Shown here: positions 1 to 64,000 of the stretch, piece after piece
Position numbering within the stretch: the first letter of the stretch is position 1
Layout: each line of letters starts with the position of its first letter
Origin: Candidatus Iainarchaeum sp.
GTDB taxonomy: Archaea > Iainarchaeota > Iainarchaeia > Iainarchaeales > JAXPJC01
Assembly (NCBI GenBank): GCA_016187745.1
Contig: JACPJC010000001.1
Coordinates: 29,571-93,570, forward strand
DNA: 64,000 bases
Reading direction: 5' to 3'
The notes under the pieces: generated by a model
Databases searched by the model: none
What the model was told of the DNA's origin: nothing
Seen by the model: only the letters and a program-made list of their open reading frames with translations
Translations under genes and position numbers: made by a program

Positions 1-201
1 AATCCATCATCGCCCATTACAATAAGCACAGAGGGCTCCCCCTGGGGAAATCTCATAACCCCCCAGTAGGCATCGCACCAGAAAGGGATTGCTGAGCATC
101 TTACCAATCCAATCCATGTGGCAACAAAAAGAAGCGCAACAACAAGGGCAATAAGGAAGCCCAATTTCCACACAACCTGCAGATTCGCCTTTTCAGCCAT
201 T
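1..201 (-). CDS. Hypothetical membrane protein, N-terminal fragment. The gene continues beyond the window start.
   Basis: ATG at 201..199 on the minus strand. Translation MAEKANLQVVWKLGFLIALVVALLFVATWIGLV... is hydrophobic, and the frame stays open to position 1. Confidence 0.35.
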
Positions 202-262
202 TTTTTCACATCAGCGCAATATCGCGCTATATTTATAAGGTTTGAGGGGGATTATAATTATT

Positions 263-433
263 ATGGTAAAACTTGAAAGGATGCCGGGGAGCGGATATGC
301 CCCAAGTTCCACGCTCGGGATAATGCGCTTTTTTGACACAGACTCCGGGGGGCCAAAATTGACCCCTGAATTTGTTGTTGTGCTCTGCGCAGTATTCGCG
401 GTTGCAATACTTGTCCTGCAGCTTGTTATTTAG
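263..433 (+). CDS. Preprotein translocase Sec61-beta (archaeal SecG-like) small subunit
   Basis: A 57-aa product M(VKLER)MPGSGYAPSSTLGIMRFFDTDSGGPKLTPEFVVVLCAVFAVAILVLQLVI has the G-rich segment, the GLIRFFD-like motif and a single C-terminal TM helix, as in archaeal Sec61-beta. An alternative start is at 281. Confidence 0.55.
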   Translation: MVKLERMPGSGYAPSSTLGIMRFFDTDSGGPKLTPEFVVVLCAVFAVAILVLQLVI

Positions 434-442
434 AATCAATAA

Positions 443-1129
443 TCATTTTCTGTTTTTCAGCAGGCTGAGCAGTTCCATCGGTATTGGGATAATTGTCTTG
501 TTTCCCTTCCCATTTGATTCCGTAAGCGCCTCCAATGTCCTGAGGTGCATTGCAGCGCTGTTTTTTGACAGGACATCCGCAGCCTTTTTCAGGTTGCCTG
601 CCGCCGCCAGTTCGCCTTCTGACCTTATTATTGAAGCGCGCTTTTCCCTTTCCGCTTCAGCCTGCTTTGCCATTATGGGCTTCATTTCCCCCGGCAGCTC
701 TATGTCCTGCATTTTTATTGCACTTACCTCAATGCCCCAGGGCTCTATTTCCGAACCCACAACTTCCTTGACCTTCGAGGAGATGTATTCCCTTTTTGCA
801 AGCACGGAATCAAGGTTGCTCGCTCCAACACTGTCGCGCAGCGCGGCCTGCGCATACTGTGCAACCGCATATATGTAATCCTGCACATTCAATACTGCTT
901 TCTTTGCGTCAATAACCTTGAAGTAGACAACGGCATTTATCTTCACAGGAACATTGTCAAGCGTCATTACCTCCTGCTTTGGGATGTCAATGGTTTTCGT
1001 GCGCATGTCCACTTTGACTATTTTCTGCACCGCAGGAAAAAAGAAATGCATCCCCGGGGCAAGCAATCCTGAGAATTTTCCCCCTGAAAATTTCACGCCC
1101 TCCTCAAACTCATATACGAATCTCATCAT
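443..1129 (-). CDS. SPFH/band-7 family protein (stomatin/prohibitin-like)
   Basis: 228 aa. N-terminal hydrophobic segment, SPFH core (VDMRTKTIDIPKQEVMTLDNVPVKINAVVYFKVID...), and a C-terminal Ala/Glu-rich coiled coil. Confidence 0.85.
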   Translation of the reverse strand: MMRFVYEFEEGVKFSGGKFSGLLAPGMHFFFPAVQKIVKVDMRTKTIDIPKQEVMTLDNVPVKINAVVYFKVIDAKKAVLNVQDYIYAVAQYAQAALRDSVGASNLDSVLAKREYISSKVKEVVGSEIEPWGIEVSAIKMQDIELPGEMKPIMAKQAEAEREKRASIIRSEGELAAAGNLKKAADVLSKNSAAMHLRTLEALTESNGKGNKTIIPIPMELLSLLKNRK

Positions 1130-2421
1130 GCAAATTCCTCCTTGTTGTATTCATTGACCAGACCTAGCAATTCCCTTCTTTCTGAATCAATCGCCTTGTG
1201 CCTGATTCCGAGCCTCCGGAATTCCTTTTTCTTCTGGAATTCTCCCTTTGGCGCCAGCACATATTTCTTCCTTTTTGAATCTTCCTCCATCGAGAACATT
1301 AAATGCTTTCTCGGCTTTTCAAACAAATCCAGGCTCATTCCCAGGAGCGTTCTTTCCCTTGCAATCAGCTCATCGCTCTTTCCCAAACCCTTCCTTTCAG
1401 CTTCAAATATTCCCGGCAGCTTCAGCTGCTTTCTCTCCTTCCTCAGCAGCACTTCAGCTTCTTCAATGTTTTTTGGATATTCCTTCCCCCTGTTAAGGAC
1501 CGTCTGGATTATCTCTTTGGGCTGCAGGCTGCTTTTCAGATATTCCTCCGCAAGATGCGTGTTGAATGCCCTGCATGATACTATATCGGTTTTTACCAGC
1601 TGTTTTTTCGGATAGGTGTGGATTGCAATATGGCTTTCCGCGATTATGACAACCCCTGAAACTCCGCTCTCATCCTCCTTTTCCGAGTAGTAGTGGAAGG
1701 CACTAGGCTCGGAAATCTTCTGCATGCCGATGAGGTTTGGCAATTCATCCAGCATGCGCCTCACGAATTCCTCGCTGTTCAGCTTTTCCGAATTGCACTT
1801 GTAGGAATCAAAAATGAACTGCGTTCCGTAGGTTTCGGAAAACTGCCTGAAAGCAAGATAGAACAGCCTGTTTCCAAGCTCATAGCCGATTTGATACAGA
1901 AATATTGCAATGAAGTATATCCAATTGCTAAGATAGATTGAAACAGCAAATCCTGCAACAATCAGCAGAGGCCTTTCCTTAATGAAAAATTCCAGTGTTC
2001 TGTTTATTCTCTTCATTGATTTTCTCAGATTGTCAGAATATTCGTTCAGCGCCTCATCTGCAAATGCAAAGACTATGAAAACCAGGAGCAGCGGAATGCT
2101 TACCTGCGGCAATCCCAGGAAAGCAACCATTCCGACCAATAATGCGACCGCCAGCTGATGGCTCCTGTCAATCCTTTCATGCAGCAGAACCCCGATTACA
2201 ACGGCAATCCCAATGGTTGCAGTTTCAGTTGATAAGGAAACTAAATAGCCTGCGGAAATCCCGAAAACTGCGCCAAATGCATATTTCAGTTTCGGCCCGA
2301 CTTTTGCCTGCTCGTCAATCAAATTGTCCGTAACCTTGGTCAGGATTCCGGTTATGAAACTCAATGAGAAAATCAGAATATTAAGAAAAGACAGGAACAT
2401 TTTTTCACTCCCACATCCCAT
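1126..2421 (-). CDS. speH: Polytopic membrane protein fused to a pyruvoyl-dependent S-adenosylmethionine decarboxylase (SpeH-like) core and a charged C-terminal tail
   Basis: Residues 1-180 contain multiple TM helices. Residues ~190-300 read ...ESGVSGVVIIAESHIAIHTYPKKQLVKTDIVSCRAFN, which matches the archaeal SpeH proenzyme motif (VLVLLAESHISIHTYPE...VDVFTCG). The start overlaps the SPFH start by 4 bp (ATGA). Confidence 0.6.
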   Translation of the reverse strand: MGCGSEKMFLSFLNILIFSLSFITGILTKVTDNLIDEQAKVGPKLKYAFGAVFGISAGYLVSLSTETATIGIAVVIGVLLHERIDRSHQLAVALLVGMVAFLGLPQVSIPLLLVFIVFAFADEALNEYSDNLRKSMKRINRTLEFFIKERPLLIVAGFAVSIYLSNWIYFIAIFLYQIGYELGNRLFYLAFRQFSETYGTQFIFDSYKCNSEKLNSEEFVRRMLDELPNLIGMQKISEPSAFHYYSEKEDESGVSGVVIIAESHIAIHTYPKKQLVKTDIVSCRAFNTHLAEEYLKSSLQPKEIIQTVLNRGKEYPKNIEEAEVLLRKERKQLKLPGIFEAERKGLGKSDELIARERTLLGMSLDLFEKPRKHLMFSMEEDSKRKKYVLAPKGEFQKKKEFRRLGIRHKAIDSERRELLGLVNEYNKEEFA

Positions 2422-3346
2422 TTTTTTCTTTCAGTGCAGCAATCATTATGGGAAACAAGATTGTCGCATCCCCCACAACATTTGCTGTTTTTCCCTTCTC
2501 CTGTATTTTTCCCCAGCTCTTCGCTTCCTTTGTTTGTGCGCCAGAAAGGCTCCCGTCATATTCTGAGGCAGTTGAAACATACACTGCATAATCTAATCCT
2601 TCCCTCACAATATTCGCGCCTATCACATGGTGCTTTGAAATTCCCCCGCCTAAAATTATTCCCGCGGTTTTATCAGCATTAAGCACAATGTTCGCAAGCT
2701 CCTTCATATCCCCGGTTACATCAACGCAGAAATCAGGGTGGTTCTGCTTGAAGAAGAACATCTGCAATCCTATTGCGCCGTCTGTAATTCCCGGGCAGAA
2801 AACAGGGATCTTGTTTTTTGCAGCCCAGTAGAGGAAAGAGCTTTCATTCAGTCTGCTCCCTATGAATTCATTCAGCGCCCTTGGGGAAGTTGATTTGCTG
2901 CTTGCATACAGTTCCGAAAAAATCTTCTGCATCTTTTTCTCAAACAGCACAAAATGCCCCGTGGGGATGAAAATATTCCCGAGGCGGTTTATGCTTTTCT
3001 TGTGCAGCTCAACATCATTAACATCAAACGCGCCCTTGTAATACGGCACAAACGATTTTATCACATCATGGTCAATGCTTCCCGCTGTTGTCACAATCGC
3101 ATCAATGAAATGGGACTTGCACAGCTCTGCAAACACCCCGCGCAATCCGCTCGCTACCATGTTTGCCGTAAAAGCAAGGAAAATTGTGCATTTCTCCTCC
3201 TTCATTTTGCGCAGAATCTCAACAGCATCAGCCAGATGGGAAGCCTGAAAGCCAGAAGCGGAGAAAATACTGACCAGATCATCTGCTGAATTTCCGCCTT
3301 CATTCAATTTCATGTCCTTTATTTCCTCAAGGCCTAATTTCTTCAT
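2405..3346 (-). CDS. dys: Deoxyhypusine synthase
   Basis: 313 aa. Conserved DHS blocks (TANMVASGLRGV..., GGGISKHHVIGANI, spermidine/NAD-binding region). Overlaps the downstream gene by 17 bp. Confidence 0.85.
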   Translation of the reverse strand: MKKLGLEEIKDMKLNEGGNSADDLVSIFSASGFQASHLADAVEILRKMKEEKCTIFLAFTANMVASGLRGVFAELCKSHFIDAIVTTAGSIDHDVIKSFVPYYKGAFDVNDVELHKKSINRLGNIFIPTGHFVLFEKKMQKIFSELYASSKSTSPRALNEFIGSRLNESSFLYWAAKNKIPVFCPGITDGAIGLQMFFFKQNHPDFCVDVTGDMKELANIVLNADKTAGIILGGGISKHHVIGANIVREGLDYAVYVSTASEYDGSLSGAQTKEAKSWGKIQEKGKTANVVGDATILFPIMIAALKEKNGMWE

Positions 3347-3526
3347 AAATGCATCAGCTCCGTAAAATTACATGGGATTATTTATGCCAAAAATAAAAAT
3401 TCAAAAGTTGCACTGGATAAATTGCAGAACAAGCGCCTTCATATAGGGTATTGGGTAAATATGCAGTGCATTTCAGAAATATTGGTGTTGCAAGAATATT
3501 TAAACCTAACTTTGCACTAATCGGAT

Positions 3527-3883
3527 ATGCCATTACCCAAGAGAGTGGAAGTACTGAGAAACGTAGAGGCAGCAAGGAAGAAGCTCAGATTGTTCAGAAA
3601 AACGAAGCCGTGGAAAGTTATTCAGGCAAGAGACAAAAGTGCGATAAACCTGGCACTTGATTATTTCAGGATAAGGGACATAAAAACAAGAGAGAAAGTG
3701 CACAGGGAGATGCAGCAATACAAGGATCAGCACATAAAATTAAAAAATAGGATTTACACTCCAAGCGCTCTACAGTTTGATGCGCTAGATGGGAAACATT
3801 ATGACACGTTGAATAGGCTATTGCGGGGCAATGCACTTAAATTCGAGATTTCATTCCGGAAGTACCGGAAAAAACTTTATTAA
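3527..3883 (+). CDS. Hypothetical small basic protein
   Basis: A 118-aa ORF in the 740-bp divergent intergenic region. Lys/Arg-rich, with no recognisable domain. Confidence 0.3.
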   Translation: MPLPKRVEVLRNVEAARKKLRLFRKTKPWKVIQARDKSAINLALDYFRIRDIKTREKVHREMQQYKDQHIKLKNRIYTPSALQFDALDGKHYDTLNRLLRGNALKFEISFRKYRKKLY

Positions 3884-4084
3884 TATAATAAATGAAATTC
3901 CAGGCGTGTACCAAAAGCAATTAATAATGCGGATTTGTAATGCCTTCCGCAGGGGCCTGCTTGATTTAGGAGGTGGCTCACCAAGTAAATTTTTTTTGAT
4001 TCAGGCCCCCTGCATTTTCTTTTTTTTTGATTCAGAAATTTGAAAGAAAAGCCTTAAATACAACATTAATTCTCTATATTTCCG

Positions 4085-6496
4085 ATGAAAAGAATCCTGT
4101 TTTTGTTTGCGCTTATGCTTTCATTAGGATTTGCAGGCGCGCAGTTTCCATTTGGGCAGCCGCAAGGCCAGCAGGGGGGCTCTGGATTCCCGCAGCAGGG
4201 ATTCCCCCAACAGCAGGGATTTGGATTTCCCCAGCAGATGCCGCAGCAGCAAGGCGGATTTGGCTTTGGCACAGCGCCACAGCAGGGCTTTGGGTTCGGG
4301 CAGGGCCAGCAGCAGTTTACCCCGCCTACTCCCGGATTTATAGGTATGCCAAGCGGCTTTGAAGCAAGCGCAATTGCACTGCCTCCGCAGTTTCCTTCAG
4401 GCGCTCCAATAAATGAAATGGTTTCAGCACGCATGGGGCAGAAGATATTTGAGAGGTTTGGAACGCAGGAATTAATTTCAATGTGTGCAGATGAGGAAAA
4501 AATGGCTGAAACAATTTATGATTATGTAAAGAGCCTGCAGATGCCTGAGCTGTGCGCGCCGATAAAGGAAGGCCTGCAGAACTGCGAGAAATCGATTGAA
4601 TTCTGCAATGCAATGGGTCAGGGAGTGCCATCTGGAAAGGATGGCAAAGAAATACTGCAGGCATGCCCGCCTGATGAGCAAATTATGAAGCAGATCTGCA
4701 TTGAAAGGAACAGTGAGGACCAGGGCAGGCGCTCTGCTGACTTTGATGAGGATGTTCCACTGCAGTGCGAGCTTGATTGGGAAAGAAATGCAGGAAACTT
4801 CCGGAGAATGTGCGAGCAGAGAAAAATTGAAAAGGAGAGAAAAGAATGCAGGCGCCCGGAGTTTGATGAAAGCTTCAGAAGGGACTGCGGCATGCGCAAT
4901 GGAAGGATTATAGACCGATTTGACCAGTTCGGCTGCGTTTCAGGATGGGAATGCCAGGGCGGAGAATCCTTTGGAAGAGAAACGCCGCAAAGGGCAATAT
5001 GCGGAAATAATTTATGCGAATATCAGGAAAACCCTGACAACTGCCCGGGTGATTGCAGACTTACTGGCGCGAGATGCGGGGACAATTTCTGCGATTCCGG
5101 GAATAATGAGAATTCAGGAAACTGCAGGCAGGATTGCCTGCCGAATTGCGGCGACGGAATATGCGCAGGAATTTCATGCATGTCAACAGGCTGCCCAGAA
5201 AGCGAGAATTCAGCCAACTGCCCGAATGATTGCGAAATAAGGCGCGAGCCCGGCGCAATATGCGGAAATACAATCTGCGAAGCAGGGGAGGATTATGGGA
5301 ATTGCGCCTCTGACTGCCAGGCGCCTGTAATAACAGAGGAGCCATTTGTCGGGCAGCCGGCTTCAACCGAAGAAACAGAGCCTTCAACAACAGAAATCGC
5401 AACTTCAACAGAGGCTGCAACAACCACTACTGAAACAACCGCAACATCAGCAGAAACCGGAACTGCAACAACTGAAACAGCAGCAACAACCACAACAACC
5501 GAAACCACAGCCCCCGCTGCAACAACAGAGCCGGCGCCAGAAGCTACAGCAACAACTTCCACAAAAAAGAGAGTTAATATTTATAAAATTTATATGCAGG
5601 GGTTTGGCTATCCGCAGCCAATGGCTCCGCAGCAGCCGATGCAGCCGCAGGGCTTCGGGTTTGGAATGCAGCAGGGCTTCGGGCAGGCGCAGGGAAATGA
5701 AGCCAATGCGCAGGACTTCTGCGACAAGGATTCATATATCCGGAGTTGCATGGGCAGGATGGAGGAGCAGTTCAACCAGCAGTTCCAGGAAACCAATGTT
5801 GACAGGATATGCGAGCTTGAGGCAAAACTGAACAAGAACCAGATGGCAAGGTTCTGCAAGCAGATGGAGCAGGGAAAAGACGATTGCAAAAAGCACGCAG
5901 AAGACGGATGCAAATTCATAGAAAAACAGCTCGGGAAATGCCAGGAAATGTCATCAGAAGAAGGCATAAAATCAATAATAGAAGAAAAGGCGCACGAGGG
6001 ATGCCTGTTCATCAAGATGCAGCAGTCGCAGTTCAGCGGATTCGGCCTTCCGTTTATGCAGCCCCAGGCGCTTCCGCTTGATTCGCAGATATTCAATACT
6101 GTTTCAGCGCTTGCGCAGAGCGAAAACATGCTTACAGGGGAGTATGCCCCGTGGCTTTCAGGCGAAAGGGGCAGGCTTGTGGATGTTGCGGAGGATGTTG
6201 GAAAGGCAGAGGCGAATGAGAAATCAAAAGATTTGATTTACCAGATAACAAAATTCTTCGGCATGCAGAAGGAAAAGGAACTGAAGGAAGCGAAAGCGCT
6301 GGAGAAACAGACTGAAAAGCTTGAAAAAACAATTGAGAATCTGAAGGCGCTTGCAGAGCAGATGCCTGATGAGAGCACAAAAACAGCGCTTGAAGAGAGC
6401 ATCAAAGGGCTGGAAGAGCGCATGTCCGAGCTGCAGGCAATGGTGCAGTCCAAGGAAGCAGGCGCAGCAGGCATAATGGGAATATTCGGCGGATGA
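4085..6496 (+). CDS. Secreted low-complexity protein: signal peptide, FG/Q-rich repeats, Cys-rich DUF4215-like repeats, Thr/Ala-rich stalk, second FG/Q-rich region, C-terminal coiled coil
   Basis: - Signal peptide MKRILFLFALMLSLGFAGAQ.
- About 90 aa of GFPQQ/QGFGFG repeats.
- Four repeats of CG(N/D)xxCExxExxxNCxxDC (nt ~4997-5345).
- TEETEPSTTEIATSTEAATTTTETTATS... linker (nt ~5340-5580).
- Second MQGFGYPQP...QGFGFGMQQGFGQ region.
- Two 8-Cys helical domains.
- Heptad-rich C-terminus ending GAAGIMGIFGG. Confidence 0.8.
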   Translation: MKRILFLFALMLSLGFAGAQFPFGQPQGQQGGSGFPQQGFPQQQGFGFPQQMPQQQGGFGFGTAPQQGFGFGQGQQQFTPPTPGFIGMPSGFEASAIALPPQFPSGAPINEMVSARMGQKIFERFGTQELISMCADEEKMAETIYDYVKSLQMPELCAPIKEGLQNCEKSIEFCNAMGQGVPSGKDGKEILQACPPDEQIMKQICIERNSEDQGRRSADFDEDVPLQCELDWERNAGNFRRMCEQRKIEKERKECRRPEFDESFRRDCGMRNGRIIDRFDQFGCVSGWECQGGESFGRETPQRAICGNNLCEYQENPDNCPGDCRLTGARCGDNFCDSGNNENSGNCRQDCLPNCGDGICAGISCMSTGCPESENSANCPNDCEIRREPGAICGNTICEAGEDYGNCASDCQAPVITEEPFVGQPASTEETEPSTTEIATSTEAATTTTETTATSAETGTATTETAATTTTTETTAPAATTEPAPEATATTSTKKRVNIYKIYMQGFGYPQPMAPQQPMQPQGFGFGMQQGFGQAQGNEANAQDFCDKDSYIRSCMGRMEEQFNQQFQETNVDRICELEAKLNKNQMARFCKQMEQGKDDCKKHAEDGCKFIEKQLGKCQEMSSEEGIKSIIEEKAHEGCLFIKMQQSQFSGFGLPFMQPQALPLDSQIFNTVSALAQSENMLTGEYAPWLSGERGRLVDVAEDVGKAEANEKSKDLIYQITKFFGMQKEKELKEAKALEKQTEKLEKTIENLKALAEQMPDESTKTALEESIKGLEERMSELQAMVQSKEAGAAGIMGIFGG

Positions 6497-6514
6497 TATA
6501 ACTCAATATGGGCA

Positions 6515-7000
6515 TTATCCATCGCGTCTGATTTTCGCAAGTCTGGACTCATTATCAATGGCATTTTGCAACTCAAACATCTTAGCCCCTAAAGAATCAA
6601 CCAAATCCTTTGCAGCCTTCCATTCTGCAGGGTTATCACTAGAGTTTATTTTCAGTAAGTTAGCATTGGCAGCCTTCAATTTCTTTTTTATTCTGCTTAA
6701 TTCTTCAAGCTTGCCAGGAGAATAGTTCTTGTGCATTGCTATGATGCCCAATGCATCGTTTGCAGCGTTTTTTGCTATAAATATCTTCCCCCTAGCTCTT
6801 GTAAAATGTTTAAATTTACCTTGTCTGATAGCCCTATCAAGTATCCCCACAACAGTGCTTTTAGCTAAATTACATTCCACACTAATTGGCTCTACAAATG
6901 CCCATAAAGGCATATATCCCTCGGGCGCTTTTACCCGCCCAGATACCCTCCCTCTTACAAGCATCCTTCTTTTTACAGGCATAAAAACCACGTTATGCAT
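6515..7000 (-). CDS. Hypothetical protein, paralog A of a tandem pair (basic N-terminus, C-terminal coiled coil)
   Basis: 161 aa. Its C-terminal half KNYSPGKLEELSRIKKKLKAANANLLKINSSDNPAEWKAAKDL... aligns with KGYSLEESRELAKLKKSLRKANEELVRINSDQRLKMQNPAKWTAEQD... of the adjacent gene. Confidence 0.6.
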   Translation of the reverse strand: MHNVVFMPVKRRMLVRGRVSGRVKAPEGYMPLWAFVEPISVECNLAKSTVVGILDRAIRQGKFKHFTRARGKIFIAKNAANDALGIIAMHKNYSPGKLEELSRIKKKLKAANANLLKINSSDNPAEWKAAKDLVDSLGAKMFELQNAIDNESRLAKIRRDG

Positions 7001-7010
7001 AACCCGTGCT

Positions 7011-7514
7011 TCAATATCTAAGCCTTTTTAATTCAGCCTTCACTGTAAGATTCTTTTCCATCTCATTTATGCTTCCGCCAAGCTTATAAACCTCTTTTTG
7101 CGCAGCATCCTGCTCCGCAGTCCATTTCGCAGGATTCTGCATCTTAAGCCTCTGGTCTGAATTAATTCTTACTAATTCCTCGTTTGCCTTTCTCAGCGAT
7201 TTTTTTAGTTTTGCCAGCTCCCTGCTTTCTTCCAAGGAATAGCCTTTGTAACGTTCAACATACGCCTCCAAAGCACTTTCAGGCACGAGGAGATATGGCT
7301 TTTTTCCGACAAAAACCCTTTTCACCCCGCTGAGTTTGCCTAAAAAGAACTCAATACGTTGCCTATCCGCTTCCAAACCGTGTGTCATAGCCAGTTTATG
7401 CACAAACATATCGGTTGTAAGGTATCCCTTCCGGGCCAATAGCTTATTCTTATTTACTCTCTTTATGCCGCGGGCTGCATATTTTCTTATCAGAGGCCTG
7501 CCCGGTTTTTTCAT
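7011..7514 (-). CDS. Hypothetical protein, paralog B of the tandem pair
   Basis: 167 aa. Basic N-terminus MKKPGRPLIRKYAARGIKRVNKNKLLARKG. Shares the C-terminal coiled-coil block with 6515..7000. Confidence 0.6.
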   Translation of the reverse strand: MKKPGRPLIRKYAARGIKRVNKNKLLARKGYLTTDMFVHKLAMTHGLEADRQRIEFFLGKLSGVKRVFVGKKPYLLVPESALEAYVERYKGYSLEESRELAKLKKSLRKANEELVRINSDQRLKMQNPAKWTAEQDAAQKEVYKLGGSINEMEKNLTVKAELKRLRY

Positions 7515-7523
7515 AATGCTTGC

Positions 7524-10418
7524 CTACCCCGCAATCCCTATGTAAAATTTTCTTGCAATAAGCGGCTCCATTTCATGCGCGCCTTGTTCAGTTCTGAGTT
7601 TCGTGTTTGTTTCCTTCTCAATTGCGCCCCTGTATTTCTGCAGGAATTTTTCATCATCGCAGTCAATTATCAATTGCGCCTTTTGTTTTGGGAGAAGCTT
7701 CATTTCCTTCCTTTTCTCCTGTATGCGCCTGAGCAACTCGCGCAATTCCCATTCTTCTTTTAATTTATCATCCGCATCCAGGTTAAGGTAGATTGTTATT
7801 TCTCCAATTTGCGCTTTTGCATAATTTCCTTTTGGCTCTTTCTTAATTTCATTCGCCTTCTTCACATTGCACGCGACTTCAAGCATTTTTTTCACTTTTG
7901 AAAGCTCCTTCCCCGACTTTGTTTTTATTGCCAATTCAAGCAAAGGCCAGCGGAGCTTCAATTTATTCTGCTCCCTCAGCGCAAGCGCTGCCTGCGTAAT
8001 TTCCTTCGCAAGCGCAAATTCCTTCTCCAATTCCAAATCAACCAGTTTCTTATTCGTTTCAGGGAACTGCAATAAATGCAGGCTCTCGGGCATTTTTCCC
8101 GAGCGCAGATGCAGGTACAGGTATTCAGTAATGTGCGGCGCAATCGGCGCAAGCAATTTAAGCAAGGAAATTATTGCAGTCCCGATTGTATTTTCAACAG
8201 CGCCCTGTGTTTTTGTCCCTATCCTTTCCTTTACGTGCCTTATGTAGGTTCGGCTCAAATCCTCCATAACAAAATTCGTTATTGCGCTGCACGCCTTCGG
8301 ATAATCATAGGACTTGTATGCATTTGTTGCCTCTTCAATCAATGAATTAAGCCTGCTCAGGAGCCATTTGTCCTCAATCTGCAATCCCTTTGCGCTTATT
8401 TTCCCCCTGTGCGCGGTTTCAGGCTTCAATTGCAAATACATTTCCGCGAAATTGAAAACATTCCAGAATATCCCGAAGAACCTGTTCAGCTCGTTGAATT
8501 CCTCAACATCAAATATCAAATCCTCGCCTTTTGAGGTTGATGCCAGATAAAAGCGCAGATAATCGCGGTTGTATTTTTCAATCACCTCAGAAGGCTGCAC
8601 GATATTGCCAAGGCTTTTTGACATTTTTTTCTTTCCCATTCCCAGAACCATCCCATGAACCGCAATTGTCTTGTAGGGCGCCTTGTCAAATGCGATTGTT
8701 GAAAGTATCAGTTGGGAGTTCCACCATCCGCGCACTTGCTCGGTTGCCTCAATGTTCAAATCAGCGGGCCAGAATTTCCTGAATTGGGAAGAAGACTGGG
8801 GGAATCCAAGCGCCGCCCAGCTTGAAACTCCTGAATCAAACCAGACATCAAGCACCTCAGGAACCCTTCTCATTTCCCCTCCGCAGGAACATTTTATTTT
8901 AATCTCATCAATCCCCGGCTTGTGCACATCATTTATTTTCTGCCCTGATAATTTTTCCAGTTCCTCAATTGAGCCGATTACAGTTCTCTTTCCGCATGAA
9001 TTGCAAACCCATATCGGGAGCGGGGTTCCCCAGTAGCGCGCGCGGGAAACAGGCCAGTCGCCCAATTGCTCTAACCAATTTTTCATCCTGTCCTGCATCC
9101 ATTCCGGCTTCCAGGCAGTTTCTGAATTCAGCCCAAGCATCCTTTTCTGTATGCCTGAAACCCTGAAAAACCATTGCGGCAATGAAAGCATCAGCAGCGG
9201 GCTCTTGCAGCGCCAGCATATCGGATAATCATGCGTGTAAGCGTGCTTTAGAACAAGCGCATTTTCAGATTCCAAATCGGAAATTATTTCGGAATCCACT
9301 TCCCTTGCCTTTTTGCCTGAGTATTTTCCCGCCTCTCCGGTAAGAAGGCCGTTTATTGCAACAGGGCTCGGCATTGGAAGTTCATTTTTCTTCCCTTCCT
9401 CATAATCCTCCTTCCCGTGCCCCGGGGCGCAATGCACCAATCCGGTTCCTTCCTCCAGATTCACATAGCGCTCTGACATTATTACGCGGTATGCGCTCTT
9501 CAGTTCAGCATCGCCCAAATTCAGATTTATGTTTTTTGCAAGCGGGCTCTCATAATGCAGATTCTGAAGTTCCTTCCCCCTGAATTCCCTTTTTATTGTG
9601 TATGCTGCCTCAATGGAATCCATGAGCTTCTGCGCCAGTTCCTTTGCAACAATCCATGTTTCCCCGTTGCTTAACTCCAGTTCAACATACTCATGCTGCG
9701 GATGCACCATGACCCCGGTATTTCCCGGTAGCGTCCACGGGGTAGTGGTCCATACAACCAGATATTTGTTATTTGTGCCACTTACTTTGAATTTAACATA
9801 AATGCTGTTGTCGGTCTGTTTAGTGTATTCAATTTCATTATATGCAACGGCAGTTTCGCATCTCGGGCAGACATGCACGGGGTATTTTCCCAGATAAAGA
9901 AGGCCTTTCTCCTCGGCTTTCTTGAAGGTCCACCAAATCGCCTCAATGTAATCATTGCTGAGCGTGAGGTAAGGGTTTTTCCAGTCCATCCACACCCCAA
10001 GATTCTCAAATTCAGCATTCATCACATCAATGTAGCGCGTCGCGTATTCCTTGCATTTCCCAATGAATTTCCCAACACCAAATGTTTCAATGTCCTTCCT
10101 GCTTTTTGTCCCAAGCTCCTTCTCAATCTGGAATTCAATAGGAACCCCGTGCGTGTCATAGCCCGGGCGGTCAAAAACATCAAATCCCTGCATGCGCGCA
10201 GCGCGCATTGCAATATCCTTGAGGATTTTGTTCAGCGCAGTTCCCATGTGTATGTGCCCTGTCGCATATGGGGGGCCATCCATGAAATAGTATTTCTTCC
10301 CGGATTTCGCATTCCGCGCCCTTGCCTTCTCGGGAATCTTCCTCTCCTTCCAGAATTTATGCACTTCCTCTTCCTTCTGCAGGGAATAAGGCTCAAGCGC
10401 TTTCTGTTTTTCAGCCAT
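7524..10418 (-). CDS. ileS: Isoleucyl-tRNA synthetase
   Basis: 964 aa. Class I HIGH motif (PPYATGHIHMGTALNKILKD), GYDTHGVPIE (IleRS-type, compare GWDCHGLPIE), KMSKS (KKMSKSLGNIV), and a CxxC zinc knuckle. Confidence 0.85.
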   Translation of the reverse strand: MAEKQKALEPYSLQKEEEVHKFWKERKIPEKARARNAKSGKKYYFMDGPPYATGHIHMGTALNKILKDIAMRAARMQGFDVFDRPGYDTHGVPIEFQIEKELGTKSRKDIETFGVGKFIGKCKEYATRYIDVMNAEFENLGVWMDWKNPYLTLSNDYIEAIWWTFKKAEEKGLLYLGKYPVHVCPRCETAVAYNEIEYTKQTDNSIYVKFKVSGTNNKYLVVWTTTPWTLPGNTGVMVHPQHEYVELELSNGETWIVAKELAQKLMDSIEAAYTIKREFRGKELQNLHYESPLAKNINLNLGDAELKSAYRVIMSERYVNLEEGTGLVHCAPGHGKEDYEEGKKNELPMPSPVAINGLLTGEAGKYSGKKAREVDSEIISDLESENALVLKHAYTHDYPICWRCKSPLLMLSLPQWFFRVSGIQKRMLGLNSETAWKPEWMQDRMKNWLEQLGDWPVSRARYWGTPLPIWVCNSCGKRTVIGSIEELEKLSGQKINDVHKPGIDEIKIKCSCGGEMRRVPEVLDVWFDSGVSSWAALGFPQSSSQFRKFWPADLNIEATEQVRGWWNSQLILSTIAFDKAPYKTIAVHGMVLGMGKKKMSKSLGNIVQPSEVIEKYNRDYLRFYLASTSKGEDLIFDVEEFNELNRFFGIFWNVFNFAEMYLQLKPETAHRGKISAKGLQIEDKWLLSRLNSLIEEATNAYKSYDYPKACSAITNFVMEDLSRTYIRHVKERIGTKTQGAVENTIGTAIISLLKLLAPIAPHITEYLYLHLRSGKMPESLHLLQFPETNKKLVDLELEKEFALAKEITQAALALREQNKLKLRWPLLELAIKTKSGKELSKVKKMLEVACNVKKANEIKKEPKGNYAKAQIGEITIYLNLDADDKLKEEWELRELLRRIQEKRKEMKLLPKQKAQLIIDCDDEKFLQKYRGAIEKETNTKLRTEQGAHEMEPLIARKFYIGIAG

Positions 10419-10493
10419 CTTGATTCACTTGAAACTTCTTTTTTCTTTGGGTAATACCTAGACTTTCTTTTTTGTAAAAAGAAAGGATTGGTG

Positions 10494-10568
10494 TGGGCAT
10501 GGAGGGATTTGAACCCTCGACCCTTGGCTTATAAGACCAATGCTCTGACCAGGCTGAGCTACACGCCC
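10494..10568 (-). tRNA. tRNA-Ile, anticodon UAU
   Basis: The reverse complement GGGCGTGTAGCTCAGCCTGGTCAGAGCATTGGTCTTATAAGCCAAGGGTCGAGGGTTCAAATCCCTCCATGCCCA folds as a 75-nt cloverleaf. Acceptor stem 7 bp with one G-U, D-stem GCTC/GAGC, anticodon stem TTGGT/GCCAA, loop C-T-TAT-A-A, T-stem GAGGG/CCCTC with T-loop TTCAAAT. Confidence 0.8.
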
Positions 10569-10788
10569 TTGCAATCAAATAGTATGAAGTGTGAGGAGAT
10601 TTAAATATATAACTAAAATCAGCGCAGTCCGCAGGGAATTCATTGCGGATGTATTTGGCAATCCCTTCTTTGCATTTTCATAAAGTAATTGTGCTGGAAT
10701 GGATTTATAAGATATGCGGATAGCTGTGCAGGAATAAAATAAAAACAAGAAATAGGAAAGAAAATCTGAGATTTCCGGAACGCGCAGA

Positions 10789-11289
10789 TTAATAGCTGTC
10801 GCTTCCTTCTTGGCTGTCGGATTCGTCCGAGCCGCCGCCGCTTCCGTAGCTGCGCCCTCTTCCGCCGCCATAGCTGCCTCTGCCATAGCCGCCTCCGCGC
10901 CCTCCGCCGCCGTAGCCGCCGCCCCCGCCGCCGTACCTGTTCTGCCTCTCGTGCTGCTGCTCTGACATGTTGTTTGTCGTGTTGGGCTCAATCTCCGCCT
11001 GCACTTCCTCTATTGTGCCGTATCTTCCAATGTTCATGCGCAGGGTGTTCTGGAAAAGCGATGTGTATCCGTTCTTTATCTCATAGCATTTCCCGATCTC
11101 TATCTTCTCTATCATGTCGTCCCACAAGGTCAGCTGTATTGCGCCTGATGCGTCTCCAACAAGCGCCTCCGCAACCTTGTGCGCGCTGGAATCGATCTTG
11201 CTTGTTACTTCCCTGATTTCATTTTTCTCCAAAACCTTCACTATCAGATCAACCTTCTTGGAGTAAGGCTTTAACTCAGATATGTTCAT
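10789..11289 (-). CDS. ssb: Single-stranded DNA-binding protein (archaeal OB-fold SSB) with a C-terminal RGG/YG-rich tail
   Basis: The OB-fold MNISELKP...VKVLEKNEIREV...AEALVGDASGAIQLTLWDD...GKCYEIKNGYTSLFQNTLRMNIG resembles Sulfolobus-type SSB. The tail reads GGGGGYGGGGRGGGYGRGSYGGGRGRSYGSGGGSDESDSQE. GGAGG lies 7 nt before the ATG at 11289; the long ORF starts 30 nt further upstream. Confidence 0.7.
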   Translation of the reverse strand: MNISELKPYSKKVDLIVKVLEKNEIREVTSKIDSSAHKVAEALVGDASGAIQLTLWDDMIEKIEIGKCYEIKNGYTSLFQNTLRMNIGRYGTIEEVQAEIEPNTTNNMSEQQHERQNRYGGGGGGYGGGGRGGGYGRGSYGGGRGRSYGSGGGSDESDSQEGSDSY

Positions 11290-11474
11290 GAAATTTCCTC
11301 CGTGTTGTGAAATACTCATTTGCGAATTAGTTCAACTTGTGAAACACCCAAAAGTGTTCGAAGCAGGCTAATTCTTTTGAGTCTGTCATAAGTAGTGTGC
11401 AGGCTTCAGTTTTAAATACTTTCGGGGGCGTTCCGCCACTGAACATATTAAAAATAAAAAAAGAAAAAGAGGGC

Positions 11475-12140
11475 TTAGTCCTTTTTCAATTCAGCAATGA
11501 TGCGCTTTGCATCCTTCCTGAACGCCAAGCCGAACGCAATCCCGACCACTATTGCCGCTACGAGCACCAGTGCCGTGAATCCTATCTTGAACGCCTCAAT
11601 CAGTATTGTGACGTCCAGTCCCATTGTGCCAAGGCCCATTACCAGAGCCATGTACGCAATGATGAATTCTGCAACCGATGCCGCAGTCTGCTTGTATCTG
11701 TGCTGGGTAACCTGTATCTTGTTGCTGATGTATCTGCCGAAGAGCAGGCCGATTACTATTATTATTATGCCCGCTAATACTGCCGGAATGTATCCGACAA
11801 TCTGGCCTATGAAATTGCTCACGGGCCCTTCGCCCAGGAATACCACAGCCTGCTGCAGGAATATGAGTATTATGTACCACTCAACTATTTTTCCCGCAAT
11901 CCTTGAGATTGTGATATTGCCCAGTGCAGATGCCAGGTTTGTCTTTTTTATGTACTCGTCTACCCCGGAAACCTTCAGCAGCCTCACTGTTACTATCTGC
12001 AGTATTTTTCCGACAAGGTAGCCGACTATCACCAGTATTACTGCCAGCACTATGCCTGGAATTGCATTCACAAACGCAGTCAGCAGATTGCCGAACGCGC
12101 TTTGCAATGCTGTTCCTATGTCAGTTATCTGTGCAACCAT
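11475..12140 (-). CDS. Integral membrane protein, possibly a mechanosensitive-channel-like/conserved TM-helix repeat family member
   Basis: 221 aa with about 6 TM helices and repeated amphipathic TM-helix units. Confidence 0.55.
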   Translation of the reverse strand: MVAQITDIGTALQSAFGNLLTAFVNAIPGIVLAVILVIVGYLVGKILQIVTVRLLKVSGVDEYIKKTNLASALGNITISRIAGKIVEWYIILIFLQQAVVFLGEGPVSNFIGQIVGYIPAVLAGIIIIVIGLLFGRYISNKIQVTQHRYKQTAASVAEFIIAYMALVMGLGTMGLDVTILIEAFKIGFTALVLVAAIVVGIAFGLAFRKDAKRIIAELKKD

Positions 12141-12173
12141 TGGTTTTCACTGCATATAAGAGAACTTCCTTGT

Positions 12174-12920
12174 TTATAAAGTTTTTGGGCGCAGTTGTGC
12201 CGGCTTTGCAACCGTGAAATAGACATCAAACGCCATATCTTTCAAAATTGTCCTGTAAATCGGGATGTTTTTTTCAATTTCAAATCCTTTGCTTTCAATA
12301 AGCCGCATGCAGTGCTGCAGTGGGATGTTAACGGGCCTGCCAAATTCCATGGCAAAGCGCGCGTCAGGCTTCTCTGAAATCATTTCTCTTGCCGTTCTAA
12401 CCAGCCTTGAATCCTCAAGCTGCGGCAGCGATACCCCGAATGCGCAAACAAAGTCATGTGATTTCTCTTTTATTGGAATTTGCCCAATGTCCCCGAAAAC
12501 CAGCCTAACATTTTTCAGCCCCTCTTGTTCAATAATGCCATTTGCCAGCTTGTGCATTCTCTCAGAAAAATCTACAAAAGTGAATCTTGCCCTTGGGAAT
12601 TTTGATGCAACAAATGTTTCGGCAACAGCAGGCCCCGTGCACAGGAACAGCGCCCTTGAAAGCGGCTTTAATTGAACATGCCTGAAAAACTCCTCAAGAA
12701 GCCTTAGAGCCGGCTTACGCATCTGAATAGCCCTTAATAGCCCGCTGGATTCATTCCAGATTCTGATTCGCTCATTTTTTGGCTTGGTTTCCAGATCATA
12801 GAGGCGCCCTCGCAATTCCTCAATTTTCTGTCCAAGCTCTGCAGGCTTGGATTCAGGAACATGTCTCTTCAGAAACTGCCTTGCTGCAAACCTGTCAAAT
12901 CTCCTGAGTTTCATAATCAA
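12174..12920 (-). CDS. Hypothetical protein with a Rossmann-like (possibly SAM-dependent methyltransferase-like) core
   Basis: 248 aa. LFLCTGPAV (motif I-like), an acidic residue after beta2 (FVDFSERM), and VFGDIGQ. Confidence 0.4.
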   Translation of the reverse strand: MIMKLRRFDRFAARQFLKRHVPESKPAELGQKIEELRGRLYDLETKPKNERIRIWNESSGLLRAIQMRKPALRLLEEFFRHVQLKPLSRALFLCTGPAVAETFVASKFPRARFTFVDFSERMHKLANGIIEQEGLKNVRLVFGDIGQIPIKEKSHDFVCAFGVSLPQLEDSRLVRTAREMISEKPDARFAMEFGRPVNIPLQHCMRLIESKGFEIEKNIPIYRTILKDMAFDVYFTVAKPAQLRPKTL

Positions 12921-13006
12921 TTTAGGCAGCCAACTTAATAAATAATAAATGGTTAAGTTTCCAATTAGAATAAAAAGATAAAAAAAGAAATAGGACTAAT
13001 TCAAAT

Positions 13007-14665
13007 TTATTCCATATCAGGCATTCCGCCCATGCCGCCCATTCCGCCGGGAGGCATGCCCCTTCCGGCTCCTCCCTTAGAGCTTGCGGCAATCATGTCA
13101 TCAATGCGCAGTATCATTTCTGCCACTTCGCTTGCGGATGTTAGGGCTTGAGTCTTGATGCTCAATGGCTCAATTACGTGCTGCTCCTTCATGTTTGTCA
13201 GGCTTCCCTTGAATACATCAACCCCGATGTATTTCCCGTCCTTTGCCATGTGCTTTGAGCGCAGTCCCACTAATGTATCAATTGGGTCCATTCCCGCTGT
13301 TTCTGAAAGGGTCCTTGGAATTATCTCCAGTGTTTCAGCAAATGCCTCTATTGCAAGCTGCTCCCTTCCCCCGATGGTTTTTGCGAATTCGCGCAGTTTC
13401 ATTGCAACTTCAACTTCCGCTGAGCCCCCTCCGGCAACAACCTTTCCGACTTTTATTGCCGAAGAAACAGCGCATATCCCGTCATGCACCGCCCTTTCGG
13501 CCTCATCAACAACGTGTTCGCTTCCGCCGCGGATCAGCAATGAAATTGATTTGGGATTTTTGCAGCCTTCAACGAATGTCATGTCATCCCCTGCAACCTT
13601 CTTCTCGTGCACTATTTCAGCGCTTCCAAGGTCTTCCTTTGTAAGGTCCTGTACGCGCGAAACCACTTTCGCATCAGTTGCGCGCGCAAGCGCATCCATA
13701 TCCGACTGCTTAACGCGCCTTATTGCAACAATGCCTTCCTTTGCAAGGAAGTGCTGCGCCATGTCATCAATCCCCTTCTGGCATATTACTACATTAGCGC
13801 CTGATTTCTTCACCGCCTCAACCATCTTGCGGAGCATTGCCTCTTCCTGGTCCAAAAATGCCTGCAACTGGTCCGGGGAGGTAATTTCAATTTTCGCGTC
13901 AGTTTCTGTTTCCTTTATCTCAAGCGCTGCATCAATCAGTGCAATCCTTGCATTTTTAACCGTTCTTGGCATTGCCGCATGCACTATCTCCTTGTCAACA
14001 ACAATTCCGCGGACCATTTCGCTGTCCTGGAGCGAAGCGCCGACTTTCTTCTCAACCTTTATCTGGTCAATGTCAATCACTGTTTTTCCATTCTCTTTTT
14101 CAGCCACCTGCCTTACTGCATTCACAACAAGGTCTGAGAGCTCCTCCGCAGCCTCGGAAATTTTTCCGGTCATGGATGTTAGGGCAATGTCCCTGAGGCC
14201 CTTCACATCGTCAAATGATATATCATCAGCGCACTTCGCATAGAATTCCTTCGCCTTCTGCGCCGCAATCCTATAGCCCTTAACTATTACGCTTGGATGT
14301 ATCTCATCATCAAGCAGCTTTTCAGCATTCCCGAGCAGGCTTCCCGCAATGACAACAGCAGTTGTAGTGCCATCCCCGACCTCATCATCCTGTGTTTTTG
14401 CAACTTCCACCATCATCTTTCCCGCAGGATGCTCGATTGCCATTGCCTCGAGTATTGTCGCGCCGTCATTTGAAATTGTAATGTCCCCCAAATCATCCAC
14501 TAACATCTTGTCCATGCCTTTGGGGCCAAGGGTTGATTTGACAGCATTTGCAACCGCCTTTGCAATAAGTATGTTTATCCTCTGCGCGTCCCTTCCGCGC
14601 GTTCTTTTTGTGCCCTCAGAAAGGAACACAACGGGCTGCTGAGTTTGGTCATTCGCCATATTCAA
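13007..14665 (-). CDS. ths: Thermosome subunit (group II chaperonin)
   Basis: 552 aa. [25 protein letters not shown], and a C-terminal [13 protein letters not shown] tail. GGAGG Shine-Dalgarno 8 nt upstream. Confidence 0.95.
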
Positions 14666-14797
14666 TACCTCCAGTTATAAATTTCATAATTCAATAGCTA
14701 TACCCGGAAAAACAACAACATCCTCAAATTAGGGTTCTATTATATATTATATCCCTGATATAATGTTTAAAAAACTTCTACTTCGGGGGATTGTACC

Positions 14798-15400
14798 ATG
14801 TTTGAAGGGACTGAAAGGCGCCTGCGGAAATTCCTGAAAAAGCGCAGGCTCGCGCCCGCGGGCAAAGGGCGCATTGCAAAGGGCTACAGCTCGGAGATTT
14901 ACCTGGTTAAAAACCCAAAAGGCGGAAAATTCGCGCTCAAGATTGAGAAAGAGAATTCCCCCAGAAGGGAAATGTGCGAGAAGGAAGTTGCAAATCTCCT
15001 GCTTGCGAACAAATACGGCATAGGCCCGAAGCTTGCCGATTATGATATAAATGCGCGCATCATCCTGATGGAATTCATTGAGGGAAAGACCTTCAGCAAG
15101 TGGCTTCTGGATGGGAAGAAAGCGCCGAATAAAAAGCAGCTGCTGAAAGTAATAAGCGACTTATTGCTGCAGGCAAAAATTATGGATGAGATAGGACTGG
15201 ACCACGGGCAGCTCGCGGGAAAGGGCGCAAATATAATTGTCAAGCACAATCTGCGCCCCGTAATAATTGATTTTGAAAAGGCTTCGCAGAAGCGCAGGTG
15301 CCACAACCTCAATCAGCTGAACTCATTCCTTTTCAGGAACCCGAATTCCGAGATTGCAAGGAAAGTGAAAGAAATAACAAGCAACAAGGAGTTATGCTAG
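14798..15400 (+). CDS. Atypical Ser/Thr protein kinase (Bud32/RIO-like)
   Basis: 200 aa. Gly-loop GRIAKGYSSEIYLV, FALK (VAIK-like), catalytic HGQL...N, and IIDFEKA (DFG-like). Confidence 0.6.
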   Translation: MFEGTERRLRKFLKKRRLAPAGKGRIAKGYSSEIYLVKNPKGGKFALKIEKENSPRREMCEKEVANLLLANKYGIGPKLADYDINARIILMEFIEGKTFSKWLLDGKKAPNKKQLLKVISDLLLQAKIMDEIGLDHGQLAGKGANIIVKHNLRPVIIDFEKASQKRRCHNLNQLNSFLFRNPNSEIARKVKEITSNKELC

Positions 15401-15735
15401 CGCCTGATGCTTGCAATCTGTACAATTTTCTCTTTTGATTGCGCCAATTGCCCCTTAAGCAGGCTATCATACAATGCAACCATCTTTTTCACCTGCTCGT
15501 TTTCCTGATTCAGCTTGTAAAGCTTTGCCCTTCCAACCTCGCGCGTCATTGCAATAATTTTATTCTTTTCAAAGTTGGGCAGGATCCTGTGCAGTGTGCT
15601 CCATGAAATTCCTGCATTTTCAGCCAGATCGGTAAGCGTATAATCAAACTCCCTTCCGGTAATCAAAAAGTCCCAAAGCCTTGTGCTTGGCGTATCGCCA
15701 ATAAAATCCAGGAATGTGCTTTTCATTTGACACAC
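15397..15735 (-). CDS. Winged-helix transcriptional regulator
   Basis: 112 aa; the likely real start is the ATG at 15726. wHTH signature DLAENAGISWSTLHRILPNFEKNKII. Confidence 0.6.
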   Translation of the reverse strand: MCQMKSTFLDFIGDTPSTRLWDFLITGREFDYTLTDLAENAGISWSTLHRILPNFEKNKIIAMTREVGRAKLYKLNQENEQVKKMVALYDSLLKGQLAQSKEKIVQIASIRR

Positions 15736-15827
15736 TTCAATAATACTATTGGATAACCAAATATTTAAACCTTTCCTTTTGGTATATCAATATACTATTT
15801 CAGAGGGGAATTGATCTTTTAAATTGA

Positions 15828-16118
15828 TTGTCTACCCTTTCAATCATGCCTGATTTGGTTGTTTCCATTAAGCAATTTATTCTGAGAAAGCTGATAAATT
15901 TGGGCAAAATCGGCGGGGCGCACACTTCAGTATTTAACCTGAGCAAAGGGCTCCCAAACCACATTACCTCAAACAAGAAAGGCAAAAAGGCAATACAAAA
16001 TGCAATTAAAGAGCTAATTAATGATGGCTATTTGCTGGCAAAAACCTCAACAGACGAGCAGCACGTTTCAATCAACCCGAGAAAAATTAAAGAAATAGAG
16101 GAATTTCTAAGAGTCTAG
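15828..16118 (+). CDS. Small hypothetical protein, wHTH-like
   Basis: 96 aa. KQFILRKLINLGKIGGAHTSVFNLSKGL...KELINDGYLLAK suggests a DNA-binding winged helix. Confidence 0.45.
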   Translation: MSTLSIMPDLVVSIKQFILRKLINLGKIGGAHTSVFNLSKGLPNHITSNKKGKKAIQNAIKELINDGYLLAKTSTDEQHVSINPRKIKEIEEFLRV

Positions 16119-16157
16119 ACAGAAAGGATTATTAGCACAAAACAGGAAGTATTAGAT

Positions 16158-16910
16158 ATGAAACAAGGGGCAGTCATGAAGGGGAAAATCCGGCAGAGAA
16201 CCCCTGCGGCAAAGCTTTCTGAAGCATTGGAAAAAACAATATCGCCTGAACTAGGGCAAAGGTGGGAAGGCTATGACCTGCTAAGCTCATGGAAAGGCGC
16301 TGCAAGAAACAGGAAAGCGGTTGCAATGCTCAAAGGCGCTGTTTTTGATTTTAACAAATCAGTTAGAGCCACAGCGGTAGATAAAATGGCAGATTTATTC
16401 GGTTGGAAAGAAACAGTAGAATTTATCAATGCAAAATTAAGAACTGCAGGAAAAGTGCCAGCAGCATTCTTTGTGTCAACCCTTGGTCTCATACGAAGGT
16501 TTTACGAAAGCAAAAGAGAAGGCAGTCATTGGTATCCGAAAGAATGGCGTGCAATGAGTAGGCAAGCCATTATACGGGCGCACAACCTTGGTTTGGAAAG
16601 AGCGCGGGGCAGAAATGGAAAACCAATCTCAGTAAACGGCATGCCTGTATTTTTGAGCGAATTAAGAAAAGATTTTATGGGAGAACACAAGTCTGGACTG
16701 TTGCTTGTTAACAAAGATCCGAAAACAACCCCTGTAGAAGACAGAGAAGCGGTATCGTGGCATGAATTTGGTGAGATATTCAATGATAAAACAGGCAACG
16801 CATTTGTTATTTATTATCTGAAAAAGACTGGGCGGCTGCAGGATTTTTTAAAAAGATATCCCGGCATAACCGAAGAATTTAAGAAAATTGAAATGAATTG
16901 GACAAAATAA
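16158..16910 (+). CDS. Hypothetical protein
   Basis: 250 aa. No recognisable motif. Co-directional with, and 40 bp downstream of, the small wHTH ORF. Confidence 0.5.
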   Translation: MKQGAVMKGKIRQRTPAAKLSEALEKTISPELGQRWEGYDLLSSWKGAARNRKAVAMLKGAVFDFNKSVRATAVDKMADLFGWKETVEFINAKLRTAGKVPAAFFVSTLGLIRRFYESKREGSHWYPKEWRAMSRQAIIRAHNLGLERARGRNGKPISVNGMPVFLSELRKDFMGEHKSGLLLVNKDPKTTPVEDREAVSWHEFGEIFNDKTGNAFVIYYLKKTGRLQDFLKRYPGITEEFKKIEMNWTK

Positions 16911-16915
16911 AAGTC

Positions 16916-17380
16916 CTACTTGTGGAACTTCCTGTCAACTTCGTTTATGAGGACATCGCATGCAGCCTTTACTGATTCCAACTGCTTTATTATGCGCTCT
17001 TTTTCCTTTTCAATGTCCTGCACGTTCTCATATGTTTCAACCGCTTCCCTGAACATTGAGCCGTCAACATAGGAGTATGGCTGGGAATTCATTTTCTCAG
17101 CAATCCTTTTTACCATCTTTCCAAGCCAGATATTCATTTCAGTTTTTACCTGCCCCTTGATCTGCTTGCCCTTGTCAAGATGCTGCCTCAGCATATTCAC
17201 AATTGTTGCCCTGGGAAATGGAAGCTCCGATTCCGGAACGCTGTCGTCTTCCTCTTCCTCTGCGGCGCTTACAACAGCCTGCTCAGCAACATCCTTTACC
17301 TCTTCTGTTGGCAATCCTTTTGCCGGTTTTTCGTCCTTAGCCATCAAACTCCCTCCGTTTTTCCCATAATCAGCATCCAA
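16916..17380 (-). CDS. Histone-fold-like (NC2/NF-Y-like) DNA-binding protein with an acidic N-terminus; tentative
   Basis: 154 aa. Acidic stretch AAEEEEDDSVPESE followed by ELPFPRATIVNMLRQHL...KTEMNIWLGKMVKRIAEKM, which resembles a histone fold. Confidence 0.4.
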   Translation of the reverse strand: MDADYGKNGGSLMAKDEKPAKGLPTEEVKDVAEQAVVSAAEEEEDDSVPESELPFPRATIVNMLRQHLDKGKQIKGQVKTEMNIWLGKMVKRIAEKMNSQPYSYVDGSMFREAVETYENVQDIEKEKERIIKQLESVKAACDVLINEVDRKFHK

Positions 17381-17669
17381 ATTTAATGCATTAATTTGTC
17401 CTGCAAACAGATTTTAAAGCCTATCCCTGAGGATTTGCAGCAGCTACTTCCTGCTGGGATTGCGCACAGCAGAGAGCTTTTTAATAAAGCGGTCTTGTTG
17501 GAGCAGCTTAATGAATCTCTCCACGCCAGCAGCGCCCCAAAAAGTAATTTCTTTGCCGACCCTGTGCCTTTTTACGTCCCTAACACCTGCGCTGCGAAGG
17601 TTCCTTGCCATAGTTACCACTTATATGATGATGTTTTTGTTTTTAATACTATCCCGCTATTTCTTCCCC

Positions 17670-17700
17670 ACAGTGGTTTCCTTTATTTCCATCCCGAAAT
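17670..17700. repeat. Approx. 30-bp partial duplicate of the 3' end of gene 17742..17993 (gtttcctttatttccatc core); second copy at ~17755..17785
   Basis: gtggtttcctttatttccatcccgaaataa versus gtcgtttcctttatttccatctcgaatttc. The downstream copy would encode MEIKETTVGKK* against the gene's MEIKETTVEKK*. Confidence 0.6.
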
Positions 17701-17741
17701 AAGAAACCCTTCGTTTCTTATTATCTTCCGCTCTTTCAGGC

Positions 17742-17993
17742 CTATTTCTTTTCAACAGTCGTTTCCTTTATTTCCATCTCGAATTTCGGCTTCCCCGGCT
17801 TGCCCACTTCCGAATAGATGTAAGCCAGCCCCAGGGCAAGGGTAAGGAATGAAATGATTATGTCCCATTCAAAGGAAAGTATGGGATCCCCGTCGCGCAG
17901 GAAACCAAGCCCGCCAAGCAGGAAAACCACAGCAATAACCACAAACACAATCCCCGAAAAGGTCGTCTTTGCGCCGCTTGAGAAAAGCCCCAT
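17742..17993 (-). CDS. Small membrane protein
   Basis: 83 aa, two TM helices. The 3' end is duplicated 60 bp downstream (see the repeat feature). Confidence 0.4.
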   Translation of the reverse strand: MGLFSSGAKTTFSGIVFVVIAVVFLLGGLGFLRDGDPILSFEWDIIISFLTLALGLAYIYSEVGKPGKPKFEMEIKETTVEKK

Positions 17994-18046
17994 ATATTAT
18001 ACTTGGTTGCGCCTATTTATATAATTTACTGAATAGGGTTAAGGGG

Positions 18047-19084
18047 TTAATTTTCGCGCCATCCGCTCTGTATTTCGTAGGTTGAGTGCATTTTGAAAGC
18101 GCGCGCGCATTCCTGCAGTTTTGCATTTCCCACAAGCCCCCCGAGCGAAATATCCCCCCGGCCCCGCAGATAATGCAGATAGCCAATTTCTTCAGGCTCC
18201 AATCCCATCAATCGCGCCCCAAGCGCATCGGCCTTCAGCGCATCGCAGCTCGCAATTGCGCAGCTCATCCGCACTGCGCTTCCATCGGTTGGGCCATTTC
18301 CTTCCATGCATTCGAATGCATCAAGTATTGCAAGGCCGGGCCAGAGCGCTTTTGAAAATTCCGCAATGTTATGGTGTATTGCCTTTACGCTGCGCCCATA
18401 TATTCCGGATTTTATCATATAATTTTTGGACGCATTTGGTGCAAGCCGTTTTATAAGCATCAGCACGGGCATCGGAATATATTCCACAAAACGCCTGCGC
18501 TGCAGCTCAGGATAAGGGGTTTTTATCCCGTGCACAAATGCCTTATCATTCTGATGCACCAGGCCCATCATATTCTTGAGGGCAAGCGTTGCGATTGCGG
18601 CATCATGGGTTTTCGGGATTGCAAGGGAAATTATAAAATCAAACCTGCCCAAATCAGATGGAACCCTTATATTTCCGCTGCCCGAGATTGTCCTTATTGG
18701 AAGTTCCCTCCATTCCTGCCATTCATCAACAGCCTCTAACTTAATGTTCTTAAATTTCTCCTGAAGCGCATAAAAGCCGCAGTTTTTGAACACATCAAGG
18801 GTTGAAAGCCCCGCATAATGCGCGTCCCCCGAGCCTTCGGCAACCGTTATCCGCATCTTCCCAGAATCAGCAAAGTTCTCCTGCAGGAATTCAATTGCTG
18901 CGGAAACGGCATCCACATGCGTGTTTGCAATTGTGGGCTGCAATCCGACAAGATTCGGCTTCAGCAAAATATTGCGCTTTCCCTCCAGCGCCTTTTCCAG
19001 GTCGGGCATTATATATCCGAGCGCGCTTTTGATGTTCTGCTTGCGCTCAGGGCCTTTTACAAGCGCTGCAAGCCTTGCCGCCAT
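18047..19084 (-). CDS. DUF362 domain protein
   Basis: The KPNLVG...IPKTH...MKGLVH-type blocks are shared with the paralog at 54797..55867. The 445-aa ORF probably starts at the internal ATG 19084 (MAARL...) or 19009 (MPDLEK...). Its N-terminal extension overlaps a plus-strand gene. Confidence 0.6.
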   Translation of the reverse strand: MAARLAALVKGPERKQNIKSALGYIMPDLEKALEGKRNILLKPNLVGLQPTIANTHVDAVSAAIEFLQENFADSGKMRITVAEGSGDAHYAGLSTLDVFKNCGFYALQEKFKNIKLEAVDEWQEWRELPIRTISGSGNIRVPSDLGRFDFIISLAIPKTHDAAIATLALKNMMGLVHQNDKAFVHGIKTPYPELQRRRFVEYIPMPVLMLIKRLAPNASKNYMIKSGIYGRSVKAIHHNIAEFSKALWPGLAILDAFECMEGNGPTDGSAVRMSCAIASCDALKADALGARLMGLEPEEIGYLHYLRGRGDISLGGLVGNAKLQECARAFKMHSTYEIQSGWREN

Positions 19085-19257
19085 AAACAACAAAGCCCAC
19101 AAACCAAATAAAAAACAATCCGTGCATGCAATAGGTATTAGGAAAATTCTGGAGTCCCATATCGGAGTTGTAAGGCTCCGCAACAGGAGAGAATATTTTA
19201 AAACGCAGAAGTGGCCCAAGGATAACACAAAATTGGCGGATATTGAAAGGGCCCTGA

Positions 19258-19718
19258 TGTTTGACCTGCGCGGAGATATCGCAAAGAGAATAAAATCAGG
19301 GCAGAGGCCGAATGTCCTTGATTGGGGCTGCGGCAATGGCAGGGCGATAAAGCGGCTTGGCAGAAAGTTTAATGGCAGAATCAATGCATACGGGTATTCT
19401 GATATGCTTTATAAGGGCTGGCAAAAGGAAAAGAATGTGAAATACATCCATGCAACGAAGGAGGATATGCTGAGATACTTCAAAAACAGCTCCCTAGATA
19501 TAATCTATTCCCACATCGGCCTGTTTTACCTTGACACTGATGTTGTAAAATACACTGGAATGCTGCTTCCAAAATTGAAAGTTGGCGGCATTCTTTTGAG
19601 CGATATTCCGCGACTGCACCAGCTATTCCCCAAAAGCATTGAACTGCAGGGCATGGGATTCAAATCAACTTTCAAAAGTGGCGAAAACCAGGTGCTCCTC
19701 ATAAGGCGCGAGAAATAG
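19258..19718 (+). CDS. Class I SAM-dependent methyltransferase
   Basis: Motif I VLDWGCGNGRAIKRL. The long ORF from 18921 overlaps the DUF362 gene; the first in-frame ATG after the overlap is at 19258. Confidence 0.5.
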
Positions 19719-19876
19719 CCAGTGGCTCAGTTCGCCCATCTTTCGTCATTTTCCTTTCGGAATCTGCATCATCGTCGAATCCTCATCGCCAAGCAATTTG
19801 TGTTCCAAAAGCTTTAAATGGGGAATTTTTCACATATTTGCCCAACCGAACAGGTTTTTAACATTTTCATTCTTTA

Positions 19877-21604
19877 ATGCAATCCATGGCGGGATTGCCC
19901 TGGGGCAAGTTTGAAAAAAGGCTGAAGAAAACAGGCTATTGGAAGATTGCCATTGCCGCTGTTGTTGCAGTACTGGCGGTTGCGGGCTTTCTGATTCTGG
20001 GCGGTTTTTTCGGGGGGCAGCCCCCCGCTTCGGAAGGGATTTCCGCAGAGGTTTACAAAGCGGTGAATGAGCTGAAGCACCCCGATGTCATTGCGCAAAC
20101 AAATTTAACGCAGGAGGATGTGTTGGCTGCCTTTGGCGAGGAGGACGAATTCTACACAGTGCTTGAGCTTGCAGGGTATTTGGGCTATCAGGACCTTCTG
20201 GGCACTGTCAGGACAGATTACAAAGACGGGAACGCCATTACAGTTGGCATGCTTGCAAATTCAGGCGGCAATGTTATTTTCATTGAAAGGCTTGAAGCGC
20301 CGGGATACAGCAAAACACTCCTGATAAGCTATACGGATGAGGAGCATTACACAATATTTGATGCAGAAGGGGGAATTAAGAGGAATGGCGCAGATTTTAC
20401 TAAACTTGGAAAAGAGGATATCCTAGGGATTTCCCTTGAAGGCGGAATGAATCCAAGCAAGGGCATTCTTGCGCCCGATATAATCCGCTTTGGTTTTTGT
20501 GATGAGAAAGGCGGGGGCTTCTGGGACTGCATATGGGAAAATAAATGGTCCCTTGGCCTTTCCGTTGTAGGCGCGATTGCCGCATGCATTGGCTCAGGAG
20601 TCGGCGGCGCATTTACTGCTGTAACTGCCGGACTATTTACTCCTGCGGAAATTGCCCTGGTTCTTGGCTGCATCGGGGCAGGCGGTTCGGCTTTAGCAAT
20701 TATAGGTGACTGCTCGCTGCGGTCGGCAGACAATGCCCCAAGTGTTGATGCATTCAGCCAGATAACCGGCGATTGCTACAAATGCATCAGCAACAAAAGG
20801 ATGAAGCTCAAGGAGGTTACAATTACCGGAAGCGTTGAGGACGACAGGCAGCCCAATCCCACATGGAGTGAGCCAAACGCGTCTGGAAGTGTTGCTGTGT
20901 GCGACACAGGGGATTACATTGAGAGGTTTACTGCAGTTGACTGCGGGGGCAATAGCGTGAGCGAGTATGAGGAAATAACGCTGCCAGAGCCTGAACTTGC
21001 CTCAGAGCAATGCGTTGGCGGCGATGGCTGCTGCCCATCGGGCTGCACTGAGGACAATGACAACGACTGCATTGGGGAGTGCGGAAACAATGCTGCTGAA
21101 GGCTCTGAAGAGTGCGACGGCCCTGACTTGGGGGGCAAAGACTGCAAAAGCATTGGATATGCCCCGGGCGCCCTAACCTGCACTGCGGATTGTAAGCTTG
21201 ATGCTTCAGGCTGCGGCAATTGCTGGACTGATGCAGACTGCGATGATGCGAATGCATGCACCGATGATGCGTGCGCTGATTTTACCTGCAAAAACACCCA
21301 GAAGGCTGACTGCTGCACAAAAGACGCTGACTGCGATGATGGCGATTTATGCACAACAGATGTGTGCAATGCAGGCAACCGCTGTGAAAATACTACAACA
21401 ACAACCTCCCCGGGCTACGGCTCCCCGCAGTCTGGCAGCGACTGCGGCGCTTGCGCAGGCCTTGGCCTTGAATGCAGGGAAGATTTCTATGCGCCTGGCT
21501 ACTATGGCTGCTGCCCGCAGAACTACTGCCTTGTTGACAGCTTCTGCCAGCCCGAATGCACACTTGTAGACGGAAAAATATGCAAGAGCGGCTCATGGAC
21601 TTAA
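19877..21604 (+). CDS. Membrane-anchored extracellular protein with C-terminal Cys-rich (DUF4215/Myxococcus-type) repeats
   Basis: 575 aa.
- N-terminal TM anchor YWKIAIAAVVAVLAVAGFLIL.
- Gly-rich hydrophobic segment in mid-protein.
- C-terminal ~200 aa with CGNNAAEGSEECDGPDLGGKDC and DADCDDANACTDDACADFTC / DADCDDGDLCTTDVCNAGNRCEN repeats. Confidence 0.75.
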   Translation: MQSMAGLPWGKFEKRLKKTGYWKIAIAAVVAVLAVAGFLILGGFFGGQPPASEGISAEVYKAVNELKHPDVIAQTNLTQEDVLAAFGEEDEFYTVLELAGYLGYQDLLGTVRTDYKDGNAITVGMLANSGGNVIFIERLEAPGYSKTLLISYTDEEHYTIFDAEGGIKRNGADFTKLGKEDILGISLEGGMNPSKGILAPDIIRFGFCDEKGGGFWDCIWENKWSLGLSVVGAIAACIGSGVGGAFTAVTAGLFTPAEIALVLGCIGAGGSALAIIGDCSLRSADNAPSVDAFSQITGDCYKCISNKRMKLKEVTITGSVEDDRQPNPTWSEPNASGSVAVCDTGDYIERFTAVDCGGNSVSEYEEITLPEPELASEQCVGGDGCCPSGCTEDNDNDCIGECGNNAAEGSEECDGPDLGGKDCKSIGYAPGALTCTADCKLDASGCGNCWTDADCDDANACTDDACADFTCKNTQKADCCTKDADCDDGDLCTTDVCNAGNRCENTTTTTSPGYGSPQSGSDCGACAGLGLECREDFYAPGYYGCCPQNYCLVDSFCQPECTLVDGKICKSGSWT

Positions 21605-21638
21605 TAAAATCAAGGCAGTCAATAGCGTTAATATCAAA

Positions 21639-21821
21639 ATGGAAAGGCGGATAGACTAGAGAGTCAGGGAAGGGCTCTATAAAAGCAGGAGCGAACTAAT
21701 TAGGGAGTTGCTCATGGGGAAAATACAAAAAAGCGATTTTCCAAAAATGGCATTATCTGCAAAGGTGCTTGAAAAGATCTGGAACAACAAGTCTGATGGC
21801 ATCTGGGAAAGCTATTTGTGA
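21639..21821 (+). pseudogene. Remnant of a ribbon-helix-helix (CopG-like) gene with an in-frame TAG
   Basis: MERRID-TAG-RVREGLYKSRSELIRELLMGKIQ... . The GLYxSRSExIR motif is typical of RHH helix 2, but the N-terminal beta-strand region is missing. Confidence 0.25.
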
Positions 21822-21824
21822 ATA

Positions 21825-22334
21825 TTATGGCGTAATCCTGTCAATCTGATAGTAGTTTATGTCATTCTCAGAATCAACAACCGCAACCAGTATGATTGTG
21901 TGCAAGTTCCCTGCCAACCTCACCATTCGGCTCAGCACAGGCATTGTCAGTTTCTCCCCCTGCGTTGCAACGTGTATTACCCACTGCGTGTGCTCCTCCC
22001 CCGGCTTTTTTCCGCGCGGATACACGCGGAAGTCAAACCCGAACTTGAATCCGGTTTTAATAACAAATCCGCGCGTGCGCATGTCGCTGTAAACAAGATA
22101 TTTCGTGTAGAAATCAGCCTCCTCCCTGCCTGCAATTTTCAGGAGTTCAGGGCGCGAAACCTTTTTCCCCTTCTTGTCAAAAATTTCAAAGCCGCCCTTC
22201 TCAAGGAGATAGAGCGCCTCCTTCAGGTCAAGGACGTGCTCGTGCTCGCGCCTTTCGCCGAAGCCCTTCTGCAGGAGCTGGTCGGCCTTCTTGAAATCGT
22301 CAACAACCACTTTATTGTCAATAAGCAGGGACAT
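21825..22334 (-). CDS. endA: tRNA-splicing endonuclease catalytic subunit
   Basis: 169 aa. YLVYSDMRTRGFVIKTGFKFGFDFRVYP...H..WVIHV matches the EndA catalytic domain. Confidence 0.85.
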   Translation of the reverse strand: MSLLIDNKVVVDDFKKADQLLQKGFGERREHEHVLDLKEALYLLEKGGFEIFDKKGKKVSRPELLKIAGREEADFYTKYLVYSDMRTRGFVIKTGFKFGFDFRVYPRGKKPGEEHTQWVIHVATQGEKLTMPVLSRMVRLAGNLHTIILVAVVDSENDINYYQIDRITP

Positions 22335-22382
22335 TTCGCACCACCAATATTACATTTATATATCCTAATATCGTTTATTTAA

Positions 22383-23480
22383 ATGGTTATTATGGCTGAT
22401 GAAAGGATTGACCCATGGGGCAATGCGGAAATAAGGGACTATGCGCACATATTCAAGGAATTCGGGCTAAGCGCATTTCCCGGGGAATGGAAAGCGCAGT
22501 TAAAGCACAGGCTTTTCGAGCGCGGGATAATAATTGCGCACAGGGACTTCCAGAAAGTAATGCAGCGCATCTCCTCAAAAAAGCCATTCATCAATATAAC
22601 AGGAATTGCCTCCTCGGGATATTTGCATTTGGGGCACAAGGCGGACATTGACCTGTTTGTCTTTTTCAAGGGCTGCAAGGCGAAGAACTACTTTGCAATT
22701 TCAGACATTGATGCTTATGTGAGCAGGGAAAAAATTCCGGACATGGAAACCGCGAAGAAATTCGCAGCTGACAACCTTGCGCACGCGCTCGCCCTCGGGC
22801 TTGAGCCAAAGGATGTTTATGTGCAAAGCCAGAAGGAGCCGCGCTATTACTCTTTTGCATTTGAATTGGGCAAAAAAATCACTCAGGCAACATTTGAGGC
22901 GATTTACGGCCATGTTGATCTGGGAAAAATTTCCGCAGGATTGCTGCAGTATGCTGATATTTTGCATCCCCAACTGAAGGAATATTCCGGAAAAATGCCA
23001 AGCATTACAGGGATAGGATTGGACCAGGACCCGCACGCACGCCTTACTAGAGACATTGCTCAAAGGCTCTCCTATGATATTGAAGTTCCGAGCTTCATCT
23101 ATTTCAGGCACCAATCAGGATTGAAGGAAGGCACAAAGATGTCAAGCTCTGACCCTGATACTGCAATATTCCTCAATGACAGCGCGGAGGCGGCAGCAAA
23201 AAAAATCTCAAGCGCATTTACAGGCGGAAGGAATACAGAAGCCGAGCAGCGCCAGCTGGGCGGAAATCCAGACGTGTGCAAGGTTCATGAAATTCTTCTC
23301 TTCCATTATCCCGATTCAAAGGAAGTTAAGCGCATATTTGATGAGTGCAGGAAAGGAAAATGGCTCTGCAGGGAATGCAAGCAGTTCACTTCAGAATTCA
23401 TCGCGGATTTCCTCAAAAAGCACCAGGCGCTTGTAAAGAAGAAAATGCCGATTGCGCAAAAAATAGTTTATGGGAAATAA
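22383..23480 (+). CDS. trpS: Tryptophanyl-tRNA synthetase (archaeal/eukaryotic type)
   Basis: 365 aa. HIGH variant SGYLHLGH, KMSSSDPDTAIFL, and AFTGGRNTEAEQRQLGGNPDVC (compare human WARS [22 protein letters not shown]). Confidence 0.75.
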   Translation: MVIMADERIDPWGNAEIRDYAHIFKEFGLSAFPGEWKAQLKHRLFERGIIIAHRDFQKVMQRISSKKPFINITGIASSGYLHLGHKADIDLFVFFKGCKAKNYFAISDIDAYVSREKIPDMETAKKFAADNLAHALALGLEPKDVYVQSQKEPRYYSFAFELGKKITQATFEAIYGHVDLGKISAGLLQYADILHPQLKEYSGKMPSITGIGLDQDPHARLTRDIAQRLSYDIEVPSFIYFRHQSGLKEGTKMSSSDPDTAIFLNDSAEAAAKKISSAFTGGRNTEAEQRQLGGNPDVCKVHEILLFHYPDSKEVKRIFDECRKGKWLCRECKQFTSEFIADFLKKHQALVKKKMPIAQKIVYGK

Positions 23481-23484
23481 CTGA

Positions 23485-23724
23485 TTAGGCAGCCAATCTC
23501 ACATAGGTCATTATTTCCCAGCCCTTGAAGAATGTGAGCGCTGCTGTTCCAAGTGCAACCCATGAAATGAGATAGCTCGCAATAGCAAATACTATGTTGC
23601 CAGAAAGATGGATGAGCACGCCCTGAATCATCGCAGTTACAAAAACAGTAATTGCCATTACCGCGCATCCAAGGAGCATTACCGCCTTCATGAATGTGGG
23701 ATATGCCTGGGGCCTTATAATCAT
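23485..23724 (-). CDS. Small membrane protein
   Basis: 79 aa, two TM helices. Confidence 0.4.
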   Translation of the reverse strand: MIIRPQAYPTFMKAVMLLGCAVMAITVFVTAMIQGVLIHLSGNIVFAIASYLISWVALGTAALTFFKGWEIMTYVRLAA

Positions 23725-23761
23725 TCCAAAACACCAGTAAAATTTACTCGGAAGTAGTATA

Positions 23762-24139
23762 TTAAATTATCTGGATTTTCTTTGATGTCGCGCCCTCGAG
23801 CTTTTTCAGCAGTTCTTTCCAGTAATGGGTCTTGCCCTTTTTCAATACGATTTTGTCAACATTCTGCAGCTCCGCAATGTGCGCAATCTTGCTCACGGTA
23901 TTGCCCCATTCCGTAATTTCAACAGCGCTCTTTTTCCTTTTCCCGACGCTTTTTTTCAAATCCTCCAGAAAATCAGTGCCCTGCATTATTTCGCCTGCGG
24001 CAAAGCCGAACTGCCATGCAGGCATTTCCGAAGTGTCAATAACAAGCAGCAGCAGAACATTGTCCGCGTCCTGCGTTGCGGCATCTATGAATTCAGGGGA
24101 ATTCTCCTCGCGCGTTATTATCGGAAGCAGGATTTTCAT
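23762..24139 (-). CDS. Hypothetical protein (possibly an alpha/beta nucleotide-binding/USP-like fold)
   Basis: 125 aa. MKILLPII...NVLLLLVID...KIVLKKG pattern. Confidence 0.4.
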   Translation of the reverse strand: MKILLPIITREENSPEFIDAATQDADNVLLLLVIDTSEMPAWQFGFAAGEIMQGTDFLEDLKKSVGKRKKSAVEITEWGNTVSKIAHIAELQNVDKIVLKKGKTHYWKELLKKLEGATSKKIQII

Positions 24140-24144
24140 TCAAT

Positions 24145-24909
24145 TCACTCCACAATGCAGTAAACATTTTTCCTTTTTTCCATCAGGTCGCCCTTTTCCC
24201 TCAGCAGTTCGCATACTGCCTTTGCAAGGTTCTTGTCAATTTTGAGCTTTTCCGCAAGCTCGTCAGTGTTGCAAGCAGCGCTTTTAAGCGTGGAAAGGAT
24301 TTTTCCGCTGTGCTTGTTGTAAAGGTCTGAATAAACAATGTAGAACAATCCGTCAAACCCGCGCGTGCCCTGCATTTTTCCCGCCTTTATCAAGTCATAA
24401 TACTGGTCGGAAAGCTCGCGCGCAAGATTCTCATTTTTCACAACCATGAAGCCGTCCTTCTTGAAGGTATAGGAATCAACCGCCCTTTCCTGCTGCCCCG
24501 CCTGCGTTGCCGGCTGCTTCGCCTGCGCAATTTCTGCAGGGGCATCCCGCCTGTTTTCCGCCTGCTTCTCCGCAAGCCTGTAAATCGCATACTTGTATTT
24601 GTCGCTGAGTTTGTATTTCTCTGCAATCCCTTTTTTGAGCAGGGCCTGCAGAGCATTCATTTCATCTGCCCTGAGCATTTCCTCGAATTTGCCCTCAACC
24701 CTCTGCGCAAGCGGCTTGTATTTCAGCATTTCAATTACGCGCAGCTCAGCAGGAGCGTATTCCTGAATCTGCTTCTCATTCATTATGTATGAGCCCTTTC
24801 CCGCATTTACAAAATCATATTCCCTTGCAAGGGAAAGCTGCAGCTTTGCGAATTCAGCCTCCGAAAGAGCCAAAATGTATTTGTCAGCAATCTTCTGGAA
24901 TCTGGCCAT
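24145..24909 (-). CDS. Hypothetical protein with a C-terminal winged-helix-like segment
   Basis: Probable start is the ATG at 24909 (MARFQKIADKY...); the upstream 99 codons of the ORF overlap a plus-strand small gene. C-terminus ACNTDELAEKLKIDKNLAKAVCELLREKGDL. Confidence 0.5.
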   Translation of the reverse strand: MARFQKIADKYILALSEAEFAKLQLSLAREYDFVNAGKGSYIMNEKQIQEYAPAELRVIEMLKYKPLAQRVEGKFEEMLRADEMNALQALLKKGIAEKYKLSDKYKYAIYRLAEKQAENRRDAPAEIAQAKQPATQAGQQERAVDSYTFKKDGFMVVKNENLARELSDQYYDLIKAGKMQGTRGFDGLFYIVYSDLYNKHSGKILSTLKSAACNTDELAEKLKIDKNLAKAVCELLREKGDLMEKRKNVYCIVE

Positions 24910-25045
24910 TTTCCAATCCAACCCCAAATAACTATGCGCAATAAAGCTTATAATCAATAAAGGGGGGCACAGGAACCGCAGGTTCCGATGCCCAATAAGC
25001 CCTATAATTAATATTAATAACCAATCCCCCGCATAAAATTGTTCT

Positions 25046-25294
25046 ATGGGCGATGAGAAGCAGGCAAAGCAGGGGATTCTTGAGAAGATAGCCGCAAAGC
25101 TGATGAAAAAGGTCCAGGCGTTTGTCGCATTTGAATTCCTCATATTTACCGCAGGCATGGTTTTCGCATTGATAGTAAAGGATTTCAGCCCGTGGCTCCT
25201 GCTCATTCCGCCGATTCTGGGCTTGATAGCGTATTATTCGGCAGTTTTTTCGCTACTGCTGTTCGCATTTTTCATAATAGTTTTCATTCTCTGA
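25046..25294 (+). CDS. Small membrane protein
   Basis: 82 aa, two TM helices. Confidence 0.35.
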   Translation: MGDEKQAKQGILEKIAAKLMKKVQAFVAFEFLIFTAGMVFALIVKDFSPWLLLIPPILGLIAYYSAVFSLLLFAFFIIVFIL

Positions 25295-25350
25295 TTCAGC
25301 GGCGGTTTGGTCCCGAAACCGTTTAAAAGCAGCAAACCCGGAATTATTCC

Positions 25351-25779
25351 ATGGCGCGCTACTATGTTGATACAAGCATATGGAGGGATTTGCTTGAGGA
25401 CAGGAGGGACAGCATAAAACCATTGAGTGAATTTGCCTTCAAGCTTATGGAGAAGGTATTAAAAGAAAAGCACACAATTATTTTCTCAAAGGAAATTGAA
25501 TCAGAGCTGTGCAAAAGATTCAAAGTTGAGCAAATACAAGATCTGGCGCTTGATAGATTTACTAAAGAAAATCTTGTTTTATATGTGAAGGCAAATGTTC
25601 TGCAATTGAAAGAAGCCGAAACCCTATCTGCAAGGCTGAACATTCCCTTTCTTGATGCGCTGCATGCAATTCTTGCGAGGGACAATTCAGCAATTTTAGT
25701 TACAAGGGACAAGCATTTCGAAGAATTGAGGCATATTGTAGAAATCAGAACGCCTGAGGAAATCATTTCACAAACTTAG
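25351..25779 (+). CDS. vapC: PIN-domain protein (VapC-like toxin)
   Basis: 142 aa. MARYYVDTSIW (Asp in beta1), ...FLDALHAILARDNSAILVTRDKHF. Confidence 0.75.
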   Translation: MARYYVDTSIWRDLLEDRRDSIKPLSEFAFKLMEKVLKEKHTIIFSKEIESELCKRFKVEQIQDLALDRFTKENLVLYVKANVLQLKEAETLSARLNIPFLDALHAILARDNSAILVTRDKHFEELRHIVEIRTPEEIISQT

Positions 25780-26020
25780 GATAAAGCTCCCTCGCAACCT
25801 CTTCCCTGATTTTCTCAAGCTCCTCATCGCTTGTTGTTGTCTTTGAGCTCCCGCGCAATTTCTTTAGATTCCTTATGGCAATCCTGTATTCGTAGTCCTC
25901 AACCATTTTTCTTATTGCCTGGCGCATGAATTCAGTCCTGCTTGCAAAATCAAATGTTCTGCAAATCTCATCAAGCCTTTTGAGGCTTTGCCCCTTCATT
26001 TTGAATGTTATGAGCTGCAT
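25763..26020 (-). CDS. Ribbon-helix-helix antitoxin-like protein (CopG/VapB-like)
   Basis: The in-frame ATG at 26020 gives MQLITFKMKGQSLKRLDEICRTFDFASRTEFMRQAIRKMVEDYEY.... It is convergent with the PIN gene, and the 3' ends overlap by 17 bp. Confidence 0.6.
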   Translation of the reverse strand: MQLITFKMKGQSLKRLDEICRTFDFASRTEFMRQAIRKMVEDYEYRIAIRNLKKLRGSSKTTTSDEELEKIREEVARELYPKFVK

Positions 26021-26052
26021 GTTATATCGTATATACAACGTATATATAAGAT

Positions 26053-26102
26053 TATTCCTCTTCCAAATTGCGCAGATACTCATAGGCTGAAGTAGCGAAA
26101 TA
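26053..26102. repeat. Direct repeat: degenerate copy of the trxB 3' end (left flank of the insertion)
   Basis: ttattcctcttccaaattgcgcagatactcataggctgaagtagcgaaat versus 27350..27399 ctattcttccttcagattgcgcagatactcataggctgaagttgcggcaat (~45/51 identical). It would encode ...SAYEYLRNLEEE*, like the TrxB C-terminus. Confidence 0.8.
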
Positions 26103-26121
26103 GTTAAGCTTAATATCTTGA

Positions 26122-26847
26122 GTGAATGAATTATTTACAGAAGAGATTATTGGAAGCTGCAAAAAGGTGCAAAAACAAATGCCGATTACAAGACCGGAGA
26201 TAATTAAGCAACGACGAGAACCATTAAACAGAGAATTGGGAAGAAATAAAGCATTTATTGCGCAAACAGCACAAACAGAAAAGCCTTTTTCTAAAAAAGT
26301 AGCAGATCTTATCAAGTTAACAACAAGCCCCCATGAAAATAAGCGCCATTATGCAATTGAAGAATTAGGCAAGTTGAGAGACCCAAGGCTTGCTAAACTA
26401 TTTTTGCGTCTAACTGCAGATCGCAATATATATTCAAGCGTATCTTCACAAGCGGTAATTGCTTTGGCAAAATTAGGATATCCCAAAACACCAATAATAG
26501 CAAATAGGGTGGCTAAGATTGTAAGTCGTGCTGGACATAAATTTTCATTTTATACGTTAGAGCAAATTTATGAAGGCATTGCTAATGCAAAAGGCGGCCA
26601 TATCCGCAATTTATTTTCCATTGCAGAAACTAGGTTAAAATATCTGCCGGAGGATAAGAGGGCAGTTTTTAAGGCTGCAATTGCTCTTGGCAAAGTTCCA
26701 CAAGAACAAGTGGAACCTCCGAAAGGAACACATTTTTGGGATGAGGAGTCCGCGAAAAAAGGAAAAATTGAGTTATTGTTTTATGATTGGGAAAACGCCG
26801 CAAAGACTTACACAAATGAGCAATTAATAAAGAGGTTTAATTTTTAA
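26122..26847 (+). CDS. HEAT/PBS-lyase-type repeat protein
   Basis: 241 aa. ENKRHYAIEELGKLRDPRLAKLFLRLTADRNIYSSVSSQAVIALAKLG matches the HEAT-like repeat consensus. Lies inside the DR-flanked insertion. Confidence 0.55.
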   Translation: MNELFTEEIIGSCKKVQKQMPITRPEIIKQRREPLNRELGRNKAFIAQTAQTEKPFSKKVADLIKLTTSPHENKRHYAIEELGKLRDPRLAKLFLRLTADRNIYSSVSSQAVIALAKLGYPKTPIIANRVAKIVSRAGHKFSFYTLEQIYEGIANAKGGHIRNLFSIAETRLKYLPEDKRAVFKAAIALGKVPQEQVEPPKGTHFWDEESAKKGKIELLFYDWENAAKTYTNEQLIKRFNF

Positions 26848-27336
26848 ATGCAGCTTACTTCAAGACGAAACCCTTACAAAATTCCAAGGGCGCTTTATTC
26901 TGAGAAGTATAATGAATTGCCGCTTAAACAACAGAGGGCGGTACTCAGAACTCTGCATAAAACTCACAAGGGACTCTATCTCAGGGCGCATAATCTTGGC
27001 AAAGGAATTGAAAACCTCAATGAGGAGATTGCCAAGCTTAAGACGACAGGCCTATTGCCTGTTGGGCAGAAAGATCGCGCACAGTATATGCAACAGCTAG
27101 AACAAGGGACGAGTCAGATTTTTGAAAGTAAAAAAATTCTTGCCTCAGAACTTAAAAAATTTGTTGCATATGCCAAACCATATTTTGGAGAATTCAATCC
27201 ATTGGAATTTAGGTCAACTCCTAAGGCTGAAAATTATATAGAAAGAATGGTATATGAGACGGCAGGAGAAATTAGATACCTTACAGAGATTTATTATAGA
27301 GCACTAAATAATTTACGATTATTGAAGCCAAGATAA
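26848..27336 (+). CDS. Hypothetical protein
   Basis: 162 aa; its ATG overlaps the stop of the HEAT-repeat gene (TAAATG). Lies inside the DR-flanked insertion. Confidence 0.5.
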   Translation: MQLTSRRNPYKIPRALYSEKYNELPLKQQRAVLRTLHKTHKGLYLRAHNLGKGIENLNEEIAKLKTTGLLPVGQKDRAQYMQQLEQGTSQIFESKKILASELKKFVAYAKPYFGEFNPLEFRSTPKAENYIERMVYETAGEIRYLTEIYYRALNNLRLLKPR

Positions 27337-27348
27337 AAATAATATTCA

Positions 27349-28281
27349 CTATTCTTCCTTCAGATTGCGCAGATACTCATAGGCTGAAGTTGCGGCAATC
27401 GCGCCGCGAGAAACCGCAGTTGTGAACTGGCGCAGGCCTCCGCAAACATCGCCTGCGGCAAAAATCCCGGGAAGGGAGGTCCTGCAGTGCTCGTCAATTT
27501 TTATATATCCCCTTTCATCAATCCGCACGCCAATATGCTTTGCAAGCCCCGCATTCGGGCACAGGCCGGCATAAATGAAAACCCCGTCAACCGGAATTTC
27601 GGAAATTTCATTCGTCTTTTTGTTTTTTATCATTATTTTTTCCACATTCCCGTTTCCTGAAATCTCAGCCACTTCGGAATCCAGGATAATTTTTATGTTT
27701 GGAGCCTTTTCTATCCTGTGCAAATAGATTTTTTCAGCGCTGATTTCGCCCATGTTGTGTATGATGCTAACTTCCCTGCATATTTCGCTGAGATAAATTG
27801 CGGCGCTTACCCCTGAATTGCCCGCCCCAACAACTGCAACTCTTTTTCCTGCAAAGAACGCGCCGTCGCACACAACGCAATAGCTCACTCCGCTGCCGAG
27901 AAGTTCGGATTCCCCCGGCACATTCAACTTTGCATATTCCGTTCCAGTTGCAAGCACTACCGCCCTTGATTTTATGCGCGCGCCGTCGGCAAACAAAATC
28001 TCAAATTCTTTTCCATTTTTATTTATCCCTTTAACTTCCTTCCCCTTCTCAACATCAACATCCAGGTGCCTGAGCTGCGCATCAAAATTCCCGCACAAAT
28101 TGCTTCCGGAAATGCTCGCAAATCCCGGGAAATTCTCAATCAGCACAATATTGCATGCCTGCCCGCCGATTTCCGCATTCCTCTCATATAATTTCACATT
28201 CAGCCCGCGGCGCTTTGCGTATATTGCTGCAGAAATTCCCGCGGCTCCGCTTCCGATAATTGCGAGGTCTATTGTCTGCAT
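27349..28281 (-). CDS. trxB: Thioredoxin-disulfide reductase
   Basis: 310 aa. FAD site IIGSGAAGISAAIYA, redox CVVCDG, NADPH site VVGAGNSG. Confidence 0.9.
   Translation of the reverse strand: MQTIDLAIIGSGAAGISAAIYAKRRGLNVKLYERNAEIGGQACNIVLIENFPGFASISGSNLCGNFDAQLRHLDVDVEKGKEVKGINKNGKEFEILFADGARIKSRAVVLATGTEYAKLNVPGESELLGSGVSYCVVCDGAFFAGKRVAVVGAGNSGVSAAIYLSEICREVSIIHNMGEISAEKIYLHRIEKAPNIKIILDSEVAEISGNGNVEKIMIKNKKTNEISEIPVDGVFIYAGLCPNAGLAKHIGVRIDERGYIKIDEHCRTSLPGIFAAGDVCGGLRQFTTAVSRGAIAATSAYEYLRNLKEE
27350..27399. repeat. Direct repeat: authentic 3' end of trxB (right flank of the insertion)
   Basis: See 26053..26102. Confidence 0.8.
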
Positions 28282-28397
28282 GTTTATTCACTAATAAAAG
28301 AAATAGAAAAGATATAAAAGCTAATTAGGGCGATATAGCGGCGCCAATAGTTTAAAAAACACAGGAAGAATATATCATAACTAACCATTGAACTATT

Positions 28398-28913
28398 TTG
28401 GGGAGACAAATGATTGTTATTGTAATGGGCGTTACCGGATCAGGCAAAACAACCATAGGCAAAATGCTTGCTGAAGAGCTCGGATGGGGCTTCTATGAAG
28501 GGGATGAATTCCACCCTGCAGGCAATGTTGACAGAATGAAGAAAGGAATCCCGTTAAACGATAACGACAGAACGCCCTGGCTGAATACAATTAGGAAATT
28601 AATTATGAAATGTATTAAAGAAAAAGAAAATGCAATAATAACCTGCTCGGCTTTAAAGGAGTCTTACCGTAATTTATTAATGACGGATGATAAAGAGATA
28701 AAATTAGTATATCTTAAGGGGGATTTCAATGTGATTCAGAAAAGATTAAAGAATAAAAACCGTAAAAACCACTTTATGAATCCAAATCTGTTGAAAAGCC
28801 AATTTGATGCCCTTGAAGAGCCCAAAAATGCATTAGAGGTAGACATTTCCAAAAAGCCGAAGATTATTGCCGAATCCATTAAATCAGAATTAACTTTGCT
28901 GCTTTGCGCCTGA
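28398..28913 (+). CDS. gntK: Gluconokinase-like P-loop kinase
   Basis: 171 aa. GVTGSGKTTIG...GWGFYEGDEFHPAGNVDRMKKGIPLNDNDRTPWL matches the GntK signature (GDxxHP..N..KM..G.PL.D.DR.PWL). Confidence 0.75.
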   Translation: MGRQMIVIVMGVTGSGKTTIGKMLAEELGWGFYEGDEFHPAGNVDRMKKGIPLNDNDRTPWLNTIRKLIMKCIKEKENAIITCSALKESYRNLLMTDDKEIKLVYLKGDFNVIQKRLKNKNRKNHFMNPNLLKSQFDALEEPKNALEVDISKKPKIIAESIKSELTLLLCA

Positions 28914-30419
28914 GGCAAGCGCCTGCGCTTCCATGTCTCCGGAAATGAAGTGCTTGACGCCTTTTCTGAATATGTAGAGCAGGGCAATCACCGCAGCAAT
29001 AATTATGCCAAGGACAATGTCGCCCGCGCCTACGGCAAGCCCTGCAAAGCTGAGCGCGCCCGCAGGAACATTTATTGTTTTTGAAGCGAATTTCTTCCCT
29101 GAGGCAATCACATCAAAGCTCACATCCCCCGAAGCAACCTTGGGCTTTGTGACTTTCATTTCCACTACAATTTCCTCCCCGGGAGCAATGTTGAAATGGT
29201 TTGGGGAAAATTCCGCTGAGAACTCAGGCGGCATTGCTGTTATGTCAAAATGCACATCAGTAAGTGTTTCTGCAGTTGTGTTTTTTATCGGCTGCCTTAT
29301 TGCAACTGTTTCAATGCCTGAAACCTCAGGCTCTGCAGGCGCAGCGATTGGCGCAGCTGCTTCCCTTACTTCAACAGTGAATTCCACTACCCTGCTGATT
29401 TCCCCATTGAAATAAATTCTCGCGGGGTAAATTCCGGGAAGCGCGCCCTGCGCAGCCCTAATAGTGAATGGAAGGCTTGAGCTCTCCCCTGCGCCAATAT
29501 CTATTGCATTTGATTTAAGCTGTATCAGCTCCGAGCTTGAAGTCAGGGCAAAATGAAGCGCGTCATATCCTGTGTTTGTTATAAGCACTGAGGAATTGCT
29601 GTCAGTTCCTGAATTCAGCGCATAAACCGCATATGGCACGTCTATTTTTGCATCATAGAGCGGCTTTGCAAGGATTGCAATTTCGCCAAGGTTGAACTGC
29701 AGGTTTGTCGCAAGGTCAAGCAGCGCAATTCCAATTCCATAATTTCCCGGCTGCAGGCCTGAATTGCTTTTTGCATTTATATATATGCTGTACGTGCAGT
29801 TCATGCACACATTGTATGCAATCAGGGGATTTGCGCTCAGATCAATTCCTTCCGGGACATTGAAAAACACCACATTGAAGTCCGAGGCGCTTCCTGAATT
29901 CCTGAAGCTCACAATTGTGCTTTCATTGTCATTCTTTGCCATTATCAGCGCAGGATTGCTGAATTTCACTGCCGAAATGATTGGGGAAATATTCGAATTT
30001 GCGCTTGTTGTGTAAAGGTAGTCTGAGGATTCTGAAACTTCCACAACAATTACCCCGCTTGCGCTCCTTTCCCTCCCGAATTCATCAGCCGCCTTTATTT
30101 TCATCTCAAGGTTGTAGATTCCCGGAAACGCGTCTTCGGCAACCTCAATGCCATAATCAAATGTGTAGGAATCCTGCATCTTTATGGGGGAAAAGTCCCC
30201 AACGAGCTGCACCTTTGGATAATCCCCGGCTTCAGTATAAACAGTTGTAAGCTGATTTGCGCCTTCCACTCCATAAGTTGCGCTAATCGGATAAGTGCTG
30301 CCCTGCTGCATCTCAACCCTGGCGGGGCTTACTTCCATGCTCAGGTAGAGGGCGTTTGCCGTGCCAGCATAGATTATGAGCGCAATGCCGACAAATGCGA
30401 AAAACAATTTGAAGGTCAT
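28890..30419 (-). CDS. Cell-surface protein with a signal peptide and a C-terminal TM anchor
   Basis: 509 aa. Signal peptide MTFKLFFAFVGIALIIYAGTANA, many N-x-S/T sequons, and a C-terminal LGIIIAAVIALLYIFRKGVKH anchor. Confidence 0.65.
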   Translation of the reverse strand: MTFKLFFAFVGIALIIYAGTANALYLSMEVSPARVEMQQGSTYPISATYGVEGANQLTTVYTEAGDYPKVQLVGDFSPIKMQDSYTFDYGIEVAEDAFPGIYNLEMKIKAADEFGRERSASGVIVVEVSESSDYLYTTSANSNISPIISAVKFSNPALIMAKNDNESTIVSFRNSGSASDFNVVFFNVPEGIDLSANPLIAYNVCMNCTYSIYINAKSNSGLQPGNYGIGIALLDLATNLQFNLGEIAILAKPLYDAKIDVPYAVYALNSGTDSNSSVLITNTGYDALHFALTSSSELIQLKSNAIDIGAGESSSLPFTIRAAQGALPGIYPARIYFNGEISRVVEFTVEVREAAAPIAAPAEPEVSGIETVAIRQPIKNTTAETLTDVHFDITAMPPEFSAEFSPNHFNIAPGEEIVVEMKVTKPKVASGDVSFDVIASGKKFASKTINVPAGALSFAGLAVGAGDIVLGIIIAAVIALLYIFRKGVKHFISGDMEAQALASGAKQQS

Positions 30420-30504
30420 TTAATTCACTCCATAACGTTAATACATATATACTATGGTTTCCGGCATTTATAAGGCTTTCCTATCTGAAAAAAATCAGGC
30501 AAAT

Positions 30505-33500
30505 TCAGCGCTTTTGCGCGTGGAAAAAAGGCCTTGAAGGCATCCTTTGCTTTGAGAGCCTGAGGGCAAGGGCAAACGCAATAATGATAACAAGAGCCAG
30601 CAGGCCCAATCCCAGTGAAGGGCCCAAAGCAAACAATCCCACAAGCGCGCCCTCAGGGGATTCCTTTCCCGCGGCGGATTCCCTTACATAGAGAACCATG
30701 GGCTTTTCCGAAACATACTTGTCGCTTGCGGCCCTGAGCGTCAATCCCCAATCCCCAATTCCCGCATTTGATGCGAGTTTTATTGTTCCAATTGCGGTAA
30801 TTGTTGAATTCGCATCAACGTTCCCTGTGTCTATCGAATTAAAGTAAATGTTGCCCGGCAATCCCTCTATTGAAATGCTGATGTTTGTTATTTTCTCGTT
30901 TGTCGGGTTTGTTATTATGAATGTGAGCTGCTGCTCCGCGCCCTGGTTCAAATCAATTACTTGCGGATAGCTCTCAATGCGCAATACATTCTCCTGCAGT
31001 ATCCTCTCCGAAACAACTTCAAATGCAATGGCAATCTCCTTTGTTGCGTATGCGCCTGATGCTTTGAGCGTTATGCTTTTTGCCCCGGCATTTGCGTCCG
31101 CTGAAACATCAATCTTTATGCTAACCTGCTTGGAGTTTCCCGCATTCAGGTATATGTTTGAGTCTGAAAGCGCAGCGCTTATTCCGTCATAGCCCTCTGA
31201 AACCGAGAGCGTGTAATCCTCGCCGTAATCCCCTATGTTCTTAACAAGCGCGTAAAGCTCATCGGCAGAATTGCGCTTTATCTGCAGGCCGGGGTTCAGT
31301 GCGCTTAATTCCGTTGCGTGCGCATTTGCGACATTTATGCACACTATCCTTTTCGCATAGGATTCCGCATCATAGGCAAACAATTCAATGTTATGGGTTC
31401 CTGCAGAACTCCCAAGCAGAGTTGTTATTTTGACTGAATTTGAGTATGTTGAGCCGCCCTCAATTGAGAATGCGGAAGTTTTCACTTCGGAAATAAGGTC
31501 CCCGTCCGCGGTCGCATTTATTGAAAGTTTTTCATCGGAGATGTTCCCTACGCTGAACGGAATTTCCATTGAGGAGTTCTTGTTCATGTCAATGCATCCG
31601 GCATTCACATCAAGCGTGAATTCCGCAGCCTGCGTTTCAGCGCAGTCAATCACATTGAAATATATGTCCTCCCTAACGGAGTTGTTTCCCAGAAGCGCGG
31701 TTGCCGCAATCTTGTAATTGTCAGCGATTTTTGTTGTTGAATTTGTCCTTATTGCAAGTTCCGCATACTGCTGGCTGCCTGTTGGCAGCAATAAATTGTC
31801 AGGCGAAAAATACGGAAGGAACATTTCGGATTCCGCCTTGAGCACAATCGCATTCTGGTCATAGTAGTTGTTTTTCAGGAGCACGTTTATTTTTCCTGTA
31901 GAGCCCCTGCATATGCTTGCTGTGCTTGCGCTCAATTCAACTGCGGGAGTCTGCTCGATTCTAACCCCGATAATGCTTGAAACGCTTTCTGTTGCCGAGG
32001 CGGAATAGGTTGCGGTAAATGTCGCGCTATAGCCCCCATAAACTGCATCGCTCGTTGCGCTTATTCCCAAAGAAACAGTGCTCTGCTCATTTCCGTTAAG
32101 GCACAGGGATGATGTATTAAGGGCTGTTTTCACATACGGGCTGCTTGAGCTTGCGCTAAAGGTCATGCATATTTTGGAACTGGAAGTGTTTTTTACCGTG
32201 AAGCCCGCGCTTTCATTATCCCCCTTGTCAAGCTCATAATTTATGAATATCGCATCCAGGTCTATTTTTGTGAGGCTTTCCTTTATATTAATGTAATAAT
32301 TATAGGGTTCGCGGTTTGCGCCGTAATCAAGGTTCAATGTTATGCCGTATTTTCCGACTGCGGCAGAATCCCCTGCGCTTACAGCCAATGATACCGCTGT
32401 TGAGGAATTCGCATCAATGCAGGGGTTGTTGGGGGAAGCGCTTGCCGAAATTGCGGAATCCGTGCTCTGCGCAGTTATCAGCGGGCATATCTGCGACGCC
32501 GAGTTGTTCTTTATTGTCACGCTTGCGCCTGACTGCTCCCCAATCTCAACATCAAGTTCTGAAGGTGAGAACTGCACTGAAAAATTTCCGATTACATTCA
32601 CATTGAAGCTTGCATTTGCATAAAAGCCCCCGGAGTCAGTAACCCTCACAGTTACGGTATTCGTTCCCAGGGAATTTGCATCCGGCGCAGCGCAGCTCAC
32701 ATTCTGGTTCGAGGTTATTGAGCAGTTCAGCAGATTTGAATCGCTCTGCGAAACAATTGTGAATGCCAATTGCGCGTCTGCGCTTTCCGCATCGCTAGCA
32801 TATGCCCATAAATCAATCAAATTCGCCTGCGCGCCTGAATTGACTAAAACATTCCTGTCGGGCAGCGCAGAAATCTGCGGGGCGGTATTCGCAAGGACAG
32901 TGAAGCTCCAGCCCGCGCTTGAGTAATTGCCAAGGGAATCAGAAGCAGTAATTGCCGCATCAACCTGCTGATTGTAGGCAAATTGCGCGCTTGGGGTAAA
33001 TGTAACAGCGCCATTGTTATAGCTCAACTGGGAATTTGCAAGAGTGTAATCGATCCCTTCAACAGCCATTGTGATGGAATTTATATTGATGCCTGAAGCA
33101 TCGCTCAATTGCGCGCTTATGGGCTGCATCAGGTTAGTGCTTATTGACCCGTTTGCGGGATTAAAGTTTGCTATTGCCGGCCCTGTGTTGTCAATGGCAA
33201 AATTGCCGTCGCTGTAGCCGGTTATTGTTTCATAGCCGATTATTCCATCGCCCATATCAACAGTGCCGGTAATGCTCACATCAAGGAAGTAATTGCCGTC
33301 TGCGAAGCCGCCTGTTGATGAATAGGAAGAGCATGCAAACGAATTTCCTGAACTGTCGCAGTTGGATGGGTCATACATGTCAAAATCTGAAAACACTACA
33401 TAGCTGTAGCCGTTGCTGATGTTTGCATCATTGTCAAGGTAAATGCCCGCCCCGTTCAAATTAGGCCCTATGCCTTCGGATGTGAAGTATGCGGAAAGGC

Positions 33501-34419
33501 TGCTGCTGAAATATATCCCCGAATAGGGATAATCAACCTGCACGCTCTGCGCATTTGCTGAAGCGAGCATGAAAATTGCAAGGAACAAAATTGCGGCATA
33601 GTGGATTTTCTTCCCCTGCGCCCTGTGCACAAACCTCGCAATGAAGGAAATCAGCAGAAGCGCCGCAACTATTGCAAGCAGTATGTCAAGCGCAAGCTCC
33701 GGGCTTATTTTCGGGAAAAGCGCAGCAAATCCCGCAATAGCGCCCTTGGCATCGTATTTCAGCGCAATCCTCTCGGAATGCCCGAAGCCAAGCGCGGAGA
33801 ATTTCAGCATTGCATTCCCGTCAAATGAGCTAGCAGGCCTGAGAAGTATTGTCTGGGTTCTTGTTTCAAGCGCAGGAATCTTCAATTTGAATGTTTTCGG
33901 GCTCACATTCCAGTCCGAGGGAATGCCTTCAATCCCTGAAAATTCCAATTCCATATCCTGGACTGTTTTGTTGTATGCGGTAACATCAATCCAGAATGTG
34001 TTTTCGTCCCTGCCAACATTATAATTCGAATTCAGTGTAACCTTTGCCGGGAAATCATCAAGCGCATAGAATTTAAGGGTTATTTCCCTTGTTTCAATAT
34101 TGCTGCCAAGGGAAACCTGCAGGTTCGCCTTCTGCTGTATTCCCACAAATTCAGTTTTCGGGTAAAGCAGCATTTTTATTCCGGCGGATTTGTTCGCGTC
34201 AATTGAAGCCGGAAGCGCGCCTTCAATCTCATAATCAATCGGCGCAAAGAGCTTCACTCCCAGCGTTTGCGCAGTTGCATAATTGTTTGTTACTGTAAGT
34301 GTAAGCTCTTCAGGCATCTGGTTGAACTGCACTACGTTGTTAACTGAAATCGCAGCGCTTGCGCTCAGCGCCAGCAATAGCGCAAAAAGCAATACTGCAA
34401 TAATCCTTACCCCGAACAT
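30505..34419 (-). CDS. Large cell-surface protein: apparently two secreted modules in one frame, each with a signal peptide and a C-terminal TM anchor
   Basis: 1304-aa ORF.
- Signal peptide MFGVRIIAVLLFALLLALSASAA.
- TM anchor plus basic stop-transfer at aa ~245-270 (ILLAIVAALLLISFIARFVHRAQGKK).
- Immediately after it, a second signal-peptide-like segment IHYAAILFLAIFMLASANAQS.
- Final C-terminal anchor LLALVIIIAFALALRLSKQR.
- Abundant N-glycosylation sequons. Confidence 0.7.
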   Translation of the reverse strand: MFGVRIIAVLLFALLLALSASAAISVNNVVQFNQMPEELTLTVTNNYATAQTLGVKLFAPIDYEIEGALPASIDANKSAGIKMLLYPKTEFVGIQQKANLQVSLGSNIETREITLKFYALDDFPAKVTLNSNYNVGRDENTFWIDVTAYNKTVQDMELEFSGIEGIPSDWNVSPKTFKLKIPALETRTQTILLRPASSFDGNAMLKFSALGFGHSERIALKYDAKGAIAGFAALFPKISPELALDILLAIVAALLLISFIARFVHRAQGKKIHYAAILFLAIFMLASANAQSVQVDYPYSGIYFSSSLSAYFTSEGIGPNLNGAGIYLDNDANISNGYSYVVFSDFDMYDPSNCDSSGNSFACSSYSSTGGFADGNYFLDVSITGTVDMGDGIIGYETITGYSDGNFAIDNTGPAIANFNPANGSISTNLMQPISAQLSDASGININSITMAVEGIDYTLANSQLSYNNGAVTFTPSAQFAYNQQVDAAITASDSLGNYSSAGWSFTVLANTAPQISALPDRNVLVNSGAQANLIDLWAYASDAESADAQLAFTIVSQSDSNLLNCSITSNQNVSCAAPDANSLGTNTVTVRVTDSGGFYANASFNVNVIGNFSVQFSPSELDVEIGEQSGASVTIKNNSASQICPLITAQSTDSAISASASPNNPCIDANSSTAVSLAVSAGDSAAVGKYGITLNLDYGANREPYNYYINIKESLTKIDLDAIFINYELDKGDNESAGFTVKNTSSSKICMTFSASSSSPYVKTALNTSSLCLNGNEQSTVSLGISATSDAVYGGYSATFTATYSASATESVSSIIGVRIEQTPAVELSASTASICRGSTGKINVLLKNNYYDQNAIVLKAESEMFLPYFSPDNLLLPTGSQQYAELAIRTNSTTKIADNYKIAATALLGNNSVREDIYFNVIDCAETQAAEFTLDVNAGCIDMNKNSSMEIPFSVGNISDEKLSINATADGDLISEVKTSAFSIEGGSTYSNSVKITTLLGSSAGTHNIELFAYDAESYAKRIVCINVANAHATELSALNPGLQIKRNSADELYALVKNIGDYGEDYTLSVSEGYDGISAALSDSNIYLNAGNSKQVSIKIDVSADANAGAKSITLKASGAYATKEIAIAFEVVSERILQENVLRIESYPQVIDLNQGAEQQLTFIITNPTNEKITNISISIEGLPGNIYFNSIDTGNVDANSTITAIGTIKLASNAGIGDWGLTLRAASDKYVSEKPMVLYVRESAAGKESPEGALVGLFALGPSLGLGLLALVIIIAFALALRLSKQRMPSRPFFHAQKR

Positions 34420-34510
34420 AAGCTCACAATTAACTGATTAACATTAATTAAGTATAATAATTAGCAGTCAAAGTTGTATATAAACCCTGCTGTTTTGGCA
34501 AGCCAGGGGG

Positions 34511-35104
34511 CTAAGGGCGCTTCCCCGCCACAATCGCGCCTAGGAGGTCGGTTTTTGTTATGATTCCCGCGATTCCGCCGTGCTTTGCGACCAGGACAGC
34601 AGGATAATGCTCGAGCATTGCGGCTATCATCTCCTGCGGCGAATTTTCCTGTATCATGGGCGGGGAATCCTCCATTATCTGCCTTACCGGAAGCTCGGCA
34701 ATGCTCTTTTGCCTGCCGGAGTAATCCTGCCCTGTTTCAATTATCCTTTTTTCCGAAATCATCCCCACCACTTTTCCGGAATCAACAACAGGCAGCTGGC
34801 TTATGCTGTGCCTGCGCATTATGATTATTACATTCTTTATTCTCTCATTTGCCTTCACATCTATTACGTGCTTATGCATTATGTCCTTCGCTGTTTTCAC
34901 ATCCGTGCGCTTTGCGGAATCAAGCGCATTCAGAATCTTCTTCGCATTCCCATAGCCGGGAACGAGATTTCCGGATTCTATTTTTGCAATGAGCGACTGG
35001 GAAACGCCCGCAAGCTTCGCCAGTCCGGTTTGCGTCAGCCCCAGATGCATGCGCCTTAATTTTATCTCATCCAGCTCGGGAAGCATGTTCTGATTATGTA
35101 CCAA
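34511..35104 (-). CDS. HTH (XRE-type) + tandem CBS domain transcriptional regulator
   Basis: 197 aa. HTH LTQTGLAKLAGVSQSLIAKIESG, followed by two CBS motifs (MHKHVIDV..., IMEDSPPMIQ...). Divergent from metK. Confidence 0.75.
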   Translation of the reverse strand: MVHNQNMLPELDEIKLRRMHLGLTQTGLAKLAGVSQSLIAKIESGNLVPGYGNAKKILNALDSAKRTDVKTAKDIMHKHVIDVKANERIKNVIIIMRRHSISQLPVVDSGKVVGMISEKRIIETGQDYSGRQKSIAELPVRQIMEDSPPMIQENSPQEMIAAMLEHYPAVLVAKHGGIAGIITKTDLLGAIVAGKRP

Positions 35105-35233
35105 AACCCTTTTAATTATTATTCTTAAAGGAATAATTCTTGCAAATAATTATTATTTATAAATATTTTGAACTTCCCTAATACTGTAAATTATCAAATA
35201 TTTCAAATCAATAAAAAAGGAGTTGATTGAAAA

Positions 35234-36394
35234 ATGAGATGCGGGGGATTTTTGTTTACCAGCGAGGCGATGACCGAGGGCCATCCGGACAAGGTCTGCG
35301 ACCAGATTGCGGATGCGGTTCTCGACAAGATACTTGCGGACGACCCTTACGGAAGGGTTGCGTGCGAGGTAATGGCCGGAATGGGGTTCATTATTGTTAC
35401 AGGGGAAATAACAACAAAGACCTATGTTGATGTGCAGAAGATTGTAAGAGGCGTGCTTGAGCACATAGGCTATACAAAGCCCGAATACGGCTTTGACTAT
35501 CACACCGTTGGAGTGCTTACAGCAATACACGAGCAGAGCCCGGACATTTCACAGGGAGTTACTAAAAAGACCCCTAAGGAAGTGGGTGCAGGGGACCAGG
35601 GGATGATGTCAGGCTATGCGACAAACGAAACGCCTGAATTGATGCCTTTGCCGATTACCCTTGCGCACAAGATTGCGAAGCGCGCCACGGAATTGAGAAA
35701 GAACGGCACCCTTAAGTATTTGAGGCCTGACGGGAAAATGCAGGTTACAATAGAATATGACAAGGACAAGCCGGTGCGCGCGGATTCGGTTGTCGTTGCC
35801 GTCCAGCACGACCCTGATGTTACCTTGGAGCAGCTGCGCGAGGATGTGAAAGAGCACATAATAAAGCCCGTTGTCGGAAAATACCTTGATGAAAGGACAA
35901 AATACTACATCAACAACACGGGGCGCTTTGTTATTGGCGGCCCAGTAGCGGATTCAGGCTGCACGGGAAGGAAAATAATCCAGGACACATATGGCGGCGT
36001 GGGAAATCACGGCGGCGGCGCCTTCTCAGGGAAAGACCCCACAAAGGTTGACAGGAGCGCTGCATACTATGCAAGATATGTTGCAAAGAACATTGTTGCA
36101 GCGGGGCTTGCGGACCGCTGTGAAGTACAGCTTTCATACGTGATTGGCGGAACTGAGCCTCTCAGCATATTCATTGACATGCACAAAACGAACAAGGTAG
36201 ATCCGCACAGGATATATGATGCGGTGTGCAAGCACTTCAAGTTCGGCCCAGGGGAGATAATTGAGGAACTGCAATTGCGCAGGCCGATATTCAGCAAAAC
36301 CACAGTCTACGGCCACTTCGGAAGGAACGAGCCGGAATTCATATGGGAAAAGACCGACAGGGCCGAGCTTCTGAAAAAGGAATGTGGGCTTTAA
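35234..36394 (+). CDS. metK: S-adenosylmethionine synthetase, bacterial/eukaryotic type
   Basis: 386 aa. [57 protein letters not shown]. Confidence 0.9.
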
Positions 36395-36471
36395 GAAATG
36401 GGGTTAATAAGGGCATTATGCCCTTATTTTTATTATTTTCATTTTCAATTTTCATACTTTAATGATCCAAA

Positions 36472-36924
36472 ATGCTTGAAGACTTTATTGAAACGAACAA
36501 GATTGCTGCGGAAATAATCAATTGCGCAAGGGAAGTGCAGAGCGCCAAGGACGTTATGGGCCTGCTGAAAGTTCCGCTTGAGAAAATTGCAAAAACAGTC
36601 CTTTTTATTGATTCAGGCGCCAATCCTGTTCTGATAATCCAGTCAGGCGATAAGCGCATTTCCACAGTAAAGGTATGCGCATTGCTTAATGTTACAGGCA
36701 TAAGGCTTGCAAGCGCTGAGGAAACACTTGAAATTACTGGCTATGAAATCGGGGGAGTTCCCCCAATTTCCATTTATGCGGTAAAAACCATAATGGACGG
36801 CTCAGTGGCAGCGCAATCAGAAGTGATAACCGGAGGGGGAGACAAGCTGCATCTGATGCGCATCTCCCCGAAGGCAATACAGGAAAACGTTGAAGGCATC
36901 ATAATCGGGGATGTTGCGGAATAA
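36472..36924 (+). CDS. YbaK/ProX-family aminoacyl-tRNA deacylase (trans-editing) domain protein
   Basis: 150 aa. ...LEITGYEIGGVPPIS... matches the ProX/YbaK signature. Confidence 0.7.
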   Translation: MLEDFIETNKIAAEIINCAREVQSAKDVMGLLKVPLEKIAKTVLFIDSGANPVLIIQSGDKRISTVKVCALLNVTGIRLASAEETLEITGYEIGGVPPISIYAVKTIMDGSVAAQSEVITGGGDKLHLMRISPKAIQENVEGIIIGDVAE

Positions 36925-36931
36925 TTCTAAT

Positions 36932-37183
36932 CTAAGAATCATCCTTAAAATGTTCTCTGAGAATTGTTTCTATTTCCTCAGTGGATTTTTCAGGACAATC
37001 TGTCCTGCCATAGTATAGTATAGTGTATTTATCATTTTCTAAAAATAAGAGAGGGCTACTTATAGCCATTGGAGACCTACTAAGTTCCTCTCTGTATTTT
37101 TTAAATATGTCCCACTTTGCCGCAGTCCATTTATTATAAAAGTCTAGGCCAATGGTGGGAGATACTGTTACAAATGTTTGCAT
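36932..37183 (-). CDS. Hypothetical protein, possibly the 3' part of a frameshifted gene
   Basis: 83 aa. Starts 2 nt after the stop of the upstream 74-aa ORF, in a different frame. Confidence 0.3.
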   Translation of the reverse strand: MQTFVTVSPTIGLDFYNKWTAAKWDIFKKYREELSRSPMAISSPLLFLENDKYTILYYGRTDCPEKSTEEIETILREHFKDDS

Positions 37184-37185
37184 TC

Positions 37186-37410
37186 TTACTTCATATTCAC
37201 ATTTAACAGCAGGATAAGAAACTTGCAGGTGAAATAGGATGTTGTTATCTCATATTCCCAACCACTGGGCAGAATTTCTGACAACTGCTTTATCTTGTCT
37301 TCTGAATTTGGTTGGAGAATATAAAAAATAGCTATCATAAGCAAAACAATGACAATCACTCCGAAACTGAACAACAATTTTTTATTCTTCATTACTCTAT
37401 ATTTTTTCAT
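37186..37410 (-). CDS. Small membrane-anchored protein, possibly the 5' part of a frameshifted gene
   Basis: 74 aa; MKKYRVMKNKKLLFSFGVIVIVLLMIAIFYIL is a signal-anchor. Confidence 0.3.
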   Translation of the reverse strand: MKKYRVMKNKKLLFSFGVIVIVLLMIAIFYILQPNSEDKIKQLSEILPSGWEYEITTSYFTCKFLILLLNVNMK

Positions 37411-37478
37411 TACATATATGAGTTAAATAAGATATATAAATGTTATAGATATACAAAACAATATTGCCACAGGTTATA

Positions 37479-38705
37479 CTAGCCAAACGCCTTAATTATT
37501 TTCTGCATTTCTCTTGCGAAAACATCAATTTCCTCTTTTGTATTGTAGAAATAGAATGAAGCCCTGCACAGCCCCCTCGGATTTATGCTTCCGACAAATG
37601 GCTCAGCGCAGAGCATTCCGCTCCTTATTGCAATGTTCGCGCTCTCATCAAGCGCAAGCGCGAGGTCATGCGCCTCCAGCTTTTCATGCTCAAAGAGGAC
37701 AATCCCGCCCTGCGTTTCAGGATTCTGCGTCCCGTAAATTTTAATTTTAGGAATTTTGCCTATTGCATCAAGCGCGTATTTTGTAAGCTCCTTCTCATGC
37801 TTCCTTATTTTATCCATTCCGGTTTTCTGCAAATATTCAATCGCAGCGCCCAATCCGTATGCCGCGGCAATATTGGGAGTTCCGGCTTCGAATTTGTATG
37901 GAAGGTCATTCCATGTTGCGCTGTGCTCGCTTACGGATTTTATCATGTCCCCGCCGTACATGAAAGGCTGCATTTTTTCAAGCAGTTCCTTTTTTCCATA
38001 AAGAACCCCGATTCCTGTGGGAGCAAGCATCTTATGCCCTGAGAACGCGAGGAAATCCGCATTGATGCTCCGGACATCAATAGGCATATGCGGGATGCTT
38101 TGTGCAGCATCCACAACAAACAATGCATTATTCTCATGCGCAATTTTCCCAATTTCCTTAACATCATTTATTGTCCCTGTTGAATTCGCAACATGCGTAA
38201 GGGAAACAATTTTCGTGTTTTTTGTAATTTTATTCTCCAAATCCTGCATATTGAGCGAATAATCAGGATTAAGTTCCGCAAATTTCAGTTTGATTCCAAT
38301 CTTCCTCTCAAGGAACTGCCAGGGGACAATATTTGAGTGGTGCTCGAATTTGGAAATCAGCACTTCATCCCCGGATTTGAGCATATTACCCGCCCAAAAG
38401 CAGTACATTAAGAGATTGAATGTCTCGGTTGTATTCCTTGCAAAAACAATTTCCTGCCATGATTTTGCGTTTATGAATTTTGCCGCACCTTTATGCGCAT
38501 TCTCATATGCAAGCGTGGCGTGCTCGCTTAATTTATGCACCCCCCTGTGGATGTTTGCGCATTCCTCATTGTAATAGCGCGCTTCAGCCCCAATAACCTG
38601 CTTCGGCTTGAGGGAAGTCGCCGAACTGTCAAAGTATATCAACGGCTTTCCATTTATGCGCCTCTGCAGGATTGGAAAGTCCATTCGCAATGAGCTGAAA
38701 TCCAT
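37479..38705 (-). CDS. Cysteine desulfurase (class V aminotransferase, SufS/NifS-like)
   Basis: 408 aa. PLP-Lys motif SGHKMLAPTGIGVLY and catalytic Cys loop RSGMLCAEP. Confidence 0.85.
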   Translation of the reverse strand: MDFSSLRMDFPILQRRINGKPLIYFDSSATSLKPKQVIGAEARYYNEECANIHRGVHKLSEHATLAYENAHKGAAKFINAKSWQEIVFARNTTETFNLLMYCFWAGNMLKSGDEVLISKFEHHSNIVPWQFLERKIGIKLKFAELNPDYSLNMQDLENKITKNTKIVSLTHVANSTGTINDVKEIGKIAHENNALFVVDAAQSIPHMPIDVRSINADFLAFSGHKMLAPTGIGVLYGKKELLEKMQPFMYGGDMIKSVSEHSATWNDLPYKFEAGTPNIAAAYGLGAAIEYLQKTGMDKIRKHEKELTKYALDAIGKIPKIKIYGTQNPETQGGIVLFEHEKLEAHDLALALDESANIAIRSGMLCAEPFVGSINPRGLCRASFYFYNTKEEIDVFAREMQKIIKAFG

Positions 38706-38773
38706 AGTCTCACAGAAGTAATGATATTTGATTAGTATTTTATATATTGGCTTTGTCGCGCAGTTAAGGGCCC

Positions 38774-39355
38774 TTATTCAAATATTGCATTGTCTGAATT
38801 CAACAAGGAAAATTTCCTTCCTTCTCTTTCAAGTTCAAATACTGCGCAGTCACCCACATATTTCAATTCCCCTGCCTTGACAACTTCCCTGACAATGCAT
38901 CTAATTGGGCCCGCATGGGTAAATATTGCTATGACATCATATTTTGAGCCTGCAATCTTGCGGAATGCCCTGATTACCCTTTTTTTAAGATGGCTGTAAG
39001 TTTCTGCGCCCTTTGCCGTCTTGCGGAAGTCTTCCAGCAATTTCACTTGCTCAGGATATTTCAATTTTGCCTCTGATTTTTTCATACCGGCCATTATCCC
39101 ATATTTGTTTCTTTCTCTGATGCCCCCAACAATCCTTAAATCGCATTTCAGGCATTTCTTCAGAATCTGCGCTGTTTCTTTTGCCCTGAACAATGGGCTG
39201 GAGAAAATAATCTGAATTCCTGATTTTGAAAGTTTTTTGGCAAGCTGTTCTGATTGGGCAATGCCTTTTTCTGTAAGATGGTCGTCATAATTTCCGCCAT
39301 AGCGCTCTTCAACATCGCCTGTAGTTTCCCCGTGGCGGATTAAATAGATTTTCAT
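38774..39355 (-). CDS. Histidine phosphatase (phosphoglycerate-mutase-like) family protein
   Basis: Start MKIYLIRHGETT (RHG motif); ...IFTHAGPIR. Confidence 0.8.
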   Translation of the reverse strand: MKIYLIRHGETTGDVEERYGGNYDDHLTEKGIAQSEQLAKKLSKSGIQIIFSSPLFRAKETAQILKKCLKCDLRIVGGIRERNKYGIMAGMKKSEAKLKYPEQVKLLEDFRKTAKGAETYSHLKKRVIRAFRKIAGSKYDVIAIFTHAGPIRCIVREVVKAGELKYVGDCAVFELEREGRKFSLLNSDNAIFE

Positions 39356-39359
39356 AGCA

Positions 39360-39824
39360 TTATCCCTGTTGCATTTCACACGTTTCCTTAAGGCAGTTGC
39401 AATCGGTGCCGCACTTCTGGAAATCCTTTACCGCGCAATTGCCAACATCAAATGGGCAGTCGCATATGGGCTCTGCTGTCTGGGGCTGGAAAATGCAATT
39501 GCTCGGGTCCTGCGGGTCGCAGGTCCCATAAACCGCGAGATTGTAAATCGCAAATGCGCTGTAAAACAGGCTCACAACCATTGCAATTGTCATGATCCAG
39601 GAAAGCAGCTCAAAGTGCCTGAATACGAATCCCCCGAGCTTGGGGCTTTTCTGCATTAGCTTTGTGGAAATCTTCATCTTCATCTTGTTGTCGAAGCCTG
39701 TGTTGCATTTACGCAGCGTAATTCTCCTGAAGATGCAGTTGAAGGCCTCCTTTGCGTAAGCGCGGTGGGTTGCGGAGAATATGCCCAGAATACCAAAAAC
39801 AACAAGCGCGATTATGCAGATCAT
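39360..39824 (-). CDS. Membrane protein with a Cys-rich C-terminal region
   Basis: 154 aa, 2 TM helices. C-terminus CDPQDPSNCIFQPQTAEPICDCPFDVGNCAVKDFQKCGTDCNC. Confidence 0.45.
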   Translation of the reverse strand: MICIIALVVFGILGIFSATHRAYAKEAFNCIFRRITLRKCNTGFDNKMKMKISTKLMQKSPKLGGFVFRHFELLSWIMTIAMVVSLFYSAFAIYNLAVYGTCDPQDPSNCIFQPQTAEPICDCPFDVGNCAVKDFQKCGTDCNCLKETCEMQQG

Positions 39825-39869
39825 TTCAGTGCCCCGCTATTTATATTGATAGAATAACTGCATACCTAT

Positions 39870-41170
39870 TGTGAATTACCATAACCTATATAATACTTGA
39901 GGTTATGGCTTCTTGCTTCATAGAACTACTTGCTGTTTCGTTCTCCACAAAGCCCCATCCCAGAGCCAATATGTTTTTAGCGGAATTTACATCTCTCTCT
40001 ATTTCCAATCCACAATCACAGGAGTATGTTCTCTGCGATAATGGAATGTCCTGCATAGCCCCGCAACTGCTGCACATCCTGCTTGTATTTTTTGGATTTA
40101 CTTCTATTACTTCTGCACCAGCACTTTCAGCCTTGTGCTTCAGCATAGAAGCAAATTTTGCCCAAGAACAATCAAGAAAATTGCGCATATTCCAAAACCT
40201 ATTCTTCTTTTTGCTGATCATTTCTTTTATATTCAAACCTTCAATGCAAATCAATTTGTTTTTGCTTACTATTTTTGTTGAGAGTTTATGCATAAAATCA
40301 TTTCTCTGATTTTCAACTTTCTCATATAGTTTGCCTAACTTTTGCTTTGCCCTTTTCCTGTTGTAGCTTCCTTTCTTTTTTCTTGATAAATCCTGATGTA
40401 CTTTTTTTATTTTCTTCAAACTTTTTTTCAGAAACAAAGGAGATTTTATTTTGTTGCCGTTGCTGTCTGCAATGAAATTCATAATTCCAAAGTCAAGCCC
40501 TATTTGCCCTTCTCCCTTTTGTTTCTTGTATATTTCATCTGTTATCAAAATAGCATACCATTTCCCCGCTGTCTTCTTGATTGTTATTTGTTTGATTGCT
40601 CCACTTGTTATTCTATGGCATCTGATATTTATTTTGCCTATCTTTGAAAGTTTGAGTTTTCCGTATCTTTTCCCTGTTTGTTCCAATTCATAACCGCTTT
40701 GGTTGTAGTTTATTGTCTTGAACCATTCCCTTCCCTTGAAGCGCAACTTTCCTACTTTTATACCCTTCCTTTTCAATTGTACCAATGCCCTTAAATTTCC
40801 AAACAGCTTATGGCATTCATATTGCAGAGTTTTTGAATATACATCATCCAATCCAGAAAATTCCTTTTTAAATTCAACAAGGCTGTGCTGTATTTCTTTC
40901 TTGTTTATTTTCTCACTTTTATTCATTTTTTCCAGCAGTTTGTTGTAAGTAAATCTGCACAAATCAAATGTTCTGAACAACGCCTGCTCCTGCTGCTTTG
41001 AAGGGTATAATCTGAATTTGTATGCCATCATAGCTATTTCCCCTTTCCGCGGCTTTCAGTATATTTTGCCTTTAAGTGGCTTTTAATGGTTTTGGAACCA
41101 TTTCGCCACTGAATTACGATATATACCAATTCATCTATAGCCTAACAAAGTTCAGGTTATAGACTCCTTG
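39870..41170 (-). mobile_element. IS200/IS605-family insertion sequence, tnpB-only (IS1341-like); no tnpA
   Basis: TnpB ORF, plus subterminal hairpins at both ends. Right-end hairpin ccataacct-N12-aggttatgg at 39879..39908 overlaps the tnpB stop. Left-end imperfect hairpin ctatagcc-N12-ggttatag at 41135..41162. Confidence 0.75.
39886..41031 (-). CDS. tnpB: IS200/IS605 transposon-associated RNA-guided endonuclease TnpB (OrfB)
   Basis: 381 aa. OrfB N-terminal helix MMAYKFRLYPSKQQEQAL, RuvC-like blocks, and a C-terminal zinc finger CSSCGAMQDIPLSQRTYSCDCGLEIERDVNSAKNI. Confidence 0.9.
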   Translation of the reverse strand: MMAYKFRLYPSKQQEQALFRTFDLCRFTYNKLLEKMNKSEKINKKEIQHSLVEFKKEFSGLDDVYSKTLQYECHKLFGNLRALVQLKRKGIKVGKLRFKGREWFKTINYNQSGYELEQTGKRYGKLKLSKIGKINIRCHRITSGAIKQITIKKTAGKWYAILITDEIYKKQKGEGQIGLDFGIMNFIADSNGNKIKSPLFLKKSLKKIKKVHQDLSRKKKGSYNRKRAKQKLGKLYEKVENQRNDFMHKLSTKIVSKNKLICIEGLNIKEMISKKKNRFWNMRNFLDCSWAKFASMLKHKAESAGAEVIEVNPKNTSRMCSSCGAMQDIPLSQRTYSCDCGLEIERDVNSAKNILALGWGFVENETASSSMKQEAITSSII

Positions 41171-41222
41171 GTGATAGGATTAAATCTTTTATTATCGTTA
41201 GTGTTATTGCGAAGGGAAGACC

Positions 41223-41882
41223 ATGAAATTTGACCTGCATGTGCACTCCTGTTACAGCAGGGATGCCGTAAATAAGCCCGAAACACTCATAAGGCGCGCG
41301 AAAGAGCTGGGAATAAACATTGCAATTACCGACCACAACACAACCGCCGCCTACCCCAAACTTAAAAAAATCAGCAAGAAGAGCGGCGTCAGCGTAATTC
41401 CTGGGATGGAGATGGATATTTATTCGGAAGGGAAATACCTGGGCGAATTAAGCGCGCTTTTCCTGCAGGAAGCGCCTAAAGCCAATGAATTTCCTGCAAT
41501 TGTTGATGAAATAAAAAAGCAGGATGCGCTGCTCTATGCGCCCCATCCCTTTGATGTTTTCAGGAGCGGGTTCAGGGAATTGGGTACGGTTGCAAAAAAG
41601 CTTGATGCGCTTGAGGCTTTCAATTCGCGCTGCTATTTCAGCGGATTCAACAGGAAAGCGGAGGCATATGCGGATGCGCATAAAATCTGCAAAATTGCAG
41701 GGAGCGATGCGCACTTCCCGCAGGAGATTGGGAAAGCGATAACGGAATTCAATTGCGATAATCTCGAAGGCGTGCGCAAGGCAATTAAAAAGCGCAACAC
41801 GCGCATTTATGGGGAAAAATCGAGCCCGATAGTGCATTTTTACACCTTTTTGAGAAAGCGTAAACTGTTGAAAGAGGCATAA
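41223..41882 (+). CDS. PHP-domain metal-dependent phosphoesterase
   Basis: 219 aa. MKFDLHVHSCYSRDA...ITDHNT...HP...GSDAHF. Confidence 0.8.
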   Translation: MKFDLHVHSCYSRDAVNKPETLIRRAKELGINIAITDHNTTAAYPKLKKISKKSGVSVIPGMEMDIYSEGKYLGELSALFLQEAPKANEFPAIVDEIKKQDALLYAPHPFDVFRSGFRELGTVAKKLDALEAFNSRCYFSGFNRKAEAYADAHKICKIAGSDAHFPQEIGKAITEFNCDNLEGVRKAIKKRNTRIYGEKSSPIVHFYTFLRKRKLLKEA

Positions 41883-41885
41883 GAA

Positions 41886-42209
41886 ATGATAAAATTCGAT
41901 GAATGGAAGAAAATTGAATTGAAAACAGCTAAAATCCTGAGTGTTGAAGATATTGCAGGAAAGGACAAGCTCTACAAAGTGCAGATTGATTTGGGAAGCG
42001 AAAAGCGCACTCTGGTTGCGGGGCTAAAGCAGCATTATTCAAAAGAGGAGCTGCAGGGAAAAAGCGTCATTGTTTTCTGCAACCTGGAGCCAAGGAATGT
42101 TGCAGGGATTGAGAGCAACGGGATGCTTCTTGCGGTAAGGGATGCGGAAGGGAAATACAGATTGCTTGGCGCAGAGGGGAATATTGCGCCCGGAACGCCA
42201 ATAGAATAG
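41886..42209 (+). CDS. tRNA-binding domain protein (Trbp111/CsaA/MetRS-C-terminal-like OB fold)
   Basis: 107 aa. ...KTAKILSVEDIAGKDKLYKVQIDLG...LVAGLKQHYSKEELQGKSVIVFCNLEPRNVAGIESNGMLLA. Confidence 0.75.
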   Translation: MIKFDEWKKIELKTAKILSVEDIAGKDKLYKVQIDLGSEKRTLVAGLKQHYSKEELQGKSVIVFCNLEPRNVAGIESNGMLLAVRDAEGKYRLLGAEGNIAPGTPIE

Positions 42210-42247
42210 CTTTGGGTTTACATTTCTACCAAAAAATTAAATAGCTG

Positions 42248-42988
42248 ATGGTACTTAATCTATGCATGGCTCCGAATTTTCTAAAGTTTCTTAAACTCCA
42301 GAGAAAACCTGTTGTGCGGAAAGATTCTGCGGAATATCTTAAAGACCCGAGAAATGCAGATGCCGCCAACTCCTTAAGCAAGGCGTTCTATGCCCATGGC
42401 TTAAAAAAAATAATAGTGGGCAAACTGCCCCTGCCTGCCCTTGCATTCGACATCAGGCAGGTGCGCGGAAAAATCATAAACAGAAATGCGCCATTAATTA
42501 TTGACCCGCATTTTGTTGTGGCGCTTGCGGAGGTTAGGGCCGTCTTGCCTGAGCTAGCAGAAAAAATCATAAGATATGAAACATTATACCATATGCGGAT
42601 GCGCGAACTTCTCAATCCGAAAGTTCACAAACAGATTTTTGGGACAAAGCCGACTGTTAAAAGCATCAGTTCCCCTGAATTCAGGAAAAAAGCAAGGCAG
42701 CTGCTTACTGCGGGCACATACCGTCCGAATTACAATGTGAAGCCCGAGGAGCGCACAGAGTGCCTGGCTTCATTGATGCTGATGAATTTTCTTGGATCCA
42801 CTGTTGCAGTCAAAGGCGAAAAACGGGCAGCAGAATTGGCAAGTGCGAAAAATGTGCGCTGGATAGTCAATATGGAATACAATGCCCCTGATTATCAGTT
42901 TGCCTCTGCAAAGGAAAAGGAAGCAACATCAAATCTGACATACAATCTTATTAGAGAATTTTTCTACAAGAGGGCGCTGTTGGGCTAG
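42248..42988 (+). CDS. Hypothetical protein
   Basis: 246-aa ORF with no recognisable motif. The true start is uncertain (MVLNLCMAPNF...). Confidence 0.45.
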   Translation: MVLNLCMAPNFLKFLKLQRKPVVRKDSAEYLKDPRNADAANSLSKAFYAHGLKKIIVGKLPLPALAFDIRQVRGKIINRNAPLIIDPHFVVALAEVRAVLPELAEKIIRYETLYHMRMRELLNPKVHKQIFGTKPTVKSISSPEFRKKARQLLTAGTYRPNYNVKPEERTECLASLMLMNFLGSTVAVKGEKRAAELASAKNVRWIVNMEYNAPDYQFASAKEKEATSNLTYNLIREFFYKRALLG

Positions 42989-43048
42989 CATAATATGCAA
43001 AACACATCGCAGCCATTAGCCACAATGTAAATTCTAAAAAGAGATTGA

Positions 43049-44203
43049 TTATGCAAACATGCTCAGGATATAGGGCAGCGCTATTATAACTCCAATTGTT
43101 GAGCCTAAATTTGTATATGCTGCAACAAGCAGCAGATGCGTTACCTTGTTTTTCTCAAAATCCCTGTAGCTGTTGAGATTGCTCAGATTCTCAAAATCCT
43201 CAACCTTTGGCATGGAGTATTTCGCTTCCATTGCCGCAGCAAACCACCCGGATGCAAGCGCGGGATGCAATGTCGTAAAAGGCGCCGCGAGGAATGCGAC
43301 AATAATTGACTGCAGGCGCGACCTTGCAAATAATGCGCCGAGCGCTGAGAAAATTCCAGTAATGAGGAACCATATTCCGAAAATATACAGGCTTGCCTCA
43401 ATCCCCTTAAGGAAAAAGCCGTATGCAATAAATAAAACAAACAGCGCAGGCACAAGATATTTCAGGTAGCGGAGCAGGCTTTTTTTCTTCTGCACTTTCT
43501 CCAATTCAGAAATGTCCCTTTTCCTGTCAAGGCATTTTTTAATCCCCTGGAGATGGCCTGCGCCAACCACTGCAACAATTTTCCTTCCCCTCGCATCAAG
43601 GATCTTGTTTGCAATATACAAATCGCGCTCATCAACAAGCACTCTCTTTATTGTGGGCGCCTCGTGGCTGAGCTCCTCCATCAGTTTTGTAATCACATCC
43701 TTGTTTTTAAGCTCCTCAATAGTTTCCTTTGTTATTTTCTCCTCAACCCCTGAAAAGAGCCCGACAACAATCCCGAACCCGAGTTTAAGTTTTTCCCATA
43801 GCGACATTAAATCAAACGCCCTTTTCAGCGTAATTCTCACATCCCTGTCGAGCAGCACAACGGGAATTTTTTTCCTTTCGGCAATCCTGATTGCGGCAAG
43901 CATTTCGCTTCCGGGTTTTACCCCGATTTTATTCCCAAGCCTGCGCTGCAGGTTTGCCAACAAAAGATTCACAAGCAGGAGGTAAATCCTGCCGGATTTT
44001 ATCACGTCCATTATGTTGGTTTCCCTCCACTTGCGCTGGTTCTTCAGCTGCCCGTAGCGCTGCGCATCAAGTTCCACTCCAACACAATCGGGCTTTTCCT
44101 TCTCAATTGTCTTTTCAACAAGCTCAATGCTGCCCCGGCTTATGTGGGCAGTGCCTACAAGAATTATTTTCCTGTTCTTGTCCCCGATTTTCTCTATTGT
44201 CAT
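43049..44203 (-). CDS. TraB/PrgY/GumN-family protein
   Basis: 384 aa. N-terminal ILVGTAHISRGS...DCVGVELD, and a C-terminal multi-TM region. Confidence 0.7.
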   Translation of the reverse strand: MTIEKIGDKNRKIILVGTAHISRGSIELVEKTIEKEKPDCVGVELDAQRYGQLKNQRKWRETNIMDVIKSGRIYLLLVNLLLANLQRRLGNKIGVKPGSEMLAAIRIAERKKIPVVLLDRDVRITLKRAFDLMSLWEKLKLGFGIVVGLFSGVEEKITKETIEELKNKDVITKLMEELSHEAPTIKRVLVDERDLYIANKILDARGRKIVAVVGAGHLQGIKKCLDRKRDISELEKVQKKKSLLRYLKYLVPALFVLFIAYGFFLKGIEASLYIFGIWFLITGIFSALGALFARSRLQSIIVAFLAAPFTTLHPALASGWFAAAMEAKYSMPKVEDFENLSNLNSYRDFEKNKVTHLLLVAAYTNLGSTIGVIIALPYILSMFA

Positions 44204-44209
44204 TTAAAA

Positions 44210-45850
44210 TCAGCCGCTTACCTGCAATTTCGTCTGCTTTTTGTCAATGCAGGCGTCAACAAAACTGAAGAACAGCGGGGCAGGCCTTTCAAGGCTTGAC
44301 TTGAATTCAGGATGCGCCTGCGTTGCAACAAAAAACCTGTTTTTCGGGACTTCAACAAATTCCGCAAGCATCCCGTCCTTGGAGGTTCCGGAAATCAGCA
44401 TGCCGTTCCTCTCAAGCAGGTCATGGTAATCCGGATTCACCTCATAGCGGTGCCTGTGCCTTTCGCTTACAATTTTCTGCTTCCCGTAAATTTCCCAGAC
44501 CCTGCTTTTCTCCTTCAGGTATGCGGAGTAGGCGCCAAGGCGCATTGTAGCCCCCTTCCTTGAAATGTTTTTCTGCTCGGGCATTATGTCAATTATGGGA
44601 TTTTTTGTTTTTGCATCAACCTCTGTCGAGTTCGCGTCCTTTAAGTTGCAGACATCCCTTGCGAATTCCACAACAGCAAGCTGCAGGCCGAAGCACAGCC
44701 CGAGGAAGGGGATGTTTTTTTCGCGCGCATATCCAATAGCCTTTATTTTTCCCTCAGTCCCGCGCGTTCCGAAGCCCCCGGGCACAATAAGACCGCGCAC
44801 CCCTGAAAATGCATTCTCAATATTGGAATTCCCCTTCTCAAGGCTCTCGGAATCAATCCATTTGAGGTTTACCCTTGCATTTAAGTGCGCCCCCGCGTGG
44901 CTGAGCGCTTCCGCAATGCTCGCATAGGAATCCTTGAGCTTTGTGTATTTTCCGCAGAGCGCAATTGTTGTTTCGCCTGCTGGCTTTTTCATTTTTGAAA
45001 CAAGCGCCTGCCAGTTCTTCAGGTCCGCCTTGTGCCTTATGTTCAGCTTTCTTTCAATCAGCCCGCGCAGCCCCTCCTTCTCAAAAATCAATGGCAGCTC
45101 ATAAACGCTTTCAAGGTTTGGGCTGGAAAATACCGCTTGTACTGGAACATTGCAAAAAAGCGCAATCTTCTGTTTTGTCTTTTCCTCAAGGATGTGCCTG
45201 CTCCTTCCTATTATTACATCAGGCATTATTCCCTTCTCCCTGAGCAAATCAACGCTCTGCTGCGTCGGCTTTGTTTTCTGCTCATCCACTGCTTCCAGAA
45301 CAGGCACATATGAAAGGTGCGCAAACAGTACGTTTTCCGCGCCCAATTCAATGCGCATCTGCCTTGCGGCTTCCAGAAACAGCATGTTCTCTATATCCCC
45401 CACAGTTCCCCCGATCTCTATAAGCAGCATATCCGCGCCTTCCTCATTTGCAACTGAATAAAACGCTTCCTTTATTTCATCTGTCGCATGCGGAATCATC
45501 TGCACGGTTTTTCCAAGAAAATTCCCGTTCCTTTCCTTTTCCACAAGCCTCATGAAAATTTTTCCAGTAGTTAAATTCCAGGGGAATTTGCAGCTTATCC
45601 CCATAATTCTCTCATAATGGCCGAAATCCATGTCAACTTCTCCCCCGTCCTCAAGCACAAAAACCTCCCCGTGCTCAATGGGATTCATTGTGCCAGGGTC
45701 AACATTCAAATAGCCGTCGCACTTCATTGGCATGACTTTCAGTCTTGGGGAGAACAATTTCCCTATTGAGGCTGTAACAATGCCCTTTCCCAATCCGCTC
45801 AGCACTCCGCCGGTTATCACAATGAACTTGGTTTTTTTGTTCCAAGGCAT
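44210..45850 (-). CDS. pyrG: CTP synthase
   Basis: 546 aa. KFIVITGGVLSGLGKG...; C-terminal glutamine amidotransferase GLCFGLQ with catalytic Cys. Confidence 0.95.
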   Translation of the reverse strand: MPWNKKTKFIVITGGVLSGLGKGIVTASIGKLFSPRLKVMPMKCDGYLNVDPGTMNPIEHGEVFVLEDGGEVDMDFGHYERIMGISCKFPWNLTTGKIFMRLVEKERNGNFLGKTVQMIPHATDEIKEAFYSVANEEGADMLLIEIGGTVGDIENMLFLEAARQMRIELGAENVLFAHLSYVPVLEAVDEQKTKPTQQSVDLLREKGIMPDVIIGRSRHILEEKTKQKIALFCNVPVQAVFSSPNLESVYELPLIFEKEGLRGLIERKLNIRHKADLKNWQALVSKMKKPAGETTIALCGKYTKLKDSYASIAEALSHAGAHLNARVNLKWIDSESLEKGNSNIENAFSGVRGLIVPGGFGTRGTEGKIKAIGYAREKNIPFLGLCFGLQLAVVEFARDVCNLKDANSTEVDAKTKNPIIDIMPEQKNISRKGATMRLGAYSAYLKEKSRVWEIYGKQKIVSERHRHRYEVNPDYHDLLERNGMLISGTSKDGMLAEFVEVPKNRFFVATQAHPEFKSSLERPAPLFFSFVDACIDKKQTKLQVSG

Positions 45851-46022
45851 CTAAACCAAAACTCCCAATAAATTAGGCATAGAGGATATATAAAAGTTCT
45901 GCTTCCCTGCGGGTTAATGCTTCCTGCGGGGAATCCAGAAGATTCCAGCAAAAATTTCCACAGTGAATATCCTAAAGCAAAAAATAGCAAGCCTTTAAAA
46001 GCGGACATCAGGATATTATACT

Positions 46023-47201
46023 ATGGACACAAAAGGAATAGTGCTGAAGCCCGAATTTGAGAAGGCAATATTTGATTTGGGCTTTTCCGAATTCACGGAA
46101 ATACAGGAAAAATGTATTCCGCTTATACAGCAGGGAAAGGACTTAATCGGCCAGTCTTTTACCGGCTCCGGAAAAACAGCCGCATTCGGCTTTCCCACGC
46201 TTGAGAAAGTAATCCCCGGAAGGGGGATACAGCTGCTGGTCCTTGTTCCCACAAGGGAACTTTGCATCCAGGTGGCAAAAGAATTCAGGAAGTTTTCAAA
46301 ATACAGGAGAACATACATTACTGGAATATATGGCGGGGAATCAATAAACCCCCAGATATCCGACCTCAGGCGCGCGGATGTTGTTGTAGGCACCCCCGGA
46401 AGGCTTCTCGACCATCTTTCAAGGGGAACTTTTAATACAAGCGGCATAAAAATACTCGTCCTTGATGAGGCCGACAAGATGTTTGAAATGGGATTCATTG
46501 ATGACGTGAGAAGGATAATCTCAAGGGTTCCGGGAAACTGCCAGAAGCTGCTGTTCGGCGCGACACTGCCCCCGGAAATAATGGGCATTGCAAAGAATTA
46601 CCTGAACAATCCTGAAAGGGTCAAGATGCAGACCTATGTGGACAAGAGCAAGATAGTGCAGCATTACTATGATGTTGAGAAGGAGGACAAATTCTCCCTT
46701 CTGGTCCACATATTGAATAAGGAATTGGGCGGATTGGCAATTGTTTTTTGCGGCGCAAGGCACATTGTGGATGCCGTTAATAAAAACCTTAACAAGCAGA
46801 ACATAAAATCCCAGGCGCTTCACGGCGGAATGACGCAGAACAGGAGAAAGCAGGTAATAGACGCGTTCCACAGCCAGCAGCTTGATGTTTTAGTTGCAAG
46901 CGATGTTGCTGCGCGCGGGCTGGACATAAAGAACGTAACTCTCATAATAAATTACAACATCCCCAAAACCTCGCAGGAATATGTCCACAGGATAGGGCGG
47001 ACTGCAAGGGCCGGGGAAGAGGGAAAAGTGATTTCACTGCTGTCCTGGGACGATTATGGCAACTTCAGGAGAGTTCTCGAGGACAAATACATATTGATTC
47101 ACAAAATGGAAACCCCGCATTTTGAGCACGTGGAATTCGTAAAGCAGCAAAGATACGGCAGGCCCTCATACGGAAGGTTTTCAAGATACAGGCGCAGGTA
47201 A
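46023..47201 (+). CDS. DEAD-box ATP-dependent RNA helicase
   Basis: 392 aa. Q-motif, GSGKTAAF, PTRELC, VLDEADKM, SAT-like FGATLP, HRIGRTARAG. Confidence 0.9.
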   Translation: MDTKGIVLKPEFEKAIFDLGFSEFTEIQEKCIPLIQQGKDLIGQSFTGSGKTAAFGFPTLEKVIPGRGIQLLVLVPTRELCIQVAKEFRKFSKYRRTYITGIYGGESINPQISDLRRADVVVGTPGRLLDHLSRGTFNTSGIKILVLDEADKMFEMGFIDDVRRIISRVPGNCQKLLFGATLPPEIMGIAKNYLNNPERVKMQTYVDKSKIVQHYYDVEKEDKFSLLVHILNKELGGLAIVFCGARHIVDAVNKNLNKQNIKSQALHGGMTQNRRKQVIDAFHSQQLDVLVASDVAARGLDIKNVTLIINYNIPKTSQEYVHRIGRTARAGEEGKVISLLSWDDYGNFRRVLEDKYILIHKMETPHFEHVEFVKQQRYGRPSYGRFSRYRRR

Positions 47202-47237
47202 CATCCATTTCGCATATTGCCTGTTCAAAACTTTTAG

Positions 47238-47312
47238 TGGGGCAGGGAGGATTTGAACCCCCGTCTTGCGGTCCCGAACCACAGATCCTAGACCAGACTA
47301 GACTACTGCCCC
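47238..47312 (-). tRNA. tRNA-Pro, anticodon CGG
   Basis: The reverse complement GGGGCAGTAGTCTAGTCTGGTCTAGGATCTGTGGTTCGGGACCGCAAGACGGGGGTTCAAATCCTCCCTGCCCCA has a perfect 7-bp acceptor stem, anticodon stem TGTGG/CCGCA with loop TT-CGG-GA (G37), and T-arm GGGGG/CCTCC with TTCAAAT. The D-arm register is atypical. Confidence 0.7.
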
Positions 47313-47342
47313 TTAGCTATTATATTTTTGTTTGAATAAACT

Positions 47343-48161
47343 TTAAATCCCTCTTGTTGCAGAAATTACATAGGATTCCGAGAAGGGATAAAGAATCCAG
47401 CTACCCGGCATCGGCAAACGCCCTGCAATTCTGCTGGCAAATCCAAAAAAATCAAGCGCAGCCTTCTCAAGCGGTTTTGCAATTATCGGGATTTCCCTGT
47501 CGTCTTTTTTGAACAGGGGCGGGCGCAGCACTGCAAAGCCCAGACTCAAATGCGAAAATCCGTTTTTTGCCAATAATTCCATAAGCCCGCCTGCACTTAT
47601 GTTCTTCACATATACCCGTGGCATATCCGCATCGCGCAATTTGAAAAATCCGATTCCTGCAAAGAAGCGCCTTATCCGGGGGGAAACATCCCAGATGCCC
47701 GGGGTTGTTTTTGAGATTATGACCAGTTTTCCATTATGCTTCAGCATTTTGCTGATATTTTTGATTGCCCGCTCCTTGTTTTTGAAAGATTCCATAACCC
47801 GCACCATAAATATCTTATCAAATTTCTTCTTTGTCCTGTAATCCAGAAAATCGCATTTTACAAACTTTACATTTTTTTTGTTTGCCGCCTTTTTTGCAGC
47901 ATCCAGCATTTCGGCTGAAATGTCGATTGCAGTCAGCGTTTTGCAAAGCTTAGCGACTATTTTACTCCATATGCCTGTTCCGCATCCAATTTCAAGAATA
48001 TTTTCATCGGCTTGCGGCTTCAAAGCTGAAAGCAAAGCCCCTTTCGTCTGCCTGTAATCAAATTTTGCAGCCTCGGAGCAGAGCCATGCCCTCCCCGCAT
48101 AAACTGCAGAGCGCACATCAAAGAAATTCTCAACAAGCGCATGTTCTCTGTATTTTGGCAT
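47343..48161 (-). CDS. Class I SAM-dependent methyltransferase
   Basis: Motif I ILEIGCGTGIWS. The probable start is the ATG at 48161 (MPKYREH...), which avoids overlap with the upstream gene. Confidence 0.7.
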   Translation of the reverse strand: MPKYREHALVENFFDVRSAVYAGRAWLCSEAAKFDYRQTKGALLSALKPQADENILEIGCGTGIWSKIVAKLCKTLTAIDISAEMLDAAKKAANKKNVKFVKCDFLDYRTKKKFDKIFMVRVMESFKNKERAIKNISKMLKHNGKLVIISKTTPGIWDVSPRIRRFFAGIGFFKLRDADMPRVYVKNISAGGLMELLAKNGFSHLSLGFAVLRPPLFKKDDREIPIIAKPLEKAALDFFGFASRIAGRLPMPGSWILYPFSESYVISATRGI

Positions 48162-48168
48162 TTTGTTC

Positions 48169-48921
48169 TCACTGCAGAATATTTTTAAGCCTTCCAAAAT
48201 AATAAACCTTGTCCTCGACAGCAAAGACTTCAAATCCGGCCAAATCCTGCTGAAGGAAAGGGCTCAGGGGAATTTGCTTTGAAATATCGCTTCCTTCAGC
48301 AATTGCGCTTATCGCGGGCTGCGCAATCAGAATTTTCCCATCATAATTCCCTTTAAGGAAGCAGCGGTATTTTTCGGATTTTGCGCCCTCGCGCAGCGTA
48401 ATTGCGCAATGCTCATGCGCAATTATGAGAGTTTCTGCATTTCTGTAGTTTTCAGAATTCTCATCAATTGCCTTATCCCCATGCAAGATGAGCGCCTTTT
48501 CATGCTCCGCAAAAAACTCATTCACAATTTTTATTTCCTTCCAGCGCGCTATTGGGCCAAGAATATTGTCATGGTTTCCCTTTATTAGGATTATTTCCCC
48601 GCAGTGCGCCTGCAGGAATTCCAGCATGTCAAGGACTTCCTTCCACTCCTGCCGGGAAGGAACGCCAAACTCGTGCTTCAAATCCCCGTTTACAATAATC
48701 AATTCAGTTTTCTTTCTCTTTGCCTTCAATTCCGAGAAAGCCCTTTCAATGCGCTTTTTTATCTCATTGTAATTGACCCTTGGAATCATTACTCCCTGCT
48801 TGTTGAGCATTTCCTCATATCCCAGATGAAGATCAGCAATTACAAGTGCTTTTGATTTTTCCAAATAGAGGCACAAATCCGCAATCAGGATATTTTTAGC
48901 AATTATATTCTGCTCTTCCAT
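48169..48921 (-). CDS. Calcineurin-like metallophosphoesterase
   Basis: LVIADLHLG, GDLKH, GNHD, and HEH motifs. The probable start is the ATG at 48921. Confidence 0.75.
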   Translation of the reverse strand: MEEQNIIAKNILIADLCLYLEKSKALVIADLHLGYEEMLNKQGVMIPRVNYNEIKKRIERAFSELKAKRKKTELIIVNGDLKHEFGVPSRQEWKEVLDMLEFLQAHCGEIILIKGNHDNILGPIARWKEIKIVNEFFAEHEKALILHGDKAIDENSENYRNAETLIIAHEHCAITLREGAKSEKYRCFLKGNYDGKILIAQPAISAIAEGSDISKQIPLSPFLQQDLAGFEVFAVEDKVYYFGRLKNILQ

Positions 48922-48946
48922 AGGCGAATAATGCAGCGTTATTCTT

Positions 48947-49579
48947 TTATGCCTGCTTTTCAATTAGCGCAGACCAGAAATGGACTTTGTTTCTACTTCC
49001 CTTCTCAGTATATGTCCTTCTCCCAATCTTGAGTATCCTGAAATCCTTTGAGAATAACTCAGATATCAGTTCTTTAGTGAAGGTATAATCCGGCCAGTCA
49101 TTGAGCTCGCTGAAGCAGGTTACATGGTATTTTCCTTTCGGCTTAAGGACTCTTTTTATCTCGCCTATAAACCCTTTCCTGTCTTCAGGATGGATGTGAT
49201 GCAGGCACCCTCTATCAAAAACAAGCCCAAATTCCTTATCAGGGAACTTCGGCATTAGCACATCTCCGACTACAAACTTTGCCTCTGAATCCACTTTTGC
49301 CTTTTTTGAATTTTCCTTTGCAATCTCTATCGCCTTTTCAGAAATGTCAATTCCAATTGCTTCAAAGCCTTTTTTTGCAGCATAGATTGCATTTGTTCCA
49401 ATGCCGCAGCAAATATCAAGCACAGGCCCTCTAAATGACTTGTTTTTGACCAATGCAACCAGGTCCCTTGAAGGCCTGCCTTCATTCCAAGGAATTTTAT
49501 TTAAGGGCACTTCCCTGTAAATTCTGTCCCAGCGCCTGGCATCAGTATGCACCATAATACAACAAACCCATACAAACAT
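48947..49579 (-). CDS. Class I SAM-dependent methyltransferase
   Basis: Motif I VLDICCGIGTNAIY, post-I acidic residue IGIDIS, and VVGDV. An alternative start is the ATG at 49555. Confidence 0.7.
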   Translation of the reverse strand: MFVWVCCIMVHTDARRWDRIYREVPLNKIPWNEGRPSRDLVALVKNKSFRGPVLDICCGIGTNAIYAAKKGFEAIGIDISEKAIEIAKENSKKAKVDSEAKFVVGDVLMPKFPDKEFGLVFDRGCLHHIHPEDRKGFIGEIKRVLKPKGKYHVTCFSELNDWPDYTFTKELISELFSKDFRILKIGRRTYTEKGSRNKVHFWSALIEKQA

Positions 49580-49606
49580 TTAAAATAACTATCAATATGT
49601 GTTATT

Positions 49607-50161
49607 ATGTTTCACATGACGAAAATGCAAAAGCCGACTGAAATGCTTTCCGCGGAGCACCAGAACATACTGAAGCTTATTGCCGCGCTTGAGAAGGAGT
49701 GCGGAGCGCTTGAATCCGGAAAGCCGATTGACAGGGCGTTCTTCACAAAGGCAATTGATTTCATAAGGAACTATGCGGACAAATTCCACCATGCGAAGGA
49801 AGAGGACATTCTGTTTGTGGAATTGTGCAAGGATTCTGTCAGCATGCACTGCAATCCCACGGAGCAGATGCGCCATGAGCACGAAATAGGAAGGGGGTTC
49901 GTTAAGGGAATGGAAGAGGCGCTGAATTCAGGCAGCAGGCAGAAGCTGATTGAGAATGCGCAGGGATATGTGCAGCTGCTTCAGGAGCACATTTACAAGG
50001 AAGACAATATCCTCTATCCCATGGCTGATGAGGCGCTGGATGCGCAGATGCAGAAATCAATCCTCAATGAATTCGGGAATGCCGAGAAAAAGAGGTTTGC
50101 AAAGGGCGTTAAGGAAAAATACATTGCGCTTGCAAAGGAATTCGGAAAAAGGGCGGGGTAA
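49607..50161 (+). CDS. Hemerythrin-like (HHE cation-binding) domain protein
   Basis: 184 aa. His/Glu ligand spacing SAEHQ..., HHAKEE, HEHE, HIYKED. Confidence 0.65.
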   Translation: MFHMTKMQKPTEMLSAEHQNILKLIAALEKECGALESGKPIDRAFFTKAIDFIRNYADKFHHAKEEDILFVELCKDSVSMHCNPTEQMRHEHEIGRGFVKGMEEALNSGSRQKLIENAQGYVQLLQEHIYKEDNILYPMADEALDAQMQKSILNEFGNAEKKRFAKGVKEKYIALAKEFGKRAG

Positions 50162-50166
50162 GAAAG

Positions 50167-50493
50167 ATGGGCGGGGCGGGCAAACTGAATAAGAATTGGG
50201 TTAGCATCAAAGAGCTTATTGAGTATCCTAAGAGCGGCATACTCAGCAAGGAGCTTGCAAAAACACCAAAGAATAATATTACGCTTTTCTGCATGGCAAA
50301 GGGAACTGAACTTTCCGAGCACACCTCAACAAAGGAGGGATTTATTTATGTCCTTGAGGGAAAAGGAATTTTCAATTTAGAGGGGGAAAAAATCCCAATG
50401 AAACCCGGAATCTGCATATTCATGGAGCGAAACGCAAAGCATTCCCTCAAGGCGGAGCAGAACACCTCTTTCATACTTTCCCTGTGCGGGTAA
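50167..50493 (+). CDS. Cupin-domain protein
   Basis: 108 aa. The beta-barrel motif pattern (...SEHTSTKEGFIYVLEGKG...KPGICIFMERNAKHSL) fits a cupin. Confidence 0.6.
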   Translation: MGGAGKLNKNWVSIKELIEYPKSGILSKELAKTPKNNITLFCMAKGTELSEHTSTKEGFIYVLEGKGIFNLEGEKIPMKPGICIFMERNAKHSLKAEQNTSFILSLCG

Positions 50494-50497
50494 TGAA

Positions 50498-53089
50498 TCA
50501 TTCCCCTATTTTTCTCATTATCTTCTCATGCATGCGCTGTATGAACTGCAATCTTCCCTCAATGCGCATTATGTCCGCATAGCCCTGCGAGTACAGGTTA
50601 AGGGCAAAGGGGCTCGGCAGCTCTGCTGTTTTAATTTTTATTTCAATTTCCTTGTTTTCAATCCATTTGAGCAGTTGCTCCGCGTGCCTTATGTCCATGG
50701 CATCCTCAAGGACTTCCCTGCGCGTTTCCCTCAGTATCGGAAAATCATTGCCGATGCGCTTTACCGCGCTCAGCAACAGGCGCGCATTCATCTGCTGCTT
50801 TCCCACGGATTTTTCCCTTCCCCTGTAGGAGCGCAAAATCATTAAGGAGCGCGTTGCGCAGTGCCTAAAGCGCCTTCTGAATAATTCCGTGTCATCAATC
50901 GCCTTTTCAAGAACCATGCGCAGATTCCCGGATTTCAATAAACTGAAAGCGTGCTCAATCGGCATCTTTGTGTCCGCGCTCAAAATGAAGCCATTGTCAT
51001 CCAGCACTATTTCAATGTCCTTGTGCACCAATTTCCCAATTACATAGGCAAGCGCCCTGCTCAGCGCATCATTAGTGCGCCTTCCGAATGTTGAATGGAA
51101 AATCGCATGGCGCATTTCCTCCTCCTTGTATATTTCAACCAGCAGCTTTTCATTGTGCGGGATTTCGGCATATCTGAACTGCTCGTGGAAATATGAATAA
51201 ATCGCATTTGCCGCGTTTTTGTCCACATAGAGATAGGAATTTATGAAGTCAATTATTTCGGCTTTTGCCCTTCTCGCAGAGAATTTCTGCTCCATCAGTT
51301 TCCTGAATTTCTGTATTTCAAGCGCAAGGTCAAAGCTAAGCGGGAGCATTTCGCTGAACCAGCTTGGGACTGTGGGGGGCCTTTTCTCCGCGCCCGAAAC
51401 ATTTGCAACCATCCCGATTGCGTGCCTGAACACATAGCTCTGCCCGCCAAGGACAAAAACATCGCCCTTGTGCAGGCGCTCCAGAAAGCCCTCATCAATT
51501 GTGCCAATAACAAAATCACCCAATTTCACTTTCACGCGCGCTTCATCTGGGATAGTGCCAATGTTTGTCATATATAGAACGCGCGCAAGCTTCCCGCGCT
51601 TTCCGATTATTCCGGAAGCCTCATCATGCCAGATTTTAGCATAAACATTGCGAGTTTCCAGGCTTGTGTAAGTGCCGGAAAGGTAATTTATTATTTCAAG
51701 GAAGTCATTCCTGCCTAATGTGCAATAACAATAGCTGTGCCTTATTATTTTGAGCAGTTCATCAATGTGGATTTTTGAATCAATTGCAATTCCATAAATC
51801 TGCTGCGCAAGCACATCAAGCGCGTTTTTAGGAACTGAAATTTTATCAAGCTTCTTCTCAAGCGCATTTTTCAGCAGGACAGCGCACTCCACAAGGTCAT
51901 CCCTGTCCAGTACGACAATCCTGCCCTTTATCTGGTCATGCAGCTTGTGTCCGCTTCTTCCGGTGCGCTGTATTGCCCTTGCAACGCTCTTCGGGCTTCC
52001 CAAGAGTACAACAAGATCTATATAGCCGATGTCAATGCCCAACTCCAGGCTTGTAGATGATATTACTGCTTTCAGTTTCCCTTCCTTCAGCCTGTTCTCT
52101 GTATTTATGCGCAGTTCCCTGCTCAGTGAGGAATGGTGTGCCTCAATATTTGTTTTGCTGTAATATTTTGGATAATTCTCTTTCAAATAATGCACCACTC
52201 TTTCGGTAGCGGAGCGCGTGTTTGTAAATACAAGTGTTGTTTTGTGCTCCTGAATCAATTCGTGCAGCGTTTTGTATAGCGCGGAATGTATCTGCTCCTG
52301 CGTGACATTGATCAGGTCCGGAAGCGGCGAAAGCACCTTCAAATCCATTTTCTTCAGGAAATTCACATCAACAATCCTGCAGCCCCTTGGGGTTTCTGCA
52401 TTTTCCATTCCCACGAGGAATTTTGCAATTTCCTCAAGCGGGGCAATGGTTGCGCTCAGGCCGATGCGCGCGAAGTTCGGATTGTAGTGCTGCAGCCTTT
52501 CCATGCTTAATGAGAGGTGCATTCCGCGCTTGTTGTCAGCAAGGGAATGGATTTCATCCACAATAACCCATTTTATTTCCTGCAGATGCGCCTTGAAGCG
52601 CGGGCTGTTGAGGAGTATTGCGAATGATTCGGGAGTTGTAATTAAAATGTGCGGGGGCTTTGCGAGCATTTTTGCCCTTTCGCTTGCGGGGGTATCTCCC
52701 GTACGAACAGCAACCCTCACATTAATATCCTTCCCCAATTTTTTTCCGGCTTTTGTGATTTCAGCAAGAGGTTCCTTCAGATTTTTTTCAATGTCATTTG
52801 AAAGCGCGCGCAATGGCGAAATATAAAGGCAGTAAACCTTGTCCTCAAGCATTTTGCTTTCGGAAAGCGTTATTAATTCGCTCAGTACTGCTGCAAAAGC
52901 GCTTAGGGTTTTTCCAGTTCCTGTTTCTGCGCTCACAAGAGTGTTCTGGCGCTGATGGATATTCATTATTGCATAGCGCTGTGGCTCAGTAAAACTGCCA
53001 AACTTCCATCTGAACCACTTCGCAAGCAGGGGATTCAGCGCTGAGAATATCTCCTCATCCGAGTATTTTTGGACCTGGGTTTCTATCAT
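50498..53089 (-). CDS. lhr: Lhr-family large ATP-dependent helicase (DExH)
   Basis: 863 aa. ETGTGKTLSAF, VIVDEIHSL, SAT, helicase C-terminal QRTGRSGH; a long C-terminal Lhr-core-like extension. Confidence 0.8.
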   Translation of the reverse strand: MIETQVQKYSDEEIFSALNPLLAKWFRWKFGSFTEPQRYAIMNIHQRQNTLVSAETGTGKTLSAFAAVLSELITLSESKMLEDKVYCLYISPLRALSNDIEKNLKEPLAEITKAGKKLGKDINVRVAVRTGDTPASERAKMLAKPPHILITTPESFAILLNSPRFKAHLQEIKWVIVDEIHSLADNKRGMHLSLSMERLQHYNPNFARIGLSATIAPLEEIAKFLVGMENAETPRGCRIVDVNFLKKMDLKVLSPLPDLINVTQEQIHSALYKTLHELIQEHKTTLVFTNTRSATERVVHYLKENYPKYYSKTNIEAHHSSLSRELRINTENRLKEGKLKAVISSTSLELGIDIGYIDLVVLLGSPKSVARAIQRTGRSGHKLHDQIKGRIVVLDRDDLVECAVLLKNALEKKLDKISVPKNALDVLAQQIYGIAIDSKIHIDELLKIIRHSYCYCTLGRNDFLEIINYLSGTYTSLETRNVYAKIWHDEASGIIGKRGKLARVLYMTNIGTIPDEARVKVKLGDFVIGTIDEGFLERLHKGDVFVLGGQSYVFRHAIGMVANVSGAEKRPPTVPSWFSEMLPLSFDLALEIQKFRKLMEQKFSARRAKAEIIDFINSYLYVDKNAANAIYSYFHEQFRYAEIPHNEKLLVEIYKEEEMRHAIFHSTFGRRTNDALSRALAYVIGKLVHKDIEIVLDDNGFILSADTKMPIEHAFSLLKSGNLRMVLEKAIDDTELFRRRFRHCATRSLMILRSYRGREKSVGKQQMNARLLLSAVKRIGNDFPILRETRREVLEDAMDIRHAEQLLKWIENKEIEIKIKTAELPSPFALNLYSQGYADIMRIEGRLQFIQRMHEKIMRKIGE

Positions 53090-53166
53090 ATATATCTTCT
53101 ACATAACAGAATGCTGTTAAGCAAGCACTTACATATAATATATAGAATAGAAATAAAAATGAATTA

Positions 53167-54741
53167 TTATATTAATTCCGCCTTTTTCAAAACCTGCGGA
53201 ACACTATATTTGCATTTTCTTACTCTCTGTAATGCCCTTTTAGCCTCTTTTTTAGTAAGAAAGCCGACGGTAACTTCTCTTGCTAAACGGGTGGTATCTG
53301 GGTGAAATCCTAAATTTTTACATAACGGCTCTTCTGCAGCGCAGGCTAAAAGGCAGGAAGCAGCATTGGATTGAACATTATGATAATAATTCCATCCCAT
53401 CTTTTTAAGAATTTTTTTAGTATCTTTTAATTTTGCCTGAATCAAAAATGGAAAATGCACAATATAAACAGCAGGCTTATCGGGAAAAGGTTTTAATTTT
53501 CTAATTGCAGATACAACTAGTTTCTTTTGCGAGGTGCTTTGTTTTAAGGAGGTCCATTCATTAATTCCAATTGCTACTGCCCGCACTCCGTGCTTGAGAG
53601 CCTCAAAATAGCGAGCATGGATTATTAATTCTCTGCATACCCAGCAAGGTCGCACAACACCCTGATATTCTCTACGGCCAGCTACATAATCCTTAACAAA
53701 TTCCTCTTTTTTATCTCTTTTATAGAGGTCTGCCATTTTGCGAAAGCTTCTTAGCATTTTTTTAGTAATATATTTTCTGACAGGGATTATTTCATAATCA
53801 ACTCCGCACATCTCAGCCACCTTTTTTGCTCTTCGGTAAATGTAAGGGTGGAAATAACCCAGGTCAAAAGTGAATGCGAGAGGGGTAAATCCCATTTCTC
53901 TAACCTGATATAGTGTGGCTGAGCTATCCTTTCCGCCAGAAAGCCCTACCATTATATCGTATTTTCCTTTGCCGCTTCCTATGAATGATTTGAAAAGTGC
54001 TAATTCTTTAGCTAGAGCTTTCTTGTCAAAATTCTTCAGGTATATTTCGCAAACATCACAATAGCCTTCCTTATTAAACTTAATAAAAGGGTTCTGATTT
54101 GTATTAATACACTTCTTGCATTCTTGTATTTTTTTTGGGATTAAACTTTTTATTATCTTATCCACAATCTCTGCCACACAAATAGTGGAAGTGTTAAATA
54201 CCAAATCAGCCTCTTTCTCAATCTTCTTTGTTAGATATAGGCGGTCTTCCTCTTTTAATTCGTTTAAAATCTCTTTCTTCGAATACCCCCTTTTCTTGGA
54301 AAGTCTTTCTAAAATGTCTTCTTTATTTGCTTTAAGGAAAACAACCAAATAGCCTTGTTTCTTGAAATATTTCGCATTTTCGTATCCTCTAACGCCGGTA
54401 AATATCAAAGGCGCTGTAGGATATTTTTTTGAATAGATATTCTCAAAAGTCTCTGCTATAAAAGAGGGAAAATATTGTTTAACTAAAGAAGAGAAGATTT
54501 CCCTCGCATCTTTCCTATTTATCGGGGCTTTGGCAGCCAGATTTTTATCAACAATTTTCTCAAGACTATAAAGAAGCGTGTTATAATTGGAGGGCAATTT
54601 TTTGAAATGGCGCGCTATGGGAACAATAAGACCATCGGAAGATTCTACAATTTTATAATTAGGGAGTTTGAAAGATAACTTTTTTGCAATTGTTGACTTG
54701 CCTGTTGCAGGCTCTCCAAAAATTACAATATTTTTTAACAT
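53167..54741 (-). CDS. Fusion protein: N-terminal P-loop kinase-like domain + Zn-ribbon + PP-loop ATP pyrophosphatase (N-type ATP PPase/amidotransferase-like) domain
   Basis: 524 aa. Walker A FGEPATGKST at the N-terminus; CKKC...CDVC zinc ribbon followed by the PP-loop VGLSGGKDSS, and a later CWVC pair. This architecture resembles N-acetyl-sugar amidotransferase/QueC-like enzymes. Confidence 0.65.
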   Translation of the reverse strand: MLKNIVIFGEPATGKSTIAKKLSFKLPNYKIVESSDGLIVPIARHFKKLPSNYNTLLYSLEKIVDKNLAAKAPINRKDAREIFSSLVKQYFPSFIAETFENIYSKKYPTAPLIFTGVRGYENAKYFKKQGYLVVFLKANKEDILERLSKKRGYSKKEILNELKEEDRLYLTKKIEKEADLVFNTSTICVAEIVDKIIKSLIPKKIQECKKCINTNQNPFIKFNKEGYCDVCEIYLKNFDKKALAKELALFKSFIGSGKGKYDIMVGLSGGKDSSATLYQVREMGFTPLAFTFDLGYFHPYIYRRAKKVAEMCGVDYEIIPVRKYITKKMLRSFRKMADLYKRDKKEEFVKDYVAGRREYQGVVRPCWVCRELIIHARYFEALKHGVRAVAIGINEWTSLKQSTSQKKLVVSAIRKLKPFPDKPAVYIVHFPFLIQAKLKDTKKILKKMGWNYYHNVQSNAASCLLACAAEEPLCKNLGFHPDTTRLAREVTVGFLTKKEAKRALQRVRKCKYSVPQVLKKAELI

Positions 54742-54796
54742 GCGTTACTCACACAGTGTCCATATTTAGAGAGTATCTAAATTAATATATCCGTTG

Positions 54797-55867
54797 CTAA
54801 ACAGCTTTTATTGCAGAATAGGGGCACAGCTCAACGCAAACAAGGCACCGGATGCATTTGCGCTCGTTTATTTCAGGGAATCCGTTTGAATTGTCAAATG
54901 CGAACGCGCTTTCAGGGCAGAAGTGCAGGCATTTCCTGCATTTTGCGCATTCCCGCAAATTTATTTCAGGCCTTTGCGCAGATAGTTTTGCCTTGAGCAC
55001 CTTGTGCGTGAATCCGTATGCGAGCCTTGAAAGGCGCGTCGGCAGCCAGTCAATCTTTTTCGGCAGTTCCAGATCAAAATGCCTTTCCCCTATTATTTCA
55101 ATATCCGGAATTCCGAATTCCTTTATTGCCAGATTCAAATGATTTATTTTATTTGCTGGAATTCCTGCGCATTTTGCAATCGCGCAATCAACTGCAAGGG
55201 AATTTGTCCCTGCAAACACTTTATCCAGTTTTATTTTCTCACCGGAGTGCGGGCCGCTTCCCTGCATTGCTGTTGTTGCATCCACAAGCACCAAATCGGG
55301 TTTAAGGATGCGGTTGTAATCAACAATCGCCTCATCAAGGCCAATCGTATGGCACTTTAATTTATCATTCGGGTGCAAACATCCTTTCATATTCTTCAGC
55401 GCGCAGGTAAGAGTTGTAAGGACATGGGTTTTGAGCACAGGCACATTTACAATTTTGTCTGCATTGAGAATTGTTTCGGAAATTCTCGCGCTTTTGAGAA
55501 CCCTCGCATTCGGAATTTTCACATTCCTGAATTTTCCCTTATTCAAATCAATCAATTCAATGCCGTATTTTTTTGCAATCCCATAATATCCCGCTTTCCG
55601 GAAGTTCGCGAGCGCATTCCCTATTATTGAAGTTCCTTCCGCGATTGCAATGTGAGGGCTTTTTTTTATGAGCACGGAAACAAGGGAATCAATTACTGCA
55701 GAAGAAGTATTTGCTCCTGTTCCAGAAACCTGGAATTCATTTACATTCGGCTTTATTACAATCTTATCATTTTTCCCGAAGCCGGAAAAATTTATCGCAT
55801 CAAGCGCGGAAGAAACGGCATTATTCACGCTCGGCAGCGCCTCTGAGCATGCAACTTTTTCCCTCAT
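54797..55867 (-). CDS. DUF362 domain protein fused to a 2x[4Fe-4S] ferredoxin domain
   Basis: 356 aa. DUF362 blocks (KIVIKPNVN..., VPVLKTHVLT..., MKGCLHP), and a C-terminal CAKCRKCLHFCP...CIRCLVCVELCP. Confidence 0.7.
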   Translation of the reverse strand: MREKVACSEALPSVNNAVSSALDAINFSGFGKNDKIVIKPNVNEFQVSGTGANTSSAVIDSLVSVLIKKSPHIAIAEGTSIIGNALANFRKAGYYGIAKKYGIELIDLNKGKFRNVKIPNARVLKSARISETILNADKIVNVPVLKTHVLTTLTCALKNMKGCLHPNDKLKCHTIGLDEAIVDYNRILKPDLVLVDATTAMQGSGPHSGEKIKLDKVFAGTNSLAVDCAIAKCAGIPANKINHLNLAIKEFGIPDIEIIGERHFDLELPKKIDWLPTRLSRLAYGFTHKVLKAKLSAQRPEINLRECAKCRKCLHFCPESAFAFDNSNGFPEINERKCIRCLVCVELCPYSAIKAV

Positions 55868-56427
55868 CCCAAAACCCTTTTGGCGTAAACCAGCCTTGAA
55901 GCGAGCGCATATGCGCCGATGAGCAGGACAGCATAGACCGCATATCTTACCGCATTTGCGGCAGGCACAAGCAGCCCGAGGAAAATTATTGCTGTGCGCA
56001 CCGCGCGCAAACTGATGCGCTCCCCGGTTGTTTTCTCAACCTGCGCATCAAGGCATGCAGAGGCATAGCTTGCAATTGTTATGAGCGTTAATGCAAGCAA
56101 ACCAACCCACAATTCAACCAATCCCGCGAGGATTATTGCGCTGAGAATTATCGCATCATTTATCCTGTCTGCAACCTTGTCAAAGAGTGAGCCGAATTTT
56201 GTTGCGCGCCTGTGGGTTTTTGCAACTTCGCCGTCAAGCGAATCAAAAATTCCAGAAAGGAGCCAGAATGTTGCGGCAGGCAAGAGCGCATTTTGCAGTA
56301 TGAAATAGCCCGCAATGATGCAGAGCAGGATTGAGAATGCCGTTATGTAATTCGGGCTCATGTTCATGCGCTTTGCTATTGGCGCAAGCAGCATCGCCTC
56401 TATCCTGCCCTTTGTTTTTATTTCCAT
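55864..56427 (-). CDS. CDP-alcohol phosphatidyltransferase family protein
   Basis: 187 aa. DSLDGEVAKTHRRATKFGSLFDKVADRINDA matches D-G-x2-A-R-x8-G-x3-D-x3-D. Confidence 0.8.
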   Translation of the reverse strand: MEIKTKGRIEAMLLAPIAKRMNMSPNYITAFSILLCIIAGYFILQNALLPAATFWLLSGIFDSLDGEVAKTHRRATKFGSLFDKVADRINDAIILSAIILAGLVELWVGLLALTLITIASYASACLDAQVEKTTGERISLRAVRTAIIFLGLLVPAANAVRYAVYAVLLIGAYALASRLVYAKRVLG

Positions 56428-56925
56428 TCATCCCAGCCCGAACAGTTTTGAAAGCCAGGCAATCCCATAGAAGCCGGCATATGCTATTGCCGAATATTTT
56501 ATTACTTTCCCAATTGCAGTTGCAACAATGAATTTTCTTAGCGAATATCCCATAATGCCGCAGAATATCCCCACAACATCAAAGGGGAGCGGGGTTGCGG
56601 CAAAAATAAGTATTACGAAAAAACCCCCGAATTTCTCGAAATATTTCTCCATTGCCTTCAGCTTGTCCCTGTAATTGTTAAGCGCGAGCTTTTCGCTACC
56701 ATAGCCGATTCCATAGCCGATCATCTCCCCGAGCGCTGCCCCGATTCCCGCGGAAATCCCCAAAAACAGCGGATTGAAGCCGAACTGAGGCGCGGCCATT
56801 ATGAAAATCACGATAAATGCAGGCGTGGGCAGGAAAAGCGTTGCAGAACTTATAAAGCCTGCAAGCAGCGCCCCCAAATACCCGAGGCTTACTATCAATT
56901 CAGTCAAAAGCACATCAAGGGCCAT
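56428..56925 (-). CDS. DedA/SNARE-associated (TVP38-like) membrane protein
   Basis: 165 aa. ...LPFDVVGIFCGIMGYSLRKF... is a DedA signature. Its stop is adjacent to the next gene's start, so the two are probably co-transcribed. Confidence 0.7.
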   Translation of the reverse strand: MALDVLLTELIVSLGYLGALLAGFISSATLFLPTPAFIVIFIMAAPQFGFNPLFLGISAGIGAALGEMIGYGIGYGSEKLALNNYRDKLKAMEKYFEKFGGFFVILIFAATPLPFDVVGIFCGIMGYSLRKFIVATAIGKVIKYSAIAYAGFYGIAWLSKLFGLG

Positions 56926-57034
56926 TTTCTCACGCGGAATCAGTTATGATTATAGAATGATTTATTATTAATTGTTTTTACTAAAGAACCTTGGCGCTGA
57001 ACATTAAGCGCTTTGGCATTTATGCCAAGGTTCT

Positions 57035-57754
57035 TTACATTCCGCTCAGCAGCCTTTCGGCCTCAAACCTCGGGAGCCCGGCCTGCAAAACCTCATCATA
57101 TGTTTTTTTCACGTCATATTCCACTCTGAAAATTTCCAGTTCCCTGGTTTCAGTATCAAGGATTCCGAAGCCGGCATTTTTATCCCCGTCACGCGGCTGC
57201 CCCACGGAGGGGAGAGACACAACAATGCGCCTTCCCATGCACTTTACTTTTGAGTTTCCGATAATTGCCTTCGTGCTATCCGCATTTGCCTCATAATAGA
57301 AAGGCATGTGCACATGCCCGCATATTACCAAGGCCTCAGGCACGCGCCGAAGTGAATTCCTTGCAATTTCCTCATCCATATAGCCCCACAAGGGATTTTC
57401 GGGGCTTCCGTGGAGCGCAAGCATATACTGCATCGAGAAAAACCTTGGCAGTTCAGAAAGGAATTTTTTGTTCTGCGCAGTTAATTGTGGTTTTGTCCAT
57501 TTTATGCATTCCGCGGCCTCGGGATTGAATTCCTCAAGCGGAATTTCCCCAACAGAAGCCGCATCATGGTTTCCCTGAATGCATATAACATTGTTGTTGC
57601 GCAAGCGCTCAATGCACTCATTCGGCCTTGCATTGTATCCTACAATGTCCCCAAGGCACAGGGCGCGCTCATAGCCGGTTTTCTGCGCAGCGGCAAGTAC
57701 GGCATTCAGCGCGTGCAAATTGCCGTGCACATCCGCAATAAGTAGATAGCGCAT
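57035..57754 (-). CDS. Metallophosphoesterase (YfcE/ApaH-like)
   Basis: 239 aa. LIADVHGN, LGDIVGY, GNHD, GHVH. Confidence 0.85.
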   Translation of the reverse strand: MRYLLIADVHGNLHALNAVLAAAQKTGYERALCLGDIVGYNARPNECIERLRNNNVICIQGNHDAASVGEIPLEEFNPEAAECIKWTKPQLTAQNKKFLSELPRFFSMQYMLALHGSPENPLWGYMDEEIARNSLRRVPEALVICGHVHMPFYYEANADSTKAIIGNSKVKCMGRRIVVSLPSVGQPRDGDKNAGFGILDTETRELEIFRVEYDVKKTYDEVLQAGLPRFEAERLLSGM

Positions 57755-57771
57755 TCCTGAAGCCCCTGACT

Positions 57772-57927
57772 TCAGCCCCTGAGGAATACTACTATCCCTA
57801 TAACCATCAGAATCAGCCCGAAATAGGGATTTATTATGTCAATTGGCGCGGGAAATTTAGGCAGGTATGTGCCAACGCCCAGCCCGATCAGAAACATCCC
57901 GACAGCATGCGCCGAATCAGTCGCCAT
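57772..57927 (-). CDS. Possible 51-aa small membrane protein (below the ORF-track cutoff)
   Basis: MATDSAHAVGMFLIGLGVGTYLPKFPAPIDIINPYFGLILMVIGIVVFLRG; two hydrophobic helices. Confidence 0.25.
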   Translation of the reverse strand: MATDSAHAVGMFLIGLGVGTYLPKFPAPIDIINPYFGLILMVIGIVVFLRG

Positions 57928-57996
57928 TATATTGCCTCCATGGTTTCTCCAATAATTAATGCAAGGTGATTATTAAATCTATTGATTGTGCAGGCC

Positions 57997-59856
57997 TTAT
58001 TCAAAATCAGATGGCAATATTACCTCTTTTTTGTGTTTTTCCACTGCCTCAAGCAATCTCCTTCTCTGCTGCCCAATATGCTGCTTAAACACCTCAGGAA
58101 CATTAGTTTCCGCCCTGTAGATGCCCTCAATCCTGTCCAGCCTCTCAAGGAGTTTTTTGGCCCTTATTGAGAATTGTCTTTCATAATCCTTTTCCGCAAA
58201 TTCCCTGTTAAAAAGCATTTTAAAAAGTTCCTTAAGGTCTTCAAACCGCGGGATTAGCCCTATGGGGGTTTCAATTGCATTGCATTCGTTATGCACCCTT
58301 GCCTCCATCCAGGCAAGCCAGGCTTTCTTGTCAGCTCTCCTGTTCAGGAATTCCCCATTTTCCTTAAGGAAATAGTTTGTGGCAAAGATTCTGGGCGGCT
58401 TATCAAGCAGCAGGCCGAATTTCAGATGGTTTTCTATATACGTGCCCAGGGGTATAACCAGAAAATCCAGGTTCGCCATAGGGTTGTGCTCCCTGACCCC
58501 TGTCTGCCCCAAAGTTGCCGCAGTGGTTTCTGATTCCAGCGCAGCGCCTATAAATACGCCATGGGGCCAGCCAAAAGATTCCAGCACAGGGGGGGAAGTA
58601 TCAGAATCCCTGCCTCCATAAATAATGCCTGAGACCGGCACCCCATCCGGATTATGCAAATTCTGATCAACATTCTCCAATTCCCCAAGCCTGATTGTGT
58701 AACGGGCATTCCTGTGCGCAGGCAGAATTTCTTTGCCAGTAGCATCTTTGTTTCCAAGCTCCCAATTTCCCGCATAATTTCTTCCCTGAACCGGGATATC
58801 CCTCCCCATCCCAAGCCAATAAGGGTTCTTATCAGCAATCAGGACATTTGAGAATATCATTTCCCTGGGGGTTGTAAGCGCTTTATAGATTAAAGGGTCA
58901 TCACTTGGATTGACTTCCTCAATGATTCCGAAAATCCCCTGTTCAGCATTTGCTGCATATGCCCTGCCATCATTGCCTGCCATCAGGTATGCAATATCAT
59001 CGCCAACAATTGTCTGCCCAGGAATCATTGCAGTTGAGGTCTTGCCGCAGGCGCTTGGAAAAGCGCCTGTAAAATAAGTTGTGCGGTTTTTTCCTTCGGG
59101 CCTGACGCCAATTATCAGCATGTGCTCGCAAAGCCAGTTTTCCAAATGGGATTTCTTGATTGCAAGGCGGAGTGCTAATTTCTTCAGCCCAACGCTGTTG
59201 CCTGCATACTGGCAGTTTATTGTAAATACCCTGTTTCCCTCCAAGTCCATGTAGATCCTTCTCTTGCTGATGTTCTTGCTGATTCCATTTTCAAGCTCCC
59301 CCGAGGAATGGACAAAATGAAAGAAGTTGCTTGATCCGCCCAGCCTTCTGAATTCCTCATATCCTGCCCTGTACAGGATATCCTCGCTGTGCGCAACATA
59401 GGCGGAATCGGTCAACTGCAGCGCGCAAATTGAAAACCTTGATTTTACAGGAGCCAGGCAGAAAAATCTCACCAGCATTTCCTTGCCCGCCATTATGTTG
59501 CGCAGCAATCCTGAAATTTCTTCTAGGCATTTCTCCCTATCGGCAGTATTTATTGCCTTGCCAAGGGTCTGGCCATCTGAAACAAGCACCTTCGTGTTTT
59601 CCCTATCCCTCCCCTGGTCATGATAGCCGTCAAAATGCACAGTATGCCCCTGCATGGCCAGTGGCATTTCCTCGCCCCATTTTATTGCCAGCTCCTTTAC
59701 ATAATTGATGTCTTCTTTTGAATCAGTAATAACACTTATTTTTTCCGGCCTGCACAAATTCGCATATTCCTCCACAATCCCCAGAACATGCCTGTTGCCG
59801 AGCCCAAGCAGTTTGTCAGAATTGCCCTCATCCAGCACCGCCTTCGGGATATCCAT
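57997..59856 (-). CDS. pckG: Phosphoenolpyruvate carboxykinase (GTP)
   Basis: 619 aa. PEPCK-GTP signature FPSACGKTSTAMIPGQTIVGDDIAY and kinase-1a/P-loop. Confidence 0.9.
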   Translation of the reverse strand: MDIPKAVLDEGNSDKLLGLGNRHVLGIVEEYANLCRPEKISVITDSKEDINYVKELAIKWGEEMPLAMQGHTVHFDGYHDQGRDRENTKVLVSDGQTLGKAINTADREKCLEEISGLLRNIMAGKEMLVRFFCLAPVKSRFSICALQLTDSAYVAHSEDILYRAGYEEFRRLGGSSNFFHFVHSSGELENGISKNISKRRIYMDLEGNRVFTINCQYAGNSVGLKKLALRLAIKKSHLENWLCEHMLIIGVRPEGKNRTTYFTGAFPSACGKTSTAMIPGQTIVGDDIAYLMAGNDGRAYAANAEQGIFGIIEEVNPSDDPLIYKALTTPREMIFSNVLIADKNPYWLGMGRDIPVQGRNYAGNWELGNKDATGKEILPAHRNARYTIRLGELENVDQNLHNPDGVPVSGIIYGGRDSDTSPPVLESFGWPHGVFIGAALESETTAATLGQTGVREHNPMANLDFLVIPLGTYIENHLKFGLLLDKPPRIFATNYFLKENGEFLNRRADKKAWLAWMEARVHNECNAIETPIGLIPRFEDLKELFKMLFNREFAEKDYERQFSIRAKKLLERLDRIEGIYRAETNVPEVFKQHIGQQRRRLLEAVEKHKKEVILPSDFE

Positions 59857-59860
59857 AGAA

Positions 59861-60304
59861 TTACCTTCCTGCCCTGATGTTCAGGTCCTGCTTCAGCACA
59901 ATGAATGATTTTGTTTCAAGCACTCCGGAAATTCTCCTTATTGTATCTATAAGCTTGTTCATTTTCTCATGGCTCTGCGCCTCCCCGAAGCATATTATGT
60001 CATATTCCCCGGAAACCTCGCATATGTGGTTTATCTCATAGGGCAGCGCCTTGAGCCTTTTTATCATTTCCCTTGCATCAACCGCGGGCTTCAGCCTTAT
60101 GCATATGATTGCGCGGTAATCGAATTCAGTATTTGTTTCAATCCCGAATTTTATTATTGTGCCGGAATCCAGCATCCTTTTCACGCGGTGCCTTATGGTC
60201 CCCTCGGAAAGGCCCAGTTTCCTCCCTATGCCCATGAAGTGCAGCCTGCTGTTCTCCCTCAGGAGCGAGAGTATTTTCTTGTCGGTTTCATCGGCTTTCA
60301 TCAA
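59861..60304 (-). CDS. lrp: Lrp/AsnC-family transcriptional regulator
   Basis: 147 aa. HTH DETDKKILSLLRENSRLHFMGIGRKLGLSEGTIRHRVKRM, plus a RAM domain. Confidence 0.9.
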   Translation of the reverse strand: MMKADETDKKILSLLRENSRLHFMGIGRKLGLSEGTIRHRVKRMLDSGTIIKFGIETNTEFDYRAIICIRLKPAVDAREMIKRLKALPYEINHICEVSGEYDIICFGEAQSHEKMNKLIDTIRRISGVLETKSFIVLKQDLNIRAGR

Positions 60305-60362
60305 AGAAGCAGATACGAAATTGTTTAAAAACCTTACTGAAATTACGGATTTCGTTTTTCAC

Positions 60363-61334
60363 TCACTTCTTTATTCCCCTGGCCTCAAACAGTTCCGAAA
60401 CCGATTTGTTTTCGTGGATGTTCCCTATCGCCTTTGCAAGAATCTCCGAAACCGAAAGGACCCTGATTTTTCCGATTGCCCTTTCGCTTGCAATCGGGAT
60501 GGTGTCCGTAACAATCAGCTCCTTTATCGGCGCGGAATTCAGCTTTTCAATGGCATTTCCCGCAAGTATTGCATGCGTAACAGCAACATAAATGTCCCCC
60601 GCGCCGTTCTCCTTCAGGATTTTCGCGGCATTTACAATAGTTCCCCCGGTGCTTATCTCATCATCTATTATTGCAATGTTCCTGCCCTTCACTTCCCCGA
60701 TCAGGGAAACTGTTTCAACCTCATCATGCACCCCGCGCTTTTTGCTTATTACTGCCATTTCCGCATCCAGCAGCCTTGCGAAATCCCTTGCGCCCTTTGC
60801 GCTTCCGACATCCGGCGCAACAACGGTAAGGCTTGGGAGCTTCTTGCTCCGCAGATAATTCAATATGAGCGGCTCCGCAGTAAGATTGTCAAGGGGAATA
60901 TCGAAGAAGCCCTGCACCTGTCCGGAATGCAAATCAATTACCGCAACCCTGTCCGCGCCCGCAGCAGTAAGCAAATCAGCGACCAATTTTGCAGTAATTG
61001 GCTCCCTGCTCTCAGTTTTCCTGTCCTGCCTCCTGTATCCGTAAAAAGGCATAACTGCGGTAATGCGCCCCGCACTCGCGCGCTTTGCAGCATCAATCAT
61101 TATCAAAAGTTCCATTATATTTTCATTAGCGGGATTGCAGGTGGGCTGCACAAGAAAAACGTCCTTTCCCCTTATGTTCTCAAGGAACTGCACGTATGTT
61201 TCATTATCAGCAAACCGCTCAATCCTTATTTTTCCAAGCGCAATTCCGAGATGCTCCGCAATTCCCTCAGTGAGCTTCGGGTTTGCGCTTCCTGAAAACA
61301 GAACAAGGTCAAAATTTTCCATAACTCTCCCCAA
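60363..61334 (-). CDS. prs: Ribose-phosphate pyrophosphokinase
   Basis: 323 aa. PRPP-binding loop IIDDEISTGGTIV; divalent-cation site DLHS. Confidence 0.9.
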   Translation of the reverse strand: MGRVMENFDLVLFSGSANPKLTEGIAEHLGIALGKIRIERFADNETYVQFLENIRGKDVFLVQPTCNPANENIMELLIMIDAAKRASAGRITAVMPFYGYRRQDRKTESREPITAKLVADLLTAAGADRVAVIDLHSGQVQGFFDIPLDNLTAEPLILNYLRSKKLPSLTVVAPDVGSAKGARDFARLLDAEMAVISKKRGVHDEVETVSLIGEVKGRNIAIIDDEISTGGTIVNAAKILKENGAGDIYVAVTHAILAGNAIEKLNSAPIKELIVTDTIPIASERAIGKIRVLSVSEILAKAIGNIHENKSVSELFEARGIKK

Positions 61335-61344
61335 AAAAACAATA

Positions 61345-62187
61345 ATGGCTTCAGTTTTTATAGCTTTGTTTTCCTATTCTTTAATTATGCCTAAATTGGA
61401 TTTGATTCCCGAGCAGCAGCTCAAAAAGCATGCGCTTGTCTTCTGCATGGACAATATTCTCATTCCCGGGGACATTGCGCAGAAAATAAACAAGGGCGCA
61501 ATTGAGGAAATTTTGCAGAACCTCCACGAAATGGAAACGCGCTACAAGAATTTCCATGTTTTTGTTGTTTCAGGCGCAAAAACCGAAGAGGCAAAAGGCA
61601 TAATTTCTGAAAACGGCCTGAACTCCTACTTCAATGATGCAAATATTCTCGGGGTCACGCAAGCCTATGTGGATTCCAAGGAGCCCATAGATAAGGAGCG
61701 CTATGGGATTGAGCTGCAGAAAAACCCCAGATTTCGGGATGAGTTCTTCAAGCAGTATGCGATTGACAAGGAGATAATAGAAAAGCGCGGCATTCCCCGC
61801 GAGAACATACTTCTCATATGCCATGACCTCCTTACCGATGCTTTTTATACCCTGCGCTTCTCCCAGGTTGATTTTGCGCTTGTTAAGGGCGCGCTTTCCT
61901 ACCGGCATCTTCCAATTAAGGAAGTGATAAAGGGCCTTGTGTACCTTAACATGAACTGGAAGGAATTCAGGAAGCTCCTCACTGGAAAATCAAAAAAAGG
62001 AAACACAAAATTCCTGGAAAGCTATGTTTATTCAAGGCTTCAGAAGGACGTTATTGGCGGCTTCGAGATTGATGTCAAAACAATTGAGCTTAAAAAGAAG
62101 AAAAAGACTGAAAACAAAATGCAGCGCGCTGCGCTTGACTCCGCGCAGGCAGTAAAGGAAAAAACCGGCGGAAAGGCGGATTTCTAG
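61345..62187 (+). CDS. Hypothetical protein (possibly a HAD-like hydrolase) with a Lys-rich C-terminus
   Basis: The 374-aa ORF overlaps prs on the opposite strand; the first ATG clear of prs is at 61345 (MASVFIALF...). LVFCMDNILIPGD only weakly resembles HAD motif I. Confidence 0.45.
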   Translation: MASVFIALFSYSLIMPKLDLIPEQQLKKHALVFCMDNILIPGDIAQKINKGAIEEILQNLHEMETRYKNFHVFVVSGAKTEEAKGIISENGLNSYFNDANILGVTQAYVDSKEPIDKERYGIELQKNPRFRDEFFKQYAIDKEIIEKRGIPRENILLICHDLLTDAFYTLRFSQVDFALVKGALSYRHLPIKEVIKGLVYLNMNWKEFRKLLTGKSKKGNTKFLESYVYSRLQKDVIGGFEIDVKTIELKKKKKTENKMQRAALDSAQAVKEKTGGKADF

Positions 62188-62202
62188 GATTTTGTAATTG
62201 AC

Positions 62203-63244
62203 CTATTTCAAATCTTCATCACTCAAAATCATTGCCTCTGCATTCGGCCTTTTGTCTGTTGCCCCGTACTCATAGAATATGTCCAAAAACTTCTGCGCAG
62301 CCTCAACATGCCCATCAAAATCCTCTGTTGTGACCCAGATTGGGAATGGCACCTTATCAGCAATTTCATTTTCCATGCCTAAATATTTTGGAAGGAATTT
62401 CCTGAACTCATCCGGACTGGCATTAATCTCATCAACTGATTTTATCCGGACTGGCATTAATCTCATCAACTGATTTTGTGAGAATTGAAATGACCTTTTT
62501 TGCCTCGACAGGATGTTCTTTCATAAATTTCGTTGAGATGCTGAATGCCCCGCCGCACCAAGGGTCTGCAATATATCTTACCATTGGGCTTGCAATAAAA
62601 ACCTGCGAAATGCCTTTTTCCGTTCCAATAGTTCCAACTGGCTCAAGAGTTAGAACAGCATCAACCTGCCCTGACTGCAATGCCTGCAACTGCAATGGAA
62701 TAGCCAATTCAACAATCCTCACATCAATTTCTACTTCCAAATTATTTTCTGCAAGTATGTGCTTCGCAACAGTTTTGAACTGTATTCCCGGAATAATTCC
62801 AAGGTTCCTTCCCTTCAAATCAGCAATGGTTTTTATTGAAGCATCATCCCTTCTTGTGAGCAGCTCATCATTAAGATGCTGCAGGTCCCCGCAAACAAAG
62901 CCAAACACCTTGATGTTTCCTGGGGCTTTTGTCTCAGCAATTCCAACAATTCCCGTTCCTGTGTTGGCTGCAACATCAGTGCTTCCTGCCTCCAATGAAT
63001 CAACAATTTGGCCTGGATTGTCAAATCTTACTATTTCAACATCTAGACCTGCATCTTCAAAATAGTGGTTTTCAACAGCATTGAAAAGCAAAAGGCTTTG
63101 GACTGCAGGCAGATAACTGATTTTGATTTTAACATCCTCATTCTGTAAAATGGTTGCTTGCCCCGTAGTGGATATAAACACCGCTGAAAGCGCAGCAACA
63201 AGCGCAACGCACACAACAACCAAAATGAAATTTCTTTTGTTCAT
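62203..63244 (-). pseudogene. ABC transporter substrate-binding protein (NMT1/TauA-like), frameshifted by a 34-bp tandem duplication
   Basis: Signal/anchor MNKRNFILVVVCVALVAALSAVF. Two ORFs (62432..63244 and 62203..62469) each contain ...SVDEINASPD... . Removing one copy of the 34-bp repeat restores one ~335-aa reading frame. Confidence 0.6.
62411..62478. repeat. Perfect 34-bp tandem direct duplication (tccggactggcattaatctcatcaactgatttt-N x2)
   Basis: Copy 1 at 62411..62444, copy 2 at 62445..62478; identical except the last base (a/g). The length is not a multiple of 3. Confidence 0.85.
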
Positions 63245-63347
63245 TCAATCACTCCTTCACTAAATAAAATTGCTGTTTTTGTACCTCTTATATATTGCCA
63301 CCCCCTATGGTGGTGGATTTAAAAAGAGAAACTTACAATATTCATAG

Positions 63348-64000
63348 ATGATAAAAGAAAGCCTTGAGCAGGCAGGCCTCAGCAAGAACGAGACAAAGGT
63401 ATATGTTGCGCTGCTCCCTTTAGGCTCTGCAACAGCAGGCGAATTGATAAGCAAGGCTGCAATTCCAAGGTCAAAGATTTATGTTGTACTTGACAGGCTC
63501 ATTGAGAAAGGCCTTGCCTCTTTTGTTGCCAAGGGCAAAACAAGATATTTCCAAGCAAGCCCACCCTATCACTTAAAGGAAATCCTTGAGAAAAAGGAAG
63601 AGGCAATAAAAATACAGAAGCAGGAAATAGAAAAAATAATCCCAAAATTAGTGGAAATGCAGAAAACAGGCTACGAGGAGCAAAAGGCAACATTGTTTGA
63701 GGGGATAAAGGGGGTTAAGGCGGCAGTAACCGACATAATCAATACGCTTAGAAAAGGAAACAGTTATGATGTTTTCACAATGGGCGAAGAATTAGAGAAA
63801 GAAGATGTGATGCTCTTCTTCAGGTGGTATCATACTCAAAGAGCCAAGAAAGGGATTGGCGTAAGGCTTATCACAAATAAAAATGTGAGCAGGGTAATGA
63901 GAAAATATCACATGTATCCTTTGATGAAACTGCGCATATCCGAACAAATAATGCCGACAGGAATTTTCATATATGCCGATAAGGTGCTAACTCTAATTTG
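63348..64000 (+). CDS. TrmB-family transcriptional regulator; partial, continues past the window end
   Basis: MIKESLEQAGLSKNETKVYVALLPLGSATAGELISKAAIPRSKIYVVLDRLIEKGLA... is the TrmB N-terminal wHTH. No stop codon before position 64000. Confidence 0.65.
   Translation, partial: MIKESLEQAGLSKNETKVYVALLPLGSATAGELISKAAIPRSKIYVVLDRLIEKGLASFVAKGKTRYFQASPPYHLKEILEKKEEAIKIQKQEIEKIIPKLVEMQKTGYEEQKATLFEGIKGVKAAVTDIINTLRKGNSYDVFTMGEELEKEDVMLFFRWYHTQRAKKGIGVRLITNKNVSRVMRKYHMYPLMKLRISEQIMPTGIFIYADKVLTLI

Follow-up and report, generated by a model that had tools for sequence, protein, structure and literature searches.

The window analysed here, a 64,000-nucleotide stretch of DNA from Candidatus Iainarchaeum sp., contains a single minus-strand open reading frame (ORF) of 1304 aa (30505..34419) whose product comprises two modules, the first of which (aa 1-271) continues in frame into the second with no stop codon between them. 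ORF calling and hydropathy analysis bear out the first-pass annotation, which had described two modules of shared architecture joined without a stop; it had also recognized a complete first module, although its end is K271 and not residue 270, a trivial offset. Four hydrophobic segments lie along the ORF: an N-terminal signal peptide (SP1, aa 1-22, ASA followed by A), a transmembrane helix (TM1, aa 241-262), an internal signal-peptide-like segment (SP2, aa 272-290, IHYAAILFLAIFMLASANA followed by QS) and a C-terminal transmembrane helix (TM3, aa 1257-1286).

Features of the fused gene and its neighbours

All features of the fused gene are on the minus strand. Its TATA box (TTTATATA, 34477..34484) lies 57 nt 5' of the ATG and is invariant in 5/5 orthologues, and the promoter-proximal region and 5' leader (34420..34476) are conserved and contain repeated TTAAT motifs. 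From the TATA box to 8 nt short of the ATG the sequence is near-invariant in orthologues, as compared with a synonymous-site pS of ~0.49 in the gene; the last ~8 nt are variable in the orthologue alignment and include no conserved Shine-Dalgarno sequence.

SP1 (34354..34419; MFGVRIIAVLLFALLLALSASA followed by AISV; hydropathy peak 2.76) has small residues at -3/-1 and aligns with the signal peptides of stand-alone module-1 homologues. The module-1 ectodomain (aa 23-240; 33700..34353), which exhibits end-to-end homology to stand-alone proteins of 260-345 aa, is predicted to form two Ig-like beta-sandwich domains: an AlphaFold2 model built from a 57-sequence alignment (pLDDT 91.3) places strands at 23-117 and 125-222 and a helix at 240-269, and a Foldseek search with this model matched only generic tandem beta-sandwiches. 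TM1 (33634..33699, ...LLAIVAALLLISFIAR, hydropathy 2.87), the module-1 stop-transfer anchor, is the best-conserved segment in the entire module-1 family (consensus LLIAFIAR), with L248, L255, F259 and R262 invariant or at least 90% conserved across 57 family sequences, of which those from outside the window's own clade share only about 20-33% identity with the window protein. A basic cytoplasmic tail or loop (aa 263-271, FVHRAQGKK, 33607..33633) separates TM1 from SP2 (33550..33606), in which a 15-residue h-region leads into a SANA c-region ending in an A-x-A motif. The predicted signal-peptidase site, between A290 and Q291, lies within ...FMLASANAQSVQVDYPYSGIYF... and would make Q291 the mature N-terminus.

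The module-2 ectodomain (aa 291-1256; 30652..33549) is identified by Pfam and NCBIfam as a chain of Ig-like domains, comprising a Big_5 domain (410-507), a tandem-95/cadherin-like region (~520-610) and NEW3/CARDB-like repeats up to ~1250. It holds all 12 cysteines of the protein, module 1 being cysteine-free. TM3, a basic tail (RLSKQRMPSRPFFHAQKR) and the stop codon follow (30505..30651; hydropathy 2.77), a C-terminal end of the same kind as that of the partner proteins in relatives. A T7 run 3' of the stop (30488..30494, minus strand) is likely an archaeal terminator, and a T-run is found here in 5/5 orthologues.

Downstream, a 509-aa surface protein (28890..30419, minus strand) consists of a signal peptide (aa 1-23, ANA followed by L), an Ig-like/NEW3 ectodomain, a TM helix (460-486) and a 23-aa tail. 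Its promoter and leader (30425..30473, minus strand) form an invariant block in five orthologues that includes a TATA box (TTATAAAT, 30466-30473) and a Shine-Dalgarno sequence (GGAGTGA, 30425-30431) 5 nt 5' of the ATG; the gene is a transcription unit of its own. Orthologues occur in the same clade only and are syntenic in all orthologue loci. The gene converges on a plus-strand gluconokinase ORF (28398..28913; TIGR01313, 172.6 bits against a cutoff of 113.75), and the 24-bp overlap noted previously between their 3' ends is present at 28890-28913. The 509-aa protein had been grouped with modules 1 and 2 as a third module alike; the architecture is indeed common to them, but by BLASTP the 509-aa protein is not significantly similar in sequence to the 1304-aa protein (best E = 0.17). 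The ectodomains had also been called sequon-rich, which a shuffle test traces to composition: the 1304-aa protein has 22 N-X-S/T sequons versus 17.9 +/- 3.6 in shuffles, 17% of which reach 22, and the 509-aa protein has 5 versus 3.9 +/- 1.8.

An ancestral gene pair and its fusion

A module-1 profile searched exhaustively with HMMER against 1.84 billion representatives returned 125 matches, all of which, except the window's cluster, are proteins of 164-345 aa that cover profile positions ~1-270 only. Module 1 is therefore, as the first-pass annotation had considered, a separate gene elsewhere, and stands alone in every relative outside the clade; these proteins end in ...LLIAFIARFVKRV followed by R or K and the stop. 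In 28/28 related Iainarchaeia loci module 1 has its own stop, and a partner ORF of 350-1220 aa with an N-terminal A-x-A signal peptide begins -4 to +18 nt from it (+85 nt in one locus), in the same frame in 10 of the 28. Partner ORFs were homologous to module 2 in 25 of 26 compared (BLASTP E 3e-12 to 7e-60; <=1e-25 for 24), and synteny with MetK and HTH-CBS genes is common to fused and unfused loci. These data show that in the ancestral state, across Iainarchaeia (Diapherotrites, DPANN), a gene for a small membrane-anchored protein is directly 5' of a gene for a large multi-Ig-domain surface protein. The small protein has a signal peptide followed by one or two domains of Ig-like type, a TM helix that is highly conserved and a short tail of basic residues; the large one has its own signal peptide and a C-terminal TM anchor. 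As the unfused genes abut or overlap, with the Shine-Dalgarno sequence of the partner gene embedded in the module-1 tail codons, the pair is probably translationally coupled.

The junction can be followed codon by codon. Counted from the I[AS]FIAR motif, codon 15 is the stop and codon 16 the ATG in four unfused in-frame loci (L035, L026, L029 and L028), while the same count in the fused clade gives AAA/AAG and ATC/ATT/GTC. In the window these codons are K271 (AAA, 33607-33609, minus strand), at the stop position of unfused relatives, and I272 (ATC, 33604-33606, minus strand), at the position of the partner-gene ATG. Tail codons 267-269 (GCG CAG GGG) are the site of the partner-gene GGAGG Shine-Dalgarno sequence in relatives, which has become G-CAG-GG in 5/5 fused genes; the ancestral ATG is likewise lost in 5/5. 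The alignments show that the stop of an in-frame, zero-spacer pair became the lysine codon K271 (TAA/TAG to AAA/AAG), after which the start codon, no longer of use (residue 272, ATG to ATC/ATT/GTC), and the Shine-Dalgarno sequence (GGAGG to GCAGG) decayed. This match of codon register, together with the stand-alone module 1 and the unfused loci, shows that the 1304-aa gene arose by a stop-loss fusion, now fixed, of two closely spaced genes that are separate in all other relatives examined. The earlier proposal of two genes whose intervening stop was lost is thus correct as evolutionary history, since K271 and I272 occupy the exact codon positions of the stop and the start in unfused in-frame relatives. 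Among the relatives examined, the fusion is confined to one small clade of Iainarchaeia.

Six independent Logan contigs encode an identical 1304-aa protein. Four diverged orthologue clusters drawn from ENA, NCBI and Logan (1303-1308 aa, 79-85% identity, 100% coverage) all read through the junction, one of which has eight more full-length members (1297-1303 aa), and a JGI contig is also stop-free across it (...ARFVHRAQGKKIHYAAI). The fused orthologues (n=5) have dS values of 0.59-0.89 and omega of 0.13-0.17, with pN/pS of 0.26 in the module-1 ectodomain, 0.17 in TM1 plus tail, 0.20 in the module-2 ectodomain and 0.23 in SP2, versus 0.42 in SP1; these ratios indicate purifying selection on both modules and on the junction. 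A junction stop in orthologues had been suggested as a sign of sequencing error; stops are present in the unfused relatives, but read-through in five orthologues at this divergence and constraint, together with the independent assemblies, means that the frame is not a sequencing error. The fusion in the window clade is real and fixed.

Proposed processing and topology of the fused product

Taken as a whole, the data are probably best explained by a stop-loss fusion whose product is putatively cut back into two proteins by signal peptidase. A cut at SP2 is the best, though unproven, functional reading of the junction. SP1 would direct the nascent chain to the Sec translocon and then be cleaved, and the module-1 ectodomain would be exported until TM1 halted transfer, the basic loop (R-x-x-H-R-x-x-x-K-K) being kept in the cytoplasm. 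SP2 would then re-insert N-in/C-out, completing a hairpin with TM1, and restart translocation, placing its A-x-A site on the outer face, where an archaeal type I signal peptidase could cut after A290. Mature module 2 would be regenerated in its ancestral form, anchored by TM3 alone, module 1 would retain an extra C-terminal helix, and the two products would arise in a fixed 1:1 ratio. Because topology would be unchanged, the fusion would have been close to neutral and could have been fixed.

Consistent with this proposal, SP2 is canonical, with a basic n-region, an h-region shorter than TM1 or TM3 and an [AV]-x-A motif followed by Q, and it is preceded by a basic loop with four K/R residues and one His. 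It occupies the same place along the sequence as the A-x-A signal peptides (19-26 residues) of the unfused partners. Position -1 is A in 5/5 orthologues and -3 is A or V, with -2 and -4 varying freely (S/Y, N/G), a pattern that matches the N-terminal signal peptides of the unfused partners and appears to count toward cleavage, albeit with small statistical weight among five fairly close orthologues in a region conserved overall. Conservation of the h-region does not discriminate, as the topology needs a hydrophobic hairpin whether cut or not, and the AlphaFold2 model covering the TM1/SP2 hairpin is poor (pLDDT 49). SP2 has kept every feature of the unfused orthologues' N-terminal signal peptides, in favour of the putative polyprotein-like fusion cut by signal peptidase that the first-pass annotation had envisaged.

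A less likely, though tenable, reading is that the protein stays uncleaved, with TM1 and SP2 permanently paired as a helical hairpin. It would then span the membrane three times and expose two ectodomains, a small one at the N-terminus and a large one held to the membrane by both of its ends, like an arch. TM1, a 9-residue basic loop and a 19-residue hydrophobic segment make a good topology by themselves, purifying selection at the junction (pN/pS 0.15-0.23) matches the strongest in the gene, as would be expected of structural TM helices, and cleavage here is putative only. To our knowledge, no signal-peptidase-processed cellular polyprotein has been documented in archaea. However, SP2 retains an h-region of the length seen in signal peptides and, exactly where unfused orthologues use one, an A-x-A motif, orthologue substitutions avoid -1 and -3, and an N-terminal tether would alter the geometry of module 2, whose N-terminus is free in all relatives. 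In characterised systems of the same topology, moreover, signal peptidase cuts such sites (doi 10.1101/493858).

It is improbable that an internal start (GTG264, or ATG263/ATG267 in some orthologues) also makes module 2 separately. The first-pass annotation had proposed independent initiation at a GTG at 33630 (33628-33630, codon 264), which is in frame and invariant, behind a GAGGT (33633-33637) that begins at the last base of the basic tail and extends into the last TM1 codons; codon 263 is also ATG in two orthologues and GTG in one, and codon 267 is ATG in three. These putative ATG codons are not conserved, however, and the GAGGT site reads AGG-TTT only in the window, as opposed to AGA-ATG, AGA-GTG or AGA-TTT in the other four orthologues. 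It also lies only 2 nt 5' of the GTG, compared with about 5-6 nt for Shine-Dalgarno sites in this lineage, and the ancestral initiation signals are gone from every fused orthologue. Junction pS (0.43-0.46) is close to the gene average of 0.49, which argues that no embedded initiation signal is being preserved, and the proposal is unsupported. Lastly, an error that removed the stop, or a recent disabling mutation, would fit the stop found at this position in every more distant relative examined, but is ruled out by the independent assemblies, the diverged orthologues and the low omega in both halves.

Probable surface role and comparison with known systems

The module-1/module-2 pair is probably a core cell-envelope component, and an S-layer, sheath, host-attachment or adhesin role is a plausible candidate. 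Pfam/NCBIfam and further homology searches recovered neither a characterised S-layer homologue nor a known sorting signal.

Among the closest counterparts are the orthologous, uncharacterised pairs of other Iainarchaeia (loci L009-L036; e.g. L015 of archaeon GW2011_AR10, CP010424.1), which share the MetK/HTH-CBS neighbourhood, the signal peptide and TM anchor layout and the LLIAFIAR helix. They consist of two ORFs and keep the stop, the ATG and the tail-borne Shine-Dalgarno sequence, whereas the window clade has one ORF and has lost all three signals; its module 2 is also longer, with an added N-terminal region containing the Big_5 and tandem-95-like domains.

Two-component archaeal S-layers are exemplified by SlaA/SlaB of Sulfolobales, and Haloferax csg is an Ig-domain S-layer glycoprotein with a C-terminal anchor. 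The likeness lies in a gene for a small membrane-anchored beta-sandwich protein adjoining one for a large multi-domain surface protein, and in Sec signal peptides, chains of Ig-like domains and C-terminal membrane anchoring. Unlike these systems, the fused pair has no detectable sequence homology to them, no PGF-CTERM or other known sorting signal and no sequon enrichment, and any lattice of it would be putative; its large protein has its own TM anchor, and gene order is reversed relative to slaAB.

The astrotactins ASTN1 and ASTN2 are vertebrate membrane glycoproteins matured by ER signal peptidase, which cuts just after TMH2 (doi 10.1101/493858). Their linear topology is the same: an N-terminal signal peptide, a small extracytoplasmic domain, TMH1, a short cytoplasmic loop, TMH2 and a large extracytoplasmic domain. 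They are eukaryotic, however, without sequence relation to the window protein, and their cleavage is demonstrated, whereas that of the 1304-aa protein is predicted. Astrotactin fragments stay disulfide-linked, whereas module 1 is cysteine-free, and the large domain of the 1304-aa protein is also anchored by a C-terminal TM helix.

Internal signal peptides likewise divide some bacterial and viral polyproteins, among them the FbcH cytochrome b/c1 precursor of Bradyrhizobium japonicum and the glycoprotein precursors of flaviviruses, HCV and bunyaviruses. PMC7926653 is a review of the bunyaviruses. Like the fused gene, these precursors yield from one ORF two membrane or exported proteins in fixed 1:1 stoichiometry, the hydrophobic separator between them serving as an internal signal peptide that has a -3/-1 site. 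The fused gene differs in being a cellular archaeal surface-protein gene, with processing predicted from sequence, and in having an origin traceable to one stop-codon substitution in a gene pair that is split elsewhere.

Architecture of the three reading frames

The six-frame ORF list places a 1304-aa ORF at 30505..34419 and a 509-aa ORF at 28890..30419, both on the minus strand, next to a convergent 171-aa kinase ORF on the plus strand (28398..28913). Hydropathy analysis identified exactly four hydrophobic segments in the 1304-aa ORF: an N-terminal signal peptide (SP1, aa 1-22, ...ALSASA/AISV, the slash marking the predicted cleavage site), a transmembrane helix (TM1, aa 241-262, ...LLAIVAALLLISFIAR), an internal signal-peptide-like segment (SP2, aa 272-290, IHYAAILFLAIFMLASANA/QS) and a last helix with a basic tail behind it (TM3, aa 1257-1286). 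The chain runs from SP1 through an ectodomain of two Ig-like domains, TM1, a basic loop of 9 residues, SP2 and a 966-residue ectodomain to TM3 and the basic tail. We refer to aa 1-271 as module 1 and to the remainder as module 2. As the first-pass annotation had described, the two modules are in frame with no stop codon between them, the junction reading ...AGG TTT GTG CAC AGG GCG CAG GGG AAG AAA ATC CAC TAT...

The 509-aa protein also has a signal peptide (ANA/L) and a C-terminal TM helix by hydropathy. The architecture proposed to be common to all three modules is therefore present, but the 509-aa and 1304-aa proteins are not significantly similar in sequence, and paralogy of the former to either module is not recognisable; compared with the partner proteins of relatives described below, the 509-aa protein gave only two weak matches (E ~1e-4). 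A hydrophobic motif preceding the TM helix is common to the three modules (GAIAGFAALFP, GALVGLFALGP and GALSFAGLAVG). No known CTERM sorting model was matched by module 1 or the 509-aa protein (NCBIfam, E <= 1), and none of that type by the 1304-aa protein. The 3' end of the 509-aa gene overlaps the kinase gene, a GntK/IdnK-type gluconokinase (TIGR01313, 172.6 bits, cutoff 113.75), by the 24 bp previously noted (28890-28913). This convergent overlap is not conserved among orthologue loci: at one locus of a fused orthologue (L005) the kinase is missing from the position next to the 509-aa gene orthologue, and at another (L006) a 6-phosphogluconate dehydrogenase gene lies between a 507-aa orthologue and the kinase.

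Module 1 was modelled by AlphaFold2 (57 sequences, pLDDT 91.3) as two generic Ig-like beta-sandwiches on a TM helix, and Foldseek searches against the PDB returned generic tandem beta-sandwich matches only (ciliary ASH/MSP-like, CEP192, transglutaminase C-terminal domains and Fab). Its TM helix (33634-33699, minus strand) is the most conserved part of the family, with the consensus LD..L..IAA.LLIAFIARLV in the 57-sequence alignment, and this conservation suggests a specific intramembrane partner or recognition signal; family members from outside the clade of the window protein share only about 20-33% identity with it. Module 2 strings together Ig-like domains of the Big_5, tandem-95/cadherin-like and NEW3/CARDB-like types. 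The 1304-aa protein has 12 cysteines, all in the module-2 ectodomain (30652-33549, minus strand) and most of them in close pairs (354/363, 566/576, 645/667 and 751/773) that suggest intradomain disulfides.

Archaeal S-layer glycoproteins have a Sec signal peptide, a chain of beta-sandwiches and a C-terminal membrane anchor, all of which are also present in the window proteins. Their dense sequons are not matched, however, and the earlier description of the ectodomains as sequon-rich does not hold: N-X-S/T occurs 22 times in the 1304-aa protein versus 17.9 +/- 3.6 expected from composition, and 5 times in the 509-aa protein versus 3.9 +/- 1.8. Pfam and NCBIfam searches gave generic Ig-like domains only, PDB sequence searches with module 2 and a module-1 profile gave no significant match, and across these profile and PDB searches no homology tied either module to an S-layer protein, adhesin or sorting system that has been characterised. 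A literature search found no published description of an Iainarchaeum S-layer or envelope.

Elsewhere in the window, two more large proteins predicted to be exported or in the membrane have no meaningful Pfam match, one of 803 aa with the signal peptide MKRILFLFALMLSLGFAGA and a Q/G-rich region (4085-6496, plus strand) and one of 575 aa with an N-terminal TM helix (19877-21604, plus strand); both genes lie at local rises of GC content and positive GC skew. In a 431-aa ORF (1126-2421, minus strand), an S-adenosylmethionine decarboxylase domain (AdoMet_dc, 4e-25, aa 203-312) occurs together with several predicted TM segments; the ORF call may extend too far, or the protein may be an unusual form linked to the membrane. 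The 381-aa TnpB/IS605 OrfB-type protein at 39886-41031 (minus strand; OrfB_IS605 2e-25, Cas12f1-like TNB domain 8e-22, HTH_OrfB_IS605) is a mobile-element or RNA-guided nuclease relative.

Fused and split forms of the gene

That the missing stop is a sequencing error can be dismissed, as neither the orthologues nor independent assemblies have a stop at the junction. The identical 1304-aa sequence occurs on six contigs, each assembled independently and from a different run; the source samples include the runs SRR12113420, SRR12113428, SRR12113385 and SRR12113429. Another four orthologue clusters from ENA, NCBI and Logan (1303-1308 aa) align at 79-85% identity and 100% coverage. One orthologue cluster has eight further full-length members (1297-1303 aa), one of them named at NCBI as an "Ig-like domain-containing protein" of Candidatus Diapherotrites archaeon / Candidatus Iainarchaeum sp., which places the organism among the DPANN archaea. 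The junction is almost unchanged in all orthologues, and a JGI metagenome contig likewise reads ...ARFVHRAQGKKIHYAAI.

The five fused genes have diverged substantially (dS 0.59-0.89, omega 0.13-0.17, Nei-Gojobori), with purifying selection on every part: pN/pS is 0.26 for the module-1 ectodomain, 0.17 for TM1 and its tail, 0.23 for SP2 and 0.20 for the module-2 ectodomain. Since the fusion has been kept through this divergence with selection acting throughout, both halves are functional. Genes such as this one should not be "corrected" into two or flagged as frameshifted during annotation.

An HMMER search of all 1.84 billion cluster representatives, with a five-orthologue profile covering aa 1-410, gave 125 matches at E <= 1e-3. 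With the exception of the window's own cluster, all were short proteins of 164-345 aa, most of which align end to end with profile positions ~1-270 (best E 1.6e-49); profile positions 290-410 had no match outside the clade among these representatives. The stand-alone proteins stop right past the TM helix (...LLIAFIARFVKRVR and ...LLIAFIARFIKRVK, each followed by a stop codon). A subclass of ~165-225 aa aligns in two stretches and is a one-domain version with the same anchor.

We compared 28 related loci, consisting of the contexts of two stand-alone homologues and 26 loci from GTDB species representatives; the locus scan used a 14-sequence subset, the full 57-sequence alignment being too divergent. 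Named records among the 26 are nearly all Candidatus Iainarchaeum or Diapherotrites MAGs, including the complete genome of archaeon GW2011_AR10. The first-pass annotation had asked whether module 1 is a separate gene elsewhere, and it is: all 28 loci encode a module-1 homologue with its own stop, and behind it comes an ORF of 350-1220 aa that begins with a classical signal peptide, its last residues being A-x-A (T-x-A in two loci). Ten loci have a gap of -4 nt between the two ORFs (an ATGA overlap), most others have 0 to +18 nt and one has +85 nt, and both ORFs are in the same frame at 10 of the 28. These downstream partners are homologous to module 2: of 26 partner ORFs compared, 25 gave BLASTP matches at E 3e-12 to 7e-60, of which 24 reached at least 1e-25. 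Their conserved core corresponds to ~aa 700-1290 of the 1304-aa chain, and they share with module 2 the Ig-like/NEW3/FixG_C domain types as well as a TM anchor at the C-terminus. By tblastn synteny, the loci share a neighbourhood of MetK, then an HTH-CBS regulator, then the pair, and the window gene departs from this family in one feature only, the lack of two separate ORFs. Because the homologues are split at a shared locus across the relatives, the comparison indicates that the split pair is ancestral and the fused gene derived.

Domain gain and loss at this locus is rapid. Module 1 takes either a one-domain (~180-190 aa, L026-L036) or a two-domain form (~260-345 aa, L009-L025); the closest genomes by MetK identity (L028, L031 and L032; 80-83%) have a one-domain module 1 and a ~610-640-aa partner, and in the window clade module 2 is longer at its N-terminus by ~440 aa (Big_5, tandem-95-like).

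The relatives also record how the stop was lost. When the codon count starts at I[AS]FIAR, a conserved motif, the in-frame but unfused loci L035, L026, L029 and L028 have eight tail codons, a stop at codon 15 and the partner ATG at codon 16, as in ARFVKRMEGR, stop, MKRALIAALFMLMLAVNAFA/L. In the fused clade, codon 15 is AAA or AAG (K271) and codon 16 is ATC, ATT or GTC (I/V272), followed by a 19-residue signal peptide ending ANA/Q. The relatives' stop and ATG thus align with K271/I272, and the earlier suggestion of two genes whose intervening stop was lost is correct as history. On this alignment, a single TAA/TAG-to-AAA/AAG change in a pair that was in frame and had no spacer is enough to account for the fusion, and we are nearly certain that the 1304-aa gene arose from a split pair by stop loss. 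Gene fusion by this route is an ordinary event. The relatives' tail codons double as the Shine-Dalgarno site of the partner (CTG GAG GCG, ATG GAG GGC or ATG GGA GGC); in all five fused genes the site reads G CAG GG(G/A), so the GGAGG core has been destroyed. The derived difference of the window gene and its four orthologues from the split pair therefore comprises stop to AAA, ATG to ATC and GGAGG to GCAGG (window codons).

Transcription, initiation and candidate role

The promoter and ~50-nt leader of the fused gene (34420-34484, minus strand), comprising a TATA box TTTATATA and then ...TTTGACTGCTAATTATTATACTTAATTAATGTTAATCAGTTAATT with repeated TTAAT, are almost invariant in an alignment of the five orthologues, at a divergence of ~49% at synonymous sites. 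The last 8 nt ahead of the ATG vary, and the five genes have no conserved Shine-Dalgarno sequence. One possibility is that this conserved region serves as operator for the HTH-CBS regulator, whose gene lies just upstream (34511-35104) and keeps its synteny with the pair throughout Iainarchaeia. The promoter and leader of the 509-aa gene are likewise strongly conserved. The two genes appear to be separate transcription units, given the T7 run behind the 1304-aa gene and the 509-aa gene's own TATA box and Shine-Dalgarno sequence.

The first-pass annotation had proposed independent initiation of module 2 at a GTG at 33630 (codon 264) behind GAGGT (33633-33637). This proposal is unsupported on several counts. 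GAGGT is found in the window only, the other four orthologues having AGA, and lies 2 nt upstream of the GTG, versus ~5-6 nt for Shine-Dalgarno sites of this lineage (GGAGTGA-N5-ATG in the 509-aa gene; GGTGA-N6-ATG in L010, an unfused locus). The ancestral partner start and its Shine-Dalgarno sequence have decayed in the fused genes, and an ATG at codon 263 or 267 occurs in some orthologues only. Synonymous divergence at the junction (pS 0.43-0.46) is near the gene average of 0.49, with no sign of an embedded initiation signal under selection or of a hidden RNA or regulatory element. As internal initiation is unsupported, module 2 would be translated by ribosomes that began at the first ATG.

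We infer that the module-1/module-2 pair is a core envelope component, a role that fits its conservation at a fixed Iainarchaeia locus, the conserved TM helix, and the conserved promoters and leaders of the 1304-aa and 509-aa genes; host attachment may be an alternative. The pair, in which a small anchor protein with an unusually conserved TM helix is joined by a large Ig-domain protein, constitutes a two-gene surface module that is conserved in Iainarchaeia (DPANN) and had not been described before, and is a reasonable candidate for the cell envelope of these uncultivated archaea.

Predicted topology and processing

By rule, SP2 consists of an n-region (RFVHRAQGKK), a 15-residue h-region (IHYAAILFLAIFMLA) and a c-region (SANA/Q). 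With TM1 oriented N-out/C-in and a loop containing four K/R and one His, the positive-inside rule predicts that SP2 is N-in/C-out; the AlphaFold2 model of aa 1-410 from five close orthologues is poor (pLDDT 49) and uninformative on the hairpin. Under the mechanism we propose, TM1 would stop transfer, leaving the basic loop in the cytoplasm, and SP2 would re-insert N-in/C-out so that export resumes. The A-x-A site of SP2 would then face outward and type I signal peptidase would cut after A290, restoring the ancestral mature module 2 with the predicted N-terminus Q291 (QSVQVDYPYSGIYF...; uncut, ...MLASANAQSVQ...) and leaving module 1 with one extra helix.

The chief competing reading is a hairpin that stays uncleaved and tethers the large ectodomain at both ends, which we consider possible, though doubtful. 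The h-region of SP2 has 15 residues versus at least 20 for TM1 and TM3, position -1 is A in all five orthologues and -3 only A or V, with substitutions falling at -2 (N/G) and -4 (S/Y), and SP2 is collinear with, and of the same kind as, the cleaved-type signal peptides of unfused orthologues. Cleavage at SP2 is thus, in our estimation, modestly favoured. Restoring the ancestral mature module 2 in this way would account for the tolerance of stop loss. The broader proposal is that the 1304-aa product is an obligate archaeal cellular polyprotein, cut at A290/Q291 so that a large envelope protein is released and a membrane adaptor with two helices stays behind, the two in a fixed 1:1 ratio; we regard it as evenly balanced.

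The locus offers a clean, datable case in which a single stop-codon substitution fuses two secreted or membrane proteins with their topology predicted to be undisturbed, because a signal peptide works equally well behind a stop-transfer helix. If cleavage occurs, the fused and split loci form a natural before-and-after pair, in which a probably translationally coupled gene pair became a covalent fusion with unchanged mature products. The 1304-aa protein also offers a naturally occurring candidate on which the action of archaeal signal peptidase at an internal site can be tested.

Processing at an internal signal peptide is familiar from viruses, from eukaryotes and from at least one bacterium; Bradyrhizobium FbcH and viral glycoprotein precursors are divided on this principle. 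The 1304-aa protein has the sequence-defined features of this class, polyprotein precursors divided at internal signal peptides, being one continuous ORF in five orthologue clusters whose halves are separate genes in 28 related loci. What would be new is an archaeal case with the split ancestral state kept in sister lineages; if cleaved, it would to our knowledge be the first cellular polyprotein documented in an archaeon to be cut by signal peptidase. Module 1 contains no cysteine, so a disulfide between the two products, as in astrotactins, is impossible. In predicted topology, however, the 1304-aa protein is exactly like the astrotactins, in which signal peptidase cuts after the second TM helix (doi 10.1101/493858), a parallel in favour of the corresponding cleavage predicted here from sequence.
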